A stretch of 64,000 bases of DNA, from IMG/VR virus record IMGVR_UViG_3300014205_000213, positions 1 to 64,000 of that record; one strand, given 5' to 3'. Of the stretch, positions 1 through 64,000 are shown in pieces (position 1 is the stretch's first letter; each line of letters starts with the position of its first letter). This stretch comes from a virus (Duplodnaviria > Caudoviricetes). Position numbers and translations under genes: made by a program. The notes under the pieces are model-generated. The model was not told the origin of the DNA. It was given only the letters and a program-made list of their open reading frames with translations, and did no database searches.

Positions 1-81
1 GAGGATGATGATGACGACGAAGATATGCCTAAACGTAAATCCAAATCAAAGCCTGTCACAAAAGGTAAAAGAAAACGTTAA
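1..81 (+). CDS. 3' end of an upstream gene, acidic then basic tail (partial)
   Basis: Reads EDDDDDEDMPKRKSKSKPVTKGKRKR-stop; truncated by the window edge. Confidence 0.6.
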   Translation, partial: EDDDDDEDMPKRKSKSKPVTKGKRKR

Positions 82-91
82 TTAAATTGAT

Positions 92-445
92 ATGCCAATA
101 TTAGGAATCAATAGTAAACGAAAAGGGTATAGATTTGTGGGGGTAACCGTTCCCCCACAAATTCATAATTACCTAACACTCTATACAACGGCACAGGGGA
201 TTTCAAAATCTAGCCTATATCAACATCTTATTGAAAATTGGCATATGGAAATGTCCGTACAGGTATCAGAGAAAGAGTGCATACAACGACTTATCCTTCG
301 TATTAATCATGAATGGAGGAGCAAAAAGAAAACCCATTCAAGAGCCAGTTTCAACGAATTCAAAACAAGATTAGAAAAGGAACTACTCAAAAAAGGGTTA
401 CAGCCAAATCAAATTGCAACAATATTAACTAAAATAAAAGGTTAA
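92..445 (+). CDS. ribbon-helix-helix-like DNA-binding protein
   Basis: FVGVTVPPQIHNYLTLYTTAQGISKSSLYQHLIENW has the strand-helix-G-helix pattern of CopG/Arc/MetJ; stop overlaps the recA start. Confidence 0.55.
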   Translation: MPILGINSKRKGYRFVGVTVPPQIHNYLTLYTTAQGISKSSLYQHLIENWHMEMSVQVSEKECIQRLILRINHEWRSKKKTHSRASFNEFKTRLEKELLKKGLQPNQIATILTKIKG

Positions 446-1506
446 TGAAAAGAACTATAAAAACACAATCACTTAGCCAACAAGTTAAACATAAAGTGGC
501 AGGTGGAGGTATGGAAAAATATAAGGAGTATGAAGGACATTTCACAGGAAATAATATTAGTACCGGAAGCACACTACTTGACCTTGCTATATCTGGAGGA
601 CGAGTTCGTGGAGGAGGTTTACCAGCTGGTATATTGGTAGAGATATTTGGTCCAAATGGCAGTGGTAAAACTGTTTTGTTAAGTGAGATCGGTGGAGATA
701 TCATTCGTAAAGGAGGGAAGGTTAAATTCAATGATCCTGAGGCACGTTTGAATCCTACATTTGCCAAAATATTTGGATTAGAATTAGAAGAAGGAAATTA
801 TTCCAGACCTGATACAATACCAGAAGTCTTCCAAGCAGCCAGGATCTGGGAACCAAAAGGAAAGCCTGGAGTAATACATGGTATAATGGCAGACTCCCTT
901 GCCGCACTATCCACTGATCAGGAAATGAGCAAAAAGGAAGGAGATAAAATGGGCATGCGACGCCCAAAGGAATTCTCCGAGGAATTAAGAAAGACTTGCC
1001 GATTGTTACCCAAAAAGAATTTACTCATGGTTTGTAGTAATCAAGTGCGAGCGAATATTGGAGCAGGGGAATGGGCACCAAAGTATGATACTCCTGGTGG
1101 TCTCGCAGTAGGATTTTATTCCAGCTTGCGATTACAAACAACCATTACCAAGAAGATTAAAAAGGAAAAAAAGTTTCACGGAAAAGAAGTGAGCAGAATA
1201 ATAGGAGTGGAAGTTGATGTTCATGTATTTAAAAACTCAATTTGGAAACCCTTCCGATCTGCTCCACTAACAATCATATTTGACTATGGTATTGATGACA
1301 TTCGGCAAAATATTCAATTCCTTAAAAAGTACTCCAACAAAAATATATACATGTTAGGTACAGAAAAACTTGGTAAGAGTATTGAGGAGGCAATTGAAAA
1401 GATTGAAGATGAAGGTTGGGAAGAAAAACTTCGTCAAGATGTCATCCTATTATGGAACAAGATTGAATTACAGTTTGACAGTAACCGTAAACCAAAAAGA
1501 AGATGA
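445..1506 (+). CDS. recA: RecA/UvsX-like recombinase
   Basis: STGSTLLDLAISGG, Walker A GPNGSGKT, Walker B IMADSLAAL, CSNQVR, TPGGLAVGFYSSLRL. Confidence 0.93.
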   Translation: MKRTIKTQSLSQQVKHKVAGGGMEKYKEYEGHFTGNNISTGSTLLDLAISGGRVRGGGLPAGILVEIFGPNGSGKTVLLSEIGGDIIRKGGKVKFNDPEARLNPTFAKIFGLELEEGNYSRPDTIPEVFQAARIWEPKGKPGVIHGIMADSLAALSTDQEMSKKEGDKMGMRRPKEFSEELRKTCRLLPKKNLLMVCSNQVRANIGAGEWAPKYDTPGGLAVGFYSSLRLQTTITKKIKKEKKFHGKEVSRIIGVEVDVHVFKNSIWKPFRSAPLTIIFDYGIDDIRQNIQFLKKYSNKNIYMLGTEKLGKSIEEAIEKIEDEGWEEKLRQDVILLWNKIELQFDSNRKPKRR

Positions 1507-1682
1507 AGGCTGTTATTATAATTTTTATCCCTCCAAGAAGTAGTCAGGAGGAAAAAGACTTTTTAGATGAAAACCTAAAAAAGTTGAAAGATAATAAGGT
1601 ACATAAAGGATTTGAGATATTTTATATTGAGGATCCCACCAGGACAAAGGCTGAGGTAGAAGTATTTTTTAAATCAAAATAA
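1503..1682 (+). CDS. hypothetical protein (59 aa, not in ORF track)
   Basis: ATGA overlap with the recA stop; open frame MKAVIIIF...FFKSK. Confidence 0.55.
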   Translation: MKAVIIIFIPPRSSQEEKDFLDENLKKLKDNKVHKGFEIFYIEDPTRTKAEVEVFFKSK

Positions 1683-1685
1683 AAT

Positions 1686-1772
1686 GAAAGGCAGGGAGCG
1701 TTCTTTTAAATTTACAACTTGCGATTTTAATGAGTTGATCGTCTCACATCTTTGCCCTGCCTTTCTTTTTTT
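1686..1772. repeat. 11-bp inverted repeat followed by a T-run
   Basis: GAAAGGCAGGG (1686-1696) and CCCTGCCTTTC (1755-1765), then TTTTTTT. Confidence 0.6.
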
Positions 1773-1792
1773 AAATTTAAAACTATTTAATA

Positions 1793-2086
1793 ATGGACAG
1801 AACATGTGAATTATGTGGACATAGGAATGAAGAGAACTGTAATTCCTGCCCAGATATGGAAAAACCAAAGGTCACCCAAATCAGAGGGACAGCCTACCCA
1901 ATGAACGAGTTCTTTTGGAAGCGAAAGCATCCTCAACATTGGGCAGCACTTCAAAAAATTAAAGAACTTGTTGTGTCAATGACTCAAGGTGAGGTGACGG
2001 CCCACTTTAGATACCCGGAAGCAAAGAAACCAAAAATAATAAACAAGGAAAATGAAAAGGACGAAACACAAGGACAGAATACCTAA
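1793..2086 (+). CDS. hypothetical protein with N-terminal CxxC motifs
   Basis: 97-aa ORF with CELCG and CNSC. Confidence 0.6.
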   Translation: MDRTCELCGHRNEENCNSCPDMEKPKVTQIRGTAYPMNEFFWKRKHPQHWAALQKIKELVVSMTQGEVTAHFRYPEAKKPKIINKENEKDETQGQNT

Positions 2087-2534
2087 GACACTTAAAATAC
2101 TTGCAATAGATCCCGCCACACATTGTGGGTTTGCAGTGAGTCGTAAATTATATGGTGTATGGGATTTAACCCCTAAACGGGACGAAAGTATTGGTATGAG
2201 ATTGATAAGATTTCGTGCTAAGATGAATGAAGTTATAGAGTCTGAAAAAATAAATGTCGTAGTATTTGAACGTCCAGGAGGACAGCATGCCGGGGCTGTT
2301 ATTGTTCAATCAGAGATACAAGGACAAATTAAAGTCATATGTGAAGACCATAATATTGAGTACAGAGCATATTCCAGTCAGGAGATGAAAAAATATGCTA
2401 CTGGAAAAGGGAACTCAGGAAAGCCAGCCATGATTGCTGCAGCAAAGGAAAGGCTGGGATACAAAGGAAATAATGATAATGAAGCAGACGCTTTATGGTT
2501 ATTAGAAATAGCACAAAACGATTACAAAAATTAA
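2052..2534 (+). CDS. ruvC: RuvC-like Holliday junction resolvase
   Basis: LAIDPATHCGFAV, VVFERP, MKKYATGKGNSGK, DNEADALWL match the RuvC acidic catalytic motifs. Confidence 0.85.
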   Translation: MKRTKHKDRIPKTLKILAIDPATHCGFAVSRKLYGVWDLTPKRDESIGMRLIRFRAKMNEVIESEKINVVVFERPGGQHAGAVIVQSEIQGQIKVICEDHNIEYRAYSSQEMKKYATGKGNSGKPAMIAAAKERLGYKGNNDNEADALWLLEIAQNDYKN

Positions 2535-2545
2535 ATCTAATTAAA

Positions 2546-3016
2546 ATGGAAGCAAAAACAATTTGGTTATTAATTTCAGTGGTAATATTCATAGCCTATG
2601 TATTACCAGTTACAATGAAATTTGGAGTACTACAATCAATCTCTCATTCATATAAACATATTACCAACAAAATCTGGTACACCTTGTTTATGTGGGGGAT
2701 TGCGATCCCTCTATTTCCTGTGGTTAGTTACTCGGGATGGTTTTTCTTTGCAGGTGCAGGACTAATATTCTCAGGTATAGCCGTTGGGGGGAATGCAGAC
2801 ATAACTATTAAAGTTCACGTAGCTGGTGCAACGGGTGCGATAGCATGTGGAATAGCCGGCATGGTATTTTCCTTACATGAGTATTGGTTGGCTATTATAA
2901 CCACTGCCCTAATAGGAATACTTTATTTCGCAAAACTCAAGAACCATACATATTGGATTGAGGTAATTGCGTATGCTTCTATTATCTATGCATTATTAAA
3001 AACCAATATATTATAA
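2546..3016 (+). CDS. multi-pass membrane protein
   Basis: Several hydrophobic segments; start moved to the ATG at 2546 to avoid a long overlap. Confidence 0.7.
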   Translation: MEAKTIWLLISVVIFIAYVLPVTMKFGVLQSISHSYKHITNKIWYTLFMWGIAIPLFPVVSYSGWFFFAGAGLIFSGIAVGGNADITIKVHVAGATGAIACGIAGMVFSLHEYWLAIITTALIGILYFAKLKNHTYWIEVIAYASIIYALLKTNIL

Positions 3017-3030
3017 AAATAGAATTAGAA

Positions 3031-3264
3031 ATGACACCACAGGAAAGATATCAAAAAGCCACTGAGATTTTAGATAAATTTGATAATGGAAAAGAACTTA
3101 ATTTACAATCTCCGATGTTTCATCAAGCCGTACAAATGTTGGTTGAAGGAATTGACCCTTACAAAGTAATTGAACAGATTGTTGTGTCTCATGATAGAAT
3201 TCAGCATGCTCTTGAAGATTTTATATTACGAAGCGGAAAACCACAAACATTTTTTATACCATGA
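3031..3264 (+). CDS. hypothetical protein
   Basis: ORF in a tightly packed operon. Confidence 0.65.
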   Translation: MTPQERYQKATEILDKFDNGKELNLQSPMFHQAVQMLVEGIDPYKVIEQIVVSHDRIQHALEDFILRSGKPQTFFIP

Positions 3265-3512
3265 AAATAACAATTAAATCAATCGAAGCGGAAATAATTG
3301 ATACTTCTACTCTATTGGAAGATCAATTCATAATTAATCATTGGATTGTTAAATATGAAGTAAATTTTCCTCCAAGGCAATATACTCACATTGAAGGAAC
3401 TGTTTTACTTGAGTCAGACGATGGAGTCGTGCCTGTACATAAAATCATGAGTTGGTTACATTCTATTTATGATGGTATGGAAAAAAGAATAAACGAAGTG
3501 GTAAGATTATGA
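3261..3512 (+). CDS. hypothetical protein
   Basis: ATGA overlaps at both ends. Confidence 0.65.
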   Translation: MKITIKSIEAEIIDTSTLLEDQFIINHWIVKYEVNFPPRQYTHIEGTVLLESDDGVVPVHKIMSWLHSIYDGMEKRINEVVRL

Positions 3513-4582
3513 TTAAGTCAATTGACATACAAAACTATTTAAGCCATGCCAACAGTCGCCTCGAATTTCATAAAGGAGTTAACGTCATCATTGGAGCGTC
3601 AGACAAAGGAAAGACAGCAGTTATTCGAGCCCTACGATGGGTTGTTCGAAATAAACCCTCCGGTGGATCAATACGATCGTGGTGGGAAGGCAAGACAAAT
3701 GTACGACTGGAAGTAGAGGAGGGGTTTGTTTCTAGGAGTAAAGATAAACAGGATCTCTATATTGTCTCTGCATTCCCAGGGAAGAAGCACACTCTTAAGG
3801 CTTTTGGTACTTCAGTTCCGGAAGAAGTCAGTGGGCTTCTCAATATCGGTGAAGTAAATTTGCAAATGCAATTAGATTCACATTTCCTTTTGAGTAAGAC
3901 ATCTGGCGAAGTCGCTACATATTTTAATAAGGTTGCCAAGTTAGATAAGATAGATATAAGCCAAAAAAATATACGAAGTTGGATACGTATTTTAAAATTT
4001 GAAGGGGAACATACGGATGGAAAGATAAAGGAAAAAACAGAGGAACTCAAAAAGTTTGAACCAATTGATAAAATTGAAACACAACTTGAGGTTGTTGAGG
4101 AAATGGAAAACAGATTAACTCATCTTAAATCTTCCAGGCAAAAATTAGTAAACTTAATAAACCAATATAAGCTAAACAGAATAGAATTTGATAGGAATAA
4201 GCAAATCTTAGTACTGGAAAATTCTGTAGATGATTTGCTCAAGATGTATAAAAGGAAAGAGGAATATGAAATAAAATATTCCAAATTACTTTCTCTTATT
4301 AATCTTATTAGACAGGTAAAGAAAAACATAAGAAAAGTAAATAAGTTAATTTCACTTGAAGAACCTTGTACAAACTTGTTAGAGCTATACAATAAATTAA
4401 ACGAAGTGAAATCCGATAAAATGCACCTCAAAGAGGATATATCTAACCTTAAGTATATACATACATCCTTAAAGGAGGAAAATGAGAAAAAAGCCCGTTT
4501 CCTTTCCTTGTTCAATAAAGAGTTTCCTGATACCTGTCCTTTATGCGGAACAAACATCCCTCATGACCATCATTTAGACTAA
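3509..4582 (+). CDS. sbcC: SbcC/Rad50-like ATPase, N-terminal half
   Basis: IQNYLSH, Walker A GASDKGKT, Q-loop QMQLD, coiled coil, terminal zinc hook CPLCG; no signature or Walker B. Confidence 0.85.
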   Translation: MIKSIDIQNYLSHANSRLEFHKGVNVIIGASDKGKTAVIRALRWVVRNKPSGGSIRSWWEGKTNVRLEVEEGFVSRSKDKQDLYIVSAFPGKKHTLKAFGTSVPEEVSGLLNIGEVNLQMQLDSHFLLSKTSGEVATYFNKVAKLDKIDISQKNIRSWIRILKFEGEHTDGKIKEKTEELKKFEPIDKIETQLEVVEEMENRLTHLKSSRQKLVNLINQYKLNRIEFDRNKQILVLENSVDDLLKMYKRKEEYEIKYSKLLSLINLIRQVKKNIRKVNKLISLEEPCTNLLELYNKLNEVKSDKMHLKEDISNLKYIHTSLKEENEKKARFLSLFNKEFPDTCPLCGTNIPHDHHLD

Positions 4583-4583
4583 T

Positions 4584-5477
4584 ATGAAAAGAACAAGAAG
4601 AAATAAAATAGCCTCTGCAATATTCTGCTCAGATATGCATTTAAGGGAAGATACTCCAGTTTGCCGTACTGATAACTACTCGGAGAGACAATGGATCAAA
4701 GTAGATTTTATTTCAGAACTACAAAAACAATTAGACTGCCCTGTCATTCATGCGGGTGATTTATTTGACCACTGGAAACCAAGTCCTTATTTGTTACGGA
4801 AAGCAATACTACACCTTCCAAATAATTTTTATACCGTGTATGGCCAACACGATTTACCACAACATAATTTAAAGTTAGTCAATAAATGTGGTATAAATGT
4901 ATTAGAAGCTGCAAAAAAATTAACCATACTCCCCACATGTCATTGGGGACAATCCCCAAAAGAAAGTAGTTTATTATTTGCAAGGGAAAGCAGACACGAA
5001 GAAGATAGAAAAGTACTTGTTTGGCATCATCTAACATATATAAGTAAACCATTCCCTGGGGCCACTGGAGGCATGGCACAAGGAATCCTTAGGAAGTATC
5101 CTCAATTTGATTTAATTGTAACTGGAGACAATCACGAATCTTTTGTGGAAGAATATAAAGGACGATTATTGGTAAATACAGGATCTATGATGAGAATGGA
5201 CGCAGATCAAACAAACCATAAACCCTGTGTTTATATTTGGTATGCTGAGGATAATAGTATAGAAGTAAAATATCTTCCATATGAAGAGGGTGTTGTTAGT
5301 CGAGAACACTTAGAACGTAAAAAGCAAAGAGACAAACGTCTTAGTGCTTTTATATCACGTTTGACTGGAAAATATAAAGTGAAAATGAGTTTTGAAGAAA
5401 ACTTACAACAATTTGAAAAAGCGAACAAGGTTGACTCAGAGATAATAAATATTATTTACAAATCCTTAGAATTATGA
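4584..5477 (+). CDS. sbcD: SbcD/Mre11-like metallophosphoesterase nuclease
   Basis: SDMH, AGDLFD, YGQHD, GDNH motifs; lies next to sbcC. Confidence 0.88.
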   Translation: MKRTRRNKIASAIFCSDMHLREDTPVCRTDNYSERQWIKVDFISELQKQLDCPVIHAGDLFDHWKPSPYLLRKAILHLPNNFYTVYGQHDLPQHNLKLVNKCGINVLEAAKKLTILPTCHWGQSPKESSLLFARESRHEEDRKVLVWHHLTYISKPFPGATGGMAQGILRKYPQFDLIVTGDNHESFVEEYKGRLLVNTGSMMRMDADQTNHKPCVYIWYAEDNSIEVKYLPYEEGVVSREHLERKKQRDKRLSAFISRLTGKYKVKMSFEENLQQFEKANKVDSEIINIIYKSLEL

Positions 5478-5707
5478 ATGAATTAATTAAAACCTTAGAA
5501 CGTGCTGTTTGTTCATACAATACAGTACTTAGAAAAAAAGTAAAAGAAATGGATGTTATTGAACTATTGAGAAACGTTCACCCTGCCTTGCGTACTGACT
5601 TCGCATATAACTGTCGAGACACTGGTTTAATACACCCCAGCGAAGTAACTGAATTTATTCAAAAGGAAGAGTCCCATAAACTCAAGAGGAACGCAAAATA
5701 TGTCTAA
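5474..5707 (+). CDS. hypothetical protein
   Basis: Overlapping start and stop with neighbours. Confidence 0.6.
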   Translation: MNELIKTLERAVCSYNTVLRKKVKEMDVIELLRNVHPALRTDFAYNCRDTGLIHPSEVTEFIQKEESHKLKRNAKYV

Positions 5708-5897
5708 ATATCCTACTCCAGTACAAGTATTGGAAGAAAAGTTGAGGGAGCTAAGGAGTGCAAAAACACACTCTTTACTTGCATTTAAAGACAATTTAAT
5801 TAATATTGAAACTCACAATATGCATATAATCAATCTTGATGCAAGAATTAGTATATACAAAAGAGCAATTGAAATATTAACAAACAATAATATTTAG
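5700..5897 (+). CDS. hypothetical protein
   Basis: ORF in operon. Confidence 0.6.
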   Translation: MSKYPTPVQVLEEKLRELRSAKTHSLLAFKDNLINIETHNMHIINLDARISIYKRAIEILTNNNI

Positions 5898-5899
5898 TC

Positions 5900-6151
5900 A
5901 TGTCATTAACAGAAAAGGAACTTCTTGAATTAAAGGAAGATATTAACGATGCCAAAACAAAGGCATCTGAATTAACAGGGCAGGAGCAAGTCCTTTTGAG
6001 ACAATTTAAATTGGACTGGGGATGTAAAACCATTAAGGAAGGAGAGAGTAAACTTGATGAAATTGACAGGAGTCTCTCTTCCTTAGACAAAAAAATTAAA
6101 AAGGTATCAGAAGAATTGGAAGAGCAATTAAATAGTTTGGAGGACGAATAA
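5900..6151 (+). CDS. small coiled-coil protein
   Basis: Heptad-rich L/E/K sequence. Confidence 0.7.
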   Translation: MSLTEKELLELKEDINDAKTKASELTGQEQVLLRQFKLDWGCKTIKEGESKLDEIDRSLSSLDKKIKKVSEELEEQLNSLEDE

Positions 6152-6711
6152 TGGATAGAAGATCGTTTTTTAAAGGAATGTTTGGTGCTGCAGCCATAGC
6201 AGCATTACCCAAACCTGTGTTGGATAAAATGGTAGAAGAGCCAGTTACCCAACCATCCAGGTTACATGAAATTAATGAAGTAGGTAAAGTTGAACGAGGA
6301 TGTCCTTTTGACGAGTCCTTACCTTCATATATAGGAAAAGACGGGTTGGTCTTCTACAAAGGAGATCAATTAGTTGCAACATCTTACACCTTCTCTCTGG
6401 GCATGAAATGTGATTTTGTTGATGTTACTTCCTTGGATAGTCCACATTACCCTAAATGGATTTTAGCAAATAGATCATGGCAGTTAAGTACACAGCGTAT
6501 AAATTGGTTTGCTAATCCAGAAGAAATTCTTTTAACCCAGGAATCTCTAAATTTTATAATGAAAAATAAAGATTGTCAAATGACTGGGGAAGTTATGTTG
6601 TCATGCATGGAAACAAGCCTCCAAATAGGACATCCAAAATACCAAAACTGCATATTTGAGGGATCAGGTAATGTCACAATAGTGGTAGAAAATCATGACA
6701 AAAGAAATTAG
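6151..6711 (+). CDS. Tat-signal protein with a tail-tube-like domain
   Basis: N-terminus MDRRSFFKGMFGAAAIAALP; DFVDVTSLDS resembles DTIDVTSLDS of the tail tube at 21307-21744. Confidence 0.6.
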   Translation: MDRRSFFKGMFGAAAIAALPKPVLDKMVEEPVTQPSRLHEINEVGKVERGCPFDESLPSYIGKDGLVFYKGDQLVATSYTFSLGMKCDFVDVTSLDSPHYPKWILANRSWQLSTQRINWFANPEEILLTQESLNFIMKNKDCQMTGEVMLSCMETSLQIGHPKYQNCIFEGSGNVTIVVENHDKRN

Positions 6712-7315
6712 GAACAGACTGGAACGCATAAAAGGGCAAAGAGATCAGATATCTCAAGATTTGAAAGACCTTAAGGGAAAAAGTGCTTCTTCCAAACGTT
6801 CTTTAATTAAACATATGAAAGCACTTGAGATAGTTAAAATTGTTGGTATTGAAACACAAAAGCAGTTACAGTACCATATCGCAGACATAACCTCACTTGC
6901 TTTGGAAGCCGTCTTTGATGACCCTTACGAATTAGTTGTTGAATTTGTGGAGAGAAGGAACAGATCTGAATGTGATTTATACTTTACAAGAAAAGGAAAC
7001 AAGGTAGATCCTATGGAAGCCGCTGGTGTTGGTGCTGTAGATGTTGCATCATTTGCCCTAAGAATTGCAACACTAAGTATGTCCACTCCACATTTAAGGA
7101 ATGTGGTTATATTGGATGAACCATTTAAGCATTTAAAAGGGGATAATGAAAATCATAGAGTGTTAAATATGATAAACGAAATATCTCGAAGGATGAATTT
7201 ACAAATAATTATGGTTAGTGATGAACGTATTCCTCGAGAGGATATTATTGAAGCGTCGGATAGAGTATTTGAGGTAAAGAAAAGAAAAGGAGTTTCAAAA
7301 GTTGTACAGTTATGA
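6695..7315 (+). CDS. sbcC: SbcC/Rad50-like ATPase, C-terminal half
   Basis: Coiled coil, signature-like AAGVGAVDVASFALR, Walker B/D-loop VILDEPFKHL. Confidence 0.85.
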   Translation: MTKEIRNRLERIKGQRDQISQDLKDLKGKSASSKRSLIKHMKALEIVKIVGIETQKQLQYHIADITSLALEAVFDDPYELVVEFVERRNRSECDLYFTRKGNKVDPMEAAGVGAVDVASFALRIATLSMSTPHLRNVVILDEPFKHLKGDNENHRVLNMINEISRRMNLQIIMVSDERIPREDIIEASDRVFEVKKRKGVSKVVQL

Positions 7316-8469
7316 AAAAAGTAGTATCAACAGAAAAAAGACCAATCAAGTTATGGTTAGATGAAATTGAAGAAGGTGCAATAGAACAAGCAAAGAATCT
7401 TGCCAATCTTCCATTTGCTTATAAGCATATAGCCATTATGCCAGATGCACATCAAGGTTATGGGATGCCTATTGGTGGTGTGCTTGCTACTCAAGGGGTT
7501 ATAATCCCAAATGCGGTAGGTGTGGATATTGGCTGTGGAATGTGTGCTGTAAGAACATCGCTAACAGACATATCAAAAGATGATCTTAAAAAAATTATGG
7601 GTAAGATCAGAGAGGTTGTGCCGGTGGGATTTGCACATCAGAAAATAAAACAATCTTCCGGCAATATGCCTTTCTCTTCATTCGGACAAGTGGTTGCAAA
7701 AGAGTTAGAGTCGGCTCATAAACAACTCGGAACTCTTGGTGGTGGTAATCACTTTATTGAGATTCAAAAAGGATCAGATGGTTATGTATGGATAATGATA
7801 CATTCCGGTTCCCGAAATCTTGGTAAAAAAGTTGCTGACTATTATAATAAAGTAGCTCAAAAATTAAACGAGCGATGGTATTCAGTAGTTAACAAGAAAT
7901 TGGATTTGGCATTTCTTCCAATAGAGATTGATGAAGCAAAGGCTTATAAGTGTGAGATGGATTACTGCGTGGATTTCGCTCTCGCCAACAGAAGGTTAAT
8001 GATGGAAAATATTAAGTGGTGTTTTACAGATATTGTGAGTCGTATTGAATATGACAAAATGATAAATATTGCACACAACTACGCTCGTTGGGAGAATCAT
8101 TTTGGTCATAATGTGATCATTCATCGCAAGGGAGCTACATCTGCAGGGCTTGGTGAGGTAGGAATCGTACCTGGATCACAAGGAACATTATCATATATTG
8201 TTAAAGGCCTTGGCAATCAGGAGTCATTTACTTCATGCTCACATGGTGCAGGAAGAAGGATGGGGCGTAATGAAGCTATGAAAAAACTCGATCTTGAATC
8301 GGAAATAAAACTCATGGACGATCAAGGAATTATTCATGGTATAAGGAACGTGGCTGATTTAGATGAGGCGCCTGGAGCATATAAGGATATTGATGTTGTA
8401 ATGGCTAATCAAGCAGACCTCGTAGAGATTATAGTTGAATTAAAACCGCTTGCAGTTATTAAGGGATAA
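7312..8469 (+). CDS. rtcB: RtcB RNA ligase
   Basis: MPDAHQGYGMPIGG, VGVDIGCG, GTLGGGNHFIE, HNY, HRKGAT, SHGAGR, DEAPGAYK. Confidence 0.96.
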   Translation: MKKVVSTEKRPIKLWLDEIEEGAIEQAKNLANLPFAYKHIAIMPDAHQGYGMPIGGVLATQGVIIPNAVGVDIGCGMCAVRTSLTDISKDDLKKIMGKIREVVPVGFAHQKIKQSSGNMPFSSFGQVVAKELESAHKQLGTLGGGNHFIEIQKGSDGYVWIMIHSGSRNLGKKVADYYNKVAQKLNERWYSVVNKKLDLAFLPIEIDEAKAYKCEMDYCVDFALANRRLMMENIKWCFTDIVSRIEYDKMINIAHNYARWENHFGHNVIIHRKGATSAGLGEVGIVPGSQGTLSYIVKGLGNQESFTSCSHGAGRRMGRNEAMKKLDLESEIKLMDDQGIIHGIRNVADLDEAPGAYKDIDVVMANQADLVEIIVELKPLAVIKG

Positions 8470-8482
8470 AAAATATCTAAGG

Positions 8483-8785
8483 ATGAAATATACCAGTTAT
8501 ATTATTGACGGAGATTTCAATATTGATGGAATAGTAATTGAAAAGCAAGGGATTAAACAAATAACTATTTTAATAGGAATCACTGTTGCCATATTTGGGA
8601 TGGTGATATTAACAGGTTTGCTGCCTATTACTATAACAGCGGATACTATGAGACTAATAAGGCTAAGATATTACCTTATACAAAAGGAAATATATAAGCA
8701 AAGGCAAATCAATAATATGCTTTATTCCTTTAATCTACCCAAACAGGAAAGACTTAGATTGCAAATATTATTAACCAATATGTAA
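8483..8785 (+). CDS. single-pass membrane protein
   Basis: One hydrophobic segment; start moved to the ATG at 8483. Confidence 0.55.
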   Translation: MKYTSYIIDGDFNIDGIVIEKQGIKQITILIGITVAIFGMVILTGLLPITITADTMRLIRLRYYLIQKEIYKQRQINNMLYSFNLPKQERLRLQILLTNM

Positions 8786-8792
8786 TATATTT

Positions 8793-9218
8793 ATGAAAAC
8801 ATTTTTAGTATTCTTATTGCTTTTGATATCTATGTCTGTTACAGGACAAAGATATGCGGTTTATCTAAGTGTTCAACCTGCCGACCTTGGTGTAGGTGTC
8901 AGAGCGGATTTAGGTTATGTTTATGGATCATTCTCCTATGGTAATTGGGGGGTATACAAACAGACTTATATTCATAACCATACCAAAGTTACGGTAGGAG
9001 GCATAATTCCATTGAAGCAAAAAGATGAATGTAGATATGAGATAACAGCAGGAGTCAATTATCATAAAGCAAACTACCCAGACAATATTAGGAGATCTCT
9101 AAAAAGTACTTTGTCTGGAGAAGGTGGATTTGCTGTTTATATACGTGGTATATCCATAGGTGCTCGTACTGATGTAAGGAGATGGGAACCATGTATTGAT
9201 TTTGGATTTAATTTTTAA
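8793..9218 (+). CDS. secreted, probable small outer-membrane beta-barrel protein
   Basis: Signal peptide, alternating aromatic/Gly strands, C-terminal DFGFNF. Confidence 0.6.
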   Translation: MKTFLVFLLLLISMSVTGQRYAVYLSVQPADLGVGVRADLGYVYGSFSYGNWGVYKQTYIHNHTKVTVGGIIPLKQKDECRYEITAGVNYHKANYPDNIRRSLKSTLSGEGGFAVYIRGISIGARTDVRRWEPCIDFGFNF

Positions 9219-9225
9219 AGTCAAT

Positions 9226-9667
9226 CAAGTAAAAAGTAAGATTATCATGATACAATACTTGAAAGGTAGTGAATTTAGCAATACAGTACAAGTCGATGGC
9301 AAGAATGTGTTTAGGAATGGATGCTTTAACTGTAAACACTTAATTAGAAAATACTCCGATGTAAGCGGGAAATGTGAATTAGTCTGGAAAGAAGATTATA
9401 AGGTATGGAAAGACTTCACTTGTGAGAATCATGACCCTATTATTATGCATGAATTAACCCCGCCTAAAGATTAAAACTATGGAAACATTTATAAAAGTCT
9501 ACATTAAGAGTGAAGATGATTTGCCGAAAGAATACGGACGTTATTTGACGGAATTTGGTTGGGCTAAGTATGATGGTAGTTGGACATACTCTGAAATGAA
9601 AGGTGGTGGTTATTTAAGGGATTGTTACTGGTACTTAAAGCCAGTAGAGATACCTGAGATCAGCGAT
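9226..9667. repeat. three short boxes shared with 55319-55727
   Basis: Box A 9226-9245, box B from 9454, box C 9637-9667; identical or near-identical copies at 55319, 55507 and 55697. Confidence 0.85.
9247..9474 (+). CDS. hypothetical Cys-containing protein
   Basis: CFNCKH motif; start chosen just after the shared box at 9226-9245. Confidence 0.55.
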   Translation: MIQYLKGSEFSNTVQVDGKNVFRNGCFNCKHLIRKYSDVSGKCELVWKEDYKVWKDFTCENHDPIIMHELTPPKD

Positions 9668-10033
9668 ATCATAAATTGTATCTTAAAGTTTGACGAATCA
9701 GCCTCTTTAAGTGAAAAAGGGGAATACTTTGAGATTATTCAAAGAGATTTAAAAAGTTTGAAGAACAACGTAGTTGAAGATAAAACAGGTGAAAAGGTTG
9801 TTTCTGTATCGGGACATTTTGAAACGCATACGATGACTTCTGATTTATTGGGATTAATCGTAAGTTGGAAACACAGAATAACAGCTCCCTCAATGTTAGA
9901 GAGAAAAATATTTAAAGAAGTTATAAAAGATTTATTACGAGTAATTGAAAAGAATAAATGTCCTTATTGTGGGAGAACAGAACCTTGTCTGGGGAGCTAT
10001 CCAGAGGGTTGTTTCCACCCAAGAGGAAAATGA
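9479..10033 (+). CDS. hypothetical protein
   Basis: 184 aa; contains KPVEIPEISD, shared with 55533-55736. Confidence 0.65.
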   Translation: METFIKVYIKSEDDLPKEYGRYLTEFGWAKYDGSWTYSEMKGGGYLRDCYWYLKPVEIPEISDIINCILKFDESASLSEKGEYFEIIQRDLKSLKNNVVEDKTGEKVVSVSGHFETHTMTSDLLGLIVSWKHRITAPSMLERKIFKEVIKDLLRVIEKNKCPYCGRTEPCLGSYPEGCFHPRGK

Positions 10034-10058
10034 CGAATAAACATCTAAAGAATGAACC

Positions 10059-10142
10059 ATGATTGAAATTAAGCTAATATTAATCCTGCTCTTTATGGCA
10101 GTTTTCGCATATTGTGTAATCAAAATGAATTTGAACAAATGA
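10059..10142 (+). CDS. possible 27-aa hydrophobic peptide
   Basis: MIEIKLILILLFMAVFAYCVIKMNLNK fills the gap between convergent operons. Confidence 0.35.
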   Translation: MIEIKLILILLFMAVFAYCVIKMNLNK

Positions 10143-10148
10143 AAAGAC

Positions 10149-10763
10149 TCACTTCCTAAATCTGATGACAGTACCAAATCGGATACTATGTAAATTGTTT
10201 GATCCAAATCTTTGGTACATATACCCTAATTCGGTTTGCTTCTTTGTTATAAGATCAACTCCCCCTCCAAATATAAAGCTATTTTCATTACCACCAAATG
10301 TTATATTCCCATAAAGGGCATTGCGAGGTTTTGCTAAGGGATTTTCTACAGTAACTAATTTAGGTACATAAACAATACTATCCTTCCTAATAGTCGTGAT
10401 AACAGGTGAGAAACGCCAATTACGGCTTAATAGTGTTCCCTTAATCTCAAAATCGTAATGAACATCAATGCTATCATTAACCAAACTGTCAGCATAAACT
10501 TTAATACTGTCTTTATCCGCAATTGGTTTTGGTAAGGGTTTTGTAGGAACATAAACAATATCTCCTTTTTTCCAAATGGTATCTATTCTAACTTCCGGAG
10601 GTTTATTTGCTAATGCCATTATAGAATCCCAGACAGCTTTCTTAATTACCATTTCGTCTTCCTTAATAGAAGGAATGGAGTGCTTACATTCCTTTAGGTA
10701 TAGAACATAAAGCACTCCAATAATGATAATGACTAACACACCTGACTTCCACAAATCTTTCAT
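10149..10763 (-). CDS. membrane-anchored protein of the lysis module (i-spanin candidate)
   Basis: N-terminal TM helix, beta-rich C-terminus, last gene of the lysis cluster. Confidence 0.5.
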   Translation of the reverse strand: MKDLWKSGVLVIIIIGVLYVLYLKECKHSIPSIKEDEMVIKKAVWDSIMALANKPPEVRIDTIWKKGDIVYVPTKPLPKPIADKDSIKVYADSLVNDSIDVHYDFEIKGTLLSRNWRFSPVITTIRKDSIVYVPKLVTVENPLAKPRNALYGNITFGGNENSFIFGGGVDLITKKQTELGYMYQRFGSNNLHSIRFGTVIRFRK

Positions 10764-11359
10764 TACCAGTGATTTAATATTAATGTATCACCTAACTGAG
10801 GAAAGGTCCAAAATCTACCACCTTCTCCAGTCAATGCATGACCACGAGCAGTCCATGACAGCATAACATTCTTAAAATATACTGAATCAATACCATCTCC
10901 ATTAGTAGGTGGTCTTGGGATGCCTAATCCTTCATACGGGAATGTTTGATCTGCTTCTTTCATCTTTTGTACAACTGCTAAATCAGCCCTATTATAAAGA
11001 TTGTCAATCCTCTCAAACTCTGCATCCACTAAAAGTAAACCATTGGGAATTATTATAGGAGAGATTGTATCTTTCAAAACCACGTTAAATGCAATCTGTG
11101 ATATATTCCCAGCTTTATCTGTAGCTTTTATAATAACCGTGGTTACCGGAGCCACTCCAGTTAGAATAAATCCCGGAGTTGGTGTTTGTATAATACTTTC
11201 AAGAGCACAATTATCTGAAACAGTAACCATGGGTAAATAGTCAGGTAATGGTGCTTCACAACCAGTTACAGGGTAAATGTATTGTGGAGGGATCTGCGAC
11301 AGTAAACATTTGCAACTGGTTAGAATAACCAGGACAAGAATAAATAAAAACTTTTTCAT
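10763..11359 (-). CDS. lipoprotein with HYR-like domain (o-spanin candidate)
   Basis: Lipobox LTSC; LPDYLPMVTVSDNC...ATDKAGN...VVLKDTISP resembles a HYR/Ig repeat. Confidence 0.55.
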   Translation of the reverse strand: MKKFLFILVLVILTSCKCLLSQIPPQYIYPVTGCEAPLPDYLPMVTVSDNCALESIIQTPTPGFILTGVAPVTTVIIKATDKAGNISQIAFNVVLKDTISPIIIPNGLLLVDAEFERIDNLYNRADLAVVQKMKEADQTFPYEGLGIPRPPTNGDGIDSVYFKNVMLSWTARGHALTGEGGRFWTFPQLGDTLILNHW

Positions 11360-11394
11360 AATCTTTAATTTTTTTGAATAAGTGAATAAATAAT

Positions 11395-11649
11395 TTAAGG
11401 TCTGCTGGGATCCTGATTCTCTTCAGTTGGATCTGGATCAAACACTCCTCCATTGGAATTAGTTACCAAATTAGCCAACAGGTAAGAGACCAAGGCCAAT
11501 GCAGCAGGAGTATAAATACTCGACCAAGTAAACGGAGTGCCCGTACTTAGGATCGTTTGTAGAGCACCAAGTACAGCCGTAACAAGTGCTATTGAAAGAC
11601 CTCTCAACAGATCCCTCAAATTTAATCTAAAAAGTTTTGATTTTGTCAT
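11395..11649 (-). CDS. holin-like protein
   Basis: 84 aa, two TM segments, charged tail, adjacent to the endolysin. Confidence 0.6.
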   Translation of the reverse strand: MTKSKLFRLNLRDLLRGLSIALVTAVLGALQTILSTGTPFTWSSIYTPAALALVSYLLANLVTNSNGGVFDPDPTEENQDPSRP

Positions 11650-11671
11650 GACATTTAATTATTGGTTTATA

Positions 11672-12136
11672 CTAAGGAATAATTTCAAAATGGTAACCGT
11701 CTCGGAATATCTCATCCTTTATTTCTGTATCATCATCCCAATCTCCTCCCCAGCGAATGCGGTGAGTCATTTTCCCTTGAACAAATAATGAAATAGCCGT
11801 ACCTTTTACAAAACCAGCAAAATGAGACAATCGTTCTGTATCTCCCCAATCAATAGGGTAAGGAACGGCATCTACTGCTTCTGATGGTAGACTATTGTGT
11901 TTAGACTTTTTAGTAATGCCATCACAGTTAGTGACTATTTTACTCCTGTCCTTAACAATCCAGCTAACTCCATTCCAAACTCTTCCTTTCTTGTATAAAG
12001 CAAATTGAAGTTGAGAGGAACGATATCCGTAGGTTATTGCATGATCAAAATGCTGCAATACCTCATGAAACAATACCTGTAAATCTGGGTGTGCTGTACT
12101 CAGATTCTTTTCCGATGATTTTGAATATGTATTCAT
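11672..12136 (-). CDS. endolysin, M15-family peptidase
   Basis: SKHN...SEAVDAVP, RWGGDWD, DGYHFE. Confidence 0.88.
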   Translation of the reverse strand: MNTYSKSSEKNLSTAHPDLQVLFHEVLQHFDHAITYGYRSSQLQFALYKKGRVWNGVSWIVKDRSKIVTNCDGITKKSKHNSLPSEAVDAVPYPIDWGDTERLSHFAGFVKGTAISLFVQGKMTHRIRWGGDWDDDTEIKDEIFRDGYHFEIIP

Positions 12137-12138
12137 AA

Positions 12139-12534
12139 TTAATTGATTTTTCCAAATAGCCTTAATAACAGGTCATTAATTGCTCCAATGTCATATAGGA
12201 AAGTAATAACAACAACAAATAAAATCATTCCCGATAAGACAAGCAACCAACGTTTTTTTATCAACGATAAGTCTTTTTTAAGGTCTCGAAATTCTCTAAT
12301 AACCTCTTTCCCTTTTTCCTGATTATCCTCAACCTTTTTAAGACGGCTATTATGTTTCTCAATAATCCCCGCCAACTCCTTTATGGTAAAGTTAAATGCC
12401 TGTAAATCCGCACCATACCTTATTTCAGAACCTTGTATTGTCAAACGAATAACCTCCTTAATTTCATCGTGACTTTTGTCGTTTGCATCCTTCACCGTTT
12501 TTATAGCGTCCAGAATTACATCGTGCTCACTCAT
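12139..12534 (-). CDS. coiled-coil protein with C-terminal TM helix
   Basis: Hydrophobic WLLVLSGMILFVVVITFLY; upstream of the endolysin. Confidence 0.6.
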   Translation of the reverse strand: MSEHDVILDAIKTVKDANDKSHDEIKEVIRLTIQGSEIRYGADLQAFNFTIKELAGIIEKHNSRLKKVEDNQEKGKEVIREFRDLKKDLSLIKKRWLLVLSGMILFVVVITFLYDIGAINDLLLRLFGKIN

Positions 12535-12567
12535 ACCATTTAGATTTTAGAATTGTTATACCTAATT

Positions 12568-12870
12568 TCAGTTTGCCTTCTCCAACATTTCAAAGCATTG
12601 TCCCATTATTAATTGAGGGTGAAATAGAGCAATTAAATCTTTCAGTTTTGTAATTTCCTCCGCTAAAAGAGAAATCTCTTCTCCACCATCTCTAAGTTTT
12701 TTGTAAAATTCATACTTCTCCCATTTCTCTTTCTTGCCTTCCTTTTCTATAGGACGAAGTATAGAATTAATACAAACATCTCTCAATGTCAAAACATGAC
12801 CGTCAACCGAGTCTAACAAATTTGTTAGACCATCCGATTGTTTCAATACCTGATTAAAATTTACTTTCAT
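12568..12870 (-). CDS. hypothetical tail-associated protein
   Basis: ORF downstream of the tail genes. Confidence 0.6.
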   Translation of the reverse strand: MKVNFNQVLKQSDGLTNLLDSVDGHVLTLRDVCINSILRPIEKEGKKEKWEKYEFYKKLRDGGEEISLLAEEITKLKDLIALFHPQLIMGQCFEMLEKAN

Positions 12871-12899
12871 AACAACTTTGATTAAGTTAATAAATATAA

Positions 12900-13169
12900 T
12901 TAAACTTCACTAAAAACTTCTGGTACCGTTGAGGCATTTATTTCCATAGCCTTTGCAATAATAGCCTTTATAAAACCTCTTACAATATTCTTTTGAGTCA
13001 CTGTGGCCCCCATCTCGATAAATAAGGGGAATATATCCACTTCGATTGTTCTTTGATGTTCAGGAGGATCCTCTATTTGCACATACGCCACCTTATCTGT
13101 AATATTAAGAGTAATCCTTTCAATTACATGTGCTACTGTCTTTGCCGGAATGTCTTTTACTATATCCAT
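12900..13169 (-). CDS. hypothetical tail-associated protein
   Basis: ORF directly after the tail fibre gene. Confidence 0.6.
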   Translation of the reverse strand: MDIVKDIPAKTVAHVIERITLNITDKVAYVQIEDPPEHQRTIEVDIFPLFIEMGATVTQKNIVRGFIKAIIAKAMEINASTVPEVFSEV

Positions 13170-13178
13170 ATCATTTAT

Positions 13179-15425
13179 TTATTTTGGTGTGCTGTTATGA
13201 CTCTTCACTGCAATTACATCAGTGGTCCCATCATCATATAATACGCGAAATTCTTTAACATAAAGAATCACATCTCCCTTTGATGTCTTACCATACAACT
13301 GTAATTCTTCATCAGGTTCCCATGTAACAGTAATATCTTGTGTATAAGGATTCACTCCGTAACTATCTCCAATAATGCTTACCTCTGAACCTATCATTAC
13401 TCCATCTTTACAGAGCTTAATTGAACCAGGATAACCCATGTCAGTAACATACGCTTTAAATTGATACCTATGCACTCCTTTTAATCCATTTGAAAAGACA
13501 ATCCCTTTTAGTATGGTATAGTCCGTTGAGTCCGTTGTTTGTTCACTGTCATGTGAATTCCTAACATTAGCACTTGCTACCTTTGGAACCCAATGAGGCT
13601 GTTCTGTTTTTATACCAACATCCCCATCTTCATCTACATAAAATGTAGGAGTACGAATAGATCCGTCAGAACCTATTGTTAAACCATCAACAGTAAAAGG
13701 AGAATAAAGTAATGAAGAGTACTTTGTTCCAGTGTAAATAGAATCAGCATCAATAGTTAACGCTCCAATGGATCCTGCCGTTGCAACGATCTTTCCCTGT
13801 AAGTAGACATTATCAGAGTAAAGACCATACCCTGGGGAAGCAGGTACTATACTATACCCTGCAAGACTTTCTAAATTACCAAGTTGTAATTTAATCGTTG
13901 TTTTATCCGCAAGGCTCCATTTAGCATAAGTACTTACTGCATCATATACTCGTAGGAAAGGATTATTAGCATCCGTTGCACTAATATAAATACTTGAATC
14001 CAATGTAGTATCTGAGACATGTCCTATTGCAACAACCTCATCACCAACCTCAAAAACACCAACATCATCCGTGGCAGGAGTCCAACCTGTCGTTGCAGTA
14101 AACTCTATGGTATGTCCTGACGAACTCGAATCAGCATCACTTACCTGACGAACAAGCTTCTTGATAACTGTTTGTCTATCAAGATCAACTCGTTGTACTG
14201 TTATAATAGCACCTATTGTAAATGGAATAAGCATATCCCCTTCAGGATCTTCAAAAGTTAATATCTCTGATCCTTGAGTTCCATCAATAACCTCAGCAAC
14301 CTTGCCTGCTCCTGCTCCAATTATTAATCCCCCATTCTGATAATGTAATTGATTAATAATTAATTCGTATACTTGTAATCCTCCTCGAATACGAACATTA
14401 TTAAACTCTGCATTCCCTACTTCAGTTATCTGCCAATTACTTCCCTGAAAGCCTGAAGTGAAGGTAGGGTTTTGTATATCACTATCAAATACCATCTTAC
14501 CTGCAAAGTAACTTTGGGCAACAGACAATGATTTTATAGCATAATTATATGTTCCTGCTGGAGGCCATCCTACTTCAATATATATTGCAGAATTATTTGT
14601 AGCATTCCCTGCAGCTGCATATAATCCATAATTTGTTCCTGTGTTTACTCCATTTGACTCCGCATCTACCCCAATACCTATTCCTGAAGCCGTTGTCACT
14701 GTAGCACTTCCAAATACACCAGATATACCACTTGTAGCAGAATAACCATATATTCTTGCGGATGCGGATGCTGCTCCTGCTCCAATTCCTATTGAATTAA
14801 CTCGGGCCATTTCTACAGAATTACATATTAGAGAAATAGTATCACTTACTCCTCCTATTCCAGTATTAAGTGACCCTGCATGAGGTATTAATGTAGGCAC
14901 AGTTGCTGAAGAAGTACTCTTAGAAAGAGCAAACGCAGTTCCAGTATTTGTATTTATACGACTGGTATTAAAACTATAATACACACCTCCCACAGCAAGA
15001 CGAACAACATCATCTGAATTTTCATACAATCCAGAATCTCCATCACCAAATTGAATACCATTTGTAGCCCCTAATGCAAGAGTAATTTTATTGACTGTTT
15101 GATTTCCAGTAACAACCAATGTAGTTCCATCAAACGTAAGATTAACAGATCCTTCTAAGGTATTTACGGTAGAAAACAAGGCCACCTGATTATCTACAGG
15201 AGTTCCTGAATAAAAAACCATACTATTGTATTGAGTAGCATCTAAATGATAAAAATCAACACCATTTCCCTGCTTACCTGAAAGTAAATTATGTAAGGTA
15301 GAAGAGCCCCCTCCACCTCCACCCATGGAAGAACCTCCACCTCCACCCATAGTGGTTATATTAGAAGCTATTTGCTTATCTCGCCTTACTGGAAGGATTG
15401 ATTGTTCTGTAACTGTTATACTCAT
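13179..15425 (-). CDS. tail tip/fibre protein
   Basis: 748 aa, G/S/T-rich beta sequence, position after the distal tail gene. Confidence 0.7.
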   Translation of the reverse strand: MSITVTEQSILPVRRDKQIASNITTMGGGGGSSMGGGGGGSSTLHNLLSGKQGNGVDFYHLDATQYNSMVFYSGTPVDNQVALFSTVNTLEGSVNLTFDGTTLVVTGNQTVNKITLALGATNGIQFGDGDSGLYENSDDVVRLAVGGVYYSFNTSRINTNTGTAFALSKSTSSATVPTLIPHAGSLNTGIGGVSDTISLICNSVEMARVNSIGIGAGAASASARIYGYSATSGISGVFGSATVTTASGIGIGVDAESNGVNTGTNYGLYAAAGNATNNSAIYIEVGWPPAGTYNYAIKSLSVAQSYFAGKMVFDSDIQNPTFTSGFQGSNWQITEVGNAEFNNVRIRGGLQVYELIINQLHYQNGGLIIGAGAGKVAEVIDGTQGSEILTFEDPEGDMLIPFTIGAIITVQRVDLDRQTVIKKLVRQVSDADSSSSGHTIEFTATTGWTPATDDVGVFEVGDEVVAIGHVSDTTLDSSIYISATDANNPFLRVYDAVSTYAKWSLADKTTIKLQLGNLESLAGYSIVPASPGYGLYSDNVYLQGKIVATAGSIGALTIDADSIYTGTKYSSLLYSPFTVDGLTIGSDGSIRTPTFYVDEDGDVGIKTEQPHWVPKVASANVRNSHDSEQTTDSTDYTILKGIVFSNGLKGVHRYQFKAYVTDMGYPGSIKLCKDGVMIGSEVSIIGDSYGVNPYTQDITVTWEPDEELQLYGKTSKGDVILYVKEFRVLYDDGTTDVIAVKSHNSTPK

Positions 15426-17593
15426 GATGTTATGTCTTGTCTTGAATTAGCAATTTCAATCATTTCAACATCCATCTCTTCCTCTCTGTCTCTATATGTA
15501 GAACTACATATATAAAACTTTTTAGTGGAAGCATCATCATTTGTTAAATGGGCACTATCTAAAATCAAATTAGATAACATCCCAAGACCACCATAATCAT
15601 ATACCCAATCTTTTACATCCAAACATCCTGTTATTTTATACCGTGGAACACGATATTGACTTAACAAAGATTGTAACAATAATTGATTTGTTGTATAAAA
15701 AGTGGAAGTGTTATATCGTTTTAATCCTGTAATATTCACGCCAGGTACAGTTTGTAAATCACTGGAAATGGCTCCTTTAGAAGAACCATAAGGTCCAATC
15801 CCTGTCGTTAAATTTATAGTCAAATCAGATTTTTTCATATGAAGTGCATCCGAAATAGTTCCCTTGGCTAATATACCATCATTTGTTAATGGTAACTTCT
15901 TTGTGTTTACCATTGAAATATTAATATCCCCTATTAGCACACATAAAATATTAGTGAGAGGAGTTCCCGTTAATTTCTTTGGTATTCTTAAAGTGATACT
16001 CCCATTTAAAAGATCTGCGGATGATATGATTGCCTCCGACAAAGGAATATGAACAAAAGCAGTTACTCTTTTATCTTGTATTTCACTTGTATCGTATTCT
16101 GGAACATATTTACGTCTGCGAAACCATGTCCCATGAATATAATAGGAGGGTTCCACTTCTGCATCCATTTCTCGTACATACACTTCAAAAGTCTTGGAAG
16201 TGTCTGTACTCCAAACTCCTCCAGATCCATGAGGTTGATCATAATACTTATCCCCTATCTTTAATTGAAACCCATACATATAAAGTGAAGCGACTAAAGA
16301 AGAGGACTCGTCTGGATTCCATATATTGGCAAGATGTCGAGTATTAACAAAGACACTCATTGATACCTCCAACATCATATTATCATCTTGTTTTATATTT
16401 GAAAACGGAAAAGTGTACTCAAAATATTCAGTTGCCCCTGCATCGGGCAACATTCGTATAAATACCTCCGGAGTATCAGGATTTGGAGTGGTTTGTTCAT
16501 ACCCAGTAAAGGTTACCCCAGTACCAACTATTGACCAATCTTTCATTGTTACTTCGTGTATTTTATAAGTAACACCGTTATCTGTGTATTCTCCATAATT
16601 ACCAAATGTTGGATTTCCAGTTGCATTAAAATCATAACCTTTATCAGTAAATGTGTAAGGATCATATTTTAATTCAATGTAATTAAATGGCATAATAATA
16701 TCTATCACTTGCCCTGTCTTCTCCCAAGCAACATCCCCATTTGATATATCAAGATGTTCTCCTAATCCTAAACTCGCTTCATTAGAACCAAACGGGCTGG
16801 CATCATATCTATGACCATGGAGTATGTCTACAGAATCAAGGGGATCAACAACCATTATAAGAGATCCTCTGAAAGCACATACCCAGCCAAGTGAACTAAA
16901 GATAGAATCAATAACCTGCCTACAGGACATGGCAACACCATCTTCATCATAATAATTTTCATTATTTACTTTTAATGCAGTAAATAAATTTGTGGTACCT
17001 GCATAAATCCCTTCACCATAAGTTAATAATTGATTTGTTCTTACATAGGTAAAATCAAGATCTATTTTGGAAAGTATGTTATCCATAACCGAGGCAATCG
17101 TGACAAATCCAGTGTAAGGACTTCCTCCAAATGTTTGTTCATAAGGAGTGTCTTCTAACACAGACATTCCATCATTACAATAAATGGTTATTTCATGCTC
17201 TAATGATTCTGGTGTGCTATAACTCTCTGTATATATTCCTGCATTAACAAAACCCTGCCAAAACATATTAACTCCAGAAGCTCCATTGTATATCTTAACC
17301 ATAAACTTCTGTGGATCAATTGTAAACAAGTTTTTTAATGTTAATGGCTGAGCAATTACTTTTATCACCGCACCAGATCCAATTGTGGGTTTATATATAT
17401 TGGTAACAGAACCTTCACGGGAAATTTCTAATGGTGTTCCCCCAGCAGTCAAAGTGGTTATCTTTGGTCCTTCCCCACTACTGGAATCCCCGTCTTCATC
17501 ATCTATATACCCTTTTTCAAGAATATCAATAGTGGTTTGTCCTCCACTAAATCGATAATAAGAAATTCTATATCTAATATTATAGTCTGCCAT
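15422..17593 (-). CDS. distal tail/hub-type tail protein
   Basis: 723 aa, immediately after the tape measure gene. Confidence 0.65.
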   Translation of the reverse strand: MADYNIRYRISYYRFSGGQTTIDILEKGYIDDEDGDSSSGEGPKITTLTAGGTPLEISREGSVTNIYKPTIGSGAVIKVIAQPLTLKNLFTIDPQKFMVKIYNGASGVNMFWQGFVNAGIYTESYSTPESLEHEITIYCNDGMSVLEDTPYEQTFGGSPYTGFVTIASVMDNILSKIDLDFTYVRTNQLLTYGEGIYAGTTNLFTALKVNNENYYDEDGVAMSCRQVIDSIFSSLGWVCAFRGSLIMVVDPLDSVDILHGHRYDASPFGSNEASLGLGEHLDISNGDVAWEKTGQVIDIIMPFNYIELKYDPYTFTDKGYDFNATGNPTFGNYGEYTDNGVTYKIHEVTMKDWSIVGTGVTFTGYEQTTPNPDTPEVFIRMLPDAGATEYFEYTFPFSNIKQDDNMMLEVSMSVFVNTRHLANIWNPDESSSLVASLYMYGFQLKIGDKYYDQPHGSGGVWSTDTSKTFEVYVREMDAEVEPSYYIHGTWFRRRKYVPEYDTSEIQDKRVTAFVHIPLSEAIISSADLLNGSITLRIPKKLTGTPLTNILCVLIGDINISMVNTKKLPLTNDGILAKGTISDALHMKKSDLTINLTTGIGPYGSSKGAISSDLQTVPGVNITGLKRYNTSTFYTTNQLLLQSLLSQYRVPRYKITGCLDVKDWVYDYGGLGMLSNLILDSAHLTNDDASTKKFYICSSTYRDREEEMDVEMIEIANSRQDITS

Positions 17594-20433
17594 TATGCAT
17601 ATGATTTAACTTTTCTTCCTCTTCTTTCCAATATACCGTATAAATAATCATCCTTAATTTTAAACTCAACAACTCCCCCTTGCTCTAAATTATCTAACCT
17701 TCCTGGGGGTGTTACTCTTTCCCCAGAACTTAACAAAGCGGGGTATGTGTCATTAGGATACCCTGGAGGGACAACTCCCCCCTCTTTCATCTTCTGCGAA
17801 GAGATAATAGCAATCTGTGCTGCAGTTGCTGCGGTGGCAGTTGCTATTGCTACCCAAGTTGCAGGATTTAAAACAGAACCCTTAACATTAGCAATTAAAT
17901 TAGTAACAGCCAATGCTCCGTTGATCACTGCCTGAGCAATCGCCCACATTTTTTGCTTTTGCATATACTCCCGTTCAATCTTTTCCCTTCTCCTTGCATT
18001 ATTACCTGCCAAAGCAAGTTCCCTTTCCTTTGAAGCCTCAATTAAATTAGTCACTGTACTTATTGCCTCAGAAGCGGAACTTAGATAAGACTCAATATCT
18101 CGTAACCTTAATTCATTAATAGCTTTATTATATTTGAATGTAATTAAAGAAGTATCTCTACCTGTCTTCTCAGCAGAGGCAATATCCATTGCATATTTTT
18201 TATCAAGGTAATCCCGTTCAGACATTAATCCTTGTTCTTGCATGGATTGTAGACCTTTTAATATCCCCTCATATTGACCTACCAATGGAGACTTTACTCC
18301 TAACTGCTTTTCCATATCATAAAGCTCACTAAGAGCTCTGGTATATATCTGTATCTGTGAGGAAAGATTATCATAGCTATCACCAACCAAAGAATTCATG
18401 TAGGCTTGTTTAGCAAGTTCTGAATTTATATTTTTCTCAAATTCAGATTCAGGACCTCCTCTTGCCTTTTGCAATCTTGTATTTTTAAATAATCCCTCAA
18501 AATTAGTACCAACGCCTCCTTTAATTCTGTTGTTCTCTTGCCTTTCCAATTCTCTATTTATCTCCTGTAATTTTTCTGCGTATTCGTCCAAGGCTTTTTT
18601 GGATTTATTAATCTCCTCTTCTATTCTACTCCAACTATCCTCTTGCCCTCCAAGATCCATCTGAACTTGACTTAATAAAGCATTCTTCTCCCATTGCTTT
18701 CCCCACGCATCCATCGACTTTAGAATAGAATCATACTGTAATTTCAATTGTTTTTTCTTGGCTATTTCGGAATCTTGATATTTATCAAATTGTCTTTGAG
18801 CACCAAACAAATTATTAAACCAACCTTCTTGTTTTCTAGCACTTTCAGAACTAACAAGACGAGCTTGTGCTATTGCATACTGAGATTGAACAACTGTTTT
18901 CGCATAGGCTAATTCAGCAATGGTCATTGTATTAAAATCAGTCTCACTGGTATCCTTTAATTTTTTGATGGTTCCTTGTATTTCGACCAATGCTTTATTA
19001 AACACATCATTCGCACTTGCAGATTCGATAGCCTTCTTTCTAAAATGTACAAGTGCACCAACAATTGCAACAACTCCTGTGGCAACGGCTATCCAAGGAT
19101 TACTAATCATAGCTACTCTTAACCAGGTAAAAGCTTCTGCTAATCCAAGAACTACTTTAACTGCCATATTTATTCCACTCAAGAAAACACTGAACAACAA
19201 GGATACCGGACCTAATGCAGCTGCAAGTGCAAGTACAGAAATCCCTGTTCTCTTGGTAGACTCATCTAACGAGTTAAACCAAGTTACCATATTGTTAAAT
19301 CTCTTAACCAAATTTTCGATAATAGGAAGAACAGCAGTAGATATAGAAGAACCAAAACTTATCATCCCTGCCTTAAGTGAAGACATCGCTGAATTCATCC
19401 TAAACTTAACCGTTGTTGACGCAATGGCAAATGCCTCATCCAAATCATCAGTAGAGTTCTTCATTCTATCCATGATCCCCTGGTTATATTCCATATTCTT
19501 ACCCATAAGAGATAAGAAGGCCAACATACCTCGAATATTTGGAATAGCCTTACCTAATGACTCTATACCCCATTCATCCGTTAATTCCTTTAGTCGACTT
19601 AATGCCATCATCAAACCATTAGGCTGTCGTATTAAATTCCTTAACTCTGCAGAGGAAGATCCCATTTTCTTCAACATCTTTTCACTCATAGCAGAGGGGT
19701 GTATCATTTTTTGTAGCATATTTCGTAAATATGTTGCAGCATTTGCTGCACTCGCACCAGTTAAGGTTATGGCGGCCATACCCCCAACAACCTGGTCAAG
19801 GGAAAGCCCTAACTTAGAAGATATTGGGATGATAGAACCTAATGCGGTAGCAAAACCCTCTGCTTCGGCTTTTCCTTCCCTTACTCCTGCTACTAAGTAA
19901 TTACCCACATTTGCCGCGGTAAGACCTGTCCCCCTATAAGCATTAAGAGCAGAGGTGACTAAATCAGCTATCTTTTGTGTTTCTCCTAATCCTGCTGATG
20001 CCGCCTTGGCAGAAATTGCTAAAACATTCATTGCTTCAGCACCAGCAATACCTGACGAAGTTATATAGTATAAAGCTTCTGCCAACTCCTGGGGAGGTCT
20101 TGCCAAATCCCCTCCCATCTTTAAAACTTCACTTGTCCAATTTTTTACCTCCTCGGCAGAAGAATTTGTCAATGCTTGAATCTTCTTCATTGTAAATTCA
20201 TACTCTTGAAAAGCAGAGAAGACTGACTTCCCAAACATAATAAAAGGGGCTGTAAGAACAGTGGTTGCTAACCAACCAAACATTCTTAAGGACATGCTTA
20301 ATTGTTTTAATGATCCATTTAGATCATTTACAACTCTCATGCTATTCTTTCCAAACCTAGCCATGGCTACTTCGCCACTATACAACCCTGTTGCGTCTAT
20401 ACCTAACGATACAACCAATGTTCCTATATTCAT
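17593..20433 (-). CDS. tape measure protein (TP901-family core)
   Basis: 946 aa, Ala/Gly-rich helical repeats, central hydrophobic segment, follows the chaperone pair. Confidence 0.92.
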   Translation of the reverse strand: MNIGTLVVSLGIDATGLYSGEVAMARFGKNSMRVVNDLNGSLKQLSMSLRMFGWLATTVLTAPFIMFGKSVFSAFQEYEFTMKKIQALTNSSAEEVKNWTSEVLKMGGDLARPPQELAEALYYITSSGIAGAEAMNVLAISAKAASAGLGETQKIADLVTSALNAYRGTGLTAANVGNYLVAGVREGKAEAEGFATALGSIIPISSKLGLSLDQVVGGMAAITLTGASAANAATYLRNMLQKMIHPSAMSEKMLKKMGSSSAELRNLIRQPNGLMMALSRLKELTDEWGIESLGKAIPNIRGMLAFLSLMGKNMEYNQGIMDRMKNSTDDLDEAFAIASTTVKFRMNSAMSSLKAGMISFGSSISTAVLPIIENLVKRFNNMVTWFNSLDESTKRTGISVLALAAALGPVSLLFSVFLSGINMAVKVVLGLAEAFTWLRVAMISNPWIAVATGVVAIVGALVHFRKKAIESASANDVFNKALVEIQGTIKKLKDTSETDFNTMTIAELAYAKTVVQSQYAIAQARLVSSESARKQEGWFNNLFGAQRQFDKYQDSEIAKKKQLKLQYDSILKSMDAWGKQWEKNALLSQVQMDLGGQEDSWSRIEEEINKSKKALDEYAEKLQEINRELERQENNRIKGGVGTNFEGLFKNTRLQKARGGPESEFEKNINSELAKQAYMNSLVGDSYDNLSSQIQIYTRALSELYDMEKQLGVKSPLVGQYEGILKGLQSMQEQGLMSERDYLDKKYAMDIASAEKTGRDTSLITFKYNKAINELRLRDIESYLSSASEAISTVTNLIEASKERELALAGNNARRREKIEREYMQKQKMWAIAQAVINGALAVTNLIANVKGSVLNPATWVAIATATAATAAQIAIISSQKMKEGGVVPPGYPNDTYPALLSSGERVTPPGRLDNLEQGGVVEFKIKDDYLYGILERRGRKVKSYA

Positions 20434-20870
20434 AGCCCTGATGTATATTTGTTCTGTTGTCTAAATCTCTTGGGAGGGCGTTTATCAAAATCTTTTAGCC
20501 CTTCCTTTTTTTGTACTGATCTATTCTGAGCATCTGCTATTCCAAGAAGTATTTGTTTCATATCTTCAACACTTTGCTGTTTAGGCTCATTTAACTTCTC
20601 CAAATCCCAATCAATCATAAAGTCAACTGGTGTGGTAAATTTTGAACCTTTTTTGCCATGTGTGCTTATTGTTAAGTTTGTTAGTAATGAACACAAATAA
20701 GCCAACCTAAAATTACCTGTCCACTCACCTATCGGATCTAATCGATCCATTGCCTCCCACTCACTTAATTGAGCTGATGTTAATTGCTCTAACAGGTAAT
20801 CAGGATGGGGATACTTTAATTCTCTGCAGAGTCGGAAGTAGAATTGCCGGGCTGGCCGGCTTCGAAGTTT
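20430..20870 (-). CDS. tail assembly chaperone, frameshifted (gpT-like) part
   Basis: Frame stays open upstream of the ATG at 20750 to the slippery site: KLRSRPARQFYFRLCRELKYPHPDYLLEQLTSAQLSEWEAM. Confidence 0.75.
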   Translation of the reverse strand, partial: KLRSRPARQFYFRLCRELKYPHPDYLLEQLTSAQLSEWEAMDRLDPIGEWTGNFRLAYLCSLLTNLTISTHGKKGSKFTTPVDFMIDWDLEKLNEPKQQSVEDMKQILLGIADAQNRSVQKKEGLKDFDKRPPKRFRQQNKYTSGL

Positions 20871-21244
20871 TTTACCAATGCCTCCTTGTCCTCTTCAGAT
20901 ATTGCGTTTAACTCCTGTGCTTTGTTAATTATTGTCTCCAATGTCTTTGCGCTCATATTTGCAGCAAGTGTTGGATAGTCCCCCGGTTGTAATATTCTAT
21001 TCCCTTCCTCATCACAAATCGTAAGTACAGCCAATTTAGCACGGAAGTCGTCCAGTATTGTTTCCACACTGATAACATTCCCTTTCTTGTCCCTGTTTTT
21101 TCTTAGCATAGACTGCTCAAAAATATCACGTTCTTTTCCAGTCATCTGGCGAACGTAAATAAAGTCTCCATTTTCAAATTCCACTTTGACTATTTCAAGT
21201 TTTTCCTTAGCCAAAAGTGCTTCTCTGTTAAGTAAATTTCCCAT
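20816..21244 (-). CDS. tail assembly chaperone (gpG-like)
   Basis: Between the tail tube and tape measure genes; ends just past a slippery heptamer. Confidence 0.8.
   Translation of the reverse strand: MGNLLNREALLAKEKLEIVKVEFENGDFIYVRQMTGKERDIFEQSMLRKNRDKKGNVISVETILDDFRAKLAVLTICDEEGNRILQPGDYPTLAANMSAKTLETIINKAQELNAISEEDKEALVKNFEAGQPGNSTSDSAEN
20846..20873 (-). promoter_or_regulatory. programmed -1 frameshift signal
   Basis: A AAA AAC at 20873-20867, 6-nt spacer, then hairpin GCCGG-CCAGC-CCGGC. Confidence 0.75.
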
Positions 21245-21306
21245 GATTAGTAAATTTTAAATTGATAAATAATAAAAATAAAAAACCTTGATTAGGTTGA
21301 AAGGTT

Positions 21307-21744
21307 CTACATCCCTAATGCAGCACTTGCGCCTGAATCAGTTTCAACAGAACCACTTACCTGAATTGTAACATCCGCTGTGATCTTATCATCAGTTGGA
21401 ATATTTAAAGGCAATTCAGTGACCAGACCTTCAAACTCCACGGTAGTGGTTTCTGCGTCCGGTAGAACAATCCGATAATTACCAAGTGCGTTGCTTTCAA
21501 AGTCTGTCTTAAACAAGTCGTAAGTCTGACGTGTAAAATTCATTGAAAGCTGAACAGTACCTGGATTACGAAATCCTCCTTTGAACTCTCGATATCCTCC
21601 CGTACTATCCAGGGATGTTACATCAATTGTATCCCTTGACATACCAGGACCGGTAATCGAGTTTATTTCAGCAATGGCAGCCCATGCGCTACCAGTCCAT
21701 CTCTGAAATATTGTTCCTACTCCTGCTACAGCATTACTTGCCAT
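21307..21744 (-). CDS. major tail tube protein
   Basis: GPGMSRDTIDVTSLDSTGGYREF; start at 21744 preceded by AGGAGGT. Confidence 0.85.
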   Translation of the reverse strand: MASNAVAGVGTIFQRWTGSAWAAIAEINSITGPGMSRDTIDVTSLDSTGGYREFKGGFRNPGTVQLSMNFTRQTYDLFKTDFESNALGNYRIVLPDAETTTVEFEGLVTELPLNIPTDDKITADVTIQVSGSVETDSGASAALGM

Positions 21745-21748
21745 AATT

Positions 21749-22150
21749 TTACCTCCTTTGTAAATTAAAGTTAATAACAAATCGAGCACGATTGTGATCA
21801 TCATAATCCAGAAGTGCGGGGCCACTGGAACATTTGATCATCGTGTATAAAGTGCTATTCCATGTCTCATTTGCCCGGCCATGGAGAGCATCCTTTATTG
21901 CATTAGCCATATTCCAACCATTAACATAACTTAAATCCCGTACCCTTATATAAACGGCAGGATATTCGTAACCCACCGTTGTTAACCCCATATAAGGAGG
22001 AAACCCTGCCGTGTCAAATATTGTAACACAGTTGTCCGGTTCAGCTGGCTCATGTCCTATAAATAAATTGTCAGCAAACTCAACATCAAGTCCTGAGGAC
22101 TCTCCGAAGGCTTCTAACATATCTTTAATATCAATACTTGGTGCATTCAT
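21749..22150 (-). CDS. tail terminator-like protein
   Basis: Position before the tail tube gene, size, C-terminal RFVINF. Confidence 0.65.
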   Translation of the reverse strand: MNAPSIDIKDMLEAFGESSGLDVEFADNLFIGHEPAEPDNCVTIFDTAGFPPYMGLTTVGYEYPAVYIRVRDLSYVNGWNMANAIKDALHGRANETWNSTLYTMIKCSSGPALLDYDDHNRARFVINFNLQRR

Positions 22151-22647
22151 TTTACCCTTGCGTTTTCTGCAACAATTTTTACAATCATTCCTATACTATT
22201 TGATAAATGCGTTTGTAGCCATTTTGGACCTGTATCATTTTCAAAATTAGCTCCAACCATCTCGTGTACCCAAAAGGCATAATTTGCACCATACCCAAAA
22301 ATTATAAATTTTTTACCAAGTCCCCCCAACTTCCTTGCTTCTGCCTGTGCCTCCCACACGGCTCCTTGATAACTGGAAGAGATTGACTGTGCATTAGGAC
22401 CTACAAAAGATCTATCCATCATTGCTTCCTCTCCCCCTTGAACGGCTCCACTTGCTGTTACAACAAACCAACTTGCTTTCAAGTTACCTAAATCCCTTGG
22501 TACTTTTGGAAAGGACTTCTCCGTCTTTCTACGTACATATCCAGCACCTTTGATAAGGCCTTGAACAGATCTTCCTTCTATCTGCTCAATCTCTCTATTG
22601 AGTCGGGTTAACACAATGTTAAGCCCTTTTATTTCAGTACCCCACAT
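22147..22647 (-). CDS. HK97 gp10-like neck/tail completion protein
   Basis: VPRDLGNLKAS, GYGANYAFWVHE, GPKWL. Confidence 0.7.
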   Translation of the reverse strand: MWGTEIKGLNIVLTRLNREIEQIEGRSVQGLIKGAGYVRRKTEKSFPKVPRDLGNLKASWFVVTASGAVQGGEEAMMDRSFVGPNAQSISSSYQGAVWEAQAEARKLGGLGKKFIIFGYGANYAFWVHEMVGANFENDTGPKWLQTHLSNSIGMIVKIVAENARVK

Positions 22648-22657
22648 ATCATTAAAT

Positions 22658-23035
22658 TTAAGTAAGCCAAGGAGTCAAAAACGCCTTACGTAAAAATTCT
22701 GTTGTTGATCCCAATGCTGGTGTTTTTTCAAACCTTTTTATAATTGCTACAGTATCTACTGTTCTTGGATTTGCTTTTTGTGTTGTAGTCAAATCTGTCA
22801 GGCTTCCTAAATAAAGTAATCCATCCTCATCTAGATCCTGTGTCACAACAACCTCTGCCCTGGAAATAATTGCTGCCCCGTCGGAGTTTGATAATATTTG
22901 CGTTCTATTTTGCCAACGGCAATCAATTTCAACAGGGGTATCAAACGTGAAGTGCCCAAATCCATCATTCGTTGGATTCGCCCAGTAAACAGCAGTCTGG
23001 GAACATCTTGATTGTATAAAACTTTGTATGCTCAT
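22658..23035 (-). CDS. head closure/stopper protein
   Basis: Position and size; FDTPVEIDCRW. Confidence 0.6.
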   Translation of the reverse strand: MSIQSFIQSRCSQTAVYWANPTNDGFGHFTFDTPVEIDCRWQNRTQILSNSDGAAIISRAEVVVTQDLDEDGLLYLGSLTDLTTTQKANPRTVDTVAIIKRFEKTPALGSTTEFLRKAFLTPWLT

Positions 23036-23038
23036 ATC

Positions 23039-23419
23039 TTATTCATCAAAACTTATTATTGCTCTCATTTTCACTGTGCCCTTGCCAAGTTTTGCCATCT
23101 TACCAGAGACATCCATTGCTAGAACTGCTTGTCCGTAAGAAGTTGATTCCAATTTCTTCCCCCAGGTTCCTGTGTACTTTATACGTGCATCCTGTATTTC
23201 TTCCTGAGCCGCTTGTCTCTGTGGTCCACTTGCAATAAGGTGTGCTGTAAACCACTTTTCTATCTGCTCCAGTAGAGTATCTCCTGTGGTAGTATCACCA
23301 GAGAATACTTGATCCACTACAGCACTTGCTGCAACAATTATGGCATCAATCACATCGTCTTCTACGGTACAATTATCCATAATTAATCGAACATCGTCTG
23401 CATTAGTTCTTATTGCCAT
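23039..23419 (-). CDS. head-tail adaptor protein
   Basis: IEKWFTAHLIA, STSYGQAVLAMD; SD AGGAG upstream. Confidence 0.7.
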   Translation of the reverse strand: MAIRTNADDVRLIMDNCTVEDDVIDAIIVAASAVVDQVFSGDTTTGDTLLEQIEKWFTAHLIASGPQRQAAQEEIQDARIKYTGTWGKKLESTSYGQAVLAMDVSGKMAKLGKGTVKMRAIISFDE

Positions 23420-24137
23420 TTTGTTCTCCTTTCCTTTTTAATCTACTATTCCACAAAAGCGTATTTATATATATCAGGGCCTCCTCTTTCCATGTTAGCC
23501 CTAACCAATCACACAATTCATATAATTGTCGGTAATCCCCATCAACCATTCTTTCAGGCCAAATTACCTTACAATTAAGTCCCGACGAAATCATTCTAAC
23601 TATTTTCTTTTCATACTCATGAACCCACCATAACCAACCCTCCCTCTCATTTTTTGCTCCTACAGCCTGTTGATTCACTTCATTCTTAAATGCCTTCATA
23701 AACCCAGTCTTAATACAGGAGTCAATCACGTCTCCCGTCCTACGACGTACAATAACCCACTTAGCATCAGGATAATTCATACTCCATATAGGCCAAATTA
23801 AAGCACTCCTTGCGTCCTTATACAACCAAGGACCTTTCTTATATCCCTCTGAAAGTAATATGTTCTCAACCTTTTCTTTCCAACCATCAGGAAAATACAA
23901 ATAATTCTTACGGTCTGTCAACGGATACTGTCCCATTACATCTAATCCACAATCTGAAAGATATGTTTTGACAAGATCTTCTCTTATCCTTACATTTTCA
24001 AACATACCCCGCTTTGCATTCTGATTCCCACCAACCATTGTGCCCCCAAAGGCACCACACATATTAATTGTAGCAGCAATCATACTTGCACCACTTCTGG
24101 GACACCCTGTAATTAATATTGGAGAATGTGTTATCAT
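23403..24137 (-). CDS. sulfotransferase-family protein
   Basis: ILITGCPRSGASM resembles the PAPS-binding 5'-PSB loop; KDAR and VIVRRR motifs. Confidence 0.75.
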   Translation of the reverse strand: MITHSPILITGCPRSGASMIAATINMCGAFGGTMVGGNQNAKRGMFENVRIREDLVKTYLSDCGLDVMGQYPLTDRKNYLYFPDGWKEKVENILLSEGYKKGPWLYKDARSALIWPIWSMNYPDAKWVIVRRRTGDVIDSCIKTGFMKAFKNEVNQQAVGAKNEREGWLWWVHEYEKKIVRMISSGLNCKVIWPERMVDGDYRQLYELCDWLGLTWKEEALIYINTLLWNSRLKRKGEQNGNKN

Positions 24138-25420
24138 TCCATATATCTTTTTCGTACTTCTTCTCTTTCTTTGTCCTTTTGTTCTTTTGCAACGGTCCTC
24201 ACCTTTTGAAGAGGATGCCTCCTATATATTGCCAAAACATTTGGACAGTAACCTATTTTAAATCCAGCTTTCAAACATCTTAAATGAAATTCAAATTCTT
24301 CTGCAGTGTTTAGTGTTTCGTCAAAACCTCCGATCTTTGTAAATATCTCCCTTCTATACATTGTTGTTGCGCTGTGAATAACATTCTTGCTTAAAAGATC
24401 CTGTAAGGTAGGGATAAGTATATTAGGGGATTTCCTAACACGTCTTTGCTCACCCTCTTTCGCCTCAATAGCATCTCCGTGAATAAAGTCAACATTTTGC
24501 TCTTCAATGGCTTTTACGGAGTCAGTAATACAATTTGGAGTAAGCATATCATCCTCATGTAAATATCGTATGTATTTCCCCTCCGCTTGACTTAACACCT
24601 TATTAAAATTTGCTGGCCAATTTCCTCCCCCTTGACTTACAAGTAATTGAACATCTTTAGGAACACTTGCAATTGCATCCTTTAACCACCCTCTGTCCAC
24701 TTTGTATGGAATGATTACAGTTACTTCTGCCTTTTTTCTTCTCTCCGGGAACTCTTCTTCAACATACCTTTTTACCCAATCTACAGTCATTGACGCTTCA
24801 ACAACGGTAAAAATACGGGGTTTCCCATGAAAGCATACCAGGTTAGCATCGGCAGGTAATTGTGTTAATATAATACCAGGCTTTGGTTTGAAATCATAAA
24901 TGGTTGTTGTTAACTTTTGCCAATACGTATCTGGCTGACATATTGACCTTATATAGTAATCCATCCTCCATCCAAGTGGACCCTTAAACGAATCCCAAAC
25001 TTTATTTGTCTTATCACAATTTTTGGGGAACCAAACTAATCCAGTAGCCAATTGATCCCTTTGCCAAAAATCCTCAAGTGTTATGAATTGGGAATCATCT
25101 CGAATTAAATTAAATATATTTTCCAATGACCGAATAACAGCAGTATCCAAATCAACATATAAAAAAGGTTTGTACTGTTCCATTTCCGGACTGTACAATT
25201 GAATACGAGACCACGTCCCTGGTTCTTTATTTGTTAATGGAATAAATTCAATGTTTCCTAAATCATAAGATTCAGTAACCTTATCCCAAAGACAAATAAT
25301 ACGAGGACGCAGATCTGATTGCCATTTACCATTAATATGATTTGCAATCAATTCTACATCACGGAATTTAAAATCACCTCCGCTCCGTAATACCAAGACT
25401 ATTGTTTTTCTATCTTCCAT
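24134..25420 (-). CDS. two-domain glycosyltransferase (GT-A/GT8-like plus GT2)
   Basis: N-domain LYVDLD and VCFHGKPR; C-domain VTVIIP, YLHEDD, IGGFDETLNTAEEFEF. Confidence 0.8.
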   Translation of the reverse strand: MEDRKTIVLVLRSGGDFKFRDVELIANHINGKWQSDLRPRIICLWDKVTESYDLGNIEFIPLTNKEPGTWSRIQLYSPEMEQYKPFLYVDLDTAVIRSLENIFNLIRDDSQFITLEDFWQRDQLATGLVWFPKNCDKTNKVWDSFKGPLGWRMDYYIRSICQPDTYWQKLTTTIYDFKPKPGIILTQLPADANLVCFHGKPRIFTVVEASMTVDWVKRYVEEEFPERRKKAEVTVIIPYKVDRGWLKDAIASVPKDVQLLVSQGGGNWPANFNKVLSQAEGKYIRYLHEDDMLTPNCITDSVKAIEEQNVDFIHGDAIEAKEGEQRRVRKSPNILIPTLQDLLSKNVIHSATTMYRREIFTKIGGFDETLNTAEEFEFHLRCLKAGFKIGYCPNVLAIYRRHPLQKVRTVAKEQKDKEREEVRKRYME

Positions 25421-26372
25421 GAGCTTTCTTATCTATCCAATCATAGGTAACAATCAATCCTTCTTGTAATGAACGAGTAGGAGCCCAATGTAACTTCTCT
25501 CGAATAAGTTTATTATCTGAACAGCGCCCTCTAACACCAAGAGGTCCTTTTATGTGTTTTATGGTTAATGCCTTGTCTGAAATATTCATAATCATTCGTG
25601 CCAAGGAATTAATTGTAATCATTTCCTCTGATCCAATATTAATAGGTTCCAAATAATCTGAATCCATTAATTTTCTGACACCGAGTAAACACTCATCAAT
25701 GAATAAGAATGAACGAGTCTGTTCTCCATCCCCCCAAACTTCAATCTCTTCGCCATTCTTAGCCATAGCAACTTTCCTACATAATGCTGCCGGAGCCTTC
25801 TCTCTACCATCGTTCCAAGCACCTTCAGGACCAAACACATTATGAAATCTTGCTATTCTCATATCTAATCCGTAATTCCGATGGAAGGATAAATACATTC
25901 TTTCACTGAACAACTTCTCCCAACCATACTCACTATCAGGATTTGCCGGGTATGCCGAATGCTCTGCACAATTCGGATTATTTGGATCCATTTGATTGTG
26001 TTCAGGGTACATACAAGCAGAACTGGAATAAAATATCTTTCCAGCCCCAACCTCAACAGCCCTTCTTGCCACATGAAGATTTATAAGAGCATCGTTACTT
26101 ATTATGTCGGCGTCATGTTCTCCGGTAAAGATGTATCCAGCTCCTCCCATATCTGCAGCAAGTTGATACACTTCGTCAAACCCCCTATTAAAAACATAAT
26201 CCACATTATTTACATATCGTAAATCTTTCAAATAAAAGTCATCGGCTGCTGTTCTGGAAAACTCGGGACTTTTTAAATCCACTCCACGAACCCAATATCC
26301 TTCTTCTTTTAATTGCCGAACAAGATGAGATCCTATAAAACCTCCTGCTCCAAGTACCAATGCTGTTTTCAT
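25410..26372 (-). CDS. GDP-mannose 3,5-epimerase-like NAD-dependent epimerase
   Basis: GAGGFIG, QLAADMGGAGYIF, YSSSACMYP, YGWEKLFSE, GREKAPAALCRK. Confidence 0.85.
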   Translation of the reverse strand: MKTALVLGAGGFIGSHLVRQLKEEGYWVRGVDLKSPEFSRTAADDFYLKDLRYVNNVDYVFNRGFDEVYQLAADMGGAGYIFTGEHDADIISNDALINLHVARRAVEVGAGKIFYSSSACMYPEHNQMDPNNPNCAEHSAYPANPDSEYGWEKLFSERMYLSFHRNYGLDMRIARFHNVFGPEGAWNDGREKAPAALCRKVAMAKNGEEIEVWGDGEQTRSFLFIDECLLGVRKLMDSDYLEPINIGSEEMITINSLARMIMNISDKALTIKHIKGPLGVRGRCSDNKLIREKLHWAPTRSLQEGLIVTYDWIDKKAHGR

Positions 26373-26384
26373 AATGTATTTATT

Positions 26385-28037
26385 TCATTGTTCATAACAA
26401 CTTTTTATTTTATTTTTCCAATATTCAAATGATAACTCCTGTCTGCCCCATGGGATCTTTGAAATCCTTTCATATTCCTTATTTAAAAAATCTTCCGTAA
26501 TCTCTTCCCAATTATTAACAAAACAAATTGGAAGATGTTCAAAAAAGGAAGTGAATACACTTCTCTTCATAACAGGAATACAACCAATATATAAGCATTC
26601 CCAGGTACGATGTGTATCTATTCCATTGCCCTCTGGACATGCCATAAATTTATGAATTCCCATTTCTTTAAATGAAGTGGTAAAACTCTTATTACCATTT
26701 TTTCCATTCTTAACAGTTGCCCAATCTTTATCAACAAACAATTGATTTATTTGATTCCTTTCCCCTGGATTGGTGTCTACATTATGATTTACTAAAAGTA
26801 ATTTACTTTTAGAGGAAGGATGGCTCATCATAAATTCTATTATCTTCCTTTTATCCCAACTTTCCTTCCACATATCATTTTCCAGTCCGATTGGAATAGG
26901 CTCAATCTTTGGATGCTTTACATCTACATTCATCACAAATAACTTTCGAACATTGTCGGGGATACTATATTCCTCTTCTTCTCTTAATTTTCTATTTCCA
27001 TTGTACCAACGTATCTTACCATCTCCAAAATGGTGATCCCCATTATGTGCAATAATTATAAATTCATTAGGTAAGTACTCCACAATCTTCAACAATTTAC
27101 CAACATACATAACATTCGTATATACAATATTGACTGGTTTAAGATCACAAGGATCAAATGAATTTTCATATTTTAAATAATCATCGGGGCATTTGGTCCT
27201 AGGAGAATATATAGAATGAGCCAACTCTGCAAATTTATCACCTTGAACCCAATCCACCCCCGCATTCTTATTAATCCAAGATACCTCCCAATAATGAATT
27301 GCATAGGAGTCTTCCTTAATATACTTTCTTCCATCTTCCATCTTATGCCCTTTATAATTTGGAAAAGGGTAAAAATAATCTGCGGGAGGGAAAGCCAACA
27401 CACCAGGTGTATATTGTTGAATAACTTTAAAAAATGTATCTGTAAAGAAGTATGCACCTGTTGTTGCTAAGGCTCTATTCTTTATCAAGTCCCTTACTGT
27501 TATTGTACTCACCCCTTCCACAATCTTACTCATAATAGGATTGTTTGGAGTACATCCAATTAATCCAGGATACAATTCAACCTTTGTTGGGTATCCCACA
27601 CTAATAAAGAAATTGAGGTATTCAAAATCACTAAATGATCTTAAACATTCAAAATCCGTATCAGCATAAATCCCTCCAAATCTATTAAGAATATTATATC
27701 GCATTATGTCAGATCGTACTCCGTAATTAGTAATGCGTTCAAAGTTATGCATATTTGACATCTTCAAACCAGGAATGTCTTTATCCGTCCATAATCTATA
27801 TTCATAATTGGGATTAAATTTTTTCCAAGATTTTGTCCATTCCTTATACTTCTCAGGTAAAGGACTTCCTAACCATATTTGATGAATTATTTTTGGAATC
27901 CCTTCTTCTTTTGTAGAACAAGACACCCAATTCTTATTGTATAACTCTTCCAATAACTTCCAACGCCAATCCGATGAAAACACATTTTCATCAAATTCGA
28001 GAACACGACTCATCAATATATTAAATGTCTCCTTCAT
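26385..28037 (-). CDS. two-domain glycosyltransferase (GT32/OCH1-like plus exostosin/GT47-like)
   Basis: IPKIIHQIWLG, RSDIMRY, GGIYADTD; C-terminal KFMACPEGNGIDTHRTWECLYIGCIPV. Confidence 0.8.
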   Translation of the reverse strand: MKETFNILMSRVLEFDENVFSSDWRWKLLEELYNKNWVSCSTKEEGIPKIIHQIWLGSPLPEKYKEWTKSWKKFNPNYEYRLWTDKDIPGLKMSNMHNFERITNYGVRSDIMRYNILNRFGGIYADTDFECLRSFSDFEYLNFFISVGYPTKVELYPGLIGCTPNNPIMSKIVEGVSTITVRDLIKNRALATTGAYFFTDTFFKVIQQYTPGVLAFPPADYFYPFPNYKGHKMEDGRKYIKEDSYAIHYWEVSWINKNAGVDWVQGDKFAELAHSIYSPRTKCPDDYLKYENSFDPCDLKPVNIVYTNVMYVGKLLKIVEYLPNEFIIIAHNGDHHFGDGKIRWYNGNRKLREEEEYSIPDNVRKLFVMNVDVKHPKIEPIPIGLENDMWKESWDKRKIIEFMMSHPSSKSKLLLVNHNVDTNPGERNQINQLFVDKDWATVKNGKNGNKSFTTSFKEMGIHKFMACPEGNGIDTHRTWECLYIGCIPVMKRSVFTSFFEHLPICFVNNWEEITEDFLNKEYERISKIPWGRQELSFEYWKNKIKSCYEQ

Positions 28038-28563
28038 TTATAACTTGTGCAATTAGTATGTCATTAGGAACTTCACCGAAATCATAAGTTATCTTGTATT
28101 TAGGATTAATAGAATGTATGTATTCTTCAATATCACATATACAATAAGGAAACTTAAACCACTCCTTTTCTCTTTCTTTAATCAATCGAATATCGTCAAT
28201 TAGAATGGTATGAGTTTTTATGTGATGATTACCTATTATCTTTAATTCATCCATTAATGGAGAAGTATTTTGTTCCCCTCCTGAACCTCCACCACAATAG
28301 TGTGCGTCTAACCAAAAAGTACAAGGTTCGTCAATACCACTTAATATCTGTGGTAAAATGACTAACGAATCCCCATGATATAATTTTACTCTCCTCTTTC
28401 TATTGCCATAGCGATTCTTACAAATAAGATAACAGGGTTCAAATACCTCAATAGAATGTATCTTTGGAAATTTGGCCTGCAGTGCAGCATGAATCCCTTC
28501 TCCTCCAGCTGATCCCGTTTCAATAAAGATGTTATTCATATATGGCTTAAAATTCCTTTTCAT
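28021..28563 (-). CDS. SAM-dependent methyltransferase-like protein
   Basis: FIETGS, IHSIE, HGDS, FWLDAH, ILIDD. Confidence 0.65.
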   Translation of the reverse strand: MKRNFKPYMNNIFIETGSAGGEGIHAALQAKFPKIHSIEVFEPCYLICKNRYGNRKRRVKLYHGDSLVILPQILSGIDEPCTFWLDAHYCGGGSGGEQNTSPLMDELKIIGNHHIKTHTILIDDIRLIKEREKEWFKFPYCICDIEEYIHSINPKYKITYDFGEVPNDILIAQVINEGDI

Positions 28564-29207
28564 AATTTACCTTCCTTTCTATATAGGGCATCCCCCCAAT
28601 GTGCCTTTGTCATTTTTGTAACAACCCTTTTAAAATTGAAATTATTTAGATATGCATCTATTTCTGAAATCAAAGCACATTCTTTCCTTACATACTCATC
28701 ACAAACCTCAGAATAAATGTAATCCAATTTCCTAATTGAGTCTCCTAAACTTTTTAATACATTCAATTCAGTACCCTCAACATCAACATTTAAAAAATTA
28801 TAATCCGAAATATCCCTACCACTGTACTCAAAAAAATCATCCAGTCTCGTCAACCTGATTACCTGATCTCTCACATACCGAACTTGTGGATGATATTTTT
28901 TATGTGTTCCTAAAGCCAATAATGAAGAGCTTTGTCCCTCATTATTTGCAATATGTAAATTAGCCTTTTTTAATGTATCGTGAATCCCAATATTAAAAAA
29001 TTCATTATTTTTTAATTCACATATTCTCTTTTCCAAGATAGGGATTAACTCTACATTTGGTTCAAACCATAACACCTTTGTAAAACCGTATTGTTGGTAC
29101 CACTCACACTCCTCTCCAATATTGGCTCCAACATGAATGGCTCCTCTACAAGGCTTATCTAAATACTTATGAAGATCTGTTATTAGCATAATTATATTCT
29201 TATCCAA
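28560..29207 (-). CDS. FkbM-family methyltransferase
   Basis: IHVGANIGE, WFEPN, RLDD, LNVDVEGTELNVLKSLG. Confidence 0.85.
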   Translation of the reverse strand: MDKNIIMLITDLHKYLDKPCRGAIHVGANIGEECEWYQQYGFTKVLWFEPNVELIPILEKRICELKNNEFFNIGIHDTLKKANLHIANNEGQSSSLLALGTHKKYHPQVRYVRDQVIRLTRLDDFFEYSGRDISDYNFLNVDVEGTELNVLKSLGDSIRKLDYIYSEVCDEYVRKECALISEIDAYLNNFNFKRVVTKMTKAHWGDALYRKEGKL

Positions 29208-29980
29208 TGTTCTGGTATAAATCCCTGTTCCTTAATTTTCTCTTCCTGATCATCTCTTAACCTCCACCTCAACGGAGCCATGGTCATTCCATTATAAATA
29301 TCACCCACCATTGCCGCCCACCAGCTAAATGTACTGTTTGCAACAATCTTATGAGGACATAATCGCATCAAATCAAAAGATAGGTAATCAACTTCGTTGA
29401 CAAAGACAAAATGACTTCCTATAAAATTTTCCTTACACCAAGTAACATCATCAGAAAAGACGTAAACCTTCCCTTCCACCTTTTTTTCAACAAGCATGTC
29501 TAATGCCTTAGCATAATATTCTATTGGTAATAAATGATGTCCTTTAGTCAAGTAATCCCCCCGACGAACATGTAATGCAATAGACTCACTACAGACTATC
29601 TGTTCTTTCAATTCAAGATACCTTTCGGTATATAATTTTGGACGAACTTTAAAGTGCTCTCTTAATAAGGGTAAAACATTTTGTACATACCCTTGATGTT
29701 GCCAATAACCAAAGAAGTTGACATCTTCCATGGTTAGGTATTCTGGATTAAATGTATAGCCTTCTGAATCGGATTCATGAATAGTTTTTTTGTTCATAAA
29801 TCCTCCAACCGAAATATCTGTCCTAAACTTATTTAACGCAAAGGGACGTGGAGGATCCGCTGGTTTTGCAAACCAAGATAGATCATAACAAACCTTAATT
29901 CCATTTGCCTCCATTGATTTACCAAAGGCATACTGGAACATTTGATTTCCTAATCCCGCATATATTTTTACAACATTCAT
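29192..29980 (-). CDS. GT11 alpha-1,2-fucosyltransferase-like protein
   Basis: GLGNQMFQYA, GYWQH, ALHVRRGDY, VFSDD, VANSTFSWWAA. Confidence 0.9.
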   Translation of the reverse strand: MNVVKIYAGLGNQMFQYAFGKSMEANGIKVCYDLSWFAKPADPPRPFALNKFRTDISVGGFMNKKTIHESDSEGYTFNPEYLTMEDVNFFGYWQHQGYVQNVLPLLREHFKVRPKLYTERYLELKEQIVCSESIALHVRRGDYLTKGHHLLPIEYYAKALDMLVEKKVEGKVYVFSDDVTWCKENFIGSHFVFVNEVDYLSFDLMRLCPHKIVANSTFSWWAAMVGDIYNGMTMAPLRWRLRDDQEEKIKEQGFIPEHWIRI

Positions 29981-30672
29981 TGAAGTAATTCTTTAACTGT
30001 GGTTTTCCTGAATTCAATAATTGCACTATCAGGACATGCATTAATGATCTCAACTCCTATCTTTTTAGCGTCCTCTGCAATGTACTTAAACCTCCTTAAA
30101 AATTTATCAAAGGGCAATCCCATTCTTCTTCGTTCCTCAACAATCTTACCCCTCAAATATATATCATGCCAATGTTGGTAGTCCTCTTTACTTAATTTCA
30201 TATCAAACCCCAACAAAATAATTCTCTTGGCTCCTAAATGTACGGCTAAATTAATTGCCGCCGAACCTGAATTCCCATTCCAACTTACCTTGTTAGGATG
30301 TTGACTTAACCCTCGTGGATGTTCCTTGTCTTTATCAACATACTTAATCCACTTCTGTTTATTCTGATGTGGTTCACATGTAACCTTTACTCCAGGGAAT
30401 TTGGATAATTCGTTTACATACCTCAAATAAAATCCAGTGTCTCCATAAAAAACCATGTCAATCCAATCCCCTATCATAAAAGCCACATTAACTCCTATTA
30501 CATGTTTGTCATGTATTCCTTTCATGTATGGAGAGTAGACGCTGGGTGGGGAAGTCCTATCAGTAACACTCTTAACAACTTCAACAGGTATGTCAAATTG
30601 TTCAGTTACGGAAGGACCTCCTCCAATGATCCATACGTCACCACCATCCCATATTTTAGGAATAGTCCACAT
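29977..30672 (-). CDS. DUF115/Maf-like transferase (sugar or nonulosonate transfer candidate)
   Basis: IIGGGPSV, VIGVN, NSGSAAINLAVHLGAKRIILLGFDM. Confidence 0.6.
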   Translation of the reverse strand: MWTIPKIWDGGDVWIIGGGPSVTEQFDIPVEVVKSVTDRTSPPSVYSPYMKGIHDKHVIGVNVAFMIGDWIDMVFYGDTGFYLRYVNELSKFPGVKVTCEPHQNKQKWIKYVDKDKEHPRGLSQHPNKVSWNGNSGSAAINLAVHLGAKRIILLGFDMKLSKEDYQHWHDIYLRGKIVEERRRMGLPFDKFLRRFKYIAEDAKKIGVEIINACPDSAIIEFRKTTVKELLQ

Positions 30673-30673
30673 T

Positions 30674-31033
30674 TTATTCAGTCAAGGTTTCAATGAACTT
30701 GTCAGCCTTCTCCTTTGTCAACCCTTTCTCATTGAGCTTCTTCCCTTTCCCATTAAATACATCCCATACTCCCTCTTCATCCTCTCTCTCCTTTGCTTCG
30801 AAGGTAGGGAGGCTTCCAAGCATCTCTTTGTACTCCTGTATGGCCTTTGCATCAATTTTAATAATAACATCACGGAAGGCTTCGGGTACTTCTTCCTCGG
30901 TTGCTTCAAACACCTGATTCGGCTTGATTATCTTTTTTGATCCTTTTATTACCAGGCGGCAACCTCCACCACCTATTTTCCTCCAACGATAAATTTCATT
31001 GGGTTCTTCTGATTTTTTATTTTTTCTTTCCAT
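30674..31033 (-). CDS. conserved-type hypothetical protein after the capsid gene
   Basis: 119 aa, charged, directly downstream of the MCP. Confidence 0.65.
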   Translation of the reverse strand: MERKNKKSEEPNEIYRWRKIGGGGCRLVIKGSKKIIKPNQVFEATEEEVPEAFRDVIIKIDAKAIQEYKEMLGSLPTFEAKEREDEEGVWDVFNGKGKKLNEKGLTKEKADKFIETLTE

Positions 31034-31074
31034 AATCGTATAAATTAAAAAATGACTTGATTAGTCAATAATTT

Positions 31075-32190
31075 TTAAGCCATGTGGATAATACCACAAC
31101 GACCGTTCTGATCTGACCTGATCTGAGGAACCTGAATGGTCATTACTTTGAATTTAGTAATCATCCCTCCTTCTTCCCCCCACTGAATATTCTGGAGACC
31201 TAAACCACGTACAAGACGTACAGTCTCTTTATTCATCTCAACAAGAAGAACGTTATCAGCCGGCAGAGAATCAACAACCTTTATACCTTCTATCTTGGAA
31301 ATCTTCAAAATCCTTTCACGGATTGTTGTTCCAGGAGTAGTGGCATCGTAATCCTCATCAATGACTGTCTCATAATTGGAAGGGATGTATAACATCCAAG
31401 GACCATAATGATAATCATTAAGACTTAGTTGCTTCATCTCCAAAACCTGGGAAACAATGGTGGCTCCGGGAGTTGCTAAATCGTCCCAATGAGTTCCAAT
31501 TGCTTTGATATTCCTGTCCGGGAAATTGATGTAACTATAAATCTTGTTACGGCTTCTGCTATCCAGTTCACCAAATGCATAAGAGGTGTCCGTAAACAGC
31601 ATGTTTTCCAATTTTTCAGCTACCTTCCTTGCAGCCCTTTCAGCTGAAGTTGTATCCAGGGGATTCCCCATATTACGGCTGGCAGCCAATACCCTTGCGT
31701 TAATCTCATAATCAACGTGTATGATAGGTATCGGCAAGTAGTTATGCTGGTAAACAGGACGATCCCCCTTTGAACGTGTAATTCCGTCCATTGTGAGATC
31801 AGCCTCAAAAGCATCACTTACATCATGCCATTCAAGAACGGTTGTTGCCATTGCATTCCCAAGATTGTAAGTCAGGCCTTTTTCAATAAGATCCTGAACA
31901 CCATTCAACCGGTAACGAGCAACATCCATAACAGCTTCATCAAGAGCCTTCCACTCATCCCTCTGGAGAGTAGCAGTTGCGTTTGTCTGTAACGGAACAG
32001 CCTTATAACTTTCTTTCTTAGTCGGGTCACCCGTACATACAGTCATGTAGGCTATTCCAGTTGTTAAGTCGATGAAGGGTTTCATCCTCCCTACGTCAAG
32101 GCGACCTCTGTTTGCCAACATGTTGGCTACAACACCCATCGTCCTTCCATCGGCTCCAATAAGGTCAACTTTAGCACCTGTGCGTTTCAT
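31075..32190 (-). CDS. major capsid protein (HK97 fold, encapsulin/linocin-like family)
   Basis: 371 aa after the decoration and protease genes; LQRDEWKALDEAV; strong SD. Confidence 0.85.
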   Translation of the reverse strand: MKRTGAKVDLIGADGRTMGVVANMLANRGRLDVGRMKPFIDLTTGIAYMTVCTGDPTKKESYKAVPLQTNATATLQRDEWKALDEAVMDVARYRLNGVQDLIEKGLTYNLGNAMATTVLEWHDVSDAFEADLTMDGITRSKGDRPVYQHNYLPIPIIHVDYEINARVLAASRNMGNPLDTTSAERAARKVAEKLENMLFTDTSYAFGELDSRSRNKIYSYINFPDRNIKAIGTHWDDLATPGATIVSQVLEMKQLSLNDYHYGPWMLYIPSNYETVIDEDYDATTPGTTIRERILKISKIEGIKVVDSLPADNVLLVEMNKETVRLVRGLGLQNIQWGEEGGMITKFKVMTIQVPQIRSDQNGRCGIIHMA

Positions 32191-32219
32191 ATAACTTTCC
32201 TCCTTTTTTTATGTTATAA

Positions 32220-32675
32220 CTAAATTATTTGAATAAGAACACGAGGATTGTAATATGCTCCACCTTCACTGGATTCAGAACCTTCAGGAAGGCTAGAAAG
32301 ATTCACTGCCTCAACAGCAACACCAACAATAACTCCGCTGGTGTATTCCTGTACTTTTCCTTCCCCATTGGACTCAACAAAGTCACCAATAGCAATATTG
32401 GCTTCATCTTCCAGTAAAGCGTATACAATATCTCCACGTCCAGGTATCCAAACCTGTACCTGATCTCCAGCGGCATAATCATCATTAATCCCATTCCCCT
32501 GAAGTTCATCCTCAATCGCAAACATGAACGCATGCTTTCCAGCAGCAGTAGCATGTTCCTTTACAGTACCGGTACTGGTAAATTCCAGTAACGAACCGGG
32601 TGTAATTGCAGCATTAGCAACCTTCTCAATACGAACGTTTGAGTAGTTTGTTACTTTGATAGTATTTTTTGCCAT
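32220..32675 (-). CDS. capsid decoration/cement protein
   Basis: ANAAITPGSLLEF, YAAGDQVQV, IAIGDFVESNGEG; lies between protease and MCP. Confidence 0.75.
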   Translation of the reverse strand: MAKNTIKVTNYSNVRIEKVANAAITPGSLLEFTSTGTVKEHATAAGKHAFMFAIEDELQGNGINDDYAAGDQVQVWIPGRGDIVYALLEDEANIAIGDFVESNGEGKVQEYTSGVIVGVAVEAVNLSSLPEGSESSEGGAYYNPRVLIQII

Positions 32676-32689
32676 ATCGTTCTCCTTTC

Positions 32690-34288
32690 TTATTTACTAT
32701 CAACAAATTTAACATCTGTAGGATATAAAGGTTCAACCCCACTGTCCTCGTTGACATGTAGTTCAGCACCTGCTCCTAAGGAATAATCTGCTGGAGCCTC
32801 ATCCTCTTTCTTAACAGAGTTGAAGATCCTCTCAAGGTGTTCTTCACTCATAGTAACCAGTACATCATCAGGCCACAGTTCCTTACTGGTATTTGCCTGA
32901 ATCCCTTTAACCAAATTCTCCCGCCTCAGTTTCATCTGCTTCTTACCATAGGCAAGTGCTGCAGCATCTTCTGGAGCAAGTTTGTTCACATCGATTGTTT
33001 TCTCAACCGTCTTCTCGATCACCTTTGGGGTGAGTCTGTCAAGAACGGATTCTTCCTGAGTCATCAACCATTCCCGATCTGCTTCTTTCCAGCCAGAGTC
33101 CTTATTTGAAATCAAGGCTTCGACCTTTGCAAGGCAGTTGGGACAATTTTTCGCATTTGACATAGTTTTGTCCTCCTTTTTATGATTAATACTAAACTTA
33201 GTTCGCTGAACCGTGTTTGCCACGTATTCAACCTTTTTACGCACTTCTTCAGGATCTCCACTCAATTCAATAACCCCGCTATTGAAAGAGTAACCCTGTT
33301 TGTACATCTTGGATTCGCCAACCCTAAAATGAACAGCATAAACCAAATAATCCTCATACACCTCTTCAAGCATATGATAACTATCATTGGTATCCATACC
33401 ATCCAATTTACGACGAGCGGCGTCTACAAGTTCTTTGTACCCCTCATTCGCGATGACTCCCTGCATCTGGGATACAGCATAGCCCTCGGCGTTTAAGGTT
33501 CTCATCGTTTGAAACACTTCTTTTTTCACATTTTTTCCTCCTTTCTTATTGTTAGAACGAAGCCCACAACCATCCTCTACAGAACAAGCACCTGTCCCGC
33601 CGGGCAAGAGAGCCAAATGATCTGGCCTGTGATTCCTGGCTATCGCTTCATACGTTTCACCTTCCCATTCCCCTTCAACTTCTTCCTCTTCATTAAATAC
33701 ACCCACACTCACTTCCACTACCTCTCTCTTATTTATCATCGCAAGTGTCGGGGAGTGCACTTGCCTTAATTTCTCTTCATCAATCCAAACTTCAGCCTTG
33801 AGTTTATTACCATCAACATGTGTATGATACACACGCCCAACAACTCTACTATCAACTATGTCAGGGGCATTGGCCGAAACATTCTGTCCATCCACCTCAG
33901 GATGATCTACAATGACAGGAATACCATCCCAAGCTCCAGGAAATTTACCAAGTTCGGCTATGGTGTGTAATAATGGACCATGACTACCATTATGTACACC
34001 TTCCACCATCATTGTTACTGGAATAACCAAGTGCTTTTTTCCTTGATGCTGAGCAACAACAACTGTGTACGCTTCCTCAATTTCAACTGTATGTATAGAG
34101 AAATTCATATCCGTATTCCCTACAACACCATTTGCCTGCCTAATTGCTGAGGCATCACATTCACTTTCAGGCTTACCTTTTTTCAAACAAGCAGCACGAG
34201 CTGAATTTGCGACTTCCACCCAACGCTTCTTTTGAGCATCAGTTAGTCCTTTTTTGTGTTTATCAACATCTTTAACGGTCCATGGCAT
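32690..34288 (-). CDS. prohead protease/scaffold (DUF2213-like)
   Basis: EGVHNG, PVIVDHP, EVSVG, RPDHLALLP, GACS; helical C-terminal scaffold; two internal SD-plus-start sites. Confidence 0.8.
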   Translation of the reverse strand: MPWTVKDVDKHKKGLTDAQKKRWVEVANSARAACLKKGKPESECDASAIRQANGVVGNTDMNFSIHTVEIEEAYTVVVAQHQGKKHLVIPVTMMVEGVHNGSHGPLLHTIAELGKFPGAWDGIPVIVDHPEVDGQNVSANAPDIVDSRVVGRVYHTHVDGNKLKAEVWIDEEKLRQVHSPTLAMINKREVVEVSVGVFNEEEEVEGEWEGETYEAIARNHRPDHLALLPGGTGACSVEDGCGLRSNNKKGGKNVKKEVFQTMRTLNAEGYAVSQMQGVIANEGYKELVDAARRKLDGMDTNDSYHMLEEVYEDYLVYAVHFRVGESKMYKQGYSFNSGVIELSGDPEEVRKKVEYVANTVQRTKFSINHKKEDKTMSNAKNCPNCLAKVEALISNKDSGWKEADREWLMTQEESVLDRLTPKVIEKTVEKTIDVNKLAPEDAAALAYGKKQMKLRRENLVKGIQANTSKELWPDDVLVTMSEEHLERIFNSVKKEDEAPADYSLGAGAELHVNEDSGVEPLYPTDVKFVDSK

Positions 34289-34307
34289 AACTTTGTCCTC
34301 CTATATT

Positions 34308-35261
34308 TTATTCATATTTAACCAAATCCTCAAAATATGGTAAAGCCATACACCTACAATCCGGGTGTAATGGAATCATATATTCAATTTCATCAAGTGT
34401 AAATATCTTTCCTTCCATTGAGGCACATTTTGGACACACTCTATTATCTCCTGCCGTTATCCATTCACCCTTTACAGTAACTCCAAGAACACCCCAATTC
34501 CTGTATTCCTGTATTGTTGCTAAATGATGTGCTCGTATAATTCCAGTACGTGATAATAATGTTGCTCTTTGTAAGGCAGGGATAAAACGCCCTATGCTAT
34601 CCTTTAGGGCAAGATCACCTAAGTTGGATCCGTTTATAGCGGCAACAAGTTTGCGGGCGAGCAAGGCAGGCCCATCACCATCTGCCAAGCCCTGTGCTAA
34701 TATTCTACTAATAATTGTATCCATATCAGCCGTTATACCCTTTAAATCACTGTATGCCCTGGCAAATATTAAACCAAGACGATCAATATGAAAGGGTAGA
34801 CCCATAACAATATCAATACCTCCAGACTCATCAATGCTCTTAACGTCAAACCCAGCCTTTCTCATTTCATACCTGGCACGTATAACACCCCTCTTATAAG
34901 AGTCAAACAGATAAATGTTCATCCAGTTATCTTCAACAGGTCTTCCTATCTGTCGTAAATGCCCTACCTCCAATATGCCATTATCTACTTGTTCATTTAA
35001 CCACTTCATAAAAGCCTCCAGCTTGTCAGCATTCCTTGCATAGTTAAACTGTTGCCAACTTGGAGGAGTCATTTGATGTAACACTAATTTATCTTTAGAC
35101 AAACCAAAACAATCCTGTCTTACAATAGCAACGACAACCAACAACAACAATTCATTAAATCGTTGTTTCATAGCGTTGGAAAAAACTTTCCTCAACGTCG
35201 TTGTGTGCGTTGGATCATAGCTTTTGACAAGGCCTTTTGATATGGTTATCTCCTCTATCAT
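34308..35261 (-). CDS. minor head protein (Mu gpF/SPP1 gp7-like)
   Basis: RATLLSRTGI, WITAGDNRVCPKC, IPLHPDCRC. Confidence 0.85.
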   Translation of the reverse strand: MIEEITISKGLVKSYDPTHTTTLRKVFSNAMKQRFNELLLLVVVAIVRQDCFGLSKDKLVLHQMTPPSWQQFNYARNADKLEAFMKWLNEQVDNGILEVGHLRQIGRPVEDNWMNIYLFDSYKRGVIRARYEMRKAGFDVKSIDESGGIDIVMGLPFHIDRLGLIFARAYSDLKGITADMDTIISRILAQGLADGDGPALLARKLVAAINGSNLGDLALKDSIGRFIPALQRATLLSRTGIIRAHHLATIQEYRNWGVLGVTVKGEWITAGDNRVCPKCASMEGKIFTLDEIEYMIPLHPDCRCMALPYFEDLVKYE

Positions 35262-36727
35262 TCTTTCGTTGTTGACGTTGTTCGTTTCATCTTAGCCTCA
35301 GGTAATGCTGGGGTAACACTTGCTTTCGCTTCTGCCTCAAGTTTCAACATTTCCTTTATCTCTTCCATTATGTCGGACTTTTTCATCTGTTCCATAAGTT
35401 CAATCTGCTGTCTACTGAATCCTAAGAATTCCTGTAAGAATCCCGCCGGTGGAACAATAGCCATCTCCATAGGATTGTAAGAATACTCCCGTAAGGCACT
35501 TGCTCTTGCCTTTCCTATTTCAACTCTTTCTTTTTCACTTATTGCAAACAGATCAGCCCAATCAACATTATATTCATCCGTTGGTGTTGGTAAAATATTT
35601 AATTCAATAAGTCTATCTATCAACGGTCTCATAATATGTGGCTCGGCAAAATCCTCTCTTCGTGACTTCACATAAGTCTTCCATTCGTCAGAATCCTGTA
35701 CACTTGACAATTCACCACGTTCACTTCCCGATAAAATACGTTTGGGAATTCCTTTATCCGCTGAAATTAATGTTAATTGAACATCCACATGGTTTTTTGG
35801 GTCACTAATTGTCTGTTGTAATTCCTTTAAAGTGATCCCTTCATTAACTATTATCCTTCTCAAATAATTTTCATACTCATCTATCTGATCTACAAATTCC
35901 TCTTCTGCCTCAGGAGTCAATGTAAAGTCTTTATCAACAACTCCCTGGAATCCAGGACGAGCACCTCTCCAAAACATTTCAGCATCACCTCCTACTATTT
36001 TGTCCAAATCCATCAATCTATTATAAATAGATTCTAATCTAGGTGAGCCAAATACATCCGACTCCAAAGAACCATCAACAATATGGATAATTCTTGAGTA
36101 ATGAACTTGCACAGTGATAGTTGATGTACTTACTCCATTTGACATATCAGCCACTTCAATTTCATACATTAAAGGTTTTCCATATCTTTTATTTTTTGGA
36201 TTAGTAATGTATGAAGCTATTTTAGCACTCTTTTCACTGAAAGGCTTTAAATATAAAAGTTTTCTTTTCCCTGGCTTAACTGGTTCTTTAAAACCTAATT
36301 GATTACTTACATCATCAAGCCCTAACAATATCACTCCATATCGACCGATACCTGTTAACCTATCGGCACGAACAAGAATACTCTTAATATCAAGATTCCA
36401 ATTCAATTTTCTCCAAGCCTTTTCAAAAGGAGTCTCTTCAGCTTCGTCTGTTTCAATAAGTTCCAAATCCCCTTGCCAAGTGGCATTAACAGGACGATCT
36501 ATTACTGCTTTAGCAATGTCCTGACGGATGTACCTACCAAGATAATCTTCAAATTTTAAAGTATTGGCTGCTGGATACCCCAATGCTTTATAAATATCAC
36601 GCGAACCATCATATTGGGTACCTAGTTTTGTAGCCAACATCATTCTACTGACCAACTCACTGGCAAATGTTCTAATTTGACCACTATTGGTTAGAATAGA
36701 TCTTCCCCCTTGAATTGTTCTTTTCAT
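35258..36727 (-). CDS. portal protein (DUF1073-like)
   Basis: DIAKAVIDRP, ADRLTGIGRYGVILLG, HYSRIIH, GIPKRILSG; position after the terminase region. Confidence 0.85.
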   Translation of the reverse strand: MKRTIQGGRSILTNSGQIRTFASELVSRMMLATKLGTQYDGSRDIYKALGYPAANTLKFEDYLGRYIRQDIAKAVIDRPVNATWQGDLELIETDEAEETPFEKAWRKLNWNLDIKSILVRADRLTGIGRYGVILLGLDDVSNQLGFKEPVKPGKRKLLYLKPFSEKSAKIASYITNPKNKRYGKPLMYEIEVADMSNGVSTSTITVQVHYSRIIHIVDGSLESDVFGSPRLESIYNRLMDLDKIVGGDAEMFWRGARPGFQGVVDKDFTLTPEAEEEFVDQIDEYENYLRRIIVNEGITLKELQQTISDPKNHVDVQLTLISADKGIPKRILSGSERGELSSVQDSDEWKTYVKSRREDFAEPHIMRPLIDRLIELNILPTPTDEYNVDWADLFAISEKERVEIGKARASALREYSYNPMEMAIVPPAGFLQEFLGFSRQQIELMEQMKKSDIMEEIKEMLKLEAEAKASVTPALPEAKMKRTTSTTKE

Positions 36728-37101
36728 ATCCTTAATTTTATTCCGATTTGCAAACCATTGTTATATGTGATATACGGCGCATTGCTTTGAAAGATTTTCA
36801 TTCCCATATAGACCAGCCCTGCACCGACAAAACCTCCAAACATGCTATTGCCTAAGTCCCTTAACTCAACCTTTCCACCTGTACCATAATCAATCAACTC
36901 CTTTCCTCCCGTTGCAAGTGCTGTTATACCTACCCCGATTAATGCTGACTTCTCAGGGGAATGCTCAAAGTAGATTGACCCGACCCATGTCCCCCATGCA
37001 CCTGCCAATGTACCAACCATTAGATGCAGTTGCTTATCGTTTAGCTGTTGAGCTGTGCAATTAATGGCAATAAGGGATAATATGATTAAGATGTTTTTCA
37101 T
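36724..37101 (-). CDS. membrane protein with DKxxH motif
   Basis: Signal-like N-terminus, DKQLHLMVG, hydrophobic segments. Confidence 0.55.
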   Translation of the reverse strand: MKNILIILSLIAINCTAQQLNDKQLHLMVGTLAGAWGTWVGSIYFEHSPEKSALIGVGITALATGGKELIDYGTGGKVELRDLGNSMFGGFVGAGLVYMGMKIFQSNAPYITYNNGLQIGIKLRI

Positions 37102-39206
37102 GCGAATAATGAGGGTAACAATTCATCATAATGGTAAAATGTCATATTCTTTGAAAGTACATATTCAACAACTGCCTTTAATGTAGCCCATGAAATATTC
37201 ATCGCATTAGCTGTATCTGCAATCTGGTGACCATGCAATAATAGGATATTACCGTTTGCCAACGCATCATCTACCATTGCCTTATACTGATTTAACGTAA
37301 AATCTGTATTATCAAATGGGACACTAAGAATAAATTGATTTGTTCCGTCATACCTTGAAAATGGGGATAATGATGATCTCACAAGTGTAATCCCTTCAGC
37401 TAATAAAACATTTGTCACGCTTTCAACATGCTGCGAACTTGGATAGCCAAATGTTTTTACGTTAATACCAAATTCTGCATTTAGTGCTGCGATATTTGGC
37501 GCAACCTTATCATCATAGTATTCCTGTGCCGTTTTTCCTCCGGCAAGATAATCAGGAGCCGTGGCTGTATCTATTGAGTGAGAACAGACTGAAGCACCGT
37601 TCAGTATATGTTTTTTCAATTCAGCCAAAGACGCTCCTCCGAATGATACGCCCTCAGCACAAGCGGTGTACTTCATCCCTATTGACTGAAGACCTGGAAT
37701 CTCTGCATTTAAAGAAACATCAGTATAATCATCGAATGAAATAGCAACTCCTGCTGTTACTGCTGTGGCTTCTATTCTTCTGCCTATTTTTACCATAAAT
37801 TTCCTTACAGCTTCCCAGTATAAGATATTGGCAGCATCGGTTATCCCTGCACCTACCGAGGAATAGCCTACTGTCCCATTTCCATAAGCAATAGTTGCTC
37901 CATTTCTTGACCCTATAAAAATACTGTTAGTGGGTAATGCTCCTGTATCTGACCCGGCATTTGATGTTAGCTTCTTCCCATTTTTAAATGATGATAAATA
38001 ATTAACTGCGGTTCTGCTCCCAACCTGTAACCCTTCTGCTGACGGAATAAAATCATAAACCGCATTAATAGCATCAGAATACATAACGGTATTTGTGCGA
38101 TTGGTCGCATAGATGTAGGAATACATATACACTCCCTTCCCCGTCTGCTGACAGCCAATGAGTCCCCTTGTGCCTACCTCTCCTGTGTCACACATATATA
38201 TAGCAAGATGTGTGTTATCTTCTGTCAGATGAGTTGCAGGCACTAAATGAGTATCAGCATATTTTGAAGAGTTATTAAGGATATAACCGGCTGAAGTATG
38301 ATCTCCGGCTGCATCATCGGCAAAAGTCAATCTAAAGGCTGCATCTAAATCTCTCGGATCAATGAGATTAAATTTTTGTTTTGCTGTGGCGCTTCCTAAT
38401 AACGGGTAAGAAGCCCTTAAAACAGAACTTGCGGGGGTGTCGAAGTTTATAAAGTCAGCCTGAGTTGCATTTATAGCTTTCAGATCAGTAACAAACTCAC
38501 TTACCGCTTCTTTCTCAGTAGCATCACTCAGGCTTGCAGCTGCAATGAAAGCAAAAGCATTAGTGTCAAATGTATATTTTGAAACCGTATTACTTGCGGT
38601 GCTTTCATAGGTACCCTTATAAGCCTTAACATAAAACCAATATTGAGTCGCTGCCGTTAATCCCGTCACCTGCTTTGTTGCTACTGCTCCAAGTACGGTG
38701 CTGTTTTCTGTAAATGTCACCCCGTCTGTTGAAATATATATACGGTGTCCATCGTGGTTAGTTGAACCGATATCAAAGTTAAGAGTTGCTGCCGTGTTAG
38801 AGTCAACAACTACGGTAAGATTGACGGGTGCGCCGTCGGGAACAAGTGATACGGCAATGGATATGGCCGTACAATAACTTGAATAATGAGTACCCTTTAT
38901 TAGTCTTATCCGGTAATAATAAGTTCCTTCAACCGTGAAATTTTCATCCGTATATGTCTCAAGTGTTTTGGTTATCTGAGCAATCTGAGCATAGTCACCC
39001 CCGCTTAGTTTCCGCTCAATCAAAATATAATCCCAATCAACAGTCCCATTATTTACCCATGTCAGGGTAACATCATCATCAGTCTGCACAAGTGCCAGAG
39101 TGGATACAAAACGGCTTAACCAGTAATAATCCCAGTTATAAGCTCCACTACTTACAATTGTACCTCTGACATTAAGTCCTACTATGGTCCCTACCACTGC
39201 ACTCAT
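37098..39206 (-). CDS. Fn3-containing protein with C-terminal polysaccharide deacetylase (CE4/NodB-like) domain
   Basis: Fn3 patterns (LTWVN...YYYRIR; APVNL...GLTAATQYWFYVKAY); C-terminal ISFDD, SHS, YPS, LLLHGH. Confidence 0.7.
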   Translation of the reverse strand: MSAVVGTIVGLNVRGTIVSSGAYNWDYYWLSRFVSTLALVQTDDDVTLTWVNNGTVDWDYILIERKLSGGDYAQIAQITKTLETYTDENFTVEGTYYYRIRLIKGTHYSSYCTAISIAVSLVPDGAPVNLTVVVDSNTAATLNFDIGSTNHDGHRIYISTDGVTFTENSTVLGAVATKQVTGLTAATQYWFYVKAYKGTYESTASNTVSKYTFDTNAFAFIAAASLSDATEKEAVSEFVTDLKAINATQADFINFDTPASSVLRASYPLLGSATAKQKFNLIDPRDLDAAFRLTFADDAAGDHTSAGYILNNSSKYADTHLVPATHLTEDNTHLAIYMCDTGEVGTRGLIGCQQTGKGVYMYSYIYATNRTNTVMYSDAINAVYDFIPSAEGLQVGSRTAVNYLSSFKNGKKLTSNAGSDTGALPTNSIFIGSRNGATIAYGNGTVGYSSVGAGITDAANILYWEAVRKFMVKIGRRIEATAVTAGVAISFDDYTDVSLNAEIPGLQSIGMKYTACAEGVSFGGASLAELKKHILNGASVCSHSIDTATAPDYLAGGKTAQEYYDDKVAPNIAALNAEFGINVKTFGYPSSQHVESVTNVLLAEGITLVRSSLSPFSRYDGTNQFILSVPFDNTDFTLNQYKAMVDDALANGNILLLHGHQIADTANAMNISWATLKAVVEYVLSKNMTFYHYDELLPSLFA

Positions 39207-39520
39207 GACGGATCATTTTCTAATGCTGATTTAATACTATATTTTCCATAAGACGGAGTGTAAACATGATCACTGCCATCCCAAATTTTAGTCTCAAAAC
39301 TATGATTTCCTATTGGATATAACTTTGAGTCCTCATTCAAAATTTCGTATGTTATTTCCAATCCGTCAATAACTCCAGTTAATGTATCCACTTCTACCCC
39401 ATCCTTAGTCATTATGTACAATTTAGCATTATACCCTATAAGGGAATCCAATCCCTCAATAGTTTCCACAAGAGTATCCGAATCCCCCTGCTTAAGAGTT
39501 AATGTTGTTTGAGTAGACAT
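39203..39520 (-). CDS. BppU-like small beta-sandwich protein
   Basis: LTLKQGDSDT...ETKIWDG pattern. Confidence 0.5.
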   Translation of the reverse strand: MSTQTTLTLKQGDSDTLVETIEGLDSLIGYNAKLYIMTKDGVEVDTLTGVIDGLEITYEILNEDSKLYPIGNHSFETKIWDGSDHVYTPSYGKYSIKSALENDPS

Positions 39521-39535
39521 CGTTATAGATTTTGA

Positions 39536-39760
39536 CTATTTACTTTCTTCAATCCTCCGTATATTAACAGCCTTTAGGCCCTTTTGTCCGTTTTCAAGTT
39601 CAAAACTAACCTGATCATCTTTCTTAACCTTTCCTTTTTCTACAATCCCTGAAAAATGAAAGAAGTAATCTTTGTCCGCTTTTGCATCTTTAATAAAACC
39701 GAAGCCTTTGTTTTCATTAAAAAATTTAACTTTTCCTGTGTTTTTGATTGAATTTGCCAT
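39536..39760 (-). CDS. cspA: cold-shock domain protein
   Basis: GKVKFFNENKGFGFI (RNP1), YFFHFS (RNP2), VSFELENGQKGLKAVN. Confidence 0.93.
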   Translation of the reverse strand: MANSIKNTGKVKFFNENKGFGFIKDAKADKDYFFHFSGIVEKGKVKKDDQVSFELENGQKGLKAVNIRRIEESK

Positions 39761-39777
39761 TTTAAATAAATATTAAA

Positions 39778-41307
39778 TTAAGTAATGCGTCTTGGAACCC
39801 TCTTATTCACCAACTTACCAAAAGCACCACTGGAGGAGTCTACTTGGTCCTTATAAGTACTATATGGAAAGAAACGGTGCTCTTCAATAAACTTATGATT
39901 CCACTCTGCTGACAACAGTGAAACTGCTCCAACGTTTACCTGTACTGAATAAGGATCTGCCCTATATGTCTTATCTCCAGTGGGACGTTCTGTCTTAACA
40001 ACAAACCCTGCAAGATTACGAACAGTACCATCAGCAGAATCTTTTCCACTACTCCCCGGTTCTTGTTCAACCCATACAGTGACTCTGCGACCGTCATTTA
40101 TAGCAGTTTCCTTTATTATAGCTTCCCTCTCGTTCGTGCCCCACCGACCCCTCTTCACGTCTTCCACTAACCATTGACCATTACTTAACTTGCTCATCTT
40201 AACCCCACAGGTGTATGCACCCCCATCTTGGGTTGCAGCCTTATCCCAATACCTAAGTGATGCTTTTACATGCTGTAATGGAGGCATGGTTGTCATTATT
40301 TGAAAATGATCTACCTTAAACATCCCTCCTCCAGGAGGTGTGGGATCCTGACCAACTTGACCAGCATACCCATATTGACCAAGGTCTGCTTCCAAATCGT
40401 GTAGGGAATCCCATGTCAACCTATTTACATCAAGTAGGTCATTTTTATAATATTTAATAAGTTCGGGAGGATTCACTTGCTTAGCATAATTTCGAATCTC
40501 ACCAGGTAAGCAAATGTGTTTTATATTTTTCTTTTGTTTGGCAAGAATATGACCAGAAGGATCATCCTGATGTAATCTCTGCATTATAAATATTGTTGGA
40601 GTAACCTCTTTGCTGGTTTTACGAGTAGGTAGTGTTTGCTCACACCATCTGTTTGCAGTTTCCCTATCCTTATCTGAAATAGCCTCTGTTGGATTAAGGG
40701 GATCATCAACTATTAATATATCCCCATGAAACCCCATCAATGTACCACCTACAGACGTACTATACCTACCTCCACCTGTTATAACCCTACCTTCTCTTCC
40801 GGGAATGATTGTCCTTCGTTTGACAACTTTGAAGTTTGACTTGGTGTCTTTATCCGGCTTTATGTCTAACTCAGGGTAAAGCTCTTGGAATTGGGCACTG
40901 CGTATCAAGTCGCGGCAATACTCAGCGGACTCCATGGATAGTGCTGATGAATAGGACGCAGTAATAAATCTCATCCAAAACCATTTGGTCCAACACCAAG
41001 CAGGGAACATGATAGAACACGTTATCGTTTTTGTAGTACCGGGTGGTACATTTATGATGAGGTCATATTTTTTAGGTTCTCGTTTGGCAACCCTCTCTGC
41101 AATTCTCTCCAACTCGTTACATAAATACTCAATATGCCAGTTATGTTGAAACTTATGGGGAGAAGTAATGTCCCAGAAATATTGAAGAAAGTGATACAGT
41201 GATCGGTTATTTAATTCCCGTACCACTGCCTTTGGATTGCTCAAAGCGGCTTCAAGAGCCTTTGTCTTTGGCATCCTTGTTCGCACCATTTCAATTGTCT
41301 GTGACAT
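39778..41307 (-). CDS. terL: terminase large subunit
   Basis: INVPPGTTKT, ILIVDDP, IMQRLHQDD, YAGQVGQDP, RYWDKA, KDQVDSSS. Confidence 0.92.
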   Translation of the reverse strand: MSQTIEMVRTRMPKTKALEAALSNPKAVVRELNNRSLYHFLQYFWDITSPHKFQHNWHIEYLCNELERIAERVAKREPKKYDLIINVPPGTTKTITCSIMFPAWCWTKWFWMRFITASYSSALSMESAEYCRDLIRSAQFQELYPELDIKPDKDTKSNFKVVKRRTIIPGREGRVITGGGRYSTSVGGTLMGFHGDILIVDDPLNPTEAISDKDRETANRWCEQTLPTRKTSKEVTPTIFIMQRLHQDDPSGHILAKQKKNIKHICLPGEIRNYAKQVNPPELIKYYKNDLLDVNRLTWDSLHDLEADLGQYGYAGQVGQDPTPPGGGMFKVDHFQIMTTMPPLQHVKASLRYWDKAATQDGGAYTCGVKMSKLSNGQWLVEDVKRGRWGTNEREAIIKETAINDGRRVTVWVEQEPGSSGKDSADGTVRNLAGFVVKTERPTGDKTYRADPYSVQVNVGAVSLLSAEWNHKFIEEHRFFPYSTYKDQVDSSSGAFGKLVNKRVPRRIT

Positions 41308-41821
41308 GTGCCTCCAGTTGCTTTAAGCCGAGTTTCTTGACTAACATCAACTCTTCAGTGGAAAGTCCTGTTAAGTCAAGTTTCATAATATTAACGTTTG
41401 TTTGCATAATTTCTGTCCTCTGAACGTCAGCCCACTTTTCCCTCTGACGTAAACTGAGCCATTTGTGTGCAGCCCAACTATCTGCAGGGACGTGACGTGT
41501 AACTGTTGATGTGAGTGGTTTCCCTTTCACCATTACCGTTCTTTCTTCCTTGTACGTGTATCCCCTTGCCCTCTTGAAAAATGATGCCGCGATTTCAGCG
41601 TCAGCTTTCATCTTCCCTTCGTTCAACATTTCACGGAAACTTTGTTTCGTTCGCTTCCAGTAATCCAATGTATTAATGTCAATCCCCATGACATCTGCAA
41701 TCTGCTTATCCGTGGCACCAAGCAATGCAAGTTTGAATGCCTGCAATGGCCTGTCCTTATTCCATCTTATCACATAATGATTTTTCATATCACTTCCACA
41801 TTGGTTTGTTACACGTGTCAT
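41291..41821 (-). CDS. terS: terminase small subunit
   Basis: HTH LGATDKQIADVMGIDINTLDYW; overlaps the terL start. Confidence 0.85.
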   Translation of the reverse strand: MTRVTNQCGSDMKNHYVIRWNKDRPLQAFKLALLGATDKQIADVMGIDINTLDYWKRTKQSFREMLNEGKMKADAEIAASFFKRARGYTYKEERTVMVKGKPLTSTVTRHVPADSWAAHKWLSLRQREKWADVQRTEIMQTNVNIMKLDLTGLSTEELMLVKKLGLKQLEAHVTDN

Positions 41822-41899
41822 CTAATTTTTAAATCTGTTATGACTACTAAGTTAAATGTTTATTTGGAAACCACAATGTGGAGTACCCAAATATTTTTT

Positions 41900-44340
41900 T
41901 AATGGTCCTCTAAGCCATTGTCAATGAATGACAATGAAATCTAATTTATATTCGTTATAAATAAATGTTTACCACTTTTTGTCCTCTTTTCCGTGGTGTA
42001 TATCAATTTAAGTAATGCCCGTTTCCTGACGCGATTTTTACCGTTTTTTGCCGTTTTTGTTATATATAGACATCGTTTTTTGTTACCCTTTCCAGTGCAT
42101 TATGTGAATATGTTGTTTGGAGGTGCATTTTCCCTTCCCAGCCGAATTGACTTTTACAAATTTTTGCACAGTACATTGATTTCCGATTTATTTTTGTACG
42201 TTGGCCAAGTGTGCCTTCGACAGGCATTTCAGTTCACGGGCGGCGAAACCGGGGGGCAGGGGCGTGATCTCTTATTACATGTACATTTGTAGGCTTACAT
42301 GCCTTTGCGTACGTGCACACGCCCTATATCACCCACATCACCGTGATTTACATACCCTATATATGTTAGTAACCTCTAACTATCTTCCAACTATGGAGGG
42401 ATGCGTATATGTTACCTTTTTGTAATTGATTTTAGCAATACGCCACTACATGGCACATTGCGGGGCATGTATTTCCTCGTCATATGTTATAACTAAACTA
42501 TGCCACAGTTGGCATACGTCCTTGTTATGGAGAGTTGCGTATACTACTTTTTTGTTATGCCAGTAGCCCTCCATAGTAGGTACACCCCTCCTATTTTAGG
42601 CTTACGTCACTGTTTATTGTTGTTTGTCATATCAAAACGCCCCTGTCACATGTCGCCCGGGCGCCGCAGTTTTTGGCAGTTTAATATACATTTTGGCAGT
42701 TTACCACGTTTTTGATATATGTTTATTACATGTTTAATAACGTTAACAATGTTTCTGGCAGTTATTTATTTATATCACTTATCGTATTTGACATTTTTAA
42801 TATGTAACAAGGAAGGCGTTTTATTAGTGTTATTATATGTTAACTTGGATAGTCATACGCCACAGTCAGCCCGTTATATATCAAATTATCCCTTTTAATA
42901 ATAAACATTAAAGTCAATTTAAGTGGATAGTTACTTATTAGTTGTTTACATTATTATATTTATTGCTATTTCATTTATTGACAGTGGCTTATAACATTGT
43001 GTGGCATATAACATGTTTATTGACAGTGACATACATTTATTAGTGGACGTTTTATTAATTAACTTGTTAGTTGGCAAGTTTATTTTGTTGTGTTTATTAG
43101 TGTTTATTAGTTGTTTTGGCGTGTGGCATGTTTATTATGTTGACATACAGTGGATTAATTATTTGTTGTTTTTTGTTGGAGCATGTAAGTCACAGTTAAT
43201 TAGTGGAATACGTGGATTATGTGGAAATTTGTTGTTTTGTACAGTTATTAAGTATAATTTCCACTTGTTTATTTTGTTAGTTACTTTGTTAACATGTAAA
43301 CAAGCCGATATTGCGGGCGTTGCGATAGTTTATTTGTTGTTTTGTTTGTTATTACTGTACATTATATGTATAACACTACAAAATCCCTCATTCTCGCGCA
43401 AACGTGTTTATTATTAGTATGCCACATAATATGTTAATTTACAGTGGCTTAACTATGCCAATATAATATAACTAAATACTTAATAGTAATTGTATTTCAC
43501 CTTATAGTGTTATTATACAGTTAATTACAGCCACTTTTTTAGTGTTTTTGGCTCAAAACTACACTATTAGTTACCGTTTCTCACGTTTTTTGTTTGTGCT
43601 CCAGGCGTTTTTTTACCCCTGTAATTAGTTAATTTACAGTTAATTAAAATTTATTTTACATTTTTATTAAAAATAATTGTAAAATCCCATTGTTAGTCCA
43701 AATAATAGTTATAACTTTACGGAGTAAAGTTGGAAATTTACACACGTTTTTTGAAGTACTGGGATACAATGTTTGTAAAGGGTTGGACAGCAGGGAATTA
43801 GGTAGTAAACTGTTAACACAATCCGAACTGAAAATGGCTGTAACCTGTTGGGAAACACGTAATTAGCCAACAATTTAAGTAACAAACAAGTTAACAAATG
43901 TACGTTTTTTGACATTTTGGAGGACTGGGATTTTTTAGTTATTATAATGTATGTAGCCATTTATTATAACGTTAACGTGTTAACAAAATATTAAGTTTGG
44001 CCATATTATAAACTAAATTATTAACTACCAACAAGTTATATGCCTAACGTGTAAAATAAAACAACAGTAAAAAATGCCCCAAACCCTGGAAAGTTACTGT
44101 TTTTTAGTTACTTACATAATATTATTATATAATAATAATTGTACAGTATCCACAAGTCAAGTAAAAGTTTGGAAATTAATTAGTTACAACGGCAAGGGCA
44201 CAGTAATATATTGTTACAGAACAAATTACAGTATCCGAGAGGATATGTGTAATAAACTATTTTGGCGATCAAAATTGTGCCTACAACCCTCCCAATAATG
44301 GTGAGGTACTATAATTTTTTATTTACTAATTTAATTTATT
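41900..44340. other. long non-coding region, probable packaging/terminus and first early promoter region
   Basis: No credible ORF between the divergent terS and the 44347 gene; T-rich + strand, repeated CGTTTTT motifs, two GC-rich islands. Confidence 0.65.
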
Positions 44341-44346
44341 TTTATT

Positions 44347-44859
44347 ATGGAAACAACAAATTTAACACCCGCCGAAGGAAACAAAGTTAACGACGCTGAA
44401 AACGCTGGAACCCAGGAACTTAAAAGGACAAAACAAACAATTGCACAAACAAGTGCCAAAGCCAAAAAGTTACTGGAAAAAAGTAAAGCCAAAGCCGAAG
44501 CCGAAAAAGGGAAAGCTCCAGTAAAAGGAGCTCCGAAAGGCAAAGAGGACAAAAAAGCCCCTAAAAAAGAGGACAAAAAGGCTGACAAAAAAGCCCCTAA
44601 AAAACCAGTTATAACACTGGCAAGTAAACTGGACACTATTATAACAGCCGGTGGCAAGTGGGCGGATTTAATAGAGCAGTGTAACAATGCGTCCAAATCC
44701 CTTAAATATTCCACTCGATATAGTGTGGGAGGGATTAAAGCCCATATCAAATTCCGTACAGTAACACAGAAAAACCCGCAATACCTTGGTAATAAGGAAG
44801 TTACTGCCGATGGAATTGTTATTAAAAGGGCTAAAAAAAGTAACAAAAAAGCCGCATAA
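44347..44859 (+). CDS. Lys/Ala-rich basic protein with a conserved C-terminal domain
   Basis: Histone-H1-like KAPKKEDKK repeats; C-terminus paralogous to 60746-61735. Confidence 0.8.
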   Translation: METTNLTPAEGNKVNDAENAGTQELKRTKQTIAQTSAKAKKLLEKSKAKAEAEKGKAPVKGAPKGKEDKKAPKKEDKKADKKAPKKPVITLASKLDTIITAGGKWADLIEQCNNASKSLKYSTRYSVGGIKAHIKFRTVTQKNPQYLGNKEVTADGIVIKRAKKSNKKAA

Positions 44860-44882
44860 CCTGGTAAGTTACTCAAAATTAG

Positions 44883-44912
44883 GGAGTTGGTCAAAAGCCA
44901 ACTCCTTTTTTT
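44883..44912 (+). terminator. intrinsic terminator
   Basis: GGAGTTGG-TCAAAAG-CCAACTCC then T7. Confidence 0.85.
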
Positions 44913-44970
44913 GTGGCTATACTTTATTAATATAGTATGTAAACTAATTATTAACTAATATTTTTATAAA

Positions 44971-45153
44971 ATGAAAAAATTCGACGTGGAAACCTGGGTA
45001 GTATTAGGATCATTAATAATATGGGTCATTATTTCCTTTTTGTTATTTGCCTGCATACAATTTGACTGGGAAAAAATGGCTGACATATTATTAATCCCAT
45101 GGGGCTTTATTTGGATGACTCCCTTTGTGTTTATGGTACGTTCCAAAAAGTAA
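44971..45153 (+). CDS. small two-TM membrane protein
   Basis: 60 aa, hydrophobic, with its own terminator. Confidence 0.6.
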   Translation: MKKFDVETWVVLGSLIIWVIISFLLFACIQFDWEKMADILLIPWGFIWMTPFVFMVRSKK

Positions 45154-45158
45154 AAAGT

Positions 45159-45191
45159 AAACTGGATCATCAAAAGTGGTCCAGTTTTTTT
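45159..45191 (+). terminator. intrinsic terminator
   Basis: AAACTGGATCA-TCAAAAG-TGGTCCAGTTT then T-run. Confidence 0.85.
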
Positions 45192-45256
45192 ATGGACTCC
45201 TGTATCGAGGCTGGGCTTAATATGTAACTAAATTATAAACTAAAAAACTTATAAAA

Positions 45257-45421
45257 ATGGAAAGAAATTTGTCACGGATGTCTCGAGAGGATTTACTTAA
45301 TGAGTACCTAAAAAGGTTAGGAACTGAAGTAAATCCTAAATTGCCCATTAGGCTTTATGAAAAGTCTGTTGAAAGAATGAGGGTAAAATTTTACCTTGAG
45401 TTTTTAAAAACCAAACTTTAA
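45257..45421 (+). CDS. hypothetical protein (54 aa, not in ORF track)
   Basis: MERNLSRMSREDLL...KTKL after an A-rich leader. Confidence 0.55.
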   Translation: MERNLSRMSREDLLNEYLKRLGTEVNPKLPIRLYEKSVERMRVKFYLEFLKTKL

Positions 45422-45438
45422 ACTAAAAAAGTAATATC

Positions 45439-45645
45439 ATGACTATGATTACAAACAAAAAAACTATAAGGTTTGTGGAAGTACAGGCACAGGATATTTC
45501 AAGGCTTCTCAAAAACTGTATGGAAGCCCTTGAATTAACTATCAATAAAAAACTGTACAAGGACAGTGGTGAAATGGAATATTTAGAAATGGCAATAAAA
45601 GGCATGGAAGAGTCCAGGGCTAATTTGAAAACTATTTTTGAATAA
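45439..45645 (+). CDS. hypothetical early protein
   Basis: ORF with A-rich leader. Confidence 0.6.
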   Translation: MTMITNKKTIRFVEVQAQDISRLLKNCMEALELTINKKLYKDSGEMEYLEMAIKGMEESRANLKTIFE

Positions 45646-45655
45646 AAAGGAATAT

Positions 45656-45718
45656 GCCAATTGTAAATGGTACCTGCTGAAATAATAGGCAGAGGTGGTT
45701 CGATTCCACTTATTGGCT
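45656..45718 (+). ncRNA. compact tRNA-like element
   Basis: Acceptor GCCAATT/TATTGGC (6 of 7 paired), T-arm GGTGG-TTCGATT-CCACT, short D-arm GTA-AATGG-TAC, stem CTGCT/GGCAG with 9-nt loop; no CCA. Confidence 0.55.
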
Positions 45719-45764
45719 CAACACTAATTAATTTTATTTATAAACAAACTAAAAAGCCAAAATT

Positions 45765-46079
45765 ATGGACAAATCTGAAAGGATCAAAACAAGGGATGAG
45801 ATCAAAAAAGAATTGACAGATCTCATCGAAGGACCATACTTCGGTAAAAAGAATGATTCCTATTTAACTCCGATTGGTAAAAAAGTTACTTTGACAAAAT
45901 GGATTAAGGAAGAGGTTATCCTTTCAAAAATCTATACTGAAACCAATAGGAAACCACACCATGAACGATATTACCTTGGTGACTATATTTCAGTTGTGAC
46001 GGTTGTCAATCAAAGGCGAACGGTTGAAGTAATGAAAGACATGAGAATGGAATTGAATCAAACTACAAATACCAAGTAA
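45765..46079 (+). CDS. hypothetical early protein
   Basis: 104-aa ORF. Confidence 0.65.
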   Translation: MDKSERIKTRDEIKKELTDLIEGPYFGKKNDSYLTPIGKKVTLTKWIKEEVILSKIYTETNRKPHHERYYLGDYISVVTVVNQRRTVEVMKDMRMELNQTTNTK

Positions 46080-46080
46080 A

Positions 46081-46215
46081 ATGAAAGAAATGTTATTTAT
46101 TTACCGAGTAGGTGGTGTGGCTGGAGGCAATGTCACCTTAAGGGGAGACCTCTTCCAAATGACTATATTCAACTACGACGGGAGTGTACTCCGATTGGGC
46201 TGGTGTATGAACTGA
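46081..46215 (+). CDS. hypothetical protein (44 aa, not in ORF track)
   Basis: Starts 1 nt after the upstream stop; MKEMLFIYRVGG...WCMN. Confidence 0.45.
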   Translation: MKEMLFIYRVGGVAGGNVTLRGDLFQMTIFNYDGSVLRLGWCMN

Positions 46216-46252
46216 GCCATTAACAGGCAGGTATCAAGGGCTTATTTGTATA

Positions 46253-46274
46253 TTGTATAATTTTTTGTATAATA
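46253..46274 (+). promoter_or_regulatory. tandem TTGTATAAT promoter-like motif
   Basis: TTGTATAAT at 46253 and TTGTATAATA at 46265; also intergenic at 51566, 56960 and 60685. Confidence 0.55.
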
Positions 46275-46385
46275 TATAAGTAAGTCCTTTTTTTTATGAC
46301 TTGTAACAAACGAATGAAATGAACGACTTGTTTTTTATGTTTAACCCGGGAGTGAATAAAAAAGCTCCCACAATACCAATTTATC

Positions 46386-46568
46386 ATGACAAACATCAAA
46401 ATGGTTCGCAAGGACAATGTTTTGACAATCACCGTTGATCTGTCAAAAAAGGGAACACCATCCTCAACTGGTAAAAGTTTAGTGATAGCCTCAACCAATG
46501 GCAACCAGCCAATCGAAGGAGGAGGGGACATCATGGTTGGTGTCAACGTGTACAAAAAAGTGAAATAG
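46386..46568 (+). CDS. small conserved-type beta protein
   Basis: VLTITVDLSKKGTPSSTGKSLVIASTNGN...VGVNVYK; has its own promoter motif and terminator. Confidence 0.75.
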   Translation: MTNIKMVRKDNVLTITVDLSKKGTPSSTGKSLVIASTNGNQPIEGGGDIMVGVNVYKKVK

Positions 46569-46588
46569 CACACCCGGCTGAACAGGTT

Positions 46589-46626
46589 AAAAGGACGCTC
46601 TTTATATGTAAGGGCGTCCTTTTTTT
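46589..46626 (+). terminator. intrinsic terminator
   Basis: AAAAGGACGCTCTT-TATATGT-AAGGGCGTCCTTTT plus T-run. Confidence 0.85.
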
Positions 46627-46670
46627 ATGGACGCATGTAACTAATATGAACCAAAATAAAACCAAGTAGA

Positions 46671-46898
46671 ATGAAAAAAATCATTTTTGTAACTGAAAAA
46701 ATGGACGAGGCATGGGTAGATTTACTTTATGCCAATGAGCCTGATCTGAATGATCCTTACTTCCCCAAAGAGGTATTATGCATTGACGGGGAAATTGTGA
46801 CTTTACTAATTACGGTTAATGATGTGCAGTACATTTGTATTTCCAATCCGAGAGACAGGAATACATGGTACCATGTCATAACAACTCAGGAAGCATGA
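46671..46898 (+). CDS. hypothetical early protein
   Basis: 75-aa ORF. Confidence 0.6.
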   Translation: MKKIIFVTEKMDEAWVDLLYANEPDLNDPYFPKEVLCIDGEIVTLLITVNDVQYICISNPRDRNTWYHVITTQEA

Positions 46899-47116
46899 TG
46901 AAACGAACAAAGTGGACGACAATGCGACTAAAAAGGAGCTGTCCACCAAAAAGTAAGACCTACGTGGATGGAAAGGGTACTCTCCACATAGGATTATTAA
47001 ATAGGTACCTACGTAAGGCTAAAAAACGAGGAGTCATGGGTTTGGAATTCTATGACTCTGAAAACGACATCCGAACTATTTTTATTTTCAAACAACCACT
47101 AAAAAGAACAAGATGA
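46895..47116 (+). CDS. basic hypothetical protein, (M)MKRTK N-terminus
   Basis: Start moved to the ATGA overlap at 46895. Confidence 0.6.
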   Translation: MMKRTKWTTMRLKRSCPPKSKTYVDGKGTLHIGLLNRYLRKAKKRGVMGLEFYDSENDIRTIFIFKQPLKRTR

Positions 47117-47301
47117 AAACAAGAAAATGGCAGTATGGTCCAACCATAATTAACTTCACATGTGAAGATTTTGAAGAGAATGGAACCTGGTTAGATACCT
47201 TGGTTTACATAAACGGATATGAAGTCTGTGTCATTGCTGGATTTGATATTAACAACTTTATCAATGACTACAAAAGTTTGATAACTAAATACAGAATTTG
47301 A
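47113..47301 (+). CDS. hypothetical early protein
   Basis: Coupled ORF. Confidence 0.6.
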   Translation: MKTRKWQYGPTIINFTCEDFEENGTWLDTLVYINGYEVCVIAGFDINNFINDYKSLITKYRI

Positions 47302-47302
47302 A

Positions 47303-47524
47303 ATGAGAATGAGAAATGGAACTTATTATTTAAACAATTCTGGCAGTCGCTGGATTGTTTATGAAAATGGCAAAAAGTCTACTATTACGTTGGAAACTAA
47401 GTCACATAATTTTGTTACCAGAACCGTAATTTATTACTTCTCCTTCGGCAATTTTGCTGGAGCCCTTATCTCCTATAAAGGAAAAAGAATCAGAGTTTTG
47501 AAATCAACTATTTTGGAGGACTAA
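47303..47524 (+). CDS. hypothetical early protein
   Basis: Coupled ORF. Confidence 0.6.
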   Translation: MRMRNGTYYLNNSGSRWIVYENGKKSTITLETKSHNFVTRTVIYYFSFGNFAGALISYKGKRIRVLKSTILED

Positions 47525-47527
47525 AAA

Positions 47528-47758
47528 ATGAAATCAATCACATTAGAAGAAGCCAAAAAATTGAGTCCAGGAGAGTGGATATACCATCGGACTGAAAGAG
47601 ACTCCAAAGGTAATCCAAAGAGATGGAAAGTCTCTGGGAAACCTATTGTCTGGAAAAAGACTCCTGAAAGGGTAGAAGTTCCATTAAAATATGGAATGTA
47701 CACCAATAGCAGGTTAACAGAAAGAAATCTTTATTACTTTTCACTAACAGATTATTAA
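47528..47758 (+). CDS. hypothetical early protein
   Basis: Coupled ORF. Confidence 0.6.
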   Translation: MKSITLEEAKKLSPGEWIYHRTERDSKGNPKRWKVSGKPIVWKKTPERVEVPLKYGMYTNSRLTERNLYYFSLTDY

Positions 47759-47760
47759 TC

Positions 47761-47970
47761 ATGAAAGTATGGAGAGCTAAAAAGATGGTGAGAAGAGTTC
47801 AAAGTTTAATTCACGAACATTCTATATTGAACTCTTTAATAAAAAGTACCGAAGAATTGGCAAAAAGGCCAAATTACGACATGGATACATCCTATCTCCC
47901 AAATTACAGAAGGAGACTGGCAAGTATTGAAAAAACATTTGACGAAATCTTTAATACACCTGAAAAATGA
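47761..47970 (+). CDS. hypothetical early protein
   Basis: Coupled ORF. Confidence 0.6.
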   Translation: MKVWRAKKMVRRVQSLIHEHSILNSLIKSTEELAKRPNYDMDTSYLPNYRRRLASIEKTFDEIFNTPEK

Positions 47971-48236
47971 AAGTACAAAAAATAGAATTGATAGAAAAGG
48001 CTCAAGACCTTATTATGGAAGCGATTGCTTTATTAGAAGTAGCCCTTCAAAAAGATGAGGATTCAAAAGAGTATCTTTTGAACCAAATCAAAACCTACAC
48101 ATCATCGGACTTCGGCTTTGTATCAGCCAATTTGAATATGGACGAGCTTATTTTGAAATATTCAAAGGATAAAGAAAAGATAGATATAGGTGAAGATATT
48201 ATTGATATACTTTATAATAATAATTCTGATTGTTAA
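47967..48236 (+). CDS. hypothetical early protein
   Basis: ATGA overlap with the upstream gene. Confidence 0.6.
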   Translation: MKVQKIELIEKAQDLIMEAIALLEVALQKDEDSKEYLLNQIKTYTSSDFGFVSANLNMDELILKYSKDKEKIDIGEDIIDILYNNNSDC

Positions 48237-48255
48237 ACCAAAAAACCCAAAAAAG

Positions 48256-48789
48256 ATGAAAAAAATGAATTTAGAAATTGTTGTTAACCCTTCCATTAAG
48301 GATGTTATCTTAATTGATGGAGAACCTCTTTTAGGTAAGGTGAATCCTTTCACATCAGAAATGGTAGATGAAGTCGAAAAATGGTACAAAGAACTCCTGT
48401 TATCTACCATGGAGGAAGGTTTATCTGTTCATGATATTGTTGAAAAGGTTTTAAAAGAAAGAAAGGAAGATGGAATTGACTTAGCCAGATACATATTCCT
48501 TGTCGGTCAAATTCGAAGTCATTGTGATTCTGAACACAACATGTTCATCCTCTCCATGTTACTTGGTTGTAAGAGGGGAACTCCCACCACAGAAATTCTT
48601 TCCCTGCAAAGAAATTTTGCATTATCTTACCTGGCAAAGAAAGACAAACTTGATCCGTACGTGGAGATAAAAGCCAATATGATGACATTGATCATATATT
48701 CCAGCATACTATATTTGATGCAACACAAAGATGAAGCCGAGGCCTGTTCCTTATTACTTGCTTTACAAGGGTTTACACCCACAAATTAA
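48256..48789 (+). CDS. hypothetical protein
   Basis: Start moved to the ATG at 48256. Confidence 0.6.
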   Translation: MKKMNLEIVVNPSIKDVILIDGEPLLGKVNPFTSEMVDEVEKWYKELLLSTMEEGLSVHDIVEKVLKERKEDGIDLARYIFLVGQIRSHCDSEHNMFILSMLLGCKRGTPTTEILSLQRNFALSYLAKKDKLDPYVEIKANMMTLIIYSSILYLMQHKDEAEACSLLLALQGFTPTN

Positions 48790-48805
48790 TTATTCTTTGT
48801 GAAAA

Positions 48806-48837
48806 TTTGTTGGTAATAAAATTAGTTGTTAACTTTG
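48806..48837 (+). promoter_or_regulatory. Bacteroidota-type primary sigma promoter
   Basis: TTTG (48806-48809), 20-nt spacer, TAACTTTG (48830-48837); intergenic, 24 nt before an ATG. Confidence 0.7.
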
Positions 48838-48861
48838 TTTTTTATAAAATTGTAAAACACT

Positions 48862-49056
48862 ATGAAAGAAAAAATTAGCCTTAATGAATTGAAAGAATTC
48901 TTCCGTGAACATTACGGATACATAGACATGGAATTGACAGACAAAGAACTGCTCGAGTTCTTACATGAAGCGAATAAGAAAGGGTATTCCCTACCAAGGA
49001 CGGCAGATATGTTATCAGACCTTTTACTTGCCAGCGGGGCATTCGCTCAGGAATAA
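48862..49056 (+). CDS. hypothetical protein
   Basis: ORF after the promoter. Confidence 0.6.
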   Translation: MKEKISLNELKEFFREHYGYIDMELTDKELLEFLHEANKKGYSLPRTADMLSDLLLASGAFAQE

Positions 49057-49301
49057 TGAAAACTTTATCAGGCAAAAAGATTAGTGAATGTTACCTGTTC
49101 TACGAAAATATAATTGTGGTAGATAAATCAGGTAAGCAGTATTTTCTAAAAAAGGAACATCTCATGGACATAGTTACAAAAGCCATGAAGGAGGTAACCT
49201 TTGAAGTAACAAAAAAGAGGACGCGAACATGGTTAGTACCAAACATTAAACCAAGAAAACCAAAACATGGTGGAAAAAAGAGCAGTGATAGCACTAAATG
49301 A
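49056..49301 (+). CDS. hypothetical protein
   Basis: TAATG overlap. Confidence 0.55.
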   Translation: MKTLSGKKISECYLFYENIIVVDKSGKQYFLKKEHLMDIVTKAMKEVTFEVTKKRTRTWLVPNIKPRKPKHGGKKSSDSTK

Positions 49302-50898
49302 AAACAAGGATCGGGTCATTAAAATTATATTTTCCAATGATGATCTTGATTCCTTACACAAGGTACGGTCCCTTCCAGGTAGGAAGTTTCATTCTAAACA
49401 TAACTGTTGGAGCACCCCTGTTCGAGACGATGTAATTCATTCATTAAAGAATTGGGGTTTTCTTTTAGACCAAATATTGGAAAAAAAGATAGCAAAGACA
49501 GATTATTCGGAAAAGATAAAAAATCTCTCCATACCTGGGTTAAAGAAAGAACTTCGTTTATTCCAAAAGGCTGGTGTACATTTTATTGAAAGACACAATG
49601 GTAGAATTCTACTTGCCGACGAAATGGGATTAGGTAAAACCATACAAACATTAGCTTGGTTACAATTACGAAAAGAAGTCAGACCAGCCATAATTGTAAC
49701 ACCAGCCTCTTTAAAATTGAATTGGGCAAAAGAAGCTATTGATTGGATGAAAAATCCACAGGTAGAAATCCTAACTGGACAAACACCTTGGACTCCCAGC
49801 GGTAAGATATTAATCATTAATTATGATATTCTTTCCTACTGGGTTCGTGCTTTAATGAAAATTAATGCCATGGTATTGATCACGGATGAATGTTATTATT
49901 ATCAAAACACAACTGCCCAACGAACAAAACAATTGAAACTGCTTGCAAAAGGTATTCCCAAGTTTATTGCAATATCTGGTAATCCAATTGAGAATCGTCC
50001 AATTGAGATTTACAATGCCTGGAAATTAACCGATCCAGAAGGTTGTCCAGAGTATTGGGATTTTACAGGAAGATATTGTAAGAGACATAGAAATGGTTTT
50101 GGTTGGGATATGAGTGGAGCTTCCCACACCGAGGAATTGCATCAAAGATTAGTGGATACAATTATGCTCAGACGTAAAAAGGATGAAGTACTTACAGATC
50201 TCCCCGCTAAGACGCGATCATTTATTCCTATACAGTTATACAATGAGGCTGTTTATCAACGAGCAGAGGAGGACTTTCTCACCTATATCAGGGAAACAAA
50301 AGGGAGGGAGGCTGAGGAGAGGGCTTCGAGGGCTGAATCCTTTGCCAAAGTTGAGGTATTAAAACAGCTGGCTGTGGAAGGTAAAATGACTGAGGCTATA
50401 GAATGGATTGATAACTTTTTAAAGTCTGGCAGAAAGTTAGTTGTATTTGCTGTTCACAAATCTGTAATAAAAACTTTAATGACAAAATTTGGTGACATTG
50501 CTGTTAAGGTGGACGGAAGTTGTAATGCTCCAAAAAAGGAAGAGGCAAAAGTTCAATTCCAAACAAATCCAAACATTCGTTTATTTGTAGGGAATATTAA
50601 TGCGGCCAGAATGGGGCTTACATTAACTGCTGCACATGATTTAGTATTTCTTGAACTTCCTTGGACTCCTGGTGCCTTAGGGCAGGCGGAAGACAGAGTA
50701 CATAGGATCACACAAACAAAAGGAGTAGTCATTTATTTCCTACTCGCACTTGGAACCATAGAGGAAAAGATAGCCAAGTTACTGGACAAAAAACGAAAGG
50801 TTCTGGATGCCATTCTTGATGGTGTTGAAACAACGCAAGATGATTTATTATCAGAGTTAATTTCGGAATATAAACAATTAAAACCAAGAAAGAAATGA
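49267..50898 (+). CDS. Snf2-family helicase/translocase with HARP-like N-terminus
   Basis: LADEMGLGKTIQ, IINYDIL, TDECY, MLRRKKDEVL, GLTLTAA, QAEDRVHRI. Confidence 0.9.
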   Translation: MVEKRAVIALNENKDRVIKIIFSNDDLDSLHKVRSLPGRKFHSKHNCWSTPVRDDVIHSLKNWGFLLDQILEKKIAKTDYSEKIKNLSIPGLKKELRLFQKAGVHFIERHNGRILLADEMGLGKTIQTLAWLQLRKEVRPAIIVTPASLKLNWAKEAIDWMKNPQVEILTGQTPWTPSGKILIINYDILSYWVRALMKINAMVLITDECYYYQNTTAQRTKQLKLLAKGIPKFIAISGNPIENRPIEIYNAWKLTDPEGCPEYWDFTGRYCKRHRNGFGWDMSGASHTEELHQRLVDTIMLRRKKDEVLTDLPAKTRSFIPIQLYNEAVYQRAEEDFLTYIRETKGREAEERASRAESFAKVEVLKQLAVEGKMTEAIEWIDNFLKSGRKLVVFAVHKSVIKTLMTKFGDIAVKVDGSCNAPKKEEAKVQFQTNPNIRLFVGNINAARMGLTLTAAHDLVFLELPWTPGALGQAEDRVHRITQTKGVVIYFLLALGTIEEKIAKLLDKKRKVLDAILDGVETTQDDLLSELISEYKQLKPRKK

Positions 50899-51128
50899 AA
50901 AAAGGATTCAAACTTTGGTTCTTAAACGTGCTTTGGAGGATGCAGTTTAAGAAGGGGGTATTCAATGGAAAGAAAGGATATCATTGTACAGAATGTGTCT
51001 GTGGAAATTACTTCTCCTGTAATGACTTCCATTGCCCTGTTGAAGAAGAACCATATGGCAAAATGGTTTGGAAATTTAAAAACGATTGGTTAATCAAAAA
51101 ACTTAATAAATGGAGAACATCAATTTAA
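50895..51128 (+). CDS. Cys-rich hypothetical protein
   Basis: CTECVCG...CNDFHC. Confidence 0.6.
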   Translation: MKKGFKLWFLNVLWRMQFKKGVFNGKKGYHCTECVCGNYFSCNDFHCPVEEEPYGKMVWKFKNDWLIKKLNKWRTSI

Positions 51129-51556
51129 TTAGAAAAGTTGCGTGGTCATTTCATTATACAACAGGATTAGATTGGGATGATCTCTTTCAAGAAGCTGCAT
51201 ATGCATACTTGGAAGGAATAAAATCACATAATCCTAAGAAAGGAACAATATCCACCCACATGTGGGTATGTATGTCTAACCATTTAAGAAACTACATCAA
51301 GGAGCAGGAATATTATAACTGTACTTCACCCTTTGAAGAGGGGTACGATTTTCCCACTGACTCTAATGACTTCTTTGATAGATTAACCGAAGATGCTCAG
51401 ACAGTTGCACGAATGGTTTTATCCTCATCAAAGAAATTTGTAGTTTTAGATAAAGAAGAGGCTGAGGATCGATTGGTGCGTATATTAGCCAAACAGAGAT
51501 GGCCAGCAGAACGTATATGTCAAGCAATACTAAATTTAGAACAAGCATTTGAATAA
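51110..51556 (+). CDS. sigma70 region-2-containing (ECF-like) sigma factor
   Basis: LIRKVAWSF...DWDDLFQEAAYAYLEGIKSHNPKKGTISTHMWVCMSNHLRNYIK. Confidence 0.75.
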   Translation: MENINLIRKVAWSFHYTTGLDWDDLFQEAAYAYLEGIKSHNPKKGTISTHMWVCMSNHLRNYIKEQEYYNCTSPFEEGYDFPTDSNDFFDRLTEDAQTVARMVLSSSKKFVVLDKEEAEDRLVRILAKQRWPAERICQAILNLEQAFE

Positions 51557-51593
51557 ATAAACGAATTGTATAATAAATTAAAAATTTAAAATT

Positions 51594-51848
51594 ATGGCAC
51601 GAATGAACAATGAACTTTTTCATTTCCTCACATCGAGGAATATTTTTAAAGGCTATTCTCCAACCGAAGTTGCTTCCCAGGCAACTGAAAACAGGAGGAA
51701 AGAACGTCAAAGAGGAACCCTTGTATGGTTGTCCAAAGGATGGAGGACACTTCCTGAAACTGGACTCAAACGTGTAATAGGAAAAGGAACCTATATCAGA
51801 AGTCTTCATGGCAGATTAAAACATGACAGAAATATTTATAACGAATAG
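51594..51848 (+). CDS. basic hypothetical protein
   Basis: Follows TTGTATAATA at 51566. Confidence 0.55.
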   Translation: MARMNNELFHFLTSRNIFKGYSPTEVASQATENRRKERQRGTLVWLSKGWRTLPETGLKRVIGKGTYIRSLHGRLKHDRNIYNE

Positions 51849-51850
51849 TC

Positions 51851-52105
51851 ATGGCAATATTTGATTCTGTCTTCGGTAGATTTGAGAGGGGAGGTTGGGT
51901 TATTGGTGGTTATGTTCCTTCCTCTACTGATGAAATAAAAGATCTGATTGATAAGGAAATTCGTAATGCCACAAGAAAACAGGTATTGAATTGGAATAAG
52001 ACATTCAGAATTGATAAAGTCAAAGGTGACTTAACCACCTATCAAAAGATGAAAGTATTCACATTTTTACATAACCTTGATAATGCAAAAATAATTGAAT
52101 TATGA
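51851..52105 (+). CDS. hypothetical protein
   Basis: Coupled ORF. Confidence 0.6.
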   Translation: MAIFDSVFGRFERGGWVIGGYVPSSTDEIKDLIDKEIRNATRKQVLNWNKTFRIDKVKGDLTTYQKMKVFTFLHNLDNAKIIEL

Positions 52106-52302
52106 GCAGTAAAGAACAATTCAGAGATGCTCTTCATAGAGCGAATGATGCCGTTCATAGATTGTCTACAGAAAAAGATAAATTGGAAAAGGAGAACGGT
52201 TCCTTAAGAATACAAAATGAAAATTTATCTCAATCTAACAGAGATCTCAGAAAAGAACTTTCCAAGTTCTACGACAGAAAATGGTGGCAATTTTGGAAAT
52301 AA
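52102..52302 (+). CDS. small coiled-coil protein ending KWWQFWK
   Basis: Heptads plus an amphipathic Trp-rich tail. Confidence 0.65.
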   Translation: MSSKEQFRDALHRANDAVHRLSTEKDKLEKENGSLRIQNENLSQSNRDLRKELSKFYDRKWWQFWK

Positions 52303-52309
52303 AAACTAT

Positions 52310-52597
52310 ATGATACCAACAAACTGGATAAAAGGAAATTCAATTGCCTCATACTTTTTAAGGCAGGTTGAAAAAAATAAAGATGGAGAGATCATTTTAA
52401 GAAAATTATACAAATGTGCTTCCATCAGAGGAAATAACCTATCCGTATTCTGGATTGATGTTTGTAACAGGGAAATGAGCATGGCATTAAAATTATGTAT
52501 CCACTGCCCCTGTAATATACTTGAAGAAGCCTGTTCAAAATACGACGGCTCAGGAAAAGAACTTGTAAAAAAATATTTAGAGGAGACAAAAGTATGA
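52310..52597 (+). CDS. hypothetical protein
   Basis: Start moved to the ATG at 52310. Confidence 0.55.
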   Translation: MIPTNWIKGNSIASYFLRQVEKNKDGEIILRKLYKCASIRGNNLSVFWIDVCNREMSMALKLCIHCPCNILEEACSKYDGSGKELVKKYLEETKV

Positions 52598-52767
52598 AAG
52601 AAAAAATTGTTAATCTCATCACCAATTATCGTAGTAGAATAGCAAAGCTACAAAATACCATAAACTTTTACGAAAGAAGTGGTAGGGCAGGAGCCTGTAT
52701 TAATATCTCAGGAAAGATTGAAGCATATAATGCAGTAATTAAAGATTTAATGGAGGTTATTAAATGA
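52594..52767 (+). CDS. hypothetical protein (57 aa, not in ORF track)
   Basis: ATGA overlaps at both ends. Confidence 0.6.
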   Translation: MKEKIVNLITNYRSRIAKLQNTINFYERSGRAGACINISGKIEAYNAVIKDLMEVIK

Positions 52768-52997
52768 AAACAATCACATTCAAACCCGAATTTGAAAAGA
52801 AACTCAAAGAGTTGAAAGTCAAGACAAAGTTTGTCAATGCCATTGCGGTACATAATCATAAAATACACATGCTTGTTAGAGAAAGAGTGGATATTATAAA
52901 TGATTGTGAGTCTTTCCGTGACTTTATTAGGAGCGGATTTATCTGGTCCGAATCAAAGGAAGGTTTCTTCTTTTGGCACGATATAGCAAATTCATAA
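52764..52997 (+). CDS. hypothetical protein
   Basis: Coupled ORF. Confidence 0.6.
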   Translation: MKTITFKPEFEKKLKELKVKTKFVNAIAVHNHKIHMLVRERVDIINDCESFRDFIRSGFIWSESKEGFFFWHDIANS

Positions 52998-53917
52998 TGG
53001 ACATAGTTCAACTGTATATGGATTATGGTGTTGACTTTAGAACGGAAGGTCACAAACACTGCCGACCTGGTTGGGTTAACACTCCTTGTCCTTTCTGTAT
53101 AAGTGAACAAGGTCACGAAGGATATCATTTAGGTTATGAATTAAGCAGTGATCATTATTATTGTTGGAGATGTGGATGGCACCCAGCCTTACAAACCATA
53201 TCAAAACTTATAAATTTATCAGAGACCGAAACCAGAGGGATAATCAAAGGGTATGGACTTATCGTTTCTAAGCCTCCAATTAGTTTGACAAGCAAAGTTA
53301 ATACCAAAGACTATCGAATGCCCTCTGGTATAGGTCCTCTTGAAAAGAATCATATAACATATTTGGAAAAAAGAGGCTTCAATCCCTCCCAATTAATACG
53401 AGATTGGCACATCGTTGGTACAGGACCTATGAGCACGTTAGACGGGCTCTCTTATAAGTTTAGGATAATAGTGCCTGTAATATGGGAAGCCCGCGCAGTC
53501 TCCTTTATTTCACGTGACATCACAAACAAAAGCAGTTACAGGTATATAGTATGCCCAAAGGAGCGGGAATTAATACACCATAAACACATTATTTATGGAA
53601 AACAGGAGGATTGGACTGATGTCGGAATCTGTGTTGAAGGTGTTACTGATGTATGGCGTTTCGGTAGTATTGCATTTGCTACATTTGGTATTGAATATAC
53701 TCCACAACAAGTTCGAGTCATAGCAAAAAACTTCAAACGGGTGTTCATTATATTTGATGACGAACCTCAAGCACTTAATCAAGCAAACAAATTATCAGGA
53801 GACTTAAAGTTCAGAGGAATTGAAAGTAAAGTTATTTCAATAAGGGGGGATCCTGCAAGTCTATCACAAAAGGAAGCAAATTATTTATTGAAACAATTAT
53901 TAATAAATCGAAAATGA
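52997..53917 (+). CDS. DNA primase-like protein (Zn finger plus TOPRIM)
   Basis: CPFC...YYCWRCG; ICVEGVTDVW, ATFG, IIFDDEP. Confidence 0.8.
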   Translation: MDIVQLYMDYGVDFRTEGHKHCRPGWVNTPCPFCISEQGHEGYHLGYELSSDHYYCWRCGWHPALQTISKLINLSETETRGIIKGYGLIVSKPPISLTSKVNTKDYRMPSGIGPLEKNHITYLEKRGFNPSQLIRDWHIVGTGPMSTLDGLSYKFRIIVPVIWEARAVSFISRDITNKSSYRYIVCPKERELIHHKHIIYGKQEDWTDVGICVEGVTDVWRFGSIAFATFGIEYTPQQVRVIAKNFKRVFIIFDDEPQALNQANKLSGDLKFRGIESKVISIRGDPASLSQKEANYLLKQLLINRK

Positions 53918-54075
53918 TTAGAACAAAACAACCAATTAAAGTAACCTTGGAGACAGGGGAAGTTAAAATATTAAATATTTCTAACTCTTTATCAGATAAA
54001 GAAATTATATGGTTACTTCATTTGGTATACGGAGCACAAAGTTGGTTAGAATATAAAATAAAAAAAGCAGTATGA
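53914..54075 (+). CDS. hypothetical protein (53 aa, MIRTK N-terminus, not in ORF track)
   Basis: ATGA overlaps at both ends. Confidence 0.55.
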   Translation: MIRTKQPIKVTLETGEVKILNISNSLSDKEIIWLLHLVYGAQSWLEYKIKKAV

Positions 54076-54431
54076 AAAGAACTAAATTTCCTATTCGAGG
54101 TCGGTTTACTTTCAAAAACTATGAACGTACAGGAAGGTTTAGATCATTTGATCCAAAAGGATGCCATATTAAATTGAGAGGAGAGATTGTTGGTTTTATT
54201 CAAGAAAGAAAATCATACGGTTTGCAACCAAATGAAGTACTTTTGGACAGATTCTCCATATCTTTTAGGCTTAATAAAGAAGACATTATGGAAGATGGAA
54301 ATTTTAATTGTGTTTGGAAGAACGCTACCTTGGCAAAAAAGGCAGATAGTTTGAAAGATGCAAAAGAATTTATACTAAAATTTAATGATGAAATTCAAAA
54401 GAAGTTCAATATTTATTTAAAAACAGATTAA
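54072..54431 (+). CDS. hypothetical protein, MKRTK N-terminus
   Basis: 119-aa ORF. Confidence 0.65.
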   Translation: MKRTKFPIRGRFTFKNYERTGRFRSFDPKGCHIKLRGEIVGFIQERKSYGLQPNEVLLDRFSISFRLNKEDIMEDGNFNCVWKNATLAKKADSLKDAKEFILKFNDEIQKKFNIYLKTD

Positions 54432-54435
54432 AACC

Positions 54436-54858
54436 ATGAAAATGAACAAAATTGATTTAATTAAGGCAGGTGCCGAGTTGAATTATGTACTCGGTTTAGA
54501 GAAACCTAATACAGGCGAACCAGGGGTAGACATCTATTCTTCCTCTGAAGAACAATTAAAGGAGGATATCCTCTTTGCTTCGCATCTGATATGCGATGCA
54601 GACACCTTTACTCCAGAGACCTGTTTTGTACTGGATGCGCTAAAGACTGAAAAAGAGAGAAAAGAAGGATTTAAAAGAAAAAACCCTCCTTCAGCCACTC
54701 TCACTCCAGCCAAGAACACAGCAATAAAGGAAGTGCTACGTCAGGCTGCAAATTGGCAGGAACTTATGACTAAGGCAGAAGCAAAAGATATTACATATGG
54801 TAATGCCAGAGAACGTGTAATTGAACGAATATTCAAATCACTTGTAGGAAAACTATAA
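54436..54858 (+). CDS. hypothetical protein sharing its N-domain with 60746-61735
   Basis: LIKAGAELNYVLGL versus [14 protein letters not shown]; DTFTPETCFVLDAL versus [14 protein letters not shown]. Confidence 0.7.
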   Translation: MKMNKIDLIKAGAELNYVLGLEKPNTGEPGVDIYSSSEEQLKEDILFASHLICDADTFTPETCFVLDALKTEKERKEGFKRKNPPSATLTPAKNTAIKEVLRQAANWQELMTKAEAKDITYGNARERVIERIFKSLVGKL

Positions 54859-54862
54859 AACC

Positions 54863-55180
54863 ATGAAAAGGACAAAATTCTCAAAACCGTTTGTGATTAC
54901 TGATGTTGAAGGAGTTCCTATCATCAGGCAACCAGCGCCCGGTACTATTGTTACACATACAGGATGGCATCCAGGACCAGGAATCCTAAAAGGATATCCT
55001 TGCGATGTTTATATTGTTGATGGTCATTATCAAGTAAACGGCAGGCTCTCAAATTACTTCCATTGGAGAAGAGTTTTAAAAGACTCAAAAGGTCATATTA
55101 CCTTAGGTAAGACAGTATCCGGATACGGATCATTTCATGAATGTAAAACGAAATATAATATTAAAGTTCAGGTAAAATAA
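54863..55180 (+). CDS. hypothetical protein, MKRTK N-terminus
   Basis: 105-aa ORF. Confidence 0.65.
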   Translation: MKRTKFSKPFVITDVEGVPIIRQPAPGTIVTHTGWHPGPGILKGYPCDVYIVDGHYQVNGRLSNYFHWRRVLKDSKGHITLGKTVSGYGSFHECKTKYNIKVQVK

Positions 55181-55190
55181 AACAGTAAAG

Positions 55191-55325
55191 ATGAAAACTA
55201 AAATTAAAAATAATAAACAAGGTGAATGCGGATTTTTTTGTTTTAAATATTGGATTGGATCAGGCTGTGATAATTGCTTAGATCACCATGTAAAAAGAAA
55301 TAACGCAACCCGCAAAAACAAGTAA
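55191..55325 (+). CDS. small Cys-rich protein (44 aa, not in ORF track)
   Basis: CGFFC...CDNC; stop lies inside shared box A. Confidence 0.45.
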   Translation: MKTKIKNNKQGECGFFCFKYWIGSGCDNCLDHHVKRNNATRKNK

Positions 55326-55727
55326 AAAGTAAGATTATGCAAGAATATTACAATGTCAGAAGATTAGCCTTAGTATTAGCTATTCAGGCTGAAATAGATG
55401 GAATGAAAGTTAAAAACTTAACTGATCCTGGAACTTATAATGAACAACAATTCATGGATAAAGCAGAAGAATTAAGATCAATGGCATATTGCCACGATGA
55501 ACAACTTTAACCCCGCCTAAAGATAAAAAACTATGGAAAGAGAATTAACATCAGAAGAAAAAATAGTTAGAGAAGTATCTGAAAAGAATAATCCGTATGC
55601 TCCTGAATGCCCTAATAAGCATTTATGGAGTGAAGGTTTTAGATGTGGATATAAATATGCCATTGGGGTATGTGATTTTGCAGACGCCGTATTTAAAAAG
55701 CCAGTAGAGATACCTGAGATAAGCGAT
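55319..55727. repeat. second copy of the three shared boxes
   Basis: 55319-55338, from 55507, and 55697-55727 match 9226, 9454 and 9637. Confidence 0.85.
55337..55510 (+). CDS. hypothetical protein (57 aa, not in ORF track)
   Basis: Starts in box A and stops in box B. Confidence 0.55.
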   Translation: MQEYYNVRRLALVLAIQAEIDGMKVKNLTDPGTYNEQQFMDKAEELRSMAYCHDEQL

Positions 55728-55736
55728 GAAAAATGA
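55533..55736 (+). CDS. hypothetical protein ending KPVEIPEISDEK
   Basis: 67-aa ORF between boxes B and C. Confidence 0.6.
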   Translation: MERELTSEEKIVREVSEKNNPYAPECPNKHLWSEGFRCGYKYAIGVCDFADAVFKKPVEIPEISDEK

Positions 55737-55975
55737 AAACGACAACAGAACAGTATCTAATTTAGCAATACAGGGAGTTGGTTAGCTGGCTGGATACAGA
55801 ATGCCCGAAAGTTGTTCCTCCATTAGAACCATATGCAACATCAGACCTAAGTCATAATTTTGCTGAATTATTACGCATAAGGCTTGACGAAATTGATTTG
55901 ATAAGAACGAAATTAATAAAACAAAATGAAAAAACTATTTCTAATCTTCGCAGCAGTAATCCTCCTATCCTGTGA
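55733..55975 (+). pseudogene. ORF interrupted by an in-frame TAG
   Basis: ATG at 55733 coupled to the upstream stop; TAG at 55763-55765; frame continues QYRELVSWLD. Confidence 0.45.
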
Positions 55976-56210
55976 GATAATTGAGGATCCTATTAAACCA
56001 GTAAACTATTATTGCATAGTCTTACAGGTGAACTCTACCAACGGCAAAGTCATATCAAATGAGGTTATCTCAGACTTTGTTTATGAAAAAGAATCCATTG
56101 ATAAATGGAGTAGAGATGAAGGAATGATTACTCTAACCGATTCCATCAACCACATTACCACTATCAAAATAATAACACATTTATACCCAGATTCGAAAGG
56201 AGGTAAATAA
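55926..56210 (+). CDS. lipoprotein
   Basis: MKKLFLIFAAVILLSC-EIIED: lipobox followed by acidic residues. Confidence 0.7.
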   Translation: MKKLFLIFAAVILLSCEIIEDPIKPVNYYCIVLQVNSTNGKVISNEVISDFVYEKESIDKWSRDEGMITLTDSINHITTIKIITHLYPDSKGGK

Positions 56211-56211
56211 A

Positions 56212-56400
56212 ATGGTAACAGAAATTGAATTAGCAAAGTTGGTTAAAAAACTCAACGGTAAGGTTAATGTCCTAAAAAGACAACAAAGGAACTTCAATGC
56301 CACAAAGGCAAATCCTGGAGCATGGTTATATCTGGAAGGGCAAATAAAAACCATGGATACAACAATTGATAGTTTGCTTAAAATTCTAAAGGTAAACTGA
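56212..56400 (+). CDS. hypothetical protein
   Basis: SD AGGAGG upstream. Confidence 0.65.
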   Translation: MVTEIELAKLVKKLNGKVNVLKRQQRNFNATKANPGAWLYLEGQIKTMDTTIDSLLKILKVN

Positions 56401-56401
56401 A

Positions 56402-56575
56402 ATGAATAAAATAAAACATTCTTGGGAAAGGCTATTTGGCACAGGAAAGATGAACCATGCTGAATGTAGGAAATGTAAATTACAAAAATGGTATGACTCC
56501 GTTATGGAAAAGACTGTTTACCTAACCCAGAATGGAGTAACCCTTTATTGGGCACCTGAATGTATTCCTAATTAA
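56402..56575 (+). CDS. hypothetical protein (57 aa, not in ORF track)
   Basis: Starts 1 nt after the upstream stop; CRKC motif. Confidence 0.5.
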   Translation: MNKIKHSWERLFGTGKMNHAECRKCKLQKWYDSVMEKTVYLTQNGVTLYWAPECIPN

Positions 56576-56599
56576 TAAACCAATTTAATAAATAAGACT

Positions 56600-56899
56600 A
56601 TGAAACTACAAGCAAACATCATCATCACAATCCTTTTCTGTTTAGCCATTTTTATTTGGGTGGGTTCCCATTTATGGAAAGCCTATAAGGAAGGAAGGAA
56701 GCCCACACCCGACGATGAACTTTATCAACTCCGATGGAAAATCGAATGTTGTGAAGTGAATGATCTTAATGAAATTTATCTTATTCAAGCCATTAAAGAA
56801 ATGAGATCCAGAAAAGATCTTAACCAAAAGAAAGTTGATGTATTAGACAGATTAAGGAGAGAAAGATTTCAGGAATTACATACAAATGACAAGGAGTAA
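56600..56899 (+). CDS. N-terminally anchored membrane protein
   Basis: One TM helix, charged C-terminus. Confidence 0.6.
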   Translation: MKLQANIIITILFCLAIFIWVGSHLWKAYKEGRKPTPDDELYQLRWKIECCEVNDLNEIYLIQAIKEMRSRKDLNQKKVDVLDRLRRERFQELHTNDKE

Positions 56900-57035
56900 A
56901 ACCAGGCATACTGTTATAACTATTTGAATCTAAGTTGATTCATTCGTTTTAAAAAGAAATTGTATAATATAATAGTTAATTATTTTCATATAGGCGGATA
57001 TGAACAAAAATATAATTCATTTTTCTTGGGTGTTC

Positions 57036-57086
57036 AGTCAGAAGGAGTCAGGTGCCGCCTCACTTGCCCTTCTGGCTTTTTATTTT
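57036..57086 (+). terminator. hairpin plus T-run in the initiator gene leader
   Basis: AGTCAGAAGG (57036-57045) pairs with CCTTCTGGCT (57068-57077), followed by TTTTATTTT. Confidence 0.5.
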
Positions 57087-57093
57087 AAAAAAG

Positions 57094-57960
57094 ATGAAGA
57101 GAAATATATCAAATAGGTTAAACATATACGCCTATCCTATTCAAGAAGAACCAATTATCCTTTCAAAATATTTACTTGATATTTTATTAAAGGAACCCAA
57201 CCCAGCAGACTTAATTGGTTTGTACTGTTTCTATTATTATACATCCAAGTGGCAGGGAACAAACTTTCCAAAAGCCACGACTACTTACTCTGCGAAAGGG
57301 ATGAACTGGGGGGTAGACAAAACCAGATCAGTCAAAAAGAGATTAAAAGAATTAGGACTCATAGAGGACGTCACACGACGTGGATTAGGAGGGGAAGTGA
57401 CAGGGCACTTTGTCAAAATCAACTTTGTGTGGAGTTTAAATCACATCGGTGAATTCCCCAGCCCCATGAAAAACCCAGGCCTGGGGAAAACCGCGGTAAA
57501 TACTTTAATAACTAATAATAAAAATACTTTCTTTGAAGATGAGGATTTTTCCAATAAAGAAAAAGATGATTCCTCCAATTCAATCAATTCAAGTGTTCCA
57601 ATTGTTCCATCTCAATTCTCCATGTTTTGGAATTTATATCCCAAGCACAAAGATCAAGGCAAAGCAATGACAGCCTGGGATAAGATTTGTAATCGACCCA
57701 CTTCAAAAAGACCAACGTGGAGGCAAATCAAAAAGGCAATCGTAGCACAAAAGAAAACAGAACGGTGGGAAGACCCTCAATACATTCCATTCCCAGCAAC
57801 TTGGTTAAATCAAAGTCGTTGGTTAGATGATCCTGACGAAATGACAACATTTAAAAGTTATAAGGATAAACCAAACAAAATTATGGAGGGAGGGGAATGG
57901 TGGTATCTTGATAAGAAAGATGGAAAATATTATAATAACGAAGGAATATTACTATCATGA
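57094..57960 (+). CDS. replication initiator/replisome organiser
   Basis: N-terminal wHTH-like region; C-terminal FSMFWNLYPK...KAMTAWDK...YIPFPATWLNQSRWLD; precedes DnaB; start moved to 57094. Confidence 0.75.
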   Translation: MKRNISNRLNIYAYPIQEEPIILSKYLLDILLKEPNPADLIGLYCFYYYTSKWQGTNFPKATTTYSAKGMNWGVDKTRSVKKRLKELGLIEDVTRRGLGGEVTGHFVKINFVWSLNHIGEFPSPMKNPGLGKTAVNTLITNNKNTFFEDEDFSNKEKDDSSNSINSSVPIVPSQFSMFWNLYPKHKDQGKAMTAWDKICNRPTSKRPTWRQIKKAIVAQKKTERWEDPQYIPFPATWLNQSRWLDDPDEMTTFKSYKDKPNKIMEGGEWWYLDKKDGKYYNNEGILLS

Positions 57961-59498
57961 TAGAACGTAAGATTATAATAGGGTTGATTGTATCAACAGA
58001 GTATTTACAACAAATTCAAAATATTTGGGATCCCCAGTATATTGTTTCATCAACGGCAAAACGATTGGCTGTCTGGTGTTGGGAATATTTCAATAAATAC
58101 AATAAGGCTCCTGGTAAACATATTGAAGATATTCTTTATACGAAGATAAGAAAAGGTAAGTTAGCCAAAGACATTGCCGAGGAGTTTGAAGAGGATATTC
58201 TTCCAAGTCTAAGTAAAGAATATACAAACAAGTCATTCAATTTAACCTATTTGTTAGAAGAGACAAAGAATTACTTTGATGAACGCCATTTAATTATTCA
58301 TAAGGACACCATACAAAATTTACTTGCGGCAGGCAATATACAAGAGGCGGAACAGTTAGCCTGTGAGTTCAAGCCCATTTCCGGGGCTGTGCGTGAGGAT
58401 TTAGACCTTAGTAGTCCAATAGTATTAGATCGTATAGATCGTGCCTTTGCGACGACGTCTTCACCTCTTGTATATTATCCTCACCAATTAGGAGAGTTTT
58501 GGAATTCTCAACTCACACGTGGGGCGTTTGTTGCCTTAATGGGACCAGAGAAAAGAGGAAAGACATTTTGGTTACTTGACATAGCTTTACGTGGTTGTAG
58601 GCAAGGAAGGAATGTTGCCTTTTTCCAAGCAGGGGATATGTCTGAGGATGAACAATTGATACGTATTTGCATTTATTTAACAAAAAAGTCCAATGAGGCT
58701 GTCTACTCTGGAAAGATGGAAGAGCCTGTTCGAGATTGCATTAATAATCAGTTAAATGATTGTACCAAAGATGAAAGAGAATGTAATTGTGGTGCATTTG
58801 AAGGGTGGGACTTTAAAAGATTACGAAACGATTTAACATTGAAAGACTTACAGGATGCATATACTGAGCATCCTGATTACAAACCATGTACAAATTGTAA
58901 GCAGTATTGGAAGAATCATTGGGGATCTGTTTGGATGAAACCTGTTAATACTGGTGGGCCTCTGACAGCAATACAAGCCAAGAGAGCAATAAATAAATTC
59001 TTCCTACAAAATGGAAGGAACTTTAAATTGTCAACACACGCTAATGGTACATTGTCTAATAAAGAAATACGGGCTATATTGGCAAATTGGGAAAAGCAGG
59101 ATAACTTCGTTCCAGATATTATTGTTATTGACTATGCAGATTTGTTAATTGGAGACTCAAAAGACTTTAGACACTTACAAAACGAAATATGGAAAGGGTT
59201 ACGACGTTTGTCACAAGAGAAAGGGGAGCCCTTGGTTGTTACAGCAACACAGGCAGATGCTGCAAGTTATGATCAAAATAGATTAAAATTGAAAAACTTC
59301 TCCGAAGATAAAAGAAAGTATGGACATGTGACCGCTCTATGGGGATTAAACCAAGATCCTTTAGATAGAGAAAAGAAACTTGGATTAATGAGGATTAATG
59401 AATTAGTGGTTAGGAAGGGAGCATTTTCAGTTCTTAACGAGGTTACTGTTTTACAAAACTTAAGGAGAGGGCGTCCATTCCTTGGAAGTTATAGGTAG
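57957..59498 (+). CDS. dnaB: DnaB-like replicative helicase
   Basis: Walker A GPEKRGKT, IIVIDYADLL, VTATQA, SEDKRK; Cys-rich insert. Confidence 0.82.
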   Translation: MIERKIIIGLIVSTEYLQQIQNIWDPQYIVSSTAKRLAVWCWEYFNKYNKAPGKHIEDILYTKIRKGKLAKDIAEEFEEDILPSLSKEYTNKSFNLTYLLEETKNYFDERHLIIHKDTIQNLLAAGNIQEAEQLACEFKPISGAVREDLDLSSPIVLDRIDRAFATTSSPLVYYPHQLGEFWNSQLTRGAFVALMGPEKRGKTFWLLDIALRGCRQGRNVAFFQAGDMSEDEQLIRICIYLTKKSNEAVYSGKMEEPVRDCINNQLNDCTKDERECNCGAFEGWDFKRLRNDLTLKDLQDAYTEHPDYKPCTNCKQYWKNHWGSVWMKPVNTGGPLTAIQAKRAINKFFLQNGRNFKLSTHANGTLSNKEIRAILANWEKQDNFVPDIIVIDYADLLIGDSKDFRHLQNEIWKGLRRLSQEKGEPLVVTATQADAASYDQNRLKLKNFSEDKRKYGHVTALWGLNQDPLDREKKLGLMRINELVVRKGAFSVLNEVTVLQNLRRGRPFLGSYR

Positions 59499-59529
59499 TT
59501 TTATGTCAAATAAATTAAATTAAAAAGTT

Positions 59530-59895
59530 ATGTACACGATTAGAAAAGAGTTTCATTTTAGCGCCGCCCACCGTTTGGTTGGGCTTCCTCCTGAGCATCC
59601 ATGTGGGAATGTTCATGGTCACAATTACAAAGTGACGTTGGAGTTAGTCTCCATTAAATTGAATACAAATGGTTTTGTTGTTGATTACCGACAACTCCAA
59701 CCTGTTAAAGAATGGATTGATGAACATCTTGATCACAAACTTCTTAACGATTGTATGGTAAACACTCCAACAGCAGAGAATATTGCCAAGATGCTCTTTA
59801 TGCAATTTAAACCTCGCTTCCCCCAACTAACTGCCGTTGAAGTAAGTGAAACTGAAAAAACAACAGCACGTTATATGTCTGACTATGACGAATAA
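59530..59895 (+). CDS. queD: 6-carboxytetrahydropterin synthase
   Basis: FSAAHRL, CGNVHGHNY, LDHKLLN, PTAENIA, VSETEKT. Confidence 0.93.
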   Translation: MYTIRKEFHFSAAHRLVGLPPEHPCGNVHGHNYKVTLELVSIKLNTNGFVVDYRQLQPVKEWIDEHLDHKLLNDCMVNTPTAENIAKMLFMQFKPRFPQLTAVEVSETEKTTARYMSDYDE

Positions 59896-59896
59896 T

Positions 59897-60664
59897 ATGG
59901 TTAAGCAAATAATTCGAGCGGAAGATTCCCAAACAAGGAAGTCCTTTCAAAAAGATGGAGAGTATTTCTTAAGGGTATCTGAATTCTATTATGACACAAT
60001 TCAAGGTGAAGGATTTCACATAGGACATCCTGCAGCATTTCTTAGATTGCAAGGATGTTCCTTAAATTGTGGTTATTGTGATACTACCTCCGTATGGAAA
60101 TATGGGAGTCCTTATTCGTATGGTGAATTAATTGAATTGATAAATAGTACAATGTTAATTCCAAGATTAAAGGAAGGTCAACATTTGGTGATAACTGGAG
60201 GGAGTCCTTTGTTGCAACAAAATAAACTGGAGGGATTCATACGACAACTTTCAATTGTGTATGGATTTAATCCTTACGTTGAAGTTGAAAACGAATGTGT
60301 TATTGAACCATCCGAAGGGATGATAAATATTGTTAATTGTTGGAACAATTCTCCAAAATTAACAAACAGTGGTGTCCTTGCCAAGGATAGATATAAACCA
60401 AATGTTATTACTATCATGTCAAGTTTACCAAATTCCTGGTTTAAGTTTGTTATATCCCATACGGAGGAGTGGAAAGAGATAGAAGAATTTTATTTGAAAA
60501 CACAGTTGATTCGCAAAGAGCAAATTATTTTAATGCCTGAAGGAGGGACCAAAGAGGAGTTGGAAAAAAATAAATTGGAGGTTGTAGAATTAGCGGTAAG
60601 GCACAATGTTAGGTACAGTTCACGGGAGCACATCATGCTCTGGGACAAAAAAGTTGGGATTTAA
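59897..60664 (+). CDS. queE: 7-carboxy-7-deazaguanine synthase (radical SAM)
   Basis: SEFYYDTIQGEG, AFLRLQGCSLNCGYCDT, VITGGSP, NNSPKL; start moved to 59897. Confidence 0.9.
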   Translation: MVKQIIRAEDSQTRKSFQKDGEYFLRVSEFYYDTIQGEGFHIGHPAAFLRLQGCSLNCGYCDTTSVWKYGSPYSYGELIELINSTMLIPRLKEGQHLVITGGSPLLQQNKLEGFIRQLSIVYGFNPYVEVENECVIEPSEGMINIVNCWNNSPKLTNSGVLAKDRYKPNVITIMSSLPNSWFKFVISHTEEWKEIEEFYLKTQLIRKEQIILMPEGGTKEELEKNKLEVVELAVRHNVRYSSREHIMLWDKKVGI

Positions 60665-60745
60665 AAAATGAATTAAAATTTTTTTTGTATAATATGCGTA
60701 AATAAGTTTTCTAATTTTTATTGTTTAATTTAAATTTTTGAAATT

Positions 60746-61735
60746 ATGATTAGTGAAAAAGGATTGCGGTCAGCCGCAAAGGAATTGAACGAGTTACTTG
60801 GCTTGGATCCCGCCATTAACTTAAAGGCAAGTATTTCTGTACTTACCGAGAAGGTCAAAGAGGCAACATCTCTTATTGATCCCAAGGAGGACAAGTTTAC
60901 AAAAGACACCCAGGCAGTCATTGACGAGTTAACAGGTAAGAAAGGGAAGAAGGCAAAGGCCAAAGTTGAAGAGGAAGAAGATGAGGACGAGGAAGTTGAG
61001 GAAGTAAAACCGAAAGGAAAGAAAGGAAAGAAAGCTCCGGAACCCGAACCTGAGGATGAAGACGAGGATGAAGACGAGGATGAGGACGAGGATGAGGACG
61101 AGGATGAGGACGAGGATGAGGACGAGGATGAGGACGAGGATGAGGATGAGGACGAGGACGATGAGGACGAGGATGATGAGGACGAGGATGATGACGAGGA
61201 TGAAGACCTCCGTGGCCAGGTTGATGAAGCTGAAGACCTTGACGACCTGAAAGAAATTGTTAAGGGTGCAGCAGAATTCAAACCCCTGGTAAAACAACTG
61301 AAGACCTTCAAGAAGGTAAAGGAACTCCGGAAGGCTATGATAGCCATACTGGATGAAGCAGATGAAGAAGCCCAGGAAAAGGCTGAGAAGATCAGCAAAA
61401 AGAACATAGGTTCCAAAAAGGTAAACGAGCTCAAAAAGAAATCGGCAAAGGAAGAGGACGAGGATGACAAAAAGAAGTCCAAAAAAGGTGGCCCGAAGAA
61501 AGGAGTAAAACCCAACTTCAAGAGGGAAGGATCAATGGCAGAATTTATGGATAACATCTGCAAGGCCGGTGGGTCCTGGGACGAACTGGCAGAGGCTTGT
61601 AAGGAGGAAGGTGAGAAAAGGGATGTCCGCACCAAGTTTACTCCAAGTGTAATGAAAGCCCATGTTAAGTTCCGGGTAAGCAAAGACCCAAAATTCCTTG
61701 GGAAATTGAAAATGAGAGAGGATGGGATCAGGTAA
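60746..61735 (+). CDS. modular protein with a long acidic tract
   Basis: N-domain shared with 54436, about 50-residue E/D tract, C-domain shared with 44347. Confidence 0.8.
61052..61135 (+). repeat. 12-nt tandem repeat encoding EDED
   Basis: Seven consecutive GAGGATGA(A/G)GAC units, then degenerate to about 61207. Confidence 0.9.
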
Positions 61736-62291
61736 TCCACAAGACCTGGTAACACAACTTTTACAACGGCTGGGAGAGGACCCTGATCGCGAAGGCTTGA
61801 AGGGAACTCCCAGCAGAGTTGTAAAAAGTTGGAGTGAAATATATGCTGGCTACGGTTTTAACCCGGCCAGCATATTCACAACATTCTCTGAAGTTGAAGG
61901 TTACGCACAGATTGTCATCCTTACAGACATTGAATTATTTTCAATGTGTGAGCACCACATGTTACCATTTTTTGGTAAAGCACATGTTGCGTATCTTCCG
62001 GATGATAAAGTAATAGGCATTTCCAAATTAGCTCGTTTAGTTGATGGATACGCTCGTCGATTACAGATACAAGAAAGAATAGGACAACAGGTTGTAAATG
62101 ATTTAATGCAGTATTTAAAACCACAAGGTGCTGCATGTATTATTGAAGCCAGTCATATGTGTATGCGAATGAGAGGTTGTAATAAGCAACGATCAATAAT
62201 GGTTACTTCATCCCTCTCCGGTGTATTTTTGGAAGATGCCACAATACGAGCTGAGTTAATGCAACTAATAAAAATGAAAACAAATGTTTAA
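61722..62291 (+). CDS. folE: GTP cyclohydrolase I
   Basis: [46 protein letters not shown]. Confidence 0.95.
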
Positions 62292-62919
62292 GTCATTGAG
62301 AAGAAATATTTTAATTACAGGAGCTTCTTCTGGTATTGGTAAAGCATTATATGATTCCTTTAAAAGGGAAACGCTTGATTATAATGTATTTGGATTGAGC
62401 AGAAGGGGACCTGATATAAAACTTGATTTATCAAAACCGTATGTAGGTCCTCCATTGATGGAACATATTGATGTATTAATCAATTGTGCGGGGATTATGC
62501 CATTGGATGAGAAAGATCCTCATGGGATTTTCCAAGTTAATTTCTGGGGGATGGTAAATATGATAAACTTGCATTGGAAAAACTTTGAAGTTGGTGCTTG
62601 TATTATAAACATAGCCAGCGTCTCCGGAATGGTTTCGGAACCTTTCTTACCAATATATGCTGCATCCAAGGCAGCAGTCATATCTTATACAAAAAGTATG
62701 GCAAAGAAGTTTGCTCCAGAGGTTCGCGTCAATTGCATTAGTCCAGGATTTTATGAAACAAATCTTGTCCCTGGTGAGACTCCTGCTGAATTAATATCAA
62801 CAATACCATTAGGGTATGAGGAAAATCCTGCCAATCTATTTCCTGTTGTTAAAATGATAATTGATTGTAATTACATGACAGGAAGTAATGTTGTTATTGA
62901 TGGAGGGATTACCTTATGA
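62284..62919 (+). CDS. short-chain dehydrogenase/reductase
   Basis: [34 protein letters not shown]. Confidence 0.9.
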
Positions 62920-63941
62920 AAAATTCATTAACCTATTTAACACGTAGATGTCCACGTCAGTGTGGATACTGTGCGTTACGTGATGCAACAAACGTTGGAA
63001 AAGAGTTAGAAGTTACCCAGTGGATCGAAGCCTTTAACATCCTAAAAGGGATGGGAGTGGAATTTAACTTAATCCTCGGGAATGAGACGTGGTTGTTAGG
63101 GGACGGGATAATTACTATACTTGAGGCTAACAAAGTCCCGTTCGCCCTTTATACGACGGCACCGGAGCCCTGGTTTACAAAGTACAGACGAAAGTTCTTT
63201 GATAGTGGGGTGTTGGACAACTTTTCCTGTGGTATAGATTATCCCAGATTTGATAACTTGTTTGTAGATGATGATTCTTTCCGTAAATCACAAAGTGCGA
63301 TTGATGCGTTTAAGTGGATGAGGAATGAATACCCTGATGTAGACACACATGGAACAATCACAGTGCATAAACAAAACTTGAAATATTTGAATGCCCTTGC
63401 CGGTCAACTTTCCTACTTAGGTGTGTTCTATGCAGTAAACTTCATACATTGGAATTCCGATGGCGGATTTGACTTCTTCCCAGGAAAGGATAAAATACAA
63501 GACTTACTTTTCACTCCAGAGGATTTCCCTGAGGTCACAAGAGTACTAAATCAACTGTTAGAAAATCCTGGTTTGTTACAAAGTCCTGAGGTCGTTAAAA
63601 TCGTGGCAGACAATCCTGAACTATTACAAATGAAATGGCATTGTAAAGGTGATCCTTACGGTGGACCTACAATTGATTCAGATGGACACCTCCGTTGCTG
63701 TGGTTATAGGAGGGGTAGGTTTACTCCTCACTTAACAATCTTCGACTTACCAGGGGAACAAGATCTTTGGAGGGAATCCGTTCGTATGGATGCAGCAGAG
63801 TGCCCAGGTTGTGTTTGGTTGTATCCAATGCAATTACATTACTGGGAAAAGACTGATCCTGAGATGGGAAAGAAAGTATTTGCAAAACATGCAGGTGCTC
63901 ATATTAAAGAAAGTAAATGGTCTAATCGTATAATTGAATAA
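62916..63941 (+). CDS. radical SAM enzyme with SPASM/twitch-like C-terminus
   Basis: TRRCPRQCGYC (CxxxCxxC); C-terminal HC...IDSDGHLRCCG...ECPGC. Confidence 0.85.
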   Translation: MKNSLTYLTRRCPRQCGYCALRDATNVGKELEVTQWIEAFNILKGMGVEFNLILGNETWLLGDGIITILEANKVPFALYTTAPEPWFTKYRRKFFDSGVLDNFSCGIDYPRFDNLFVDDDSFRKSQSAIDAFKWMRNEYPDVDTHGTITVHKQNLKYLNALAGQLSYLGVFYAVNFIHWNSDGGFDFFPGKDKIQDLLFTPEDFPEVTRVLNQLLENPGLLQSPEVVKIVADNPELLQMKWHCKGDPYGGPTIDSDGHLRCCGYRRGRFTPHLTIFDLPGEQDLWRESVRMDAAECPGCVWLYPMQLHYWEKTDPEMGKKVFAKHAGAHIKESKWSNRIIE

Positions 63942-63943
63942 AT

Positions 63944-64000
63944 ATGAAAAGTACAAATTATGACTTGATTCTTTTATTTAGTGGTGGACTTGACAGTACA
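63944..64000 (+). CDS. queC: QueC-like PP-loop ATPase (partial)
   Basis: LILLFSGGLDST at the window end, in queD/queE/folE context; only 19 codons visible. Confidence 0.7.
   Translation, partial: MKSTNYDLILLFSGGLDST

What the first reader, a model, noticed from the sequence alone, without database searches (positions are those of the whole stretch)
6151..6711. Twin-arginine-exported paralog of the tail tube inside the recombination operon
Seen: DRRSFFK followed by a hydrophobic stretch fits the Tat consensus (S/T-RRxFLK). The C-domain (FSLGMKCDFVDVTSLDS...RSWQLS...FEGSGNV) echoes this phage's tail tube (GMSRDTIDVTSLDS...QVSGSV). Established: Tat exports folded proteins, and tail tubes and Hcp share a hexameric ring fold. 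Inference: an early, periplasmic tube-like ring that could block superinfecting tails or DNA, or act as a decoy. I know of no described example.
Basis: partly seen in the sequence, partly recalled or inferred. Interest (0 to 1): 0.7.

Follow-up and report, generated by a model that had tools for sequence, protein, structure and literature searches.

The report
Export-tagged copy of phage tail tube
An uncultured tailed phage carries, among its DNA-repair genes, an optional small gene that joins a bacterial folded-protein (Tat) export leader to a fast-evolving copy of its own tail-tube protein; I found no paper describing this design, and its job, possibly blocking rival phages at the cell envelope, is untested.

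Summary
ORF 6151-6711 (+) is a real 186-aa gene. Residues 1-20 fit the Tat consensus (Z-R-R-x-F-F-K, then a 12-residue uncharged stretch ending in Pro-Lys). Residues 31-62 form a disordered linker. Residues 63-180 fold with high confidence (pLDDT >90) as a siphovirus tail tube.

Every top fold match is a tube or Hcp: GTA, monocin, lambda gpV (Foldseek E down to 1.7e-5, Z 8-9). The family profile hits the monocin tube by sequence (E 1.1e-5). One relative (L060) matches this phage's real tube by plain BLASTP (31% over 108 aa, E 3e-8). So it is a colinear tube paralog.

About 46 clusters of uncultured phage proteins share the design. The leader is under strong purifying selection (0 non-synonymous against 5 synonymous changes). 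The tube body evolves fast (pN/pS 0.52; 22-34% identity where real tubes keep 65-77%).

The gene is not part of the SbcCD machinery. Only 15 of 80 related loci have it, in a variable slot next to the SbcC C-half.

Export, ring formation and the exclusion or decoy role remain untested. This scan has already noted the same design (Tat leader plus a copy of a virion protein among replication genes) on other phage DNA. Interest is moderate to high.

The parts
6151..6711 (+). Whole gene, 186 aa (P0002): Tat-type leader, linker and tail-tube-fold domain
   Evidence: ORF list and translation. Homologues at 75-81% identity lie in the same gene order. 46 representative clusters match at E<=1e-3.
6151..6210 (+). 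Residues 1-20: n-region with the twin-arginine motif (Z-R-R-x-F-F-K) and a 12-residue uncharged h-region ending in Pro
   Evidence: Read from the sequence. Pfam TAT_signal scores 13.6 bits, below its 22.7 cut-off. TIGR01409 matches 18 of 47 family members and the Tat leader of BagZ_FevE matches 22 of 47. Window versus L003 over codons 1-31: 0 non-synonymous and 5 synonymous changes.
6211..6240 (+). Residues 21-30: conserved Lys-x-Val-x-x-x-Ile/Met-Glu segment after the h-region. It is predicted helical and has no AxA signal-peptidase motif
   Evidence: Alignment A2. Mean pairwise identity is 58% for residues 1-30 against 26% for the tube domain. AF2 predicts a helix at 21-29.
6241..6336 (+). 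Residues 31-62: Pro/Glu-rich linker of variable length, predicted disordered
   Evidence: pLDDT is below 50 for residues 35-61. Mean pairwise identity is 20% and the alignment shows many length differences.
6337..6690 (+). Residues 63-180: complete, colinear tail-tube beta-sandwich domain with the long hairpin
   Evidence: pLDDT is above 90. Foldseek PDB: GTA tube 6tba E 1.7e-5, monocin tube 8qhs 3.9e-5, plus lambda gpV, AFP/PVC tube and Hcp. VIA-align Z 8-9. BFVD: TP901-1-type major tail proteins, E 3.6e-8. ESM Atlas: PF06199 cluster, rmsd 2.7 A over 107 residues. Family profile against 8qhs_A: E 1.1e-5.
21307..21744 (-). The phage's real major tail (tube) protein, 145 aa, the parent family of the paralog
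   Evidence: PHROG 158, E 2e-21. PF16460, PF16461 and PF06199. It lies next to the tail chaperone and tape-measure genes. It is 65-77% identical among related phages.
5900..6151 (+). Upstream neighbour: 83-aa coiled-coil ORF that is conserved across the lineage and marks the left edge of the variable slot
   Evidence: Relatives of this ORF stand just before the slot or before SbcC_C in most of the 80 loci.
6695..7315 (+). Downstream neighbour: C-terminal ATPase half of a split SbcC/Rad50-like protein, the right edge of the slot
   Evidence: PHROG 15167 ATPase, E 2.6e-19. It is 47-60% identical in relatives.
3509..5477 (+). Context: the SbcC N-terminal half (Walker A, coiled coil, ending in a Cys-x-x-Cys hook) and an SbcD-like nuclease
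   Evidence: Pfam AAA_23, SMC_N and Metallophos_2. PHROG 16465 and PHROG 77.

Best explanation
P0002 is an accessory phage gene, transcribed with the replication/recombination genes. Its product is a diverged copy of the phage's own tail-tube protein carrying a Tat-type export leader.

Proposed mechanism:
1. The tube domain folds in the cytoplasm.
2. The twin-arginine leader takes it through the host Tat translocon.
3. [quoted passage not shown] A flexible Pro-rich linker holds the tube domain out in the periplasm.
4. There the tube domain uses the tube fold's surfaces for stacking on other tube-fold rings (tube end, distal tail protein, hub) or for contacting the tape-measure protein. It engages the tip or channel of an incoming siphophage tail and blocks genome entry. 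This would be superinfection exclusion by mimicry of a virion part.

What is shown and what is inferred:
- Shown here: gene, leader motif, fold, homology to the tube, selection pattern and accessory distribution.
- Inferred: export, about 0.6.
- Inferred: tethering rather than release, about 0.5 given export.
- Inferred: exclusion/decoy function, about 0.3 overall.
For: Leader:
- It matches both the Berks consensus S/T-R-R-x-F-L-K and the general Z-R-R-x-phi-phi (definitions from PMC13673990; sequence).
- 36 of 47 family members have RR, 7 have RK, 1 has RG, and 3 are truncated at the start.
- The twin-arginine block persists while the h-region drifts in distant members (L058, L060, L080, P0043, P0048), as expected of a real signal.
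- Independent Tat-leader HMMs hit the N-terminus in 18 and 22 of 47 members.
- The leader shows 0 non-synonymous against 5 synonymous changes, so it is selected as protein.
- It is the only such motif in the genome.

Body:
- It has the tube fold and tube homology.

Arms-race signature:
- The body is 22-34% identical among phages whose real tubes are 65-77% identical and whose SbcD/RecA are 50-67% identical.
- pN/pS of the body is 0.52.
- The hairpin loop ranges from 4 to 45 residues.

Accessory distribution:
- The gene is present in 15 of 80 related loci, in a variable slot.
- Neighbouring slots in relatives hold lipoprotein- or Sec-signal ORFs.

Host:
- A likely diderm Bacteroidota host is suggested by the best large-terminase (TerL) hits, Cellulophaga and Croceibacter phages.
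- The TatA control search is positive in Bacteroides thetaiotaomicron.

Established background (my own knowledge; abstracts of the T4 and T5 papers seen):
- Lytic phages make early envelope-located exclusion proteins, such as T4 Spackle and T5 Llp.
Against: - No export test was possible. SignalP and TatP were not on hand.
- P0002 scores below the curated cut-off of Pfam TAT_signal (13.6 against 22.7 bits).
- The uncharged stretch is only 12 residues in most members, short for a Tat h-region and too short for a stable membrane anchor unless the following Pro-Lys-x-Val-Val segment contributes.
- One member has R-G in place of R-R.
- A mimic that must bind conserved tail parts might be expected to stay as conserved as the tube, but the body diverges quickly.
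- Signal-less tube-like ORFs exist in the same neighbourhood in two relatives (L029, L053), so the tube-like domain may also act in the cytoplasm.
- The host is unknown.
- Expression timing is inferred from gene position only.
Confidence: 0.4

Rival explanations
1. Cytoplasmic decoy against host immunity that senses tail-tube proteins. The early tube look-alike would occupy a tube-sensing defence protein (DSR2-like) without triggering it. The hydrophobic N-terminus would only park the complex at the membrane, or would carry the bound sensor out by Tat 'hitch-hiking'.
For: DSR2 is activated by binding a phage tube protein, and phages counter it with a separate inhibitor (abstracts of PMC10981675 and PMC11087589). 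DSR2-tube complexes are among the structural matches of the model (8zc9, 8yln, 8wya). The fast-evolving body and accessory distribution also fit an anti-defence gene. Signal-less tube-like ORFs in L029 and L053 fit a cytoplasmic role.
Against: This reading does not explain why a consensus Tat leader is the best-conserved and most strongly selected part of the protein. No defence gene or host is known here. A decoy for a sensor of the real tube should resemble that tube closely, yet most members share only about 10-15% identity with it.
Confidence: 0.15
2. Tail-assembly interference aimed at co-infecting competitor phages. A defective tube subunit made early would co-assemble with, or cap, the growing tails of rivals in the cytoplasm, acting as a dominant-negative tube.
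For: Interference with tail assembly is a documented strategy of mobile elements: the Tai systems, which target the central tail fibre (PMC11364771). The complete tube fold is retained, and in P0002 the hairpin has the same length as in the real tube.
Against: The phage's own, highly similar tube would be the first victim. The conserved Tat-type leader and long disordered linker have no role in this model. Hairpin lengths of 4 to 45 residues argue against co-polymerisation in much of the family.
Confidence: 0.1
3. Accessory subunit of the split SbcC/SbcD nuclease. A tube-like ring would encircle DNA as a clamp or gate for end processing, and the N-terminal peptide would be a protein-protein docking motif that only looks like a Tat leader.
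For: The gene lies next to the SbcC C-half in every locus with enough flank, even where the order is swapped (L015-L017), and is translationally coupled to its neighbours. Tube and Hcp rings have a DNA-sized lumen (established knowledge). Thirteen of 46 members carry Lys-rich hairpin insertions.
Against: 65 of 80 loci with the same SbcC C-half, coiled-coil ORF and SbcD lack the gene, and many carry unrelated small ORFs in the slot. It evolves much faster than SbcC/SbcD. The exact Tat consensus with a drifting h-region would have to be coincidence.
Confidence: 0.05
4. The leader is the active part. The protein would engage TatBC and jam or redirect the host Tat pathway, shutting down export of host periplasmic enzymes or defence effectors. 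The stably folded tube domain would act as a plug.
For: The leader and the segment after it are much more conserved than a targeting signal usually needs (58% against 26%). There is no cleavage site.
Against: There is no precedent that I know of or found. The tube domain would not need to keep a complete tube fold at pLDDT >90 across the family just to act as a plug.
Confidence: 0.05

Closest known systems
Siphovirus major tail (tube) proteins of the lambda gpV-N / TP901-1 type (Pfam PF16460, PF16461, PF06199), e.g. monocin MttP (PDB 8qhs), GTA tube (6tba) and this phage's own tube at 21307-21744
   Same: Same fold, in colinear order, over residues 63-180. Sequence homology is detectable by profile, and one family member (L060) bridges the family to the real tube.
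   Different: It carries an N-terminal Tat-type leader and a disordered linker. It is encoded in the replication/recombination module, not the tail module. It is optional in the lineage and evolves 2-3 times faster than the real tube. The hairpin needed for ring stacking varies from 4 to 45 residues across the family.
Class III Tat substrates (uncleaved leader as membrane anchor, e.g. Rieske proteins) and class I Tat substrates
   Same: It has the Z-R-R-x-phi-phi motif at the n/h boundary, a moderately hydrophobic Gly/Ala-rich h-region, and a Pro with a basic residue after it. No AxA site follows, as in uncleaved leaders (definitions from PMC13673990).
   Different: The cargo is a cofactor-less virion-protein copy encoded by a phage. 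The h-region is only about 12 residues. Export is unproven.
Envelope-located superinfection-exclusion proteins made by phages (T4 Spackle, which inhibits the gp5 tail lysozyme; T5 Llp, which blocks FhuA; TP-J34 Ltp and HK97 gp15, which act on tape-measure-dependent DNA entry)
   Same: It is a small, non-essential, fast-evolving gene expressed outside the structural module and targeted to the envelope. The proposed action is on the incoming tail or on DNA entry.
   Different: There is no sequence or fold relation to any of them. Those proteins use Sec or lipoprotein signals or membrane helices. None is a copy of a virion protein. The function here is only inferred.
Hcp/TssD of type VI secretion
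   Same: Same tube superfold (Z 7.4-8.5, e.g. 8z7k, 4hkh).
   Different: There is no T6SS context. It is closer to siphovirus tubes than to Hcp. Hcp has no signal peptide.

Membership tests
Phage tail tube protein superfamily (PF06199 / PF16460 / PF16461) | Tube beta-sandwich fold with long beta-hairpin | tested here: met
   The AF2 model has pLDDT >90 for residues 62-180. All top Foldseek, VIA-align, BFVD and Atlas matches are tubes.
Phage tail tube protein superfamily (PF06199 / PF16460 / PF16461) | Sequence match to the family | tested here: met
   Pfam itself gives no hit for P0002 at E<=0.1. The match comes from other tests:
- Family profile against the solved tube 8qhs: E 1.1e-5.
- hhalign against the phage's own tube: E 8.9e-5.
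- Family member L060 against the own tube by BLASTP: E 3e-8.
- An HMM built from the real tubes of this phage and three relatives detects L060, L053, P0004, P0025 and P0002.
Phage tail tube protein superfamily (PF06199 / PF16460 / PF16461) | Encoded in the tail module beside the chaperone and tape-measure genes, one per genome, as a virion component | tested here: not met
   It lies on the opposite strand, 15 kb from the tail module, between the sbcC/sbcD genes. The genuine tube is a different gene. Presence in the virion could not be tested.
Phage tail tube protein superfamily (PF06199 / PF16460 / PF16461) | Assembles into stacked hexameric rings | not testable with these tools
Tat (twin-arginine) substrates | Z-R-R-x-phi-phi motif between a short polar n-region and the h-region | tested here: met
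   D-R-R-S-F-F-K at residues 2-8. 36 of 47 family members have RR and 7 have RK. Consensus definition from PMC13673990.
Tat (twin-arginine) substrates | Uncharged, moderately hydrophobic h-region following the motif | tested here: met
   The stretch is 12 uncharged Gly/Ala/Ile/Phe-rich residues and reaches 16-21 in members that lack the Lys after the Pro. This is short compared with typical leaders (from my own knowledge, not measured here).
Tat (twin-arginine) substrates | Curated HMM score (PF10518, TIGR01409) | tested here: inconclusive
   PF10518 gives 13.6 bits against a 22.7 cut-off for P0002, and 6 of 47 members match at E<=0.1. TIGR01409 matches 18 of 47 members at E<=1, best 4.7e-4. 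These models are very short.
Tat (twin-arginine) substrates | Signal-peptidase site (AxA) or lipobox in the c-region | tested here: not met
   No AxA or lipobox follows the h-region in P0002 or in the consensus. This is compatible with class III (uncleaved) substrates only.
Tat (twin-arginine) substrates | Tat-dependent translocation | not testable with these tools
   This needs fractionation or reporter fusions in tat+ and tat- cells.
Superinfection-exclusion proteins | Expression blocks entry of the same or related phages | not testable with these tools
   There is no cultured phage or host. Only indirect features were met: accessory distribution (15 of 80 loci), fast evolution and predicted envelope targeting.
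SbcCD / Rad50-Mre11 complex subunit | Co-inherited with SbcC and SbcD | tested here: not met
   65 of 80 loci with the SbcC C-half lack the gene within 4 kb.

The most novel reading that the evidence does not exclude
Tailed phages of several unrelated lineages export copies of their own virion proteins (here the tail tube) through the host Tat pathway early in infection. These copies would form a previously unrecognised class of envelope-located mimics that cap or mislead the tails of superinfecting phages, or shield progeny. This gene family, with about 46 clusters, would be one well-defined, experimentally tractable example.
Probability: 0.3. Interest if true: 0.8.

Novelty: new variant of a known kind. 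Interest (0 to 1): 0.62.

Why it matters
Both building blocks, the tube fold and the Tat leader, are textbook items. Their fusion in an early, optional, fast-evolving phage gene is not described in any paper I could find.

If the protein is exported, two things follow:
- It would be the first case of a phage re-using a virion part outside the virion at the cell envelope.
- It would give a concrete handle on how siphophage genome entry can be blocked in diderm hosts.

The same design recurs in other phage lineages noted by this scan, which suggests a general strategy rather than an oddity. If the protein is not exported, the strongly selected Tat-like peptide itself needs an explanation.

Tried and rejected
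No result or unavailable:
- PHROGs gave no family for P0002. Pfam gave only a sub-threshold TAT_signal match.
- tblastn against 50,697 cultured phage records found nothing, and there is no close cultured relative of the region.
- Complex prediction for a homo-oligomer of residues 60-186 was unavailable, so ring formation was not examined.
- The ESM Atlas feature search gave only a weak lead (0.75, PF06841).

Host clues:
- No tRNA genes were found.
- The Bacteroidota -7 promoter motif is not enriched (88 observed against 87 expected).
- The sigma-70 scan is at chance level.
- The phage encodes no TatA, and no second Tat-tagged ORF exists in the genome. This differs from some phages noted earlier by the scan.

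Ideas considered and rejected:
- Circular permutation of the tube domain, as reported for a similar family elsewhere in the scan. Rejected here: the alignments to 8qhs, to the own tube and to L060 are colinear.
- Conservation of the leader as a DNA or RNA element or recent recombination. Rejected: five synonymous differences fall within 31 invariant codons.
- A core SbcCD subunit. Rejected by the 15-of-80 distribution.

Full report
**1. What is in the sequence**

ORF 6151-6711 (+) is the only long frame at that place. It starts with an ATG that overlaps the stop codon of the upstream 83-aa coiled-coil ORF and ends 17 nt inside the next gene, so it is tightly packed into a co-directional gene string. 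That string runs as follows:
- RecA-like gene (445-1506).
- SbcC N-terminal half, ending in a Cys-x-x-Cys hook (3509-4582).
- SbcD-like phosphoesterase (4584-5477).
- Three small coiled-coil ORFs.
- The gene in question.
- SbcC C-terminal ATPase half (6695-7315).
- RtcB (7312-8469).

The record is a 73,151-bp viral contig rated 100% complete. It is a siphovirus: tube at 21307-21744 (-), tail chaperone, tape measure, portal and terminase on the minus strand. Its terminase is nearest to those of Cellulophaga and Croceibacter phages at 36-38% identity. That hints at a Bacteroidota, and therefore diderm, host, but the evidence is weak.

**2. The leader**

Residues 2-8 read D-R-R-S-F-F-K, followed by 12 uncharged residues ending in Pro, then Lys. 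This fits the Berks consensus and the general Z-R-R-x-phi-phi motif (definitions read in PMC13673990). Further points:
- It is the only ORF start in the six frames of the whole genome with such a combination.
- P0002 itself scores below Pfam's cut-off for TAT_signal (13.6 against 22.7 bits).
- Across the family, TIGR01409 matches 18 of 47 members and the Tat leader of BagZ/FevE matches 22 of 47.
- 36 of 47 members have RR, 7 have RK, 1 has RG, and 3 start late, probably from truncated gene calls.
- In the more distant members (L058, L060, L080, P0043, P0048) the twin-arginine block is kept while the h-region changes sequence. This is how true signal peptides evolve.
- Between the window and its 81%-identical relative L003, codons 1-31 show five synonymous and no non-synonymous differences. 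The conservation is therefore selected at protein level and is not a nucleic-acid element.
- No AxA site or lipobox follows. If the protein is exported, an uncleaved, tethering leader (class III of PMC13673990) is a serious option.
- The phage has no TatA of its own. The same search is positive in 12 of 14 control genomes, including Bacteroides thetaiotaomicron.

**3. The body**

A full scan of 1.8 billion representative proteins found 46 clusters at E<=1e-3. Nearly all are 160-217 aa and align from residue 1 (alignment A2). Evidence that the body is a tube domain:
- AlphaFold2 with this alignment gives pLDDT >90 for residues 62-180 and <50 for the 35-61 linker.
- Foldseek against the PDB returns only tube-fold proteins at the top: GTA tube 6tba (E 1.7e-5), monocin tube 8qhs and 9j1k, AFP/PVC tubes, lambda gpV, 80alpha and Hcp.
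- VIA-align gives Z 8-9 over about 120 residues.
- BFVD gives TP901-1-type major tail proteins from E 3.6e-8, including a Cellulophaga phage tail protein.
- The ESM Atlas gives a PF06199 cluster at rmsd 2.7 A over 107 residues.
- By sequence alone, the family profile hits monocin MttP at E 1.1e-5, colinearly.
- hhalign against the phage's own tube gives E 8.9e-5 over 94 columns.
- A family member from another contig (L060) aligns with this phage's tube by plain BLASTP: 31% over 108 aa, E 3e-8.
- An HMM built from the real tubes of this phage and three relatives recovers L060, L053, P0004, P0025, P0043 and P0002.

The domain is a complete, unpermuted tube domain.

**4. How it evolves**

- Real tubes of four related phages are 65-77% identical to this one. 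SbcD, RecA and the SbcC C-half are 47-67% identical.
- The tube-like proteins of the same phages are only 22-34% identical.
- Within the family, residues 1-30 average 58% pairwise identity, the linker 20% and the tube domain 26%.
- pN/pS is 0 for the leader and 0.52 for the domain.
- The hairpin loop, which in real tubes makes ring-to-ring contacts (established knowledge), ranges from 4 to 45 residues. Thirteen of 46 members have Lys-rich insertions there.

A fixed address label on a rapidly changing body is what is expected of a protein in an arms race.

**5. Is it part of the recombination machinery?**

In every locus found through the gene itself, it lies next to the SbcC C-half, usually before it and once after it. 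I then searched IMG/VR with the SbcC C-half instead. 215 loci matched and 80 were fetched. Only 15 of them have a tube-like gene within 4 kb. In the other 65, the space between the conserved coiled-coil ORF and the SbcC C-half is empty or holds small unrelated ORFs. The slot after the SbcC C-half often holds ORFs with lipoprotein- or Sec-type leaders. The gene is thus an optional insert in a hot spot for accessory genes, several of them envelope-directed. It is not a subunit of SbcCD.

**6. Best explanation and rivals**

The simplest reading that uses all parts is a Tat-targeted, probably membrane-tethered, periplasmic tube-fold domain acting on incoming tails or DNA entry, that is, superinfection exclusion by mimicry. 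My estimates:

| Claim | Probability |
|---|---|
| Tube paralog with a Tat-type leader | about 0.85 |
| Export | about 0.6 |
| Exclusion/decoy role | about 0.3 |

Rivals:
- A cytoplasmic decoy for tube-sensing immunity such as DSR2 (papers listed). Two signal-less tube-like ORFs in relatives (L029, L053) keep this open.
- A dominant-negative tube against competitors, compare the Tai systems (PMC11364771).
- An SbcCD accessory ring, disfavoured by the distribution.
- A Tat-jamming plug.

None of these explains the leader as well.

**7. Novelty**

Six full-text searches found no paper describing a Tat leader on a phage tube or virion-protein copy. The Tat review lists no phage substrates.

This scan's own earlier notes report the same design on other DNA: Tat leaders on tube, sheath or capsid copies among replication genes of other uncultured phages. 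Those are unchecked AI notes and I use them as leads only. Two of their features were tested here and are absent in this genome: a circular permutation of the tube domain, and additional Tat-tagged genes or a phage TatA.

**8. Limits**

- No signal-peptide predictor, complex prediction, expression data, host or cultured relative was available.
- All functional statements are inference.

Noticed in passing
window 3509-7315: The SbcC/Rad50-like ATPase is split. The N-half ends at the Cys-x-x-Cys hook, SbcD follows, then three small coiled-coil ORFs, and the C-half ATPase is a separate 206-aa gene. The last coiled-coil ORF (5900-6151) is conserved directly upstream of the C-half region in most of 80 related loci, so it may supply the missing return arm of the coiled coil.
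   Followed up: partly
L057:4602-4961, L063:4597-4881, L069:4603-4863, L044:1832-2266: In related phages the slots around the SbcC C-half hold small ORFs with lipoprotein-type (…S-C) or Sec-type leaders. This region looks like a hot spot for envelope-directed accessory genes.
   Followed up: no
Alignment A2, loop equivalent to P0002 residues 91-103 (window 6421-6459): Thirteen of 46 family members carry 24-45-residue Lys-rich insertions in the tube hairpin loop, while others shorten it to 4-6 residues. The loop is the most variable part of the domain and may be its binding surface.
   Followed up: partly
L029:3511-4092 and L053:5341-5829: Tube-like ORFs without any leader lie in the same neighbourhood in two relatives. 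The one in L029 sits in the same slot and has an extra acidic C-terminal tail of about 70 aa.
   Followed up: partly
L060:2629-3213: This Tat-tagged family member has a body much closer to the real tube (31% identity, E 3e-8). That suggests repeated or recent recruitment or gene conversion from the tube gene.
   Followed up: partly
window 8793-9218: A 141-aa ORF has a Sec-type leader and a Gly/Tyr-rich body with no Pfam or PHROG hit. It may be a small outer-membrane or periplasmic protein. A similar leader appears in L044.
   Followed up: no
window 7312-8469 versus L001:11165-12322: RtcB is 100% identical at protein level between this phage and a relative whose neighbouring genes are only 56-80% identical. 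This indicates recent mosaic exchange within the module.
   Followed up: no
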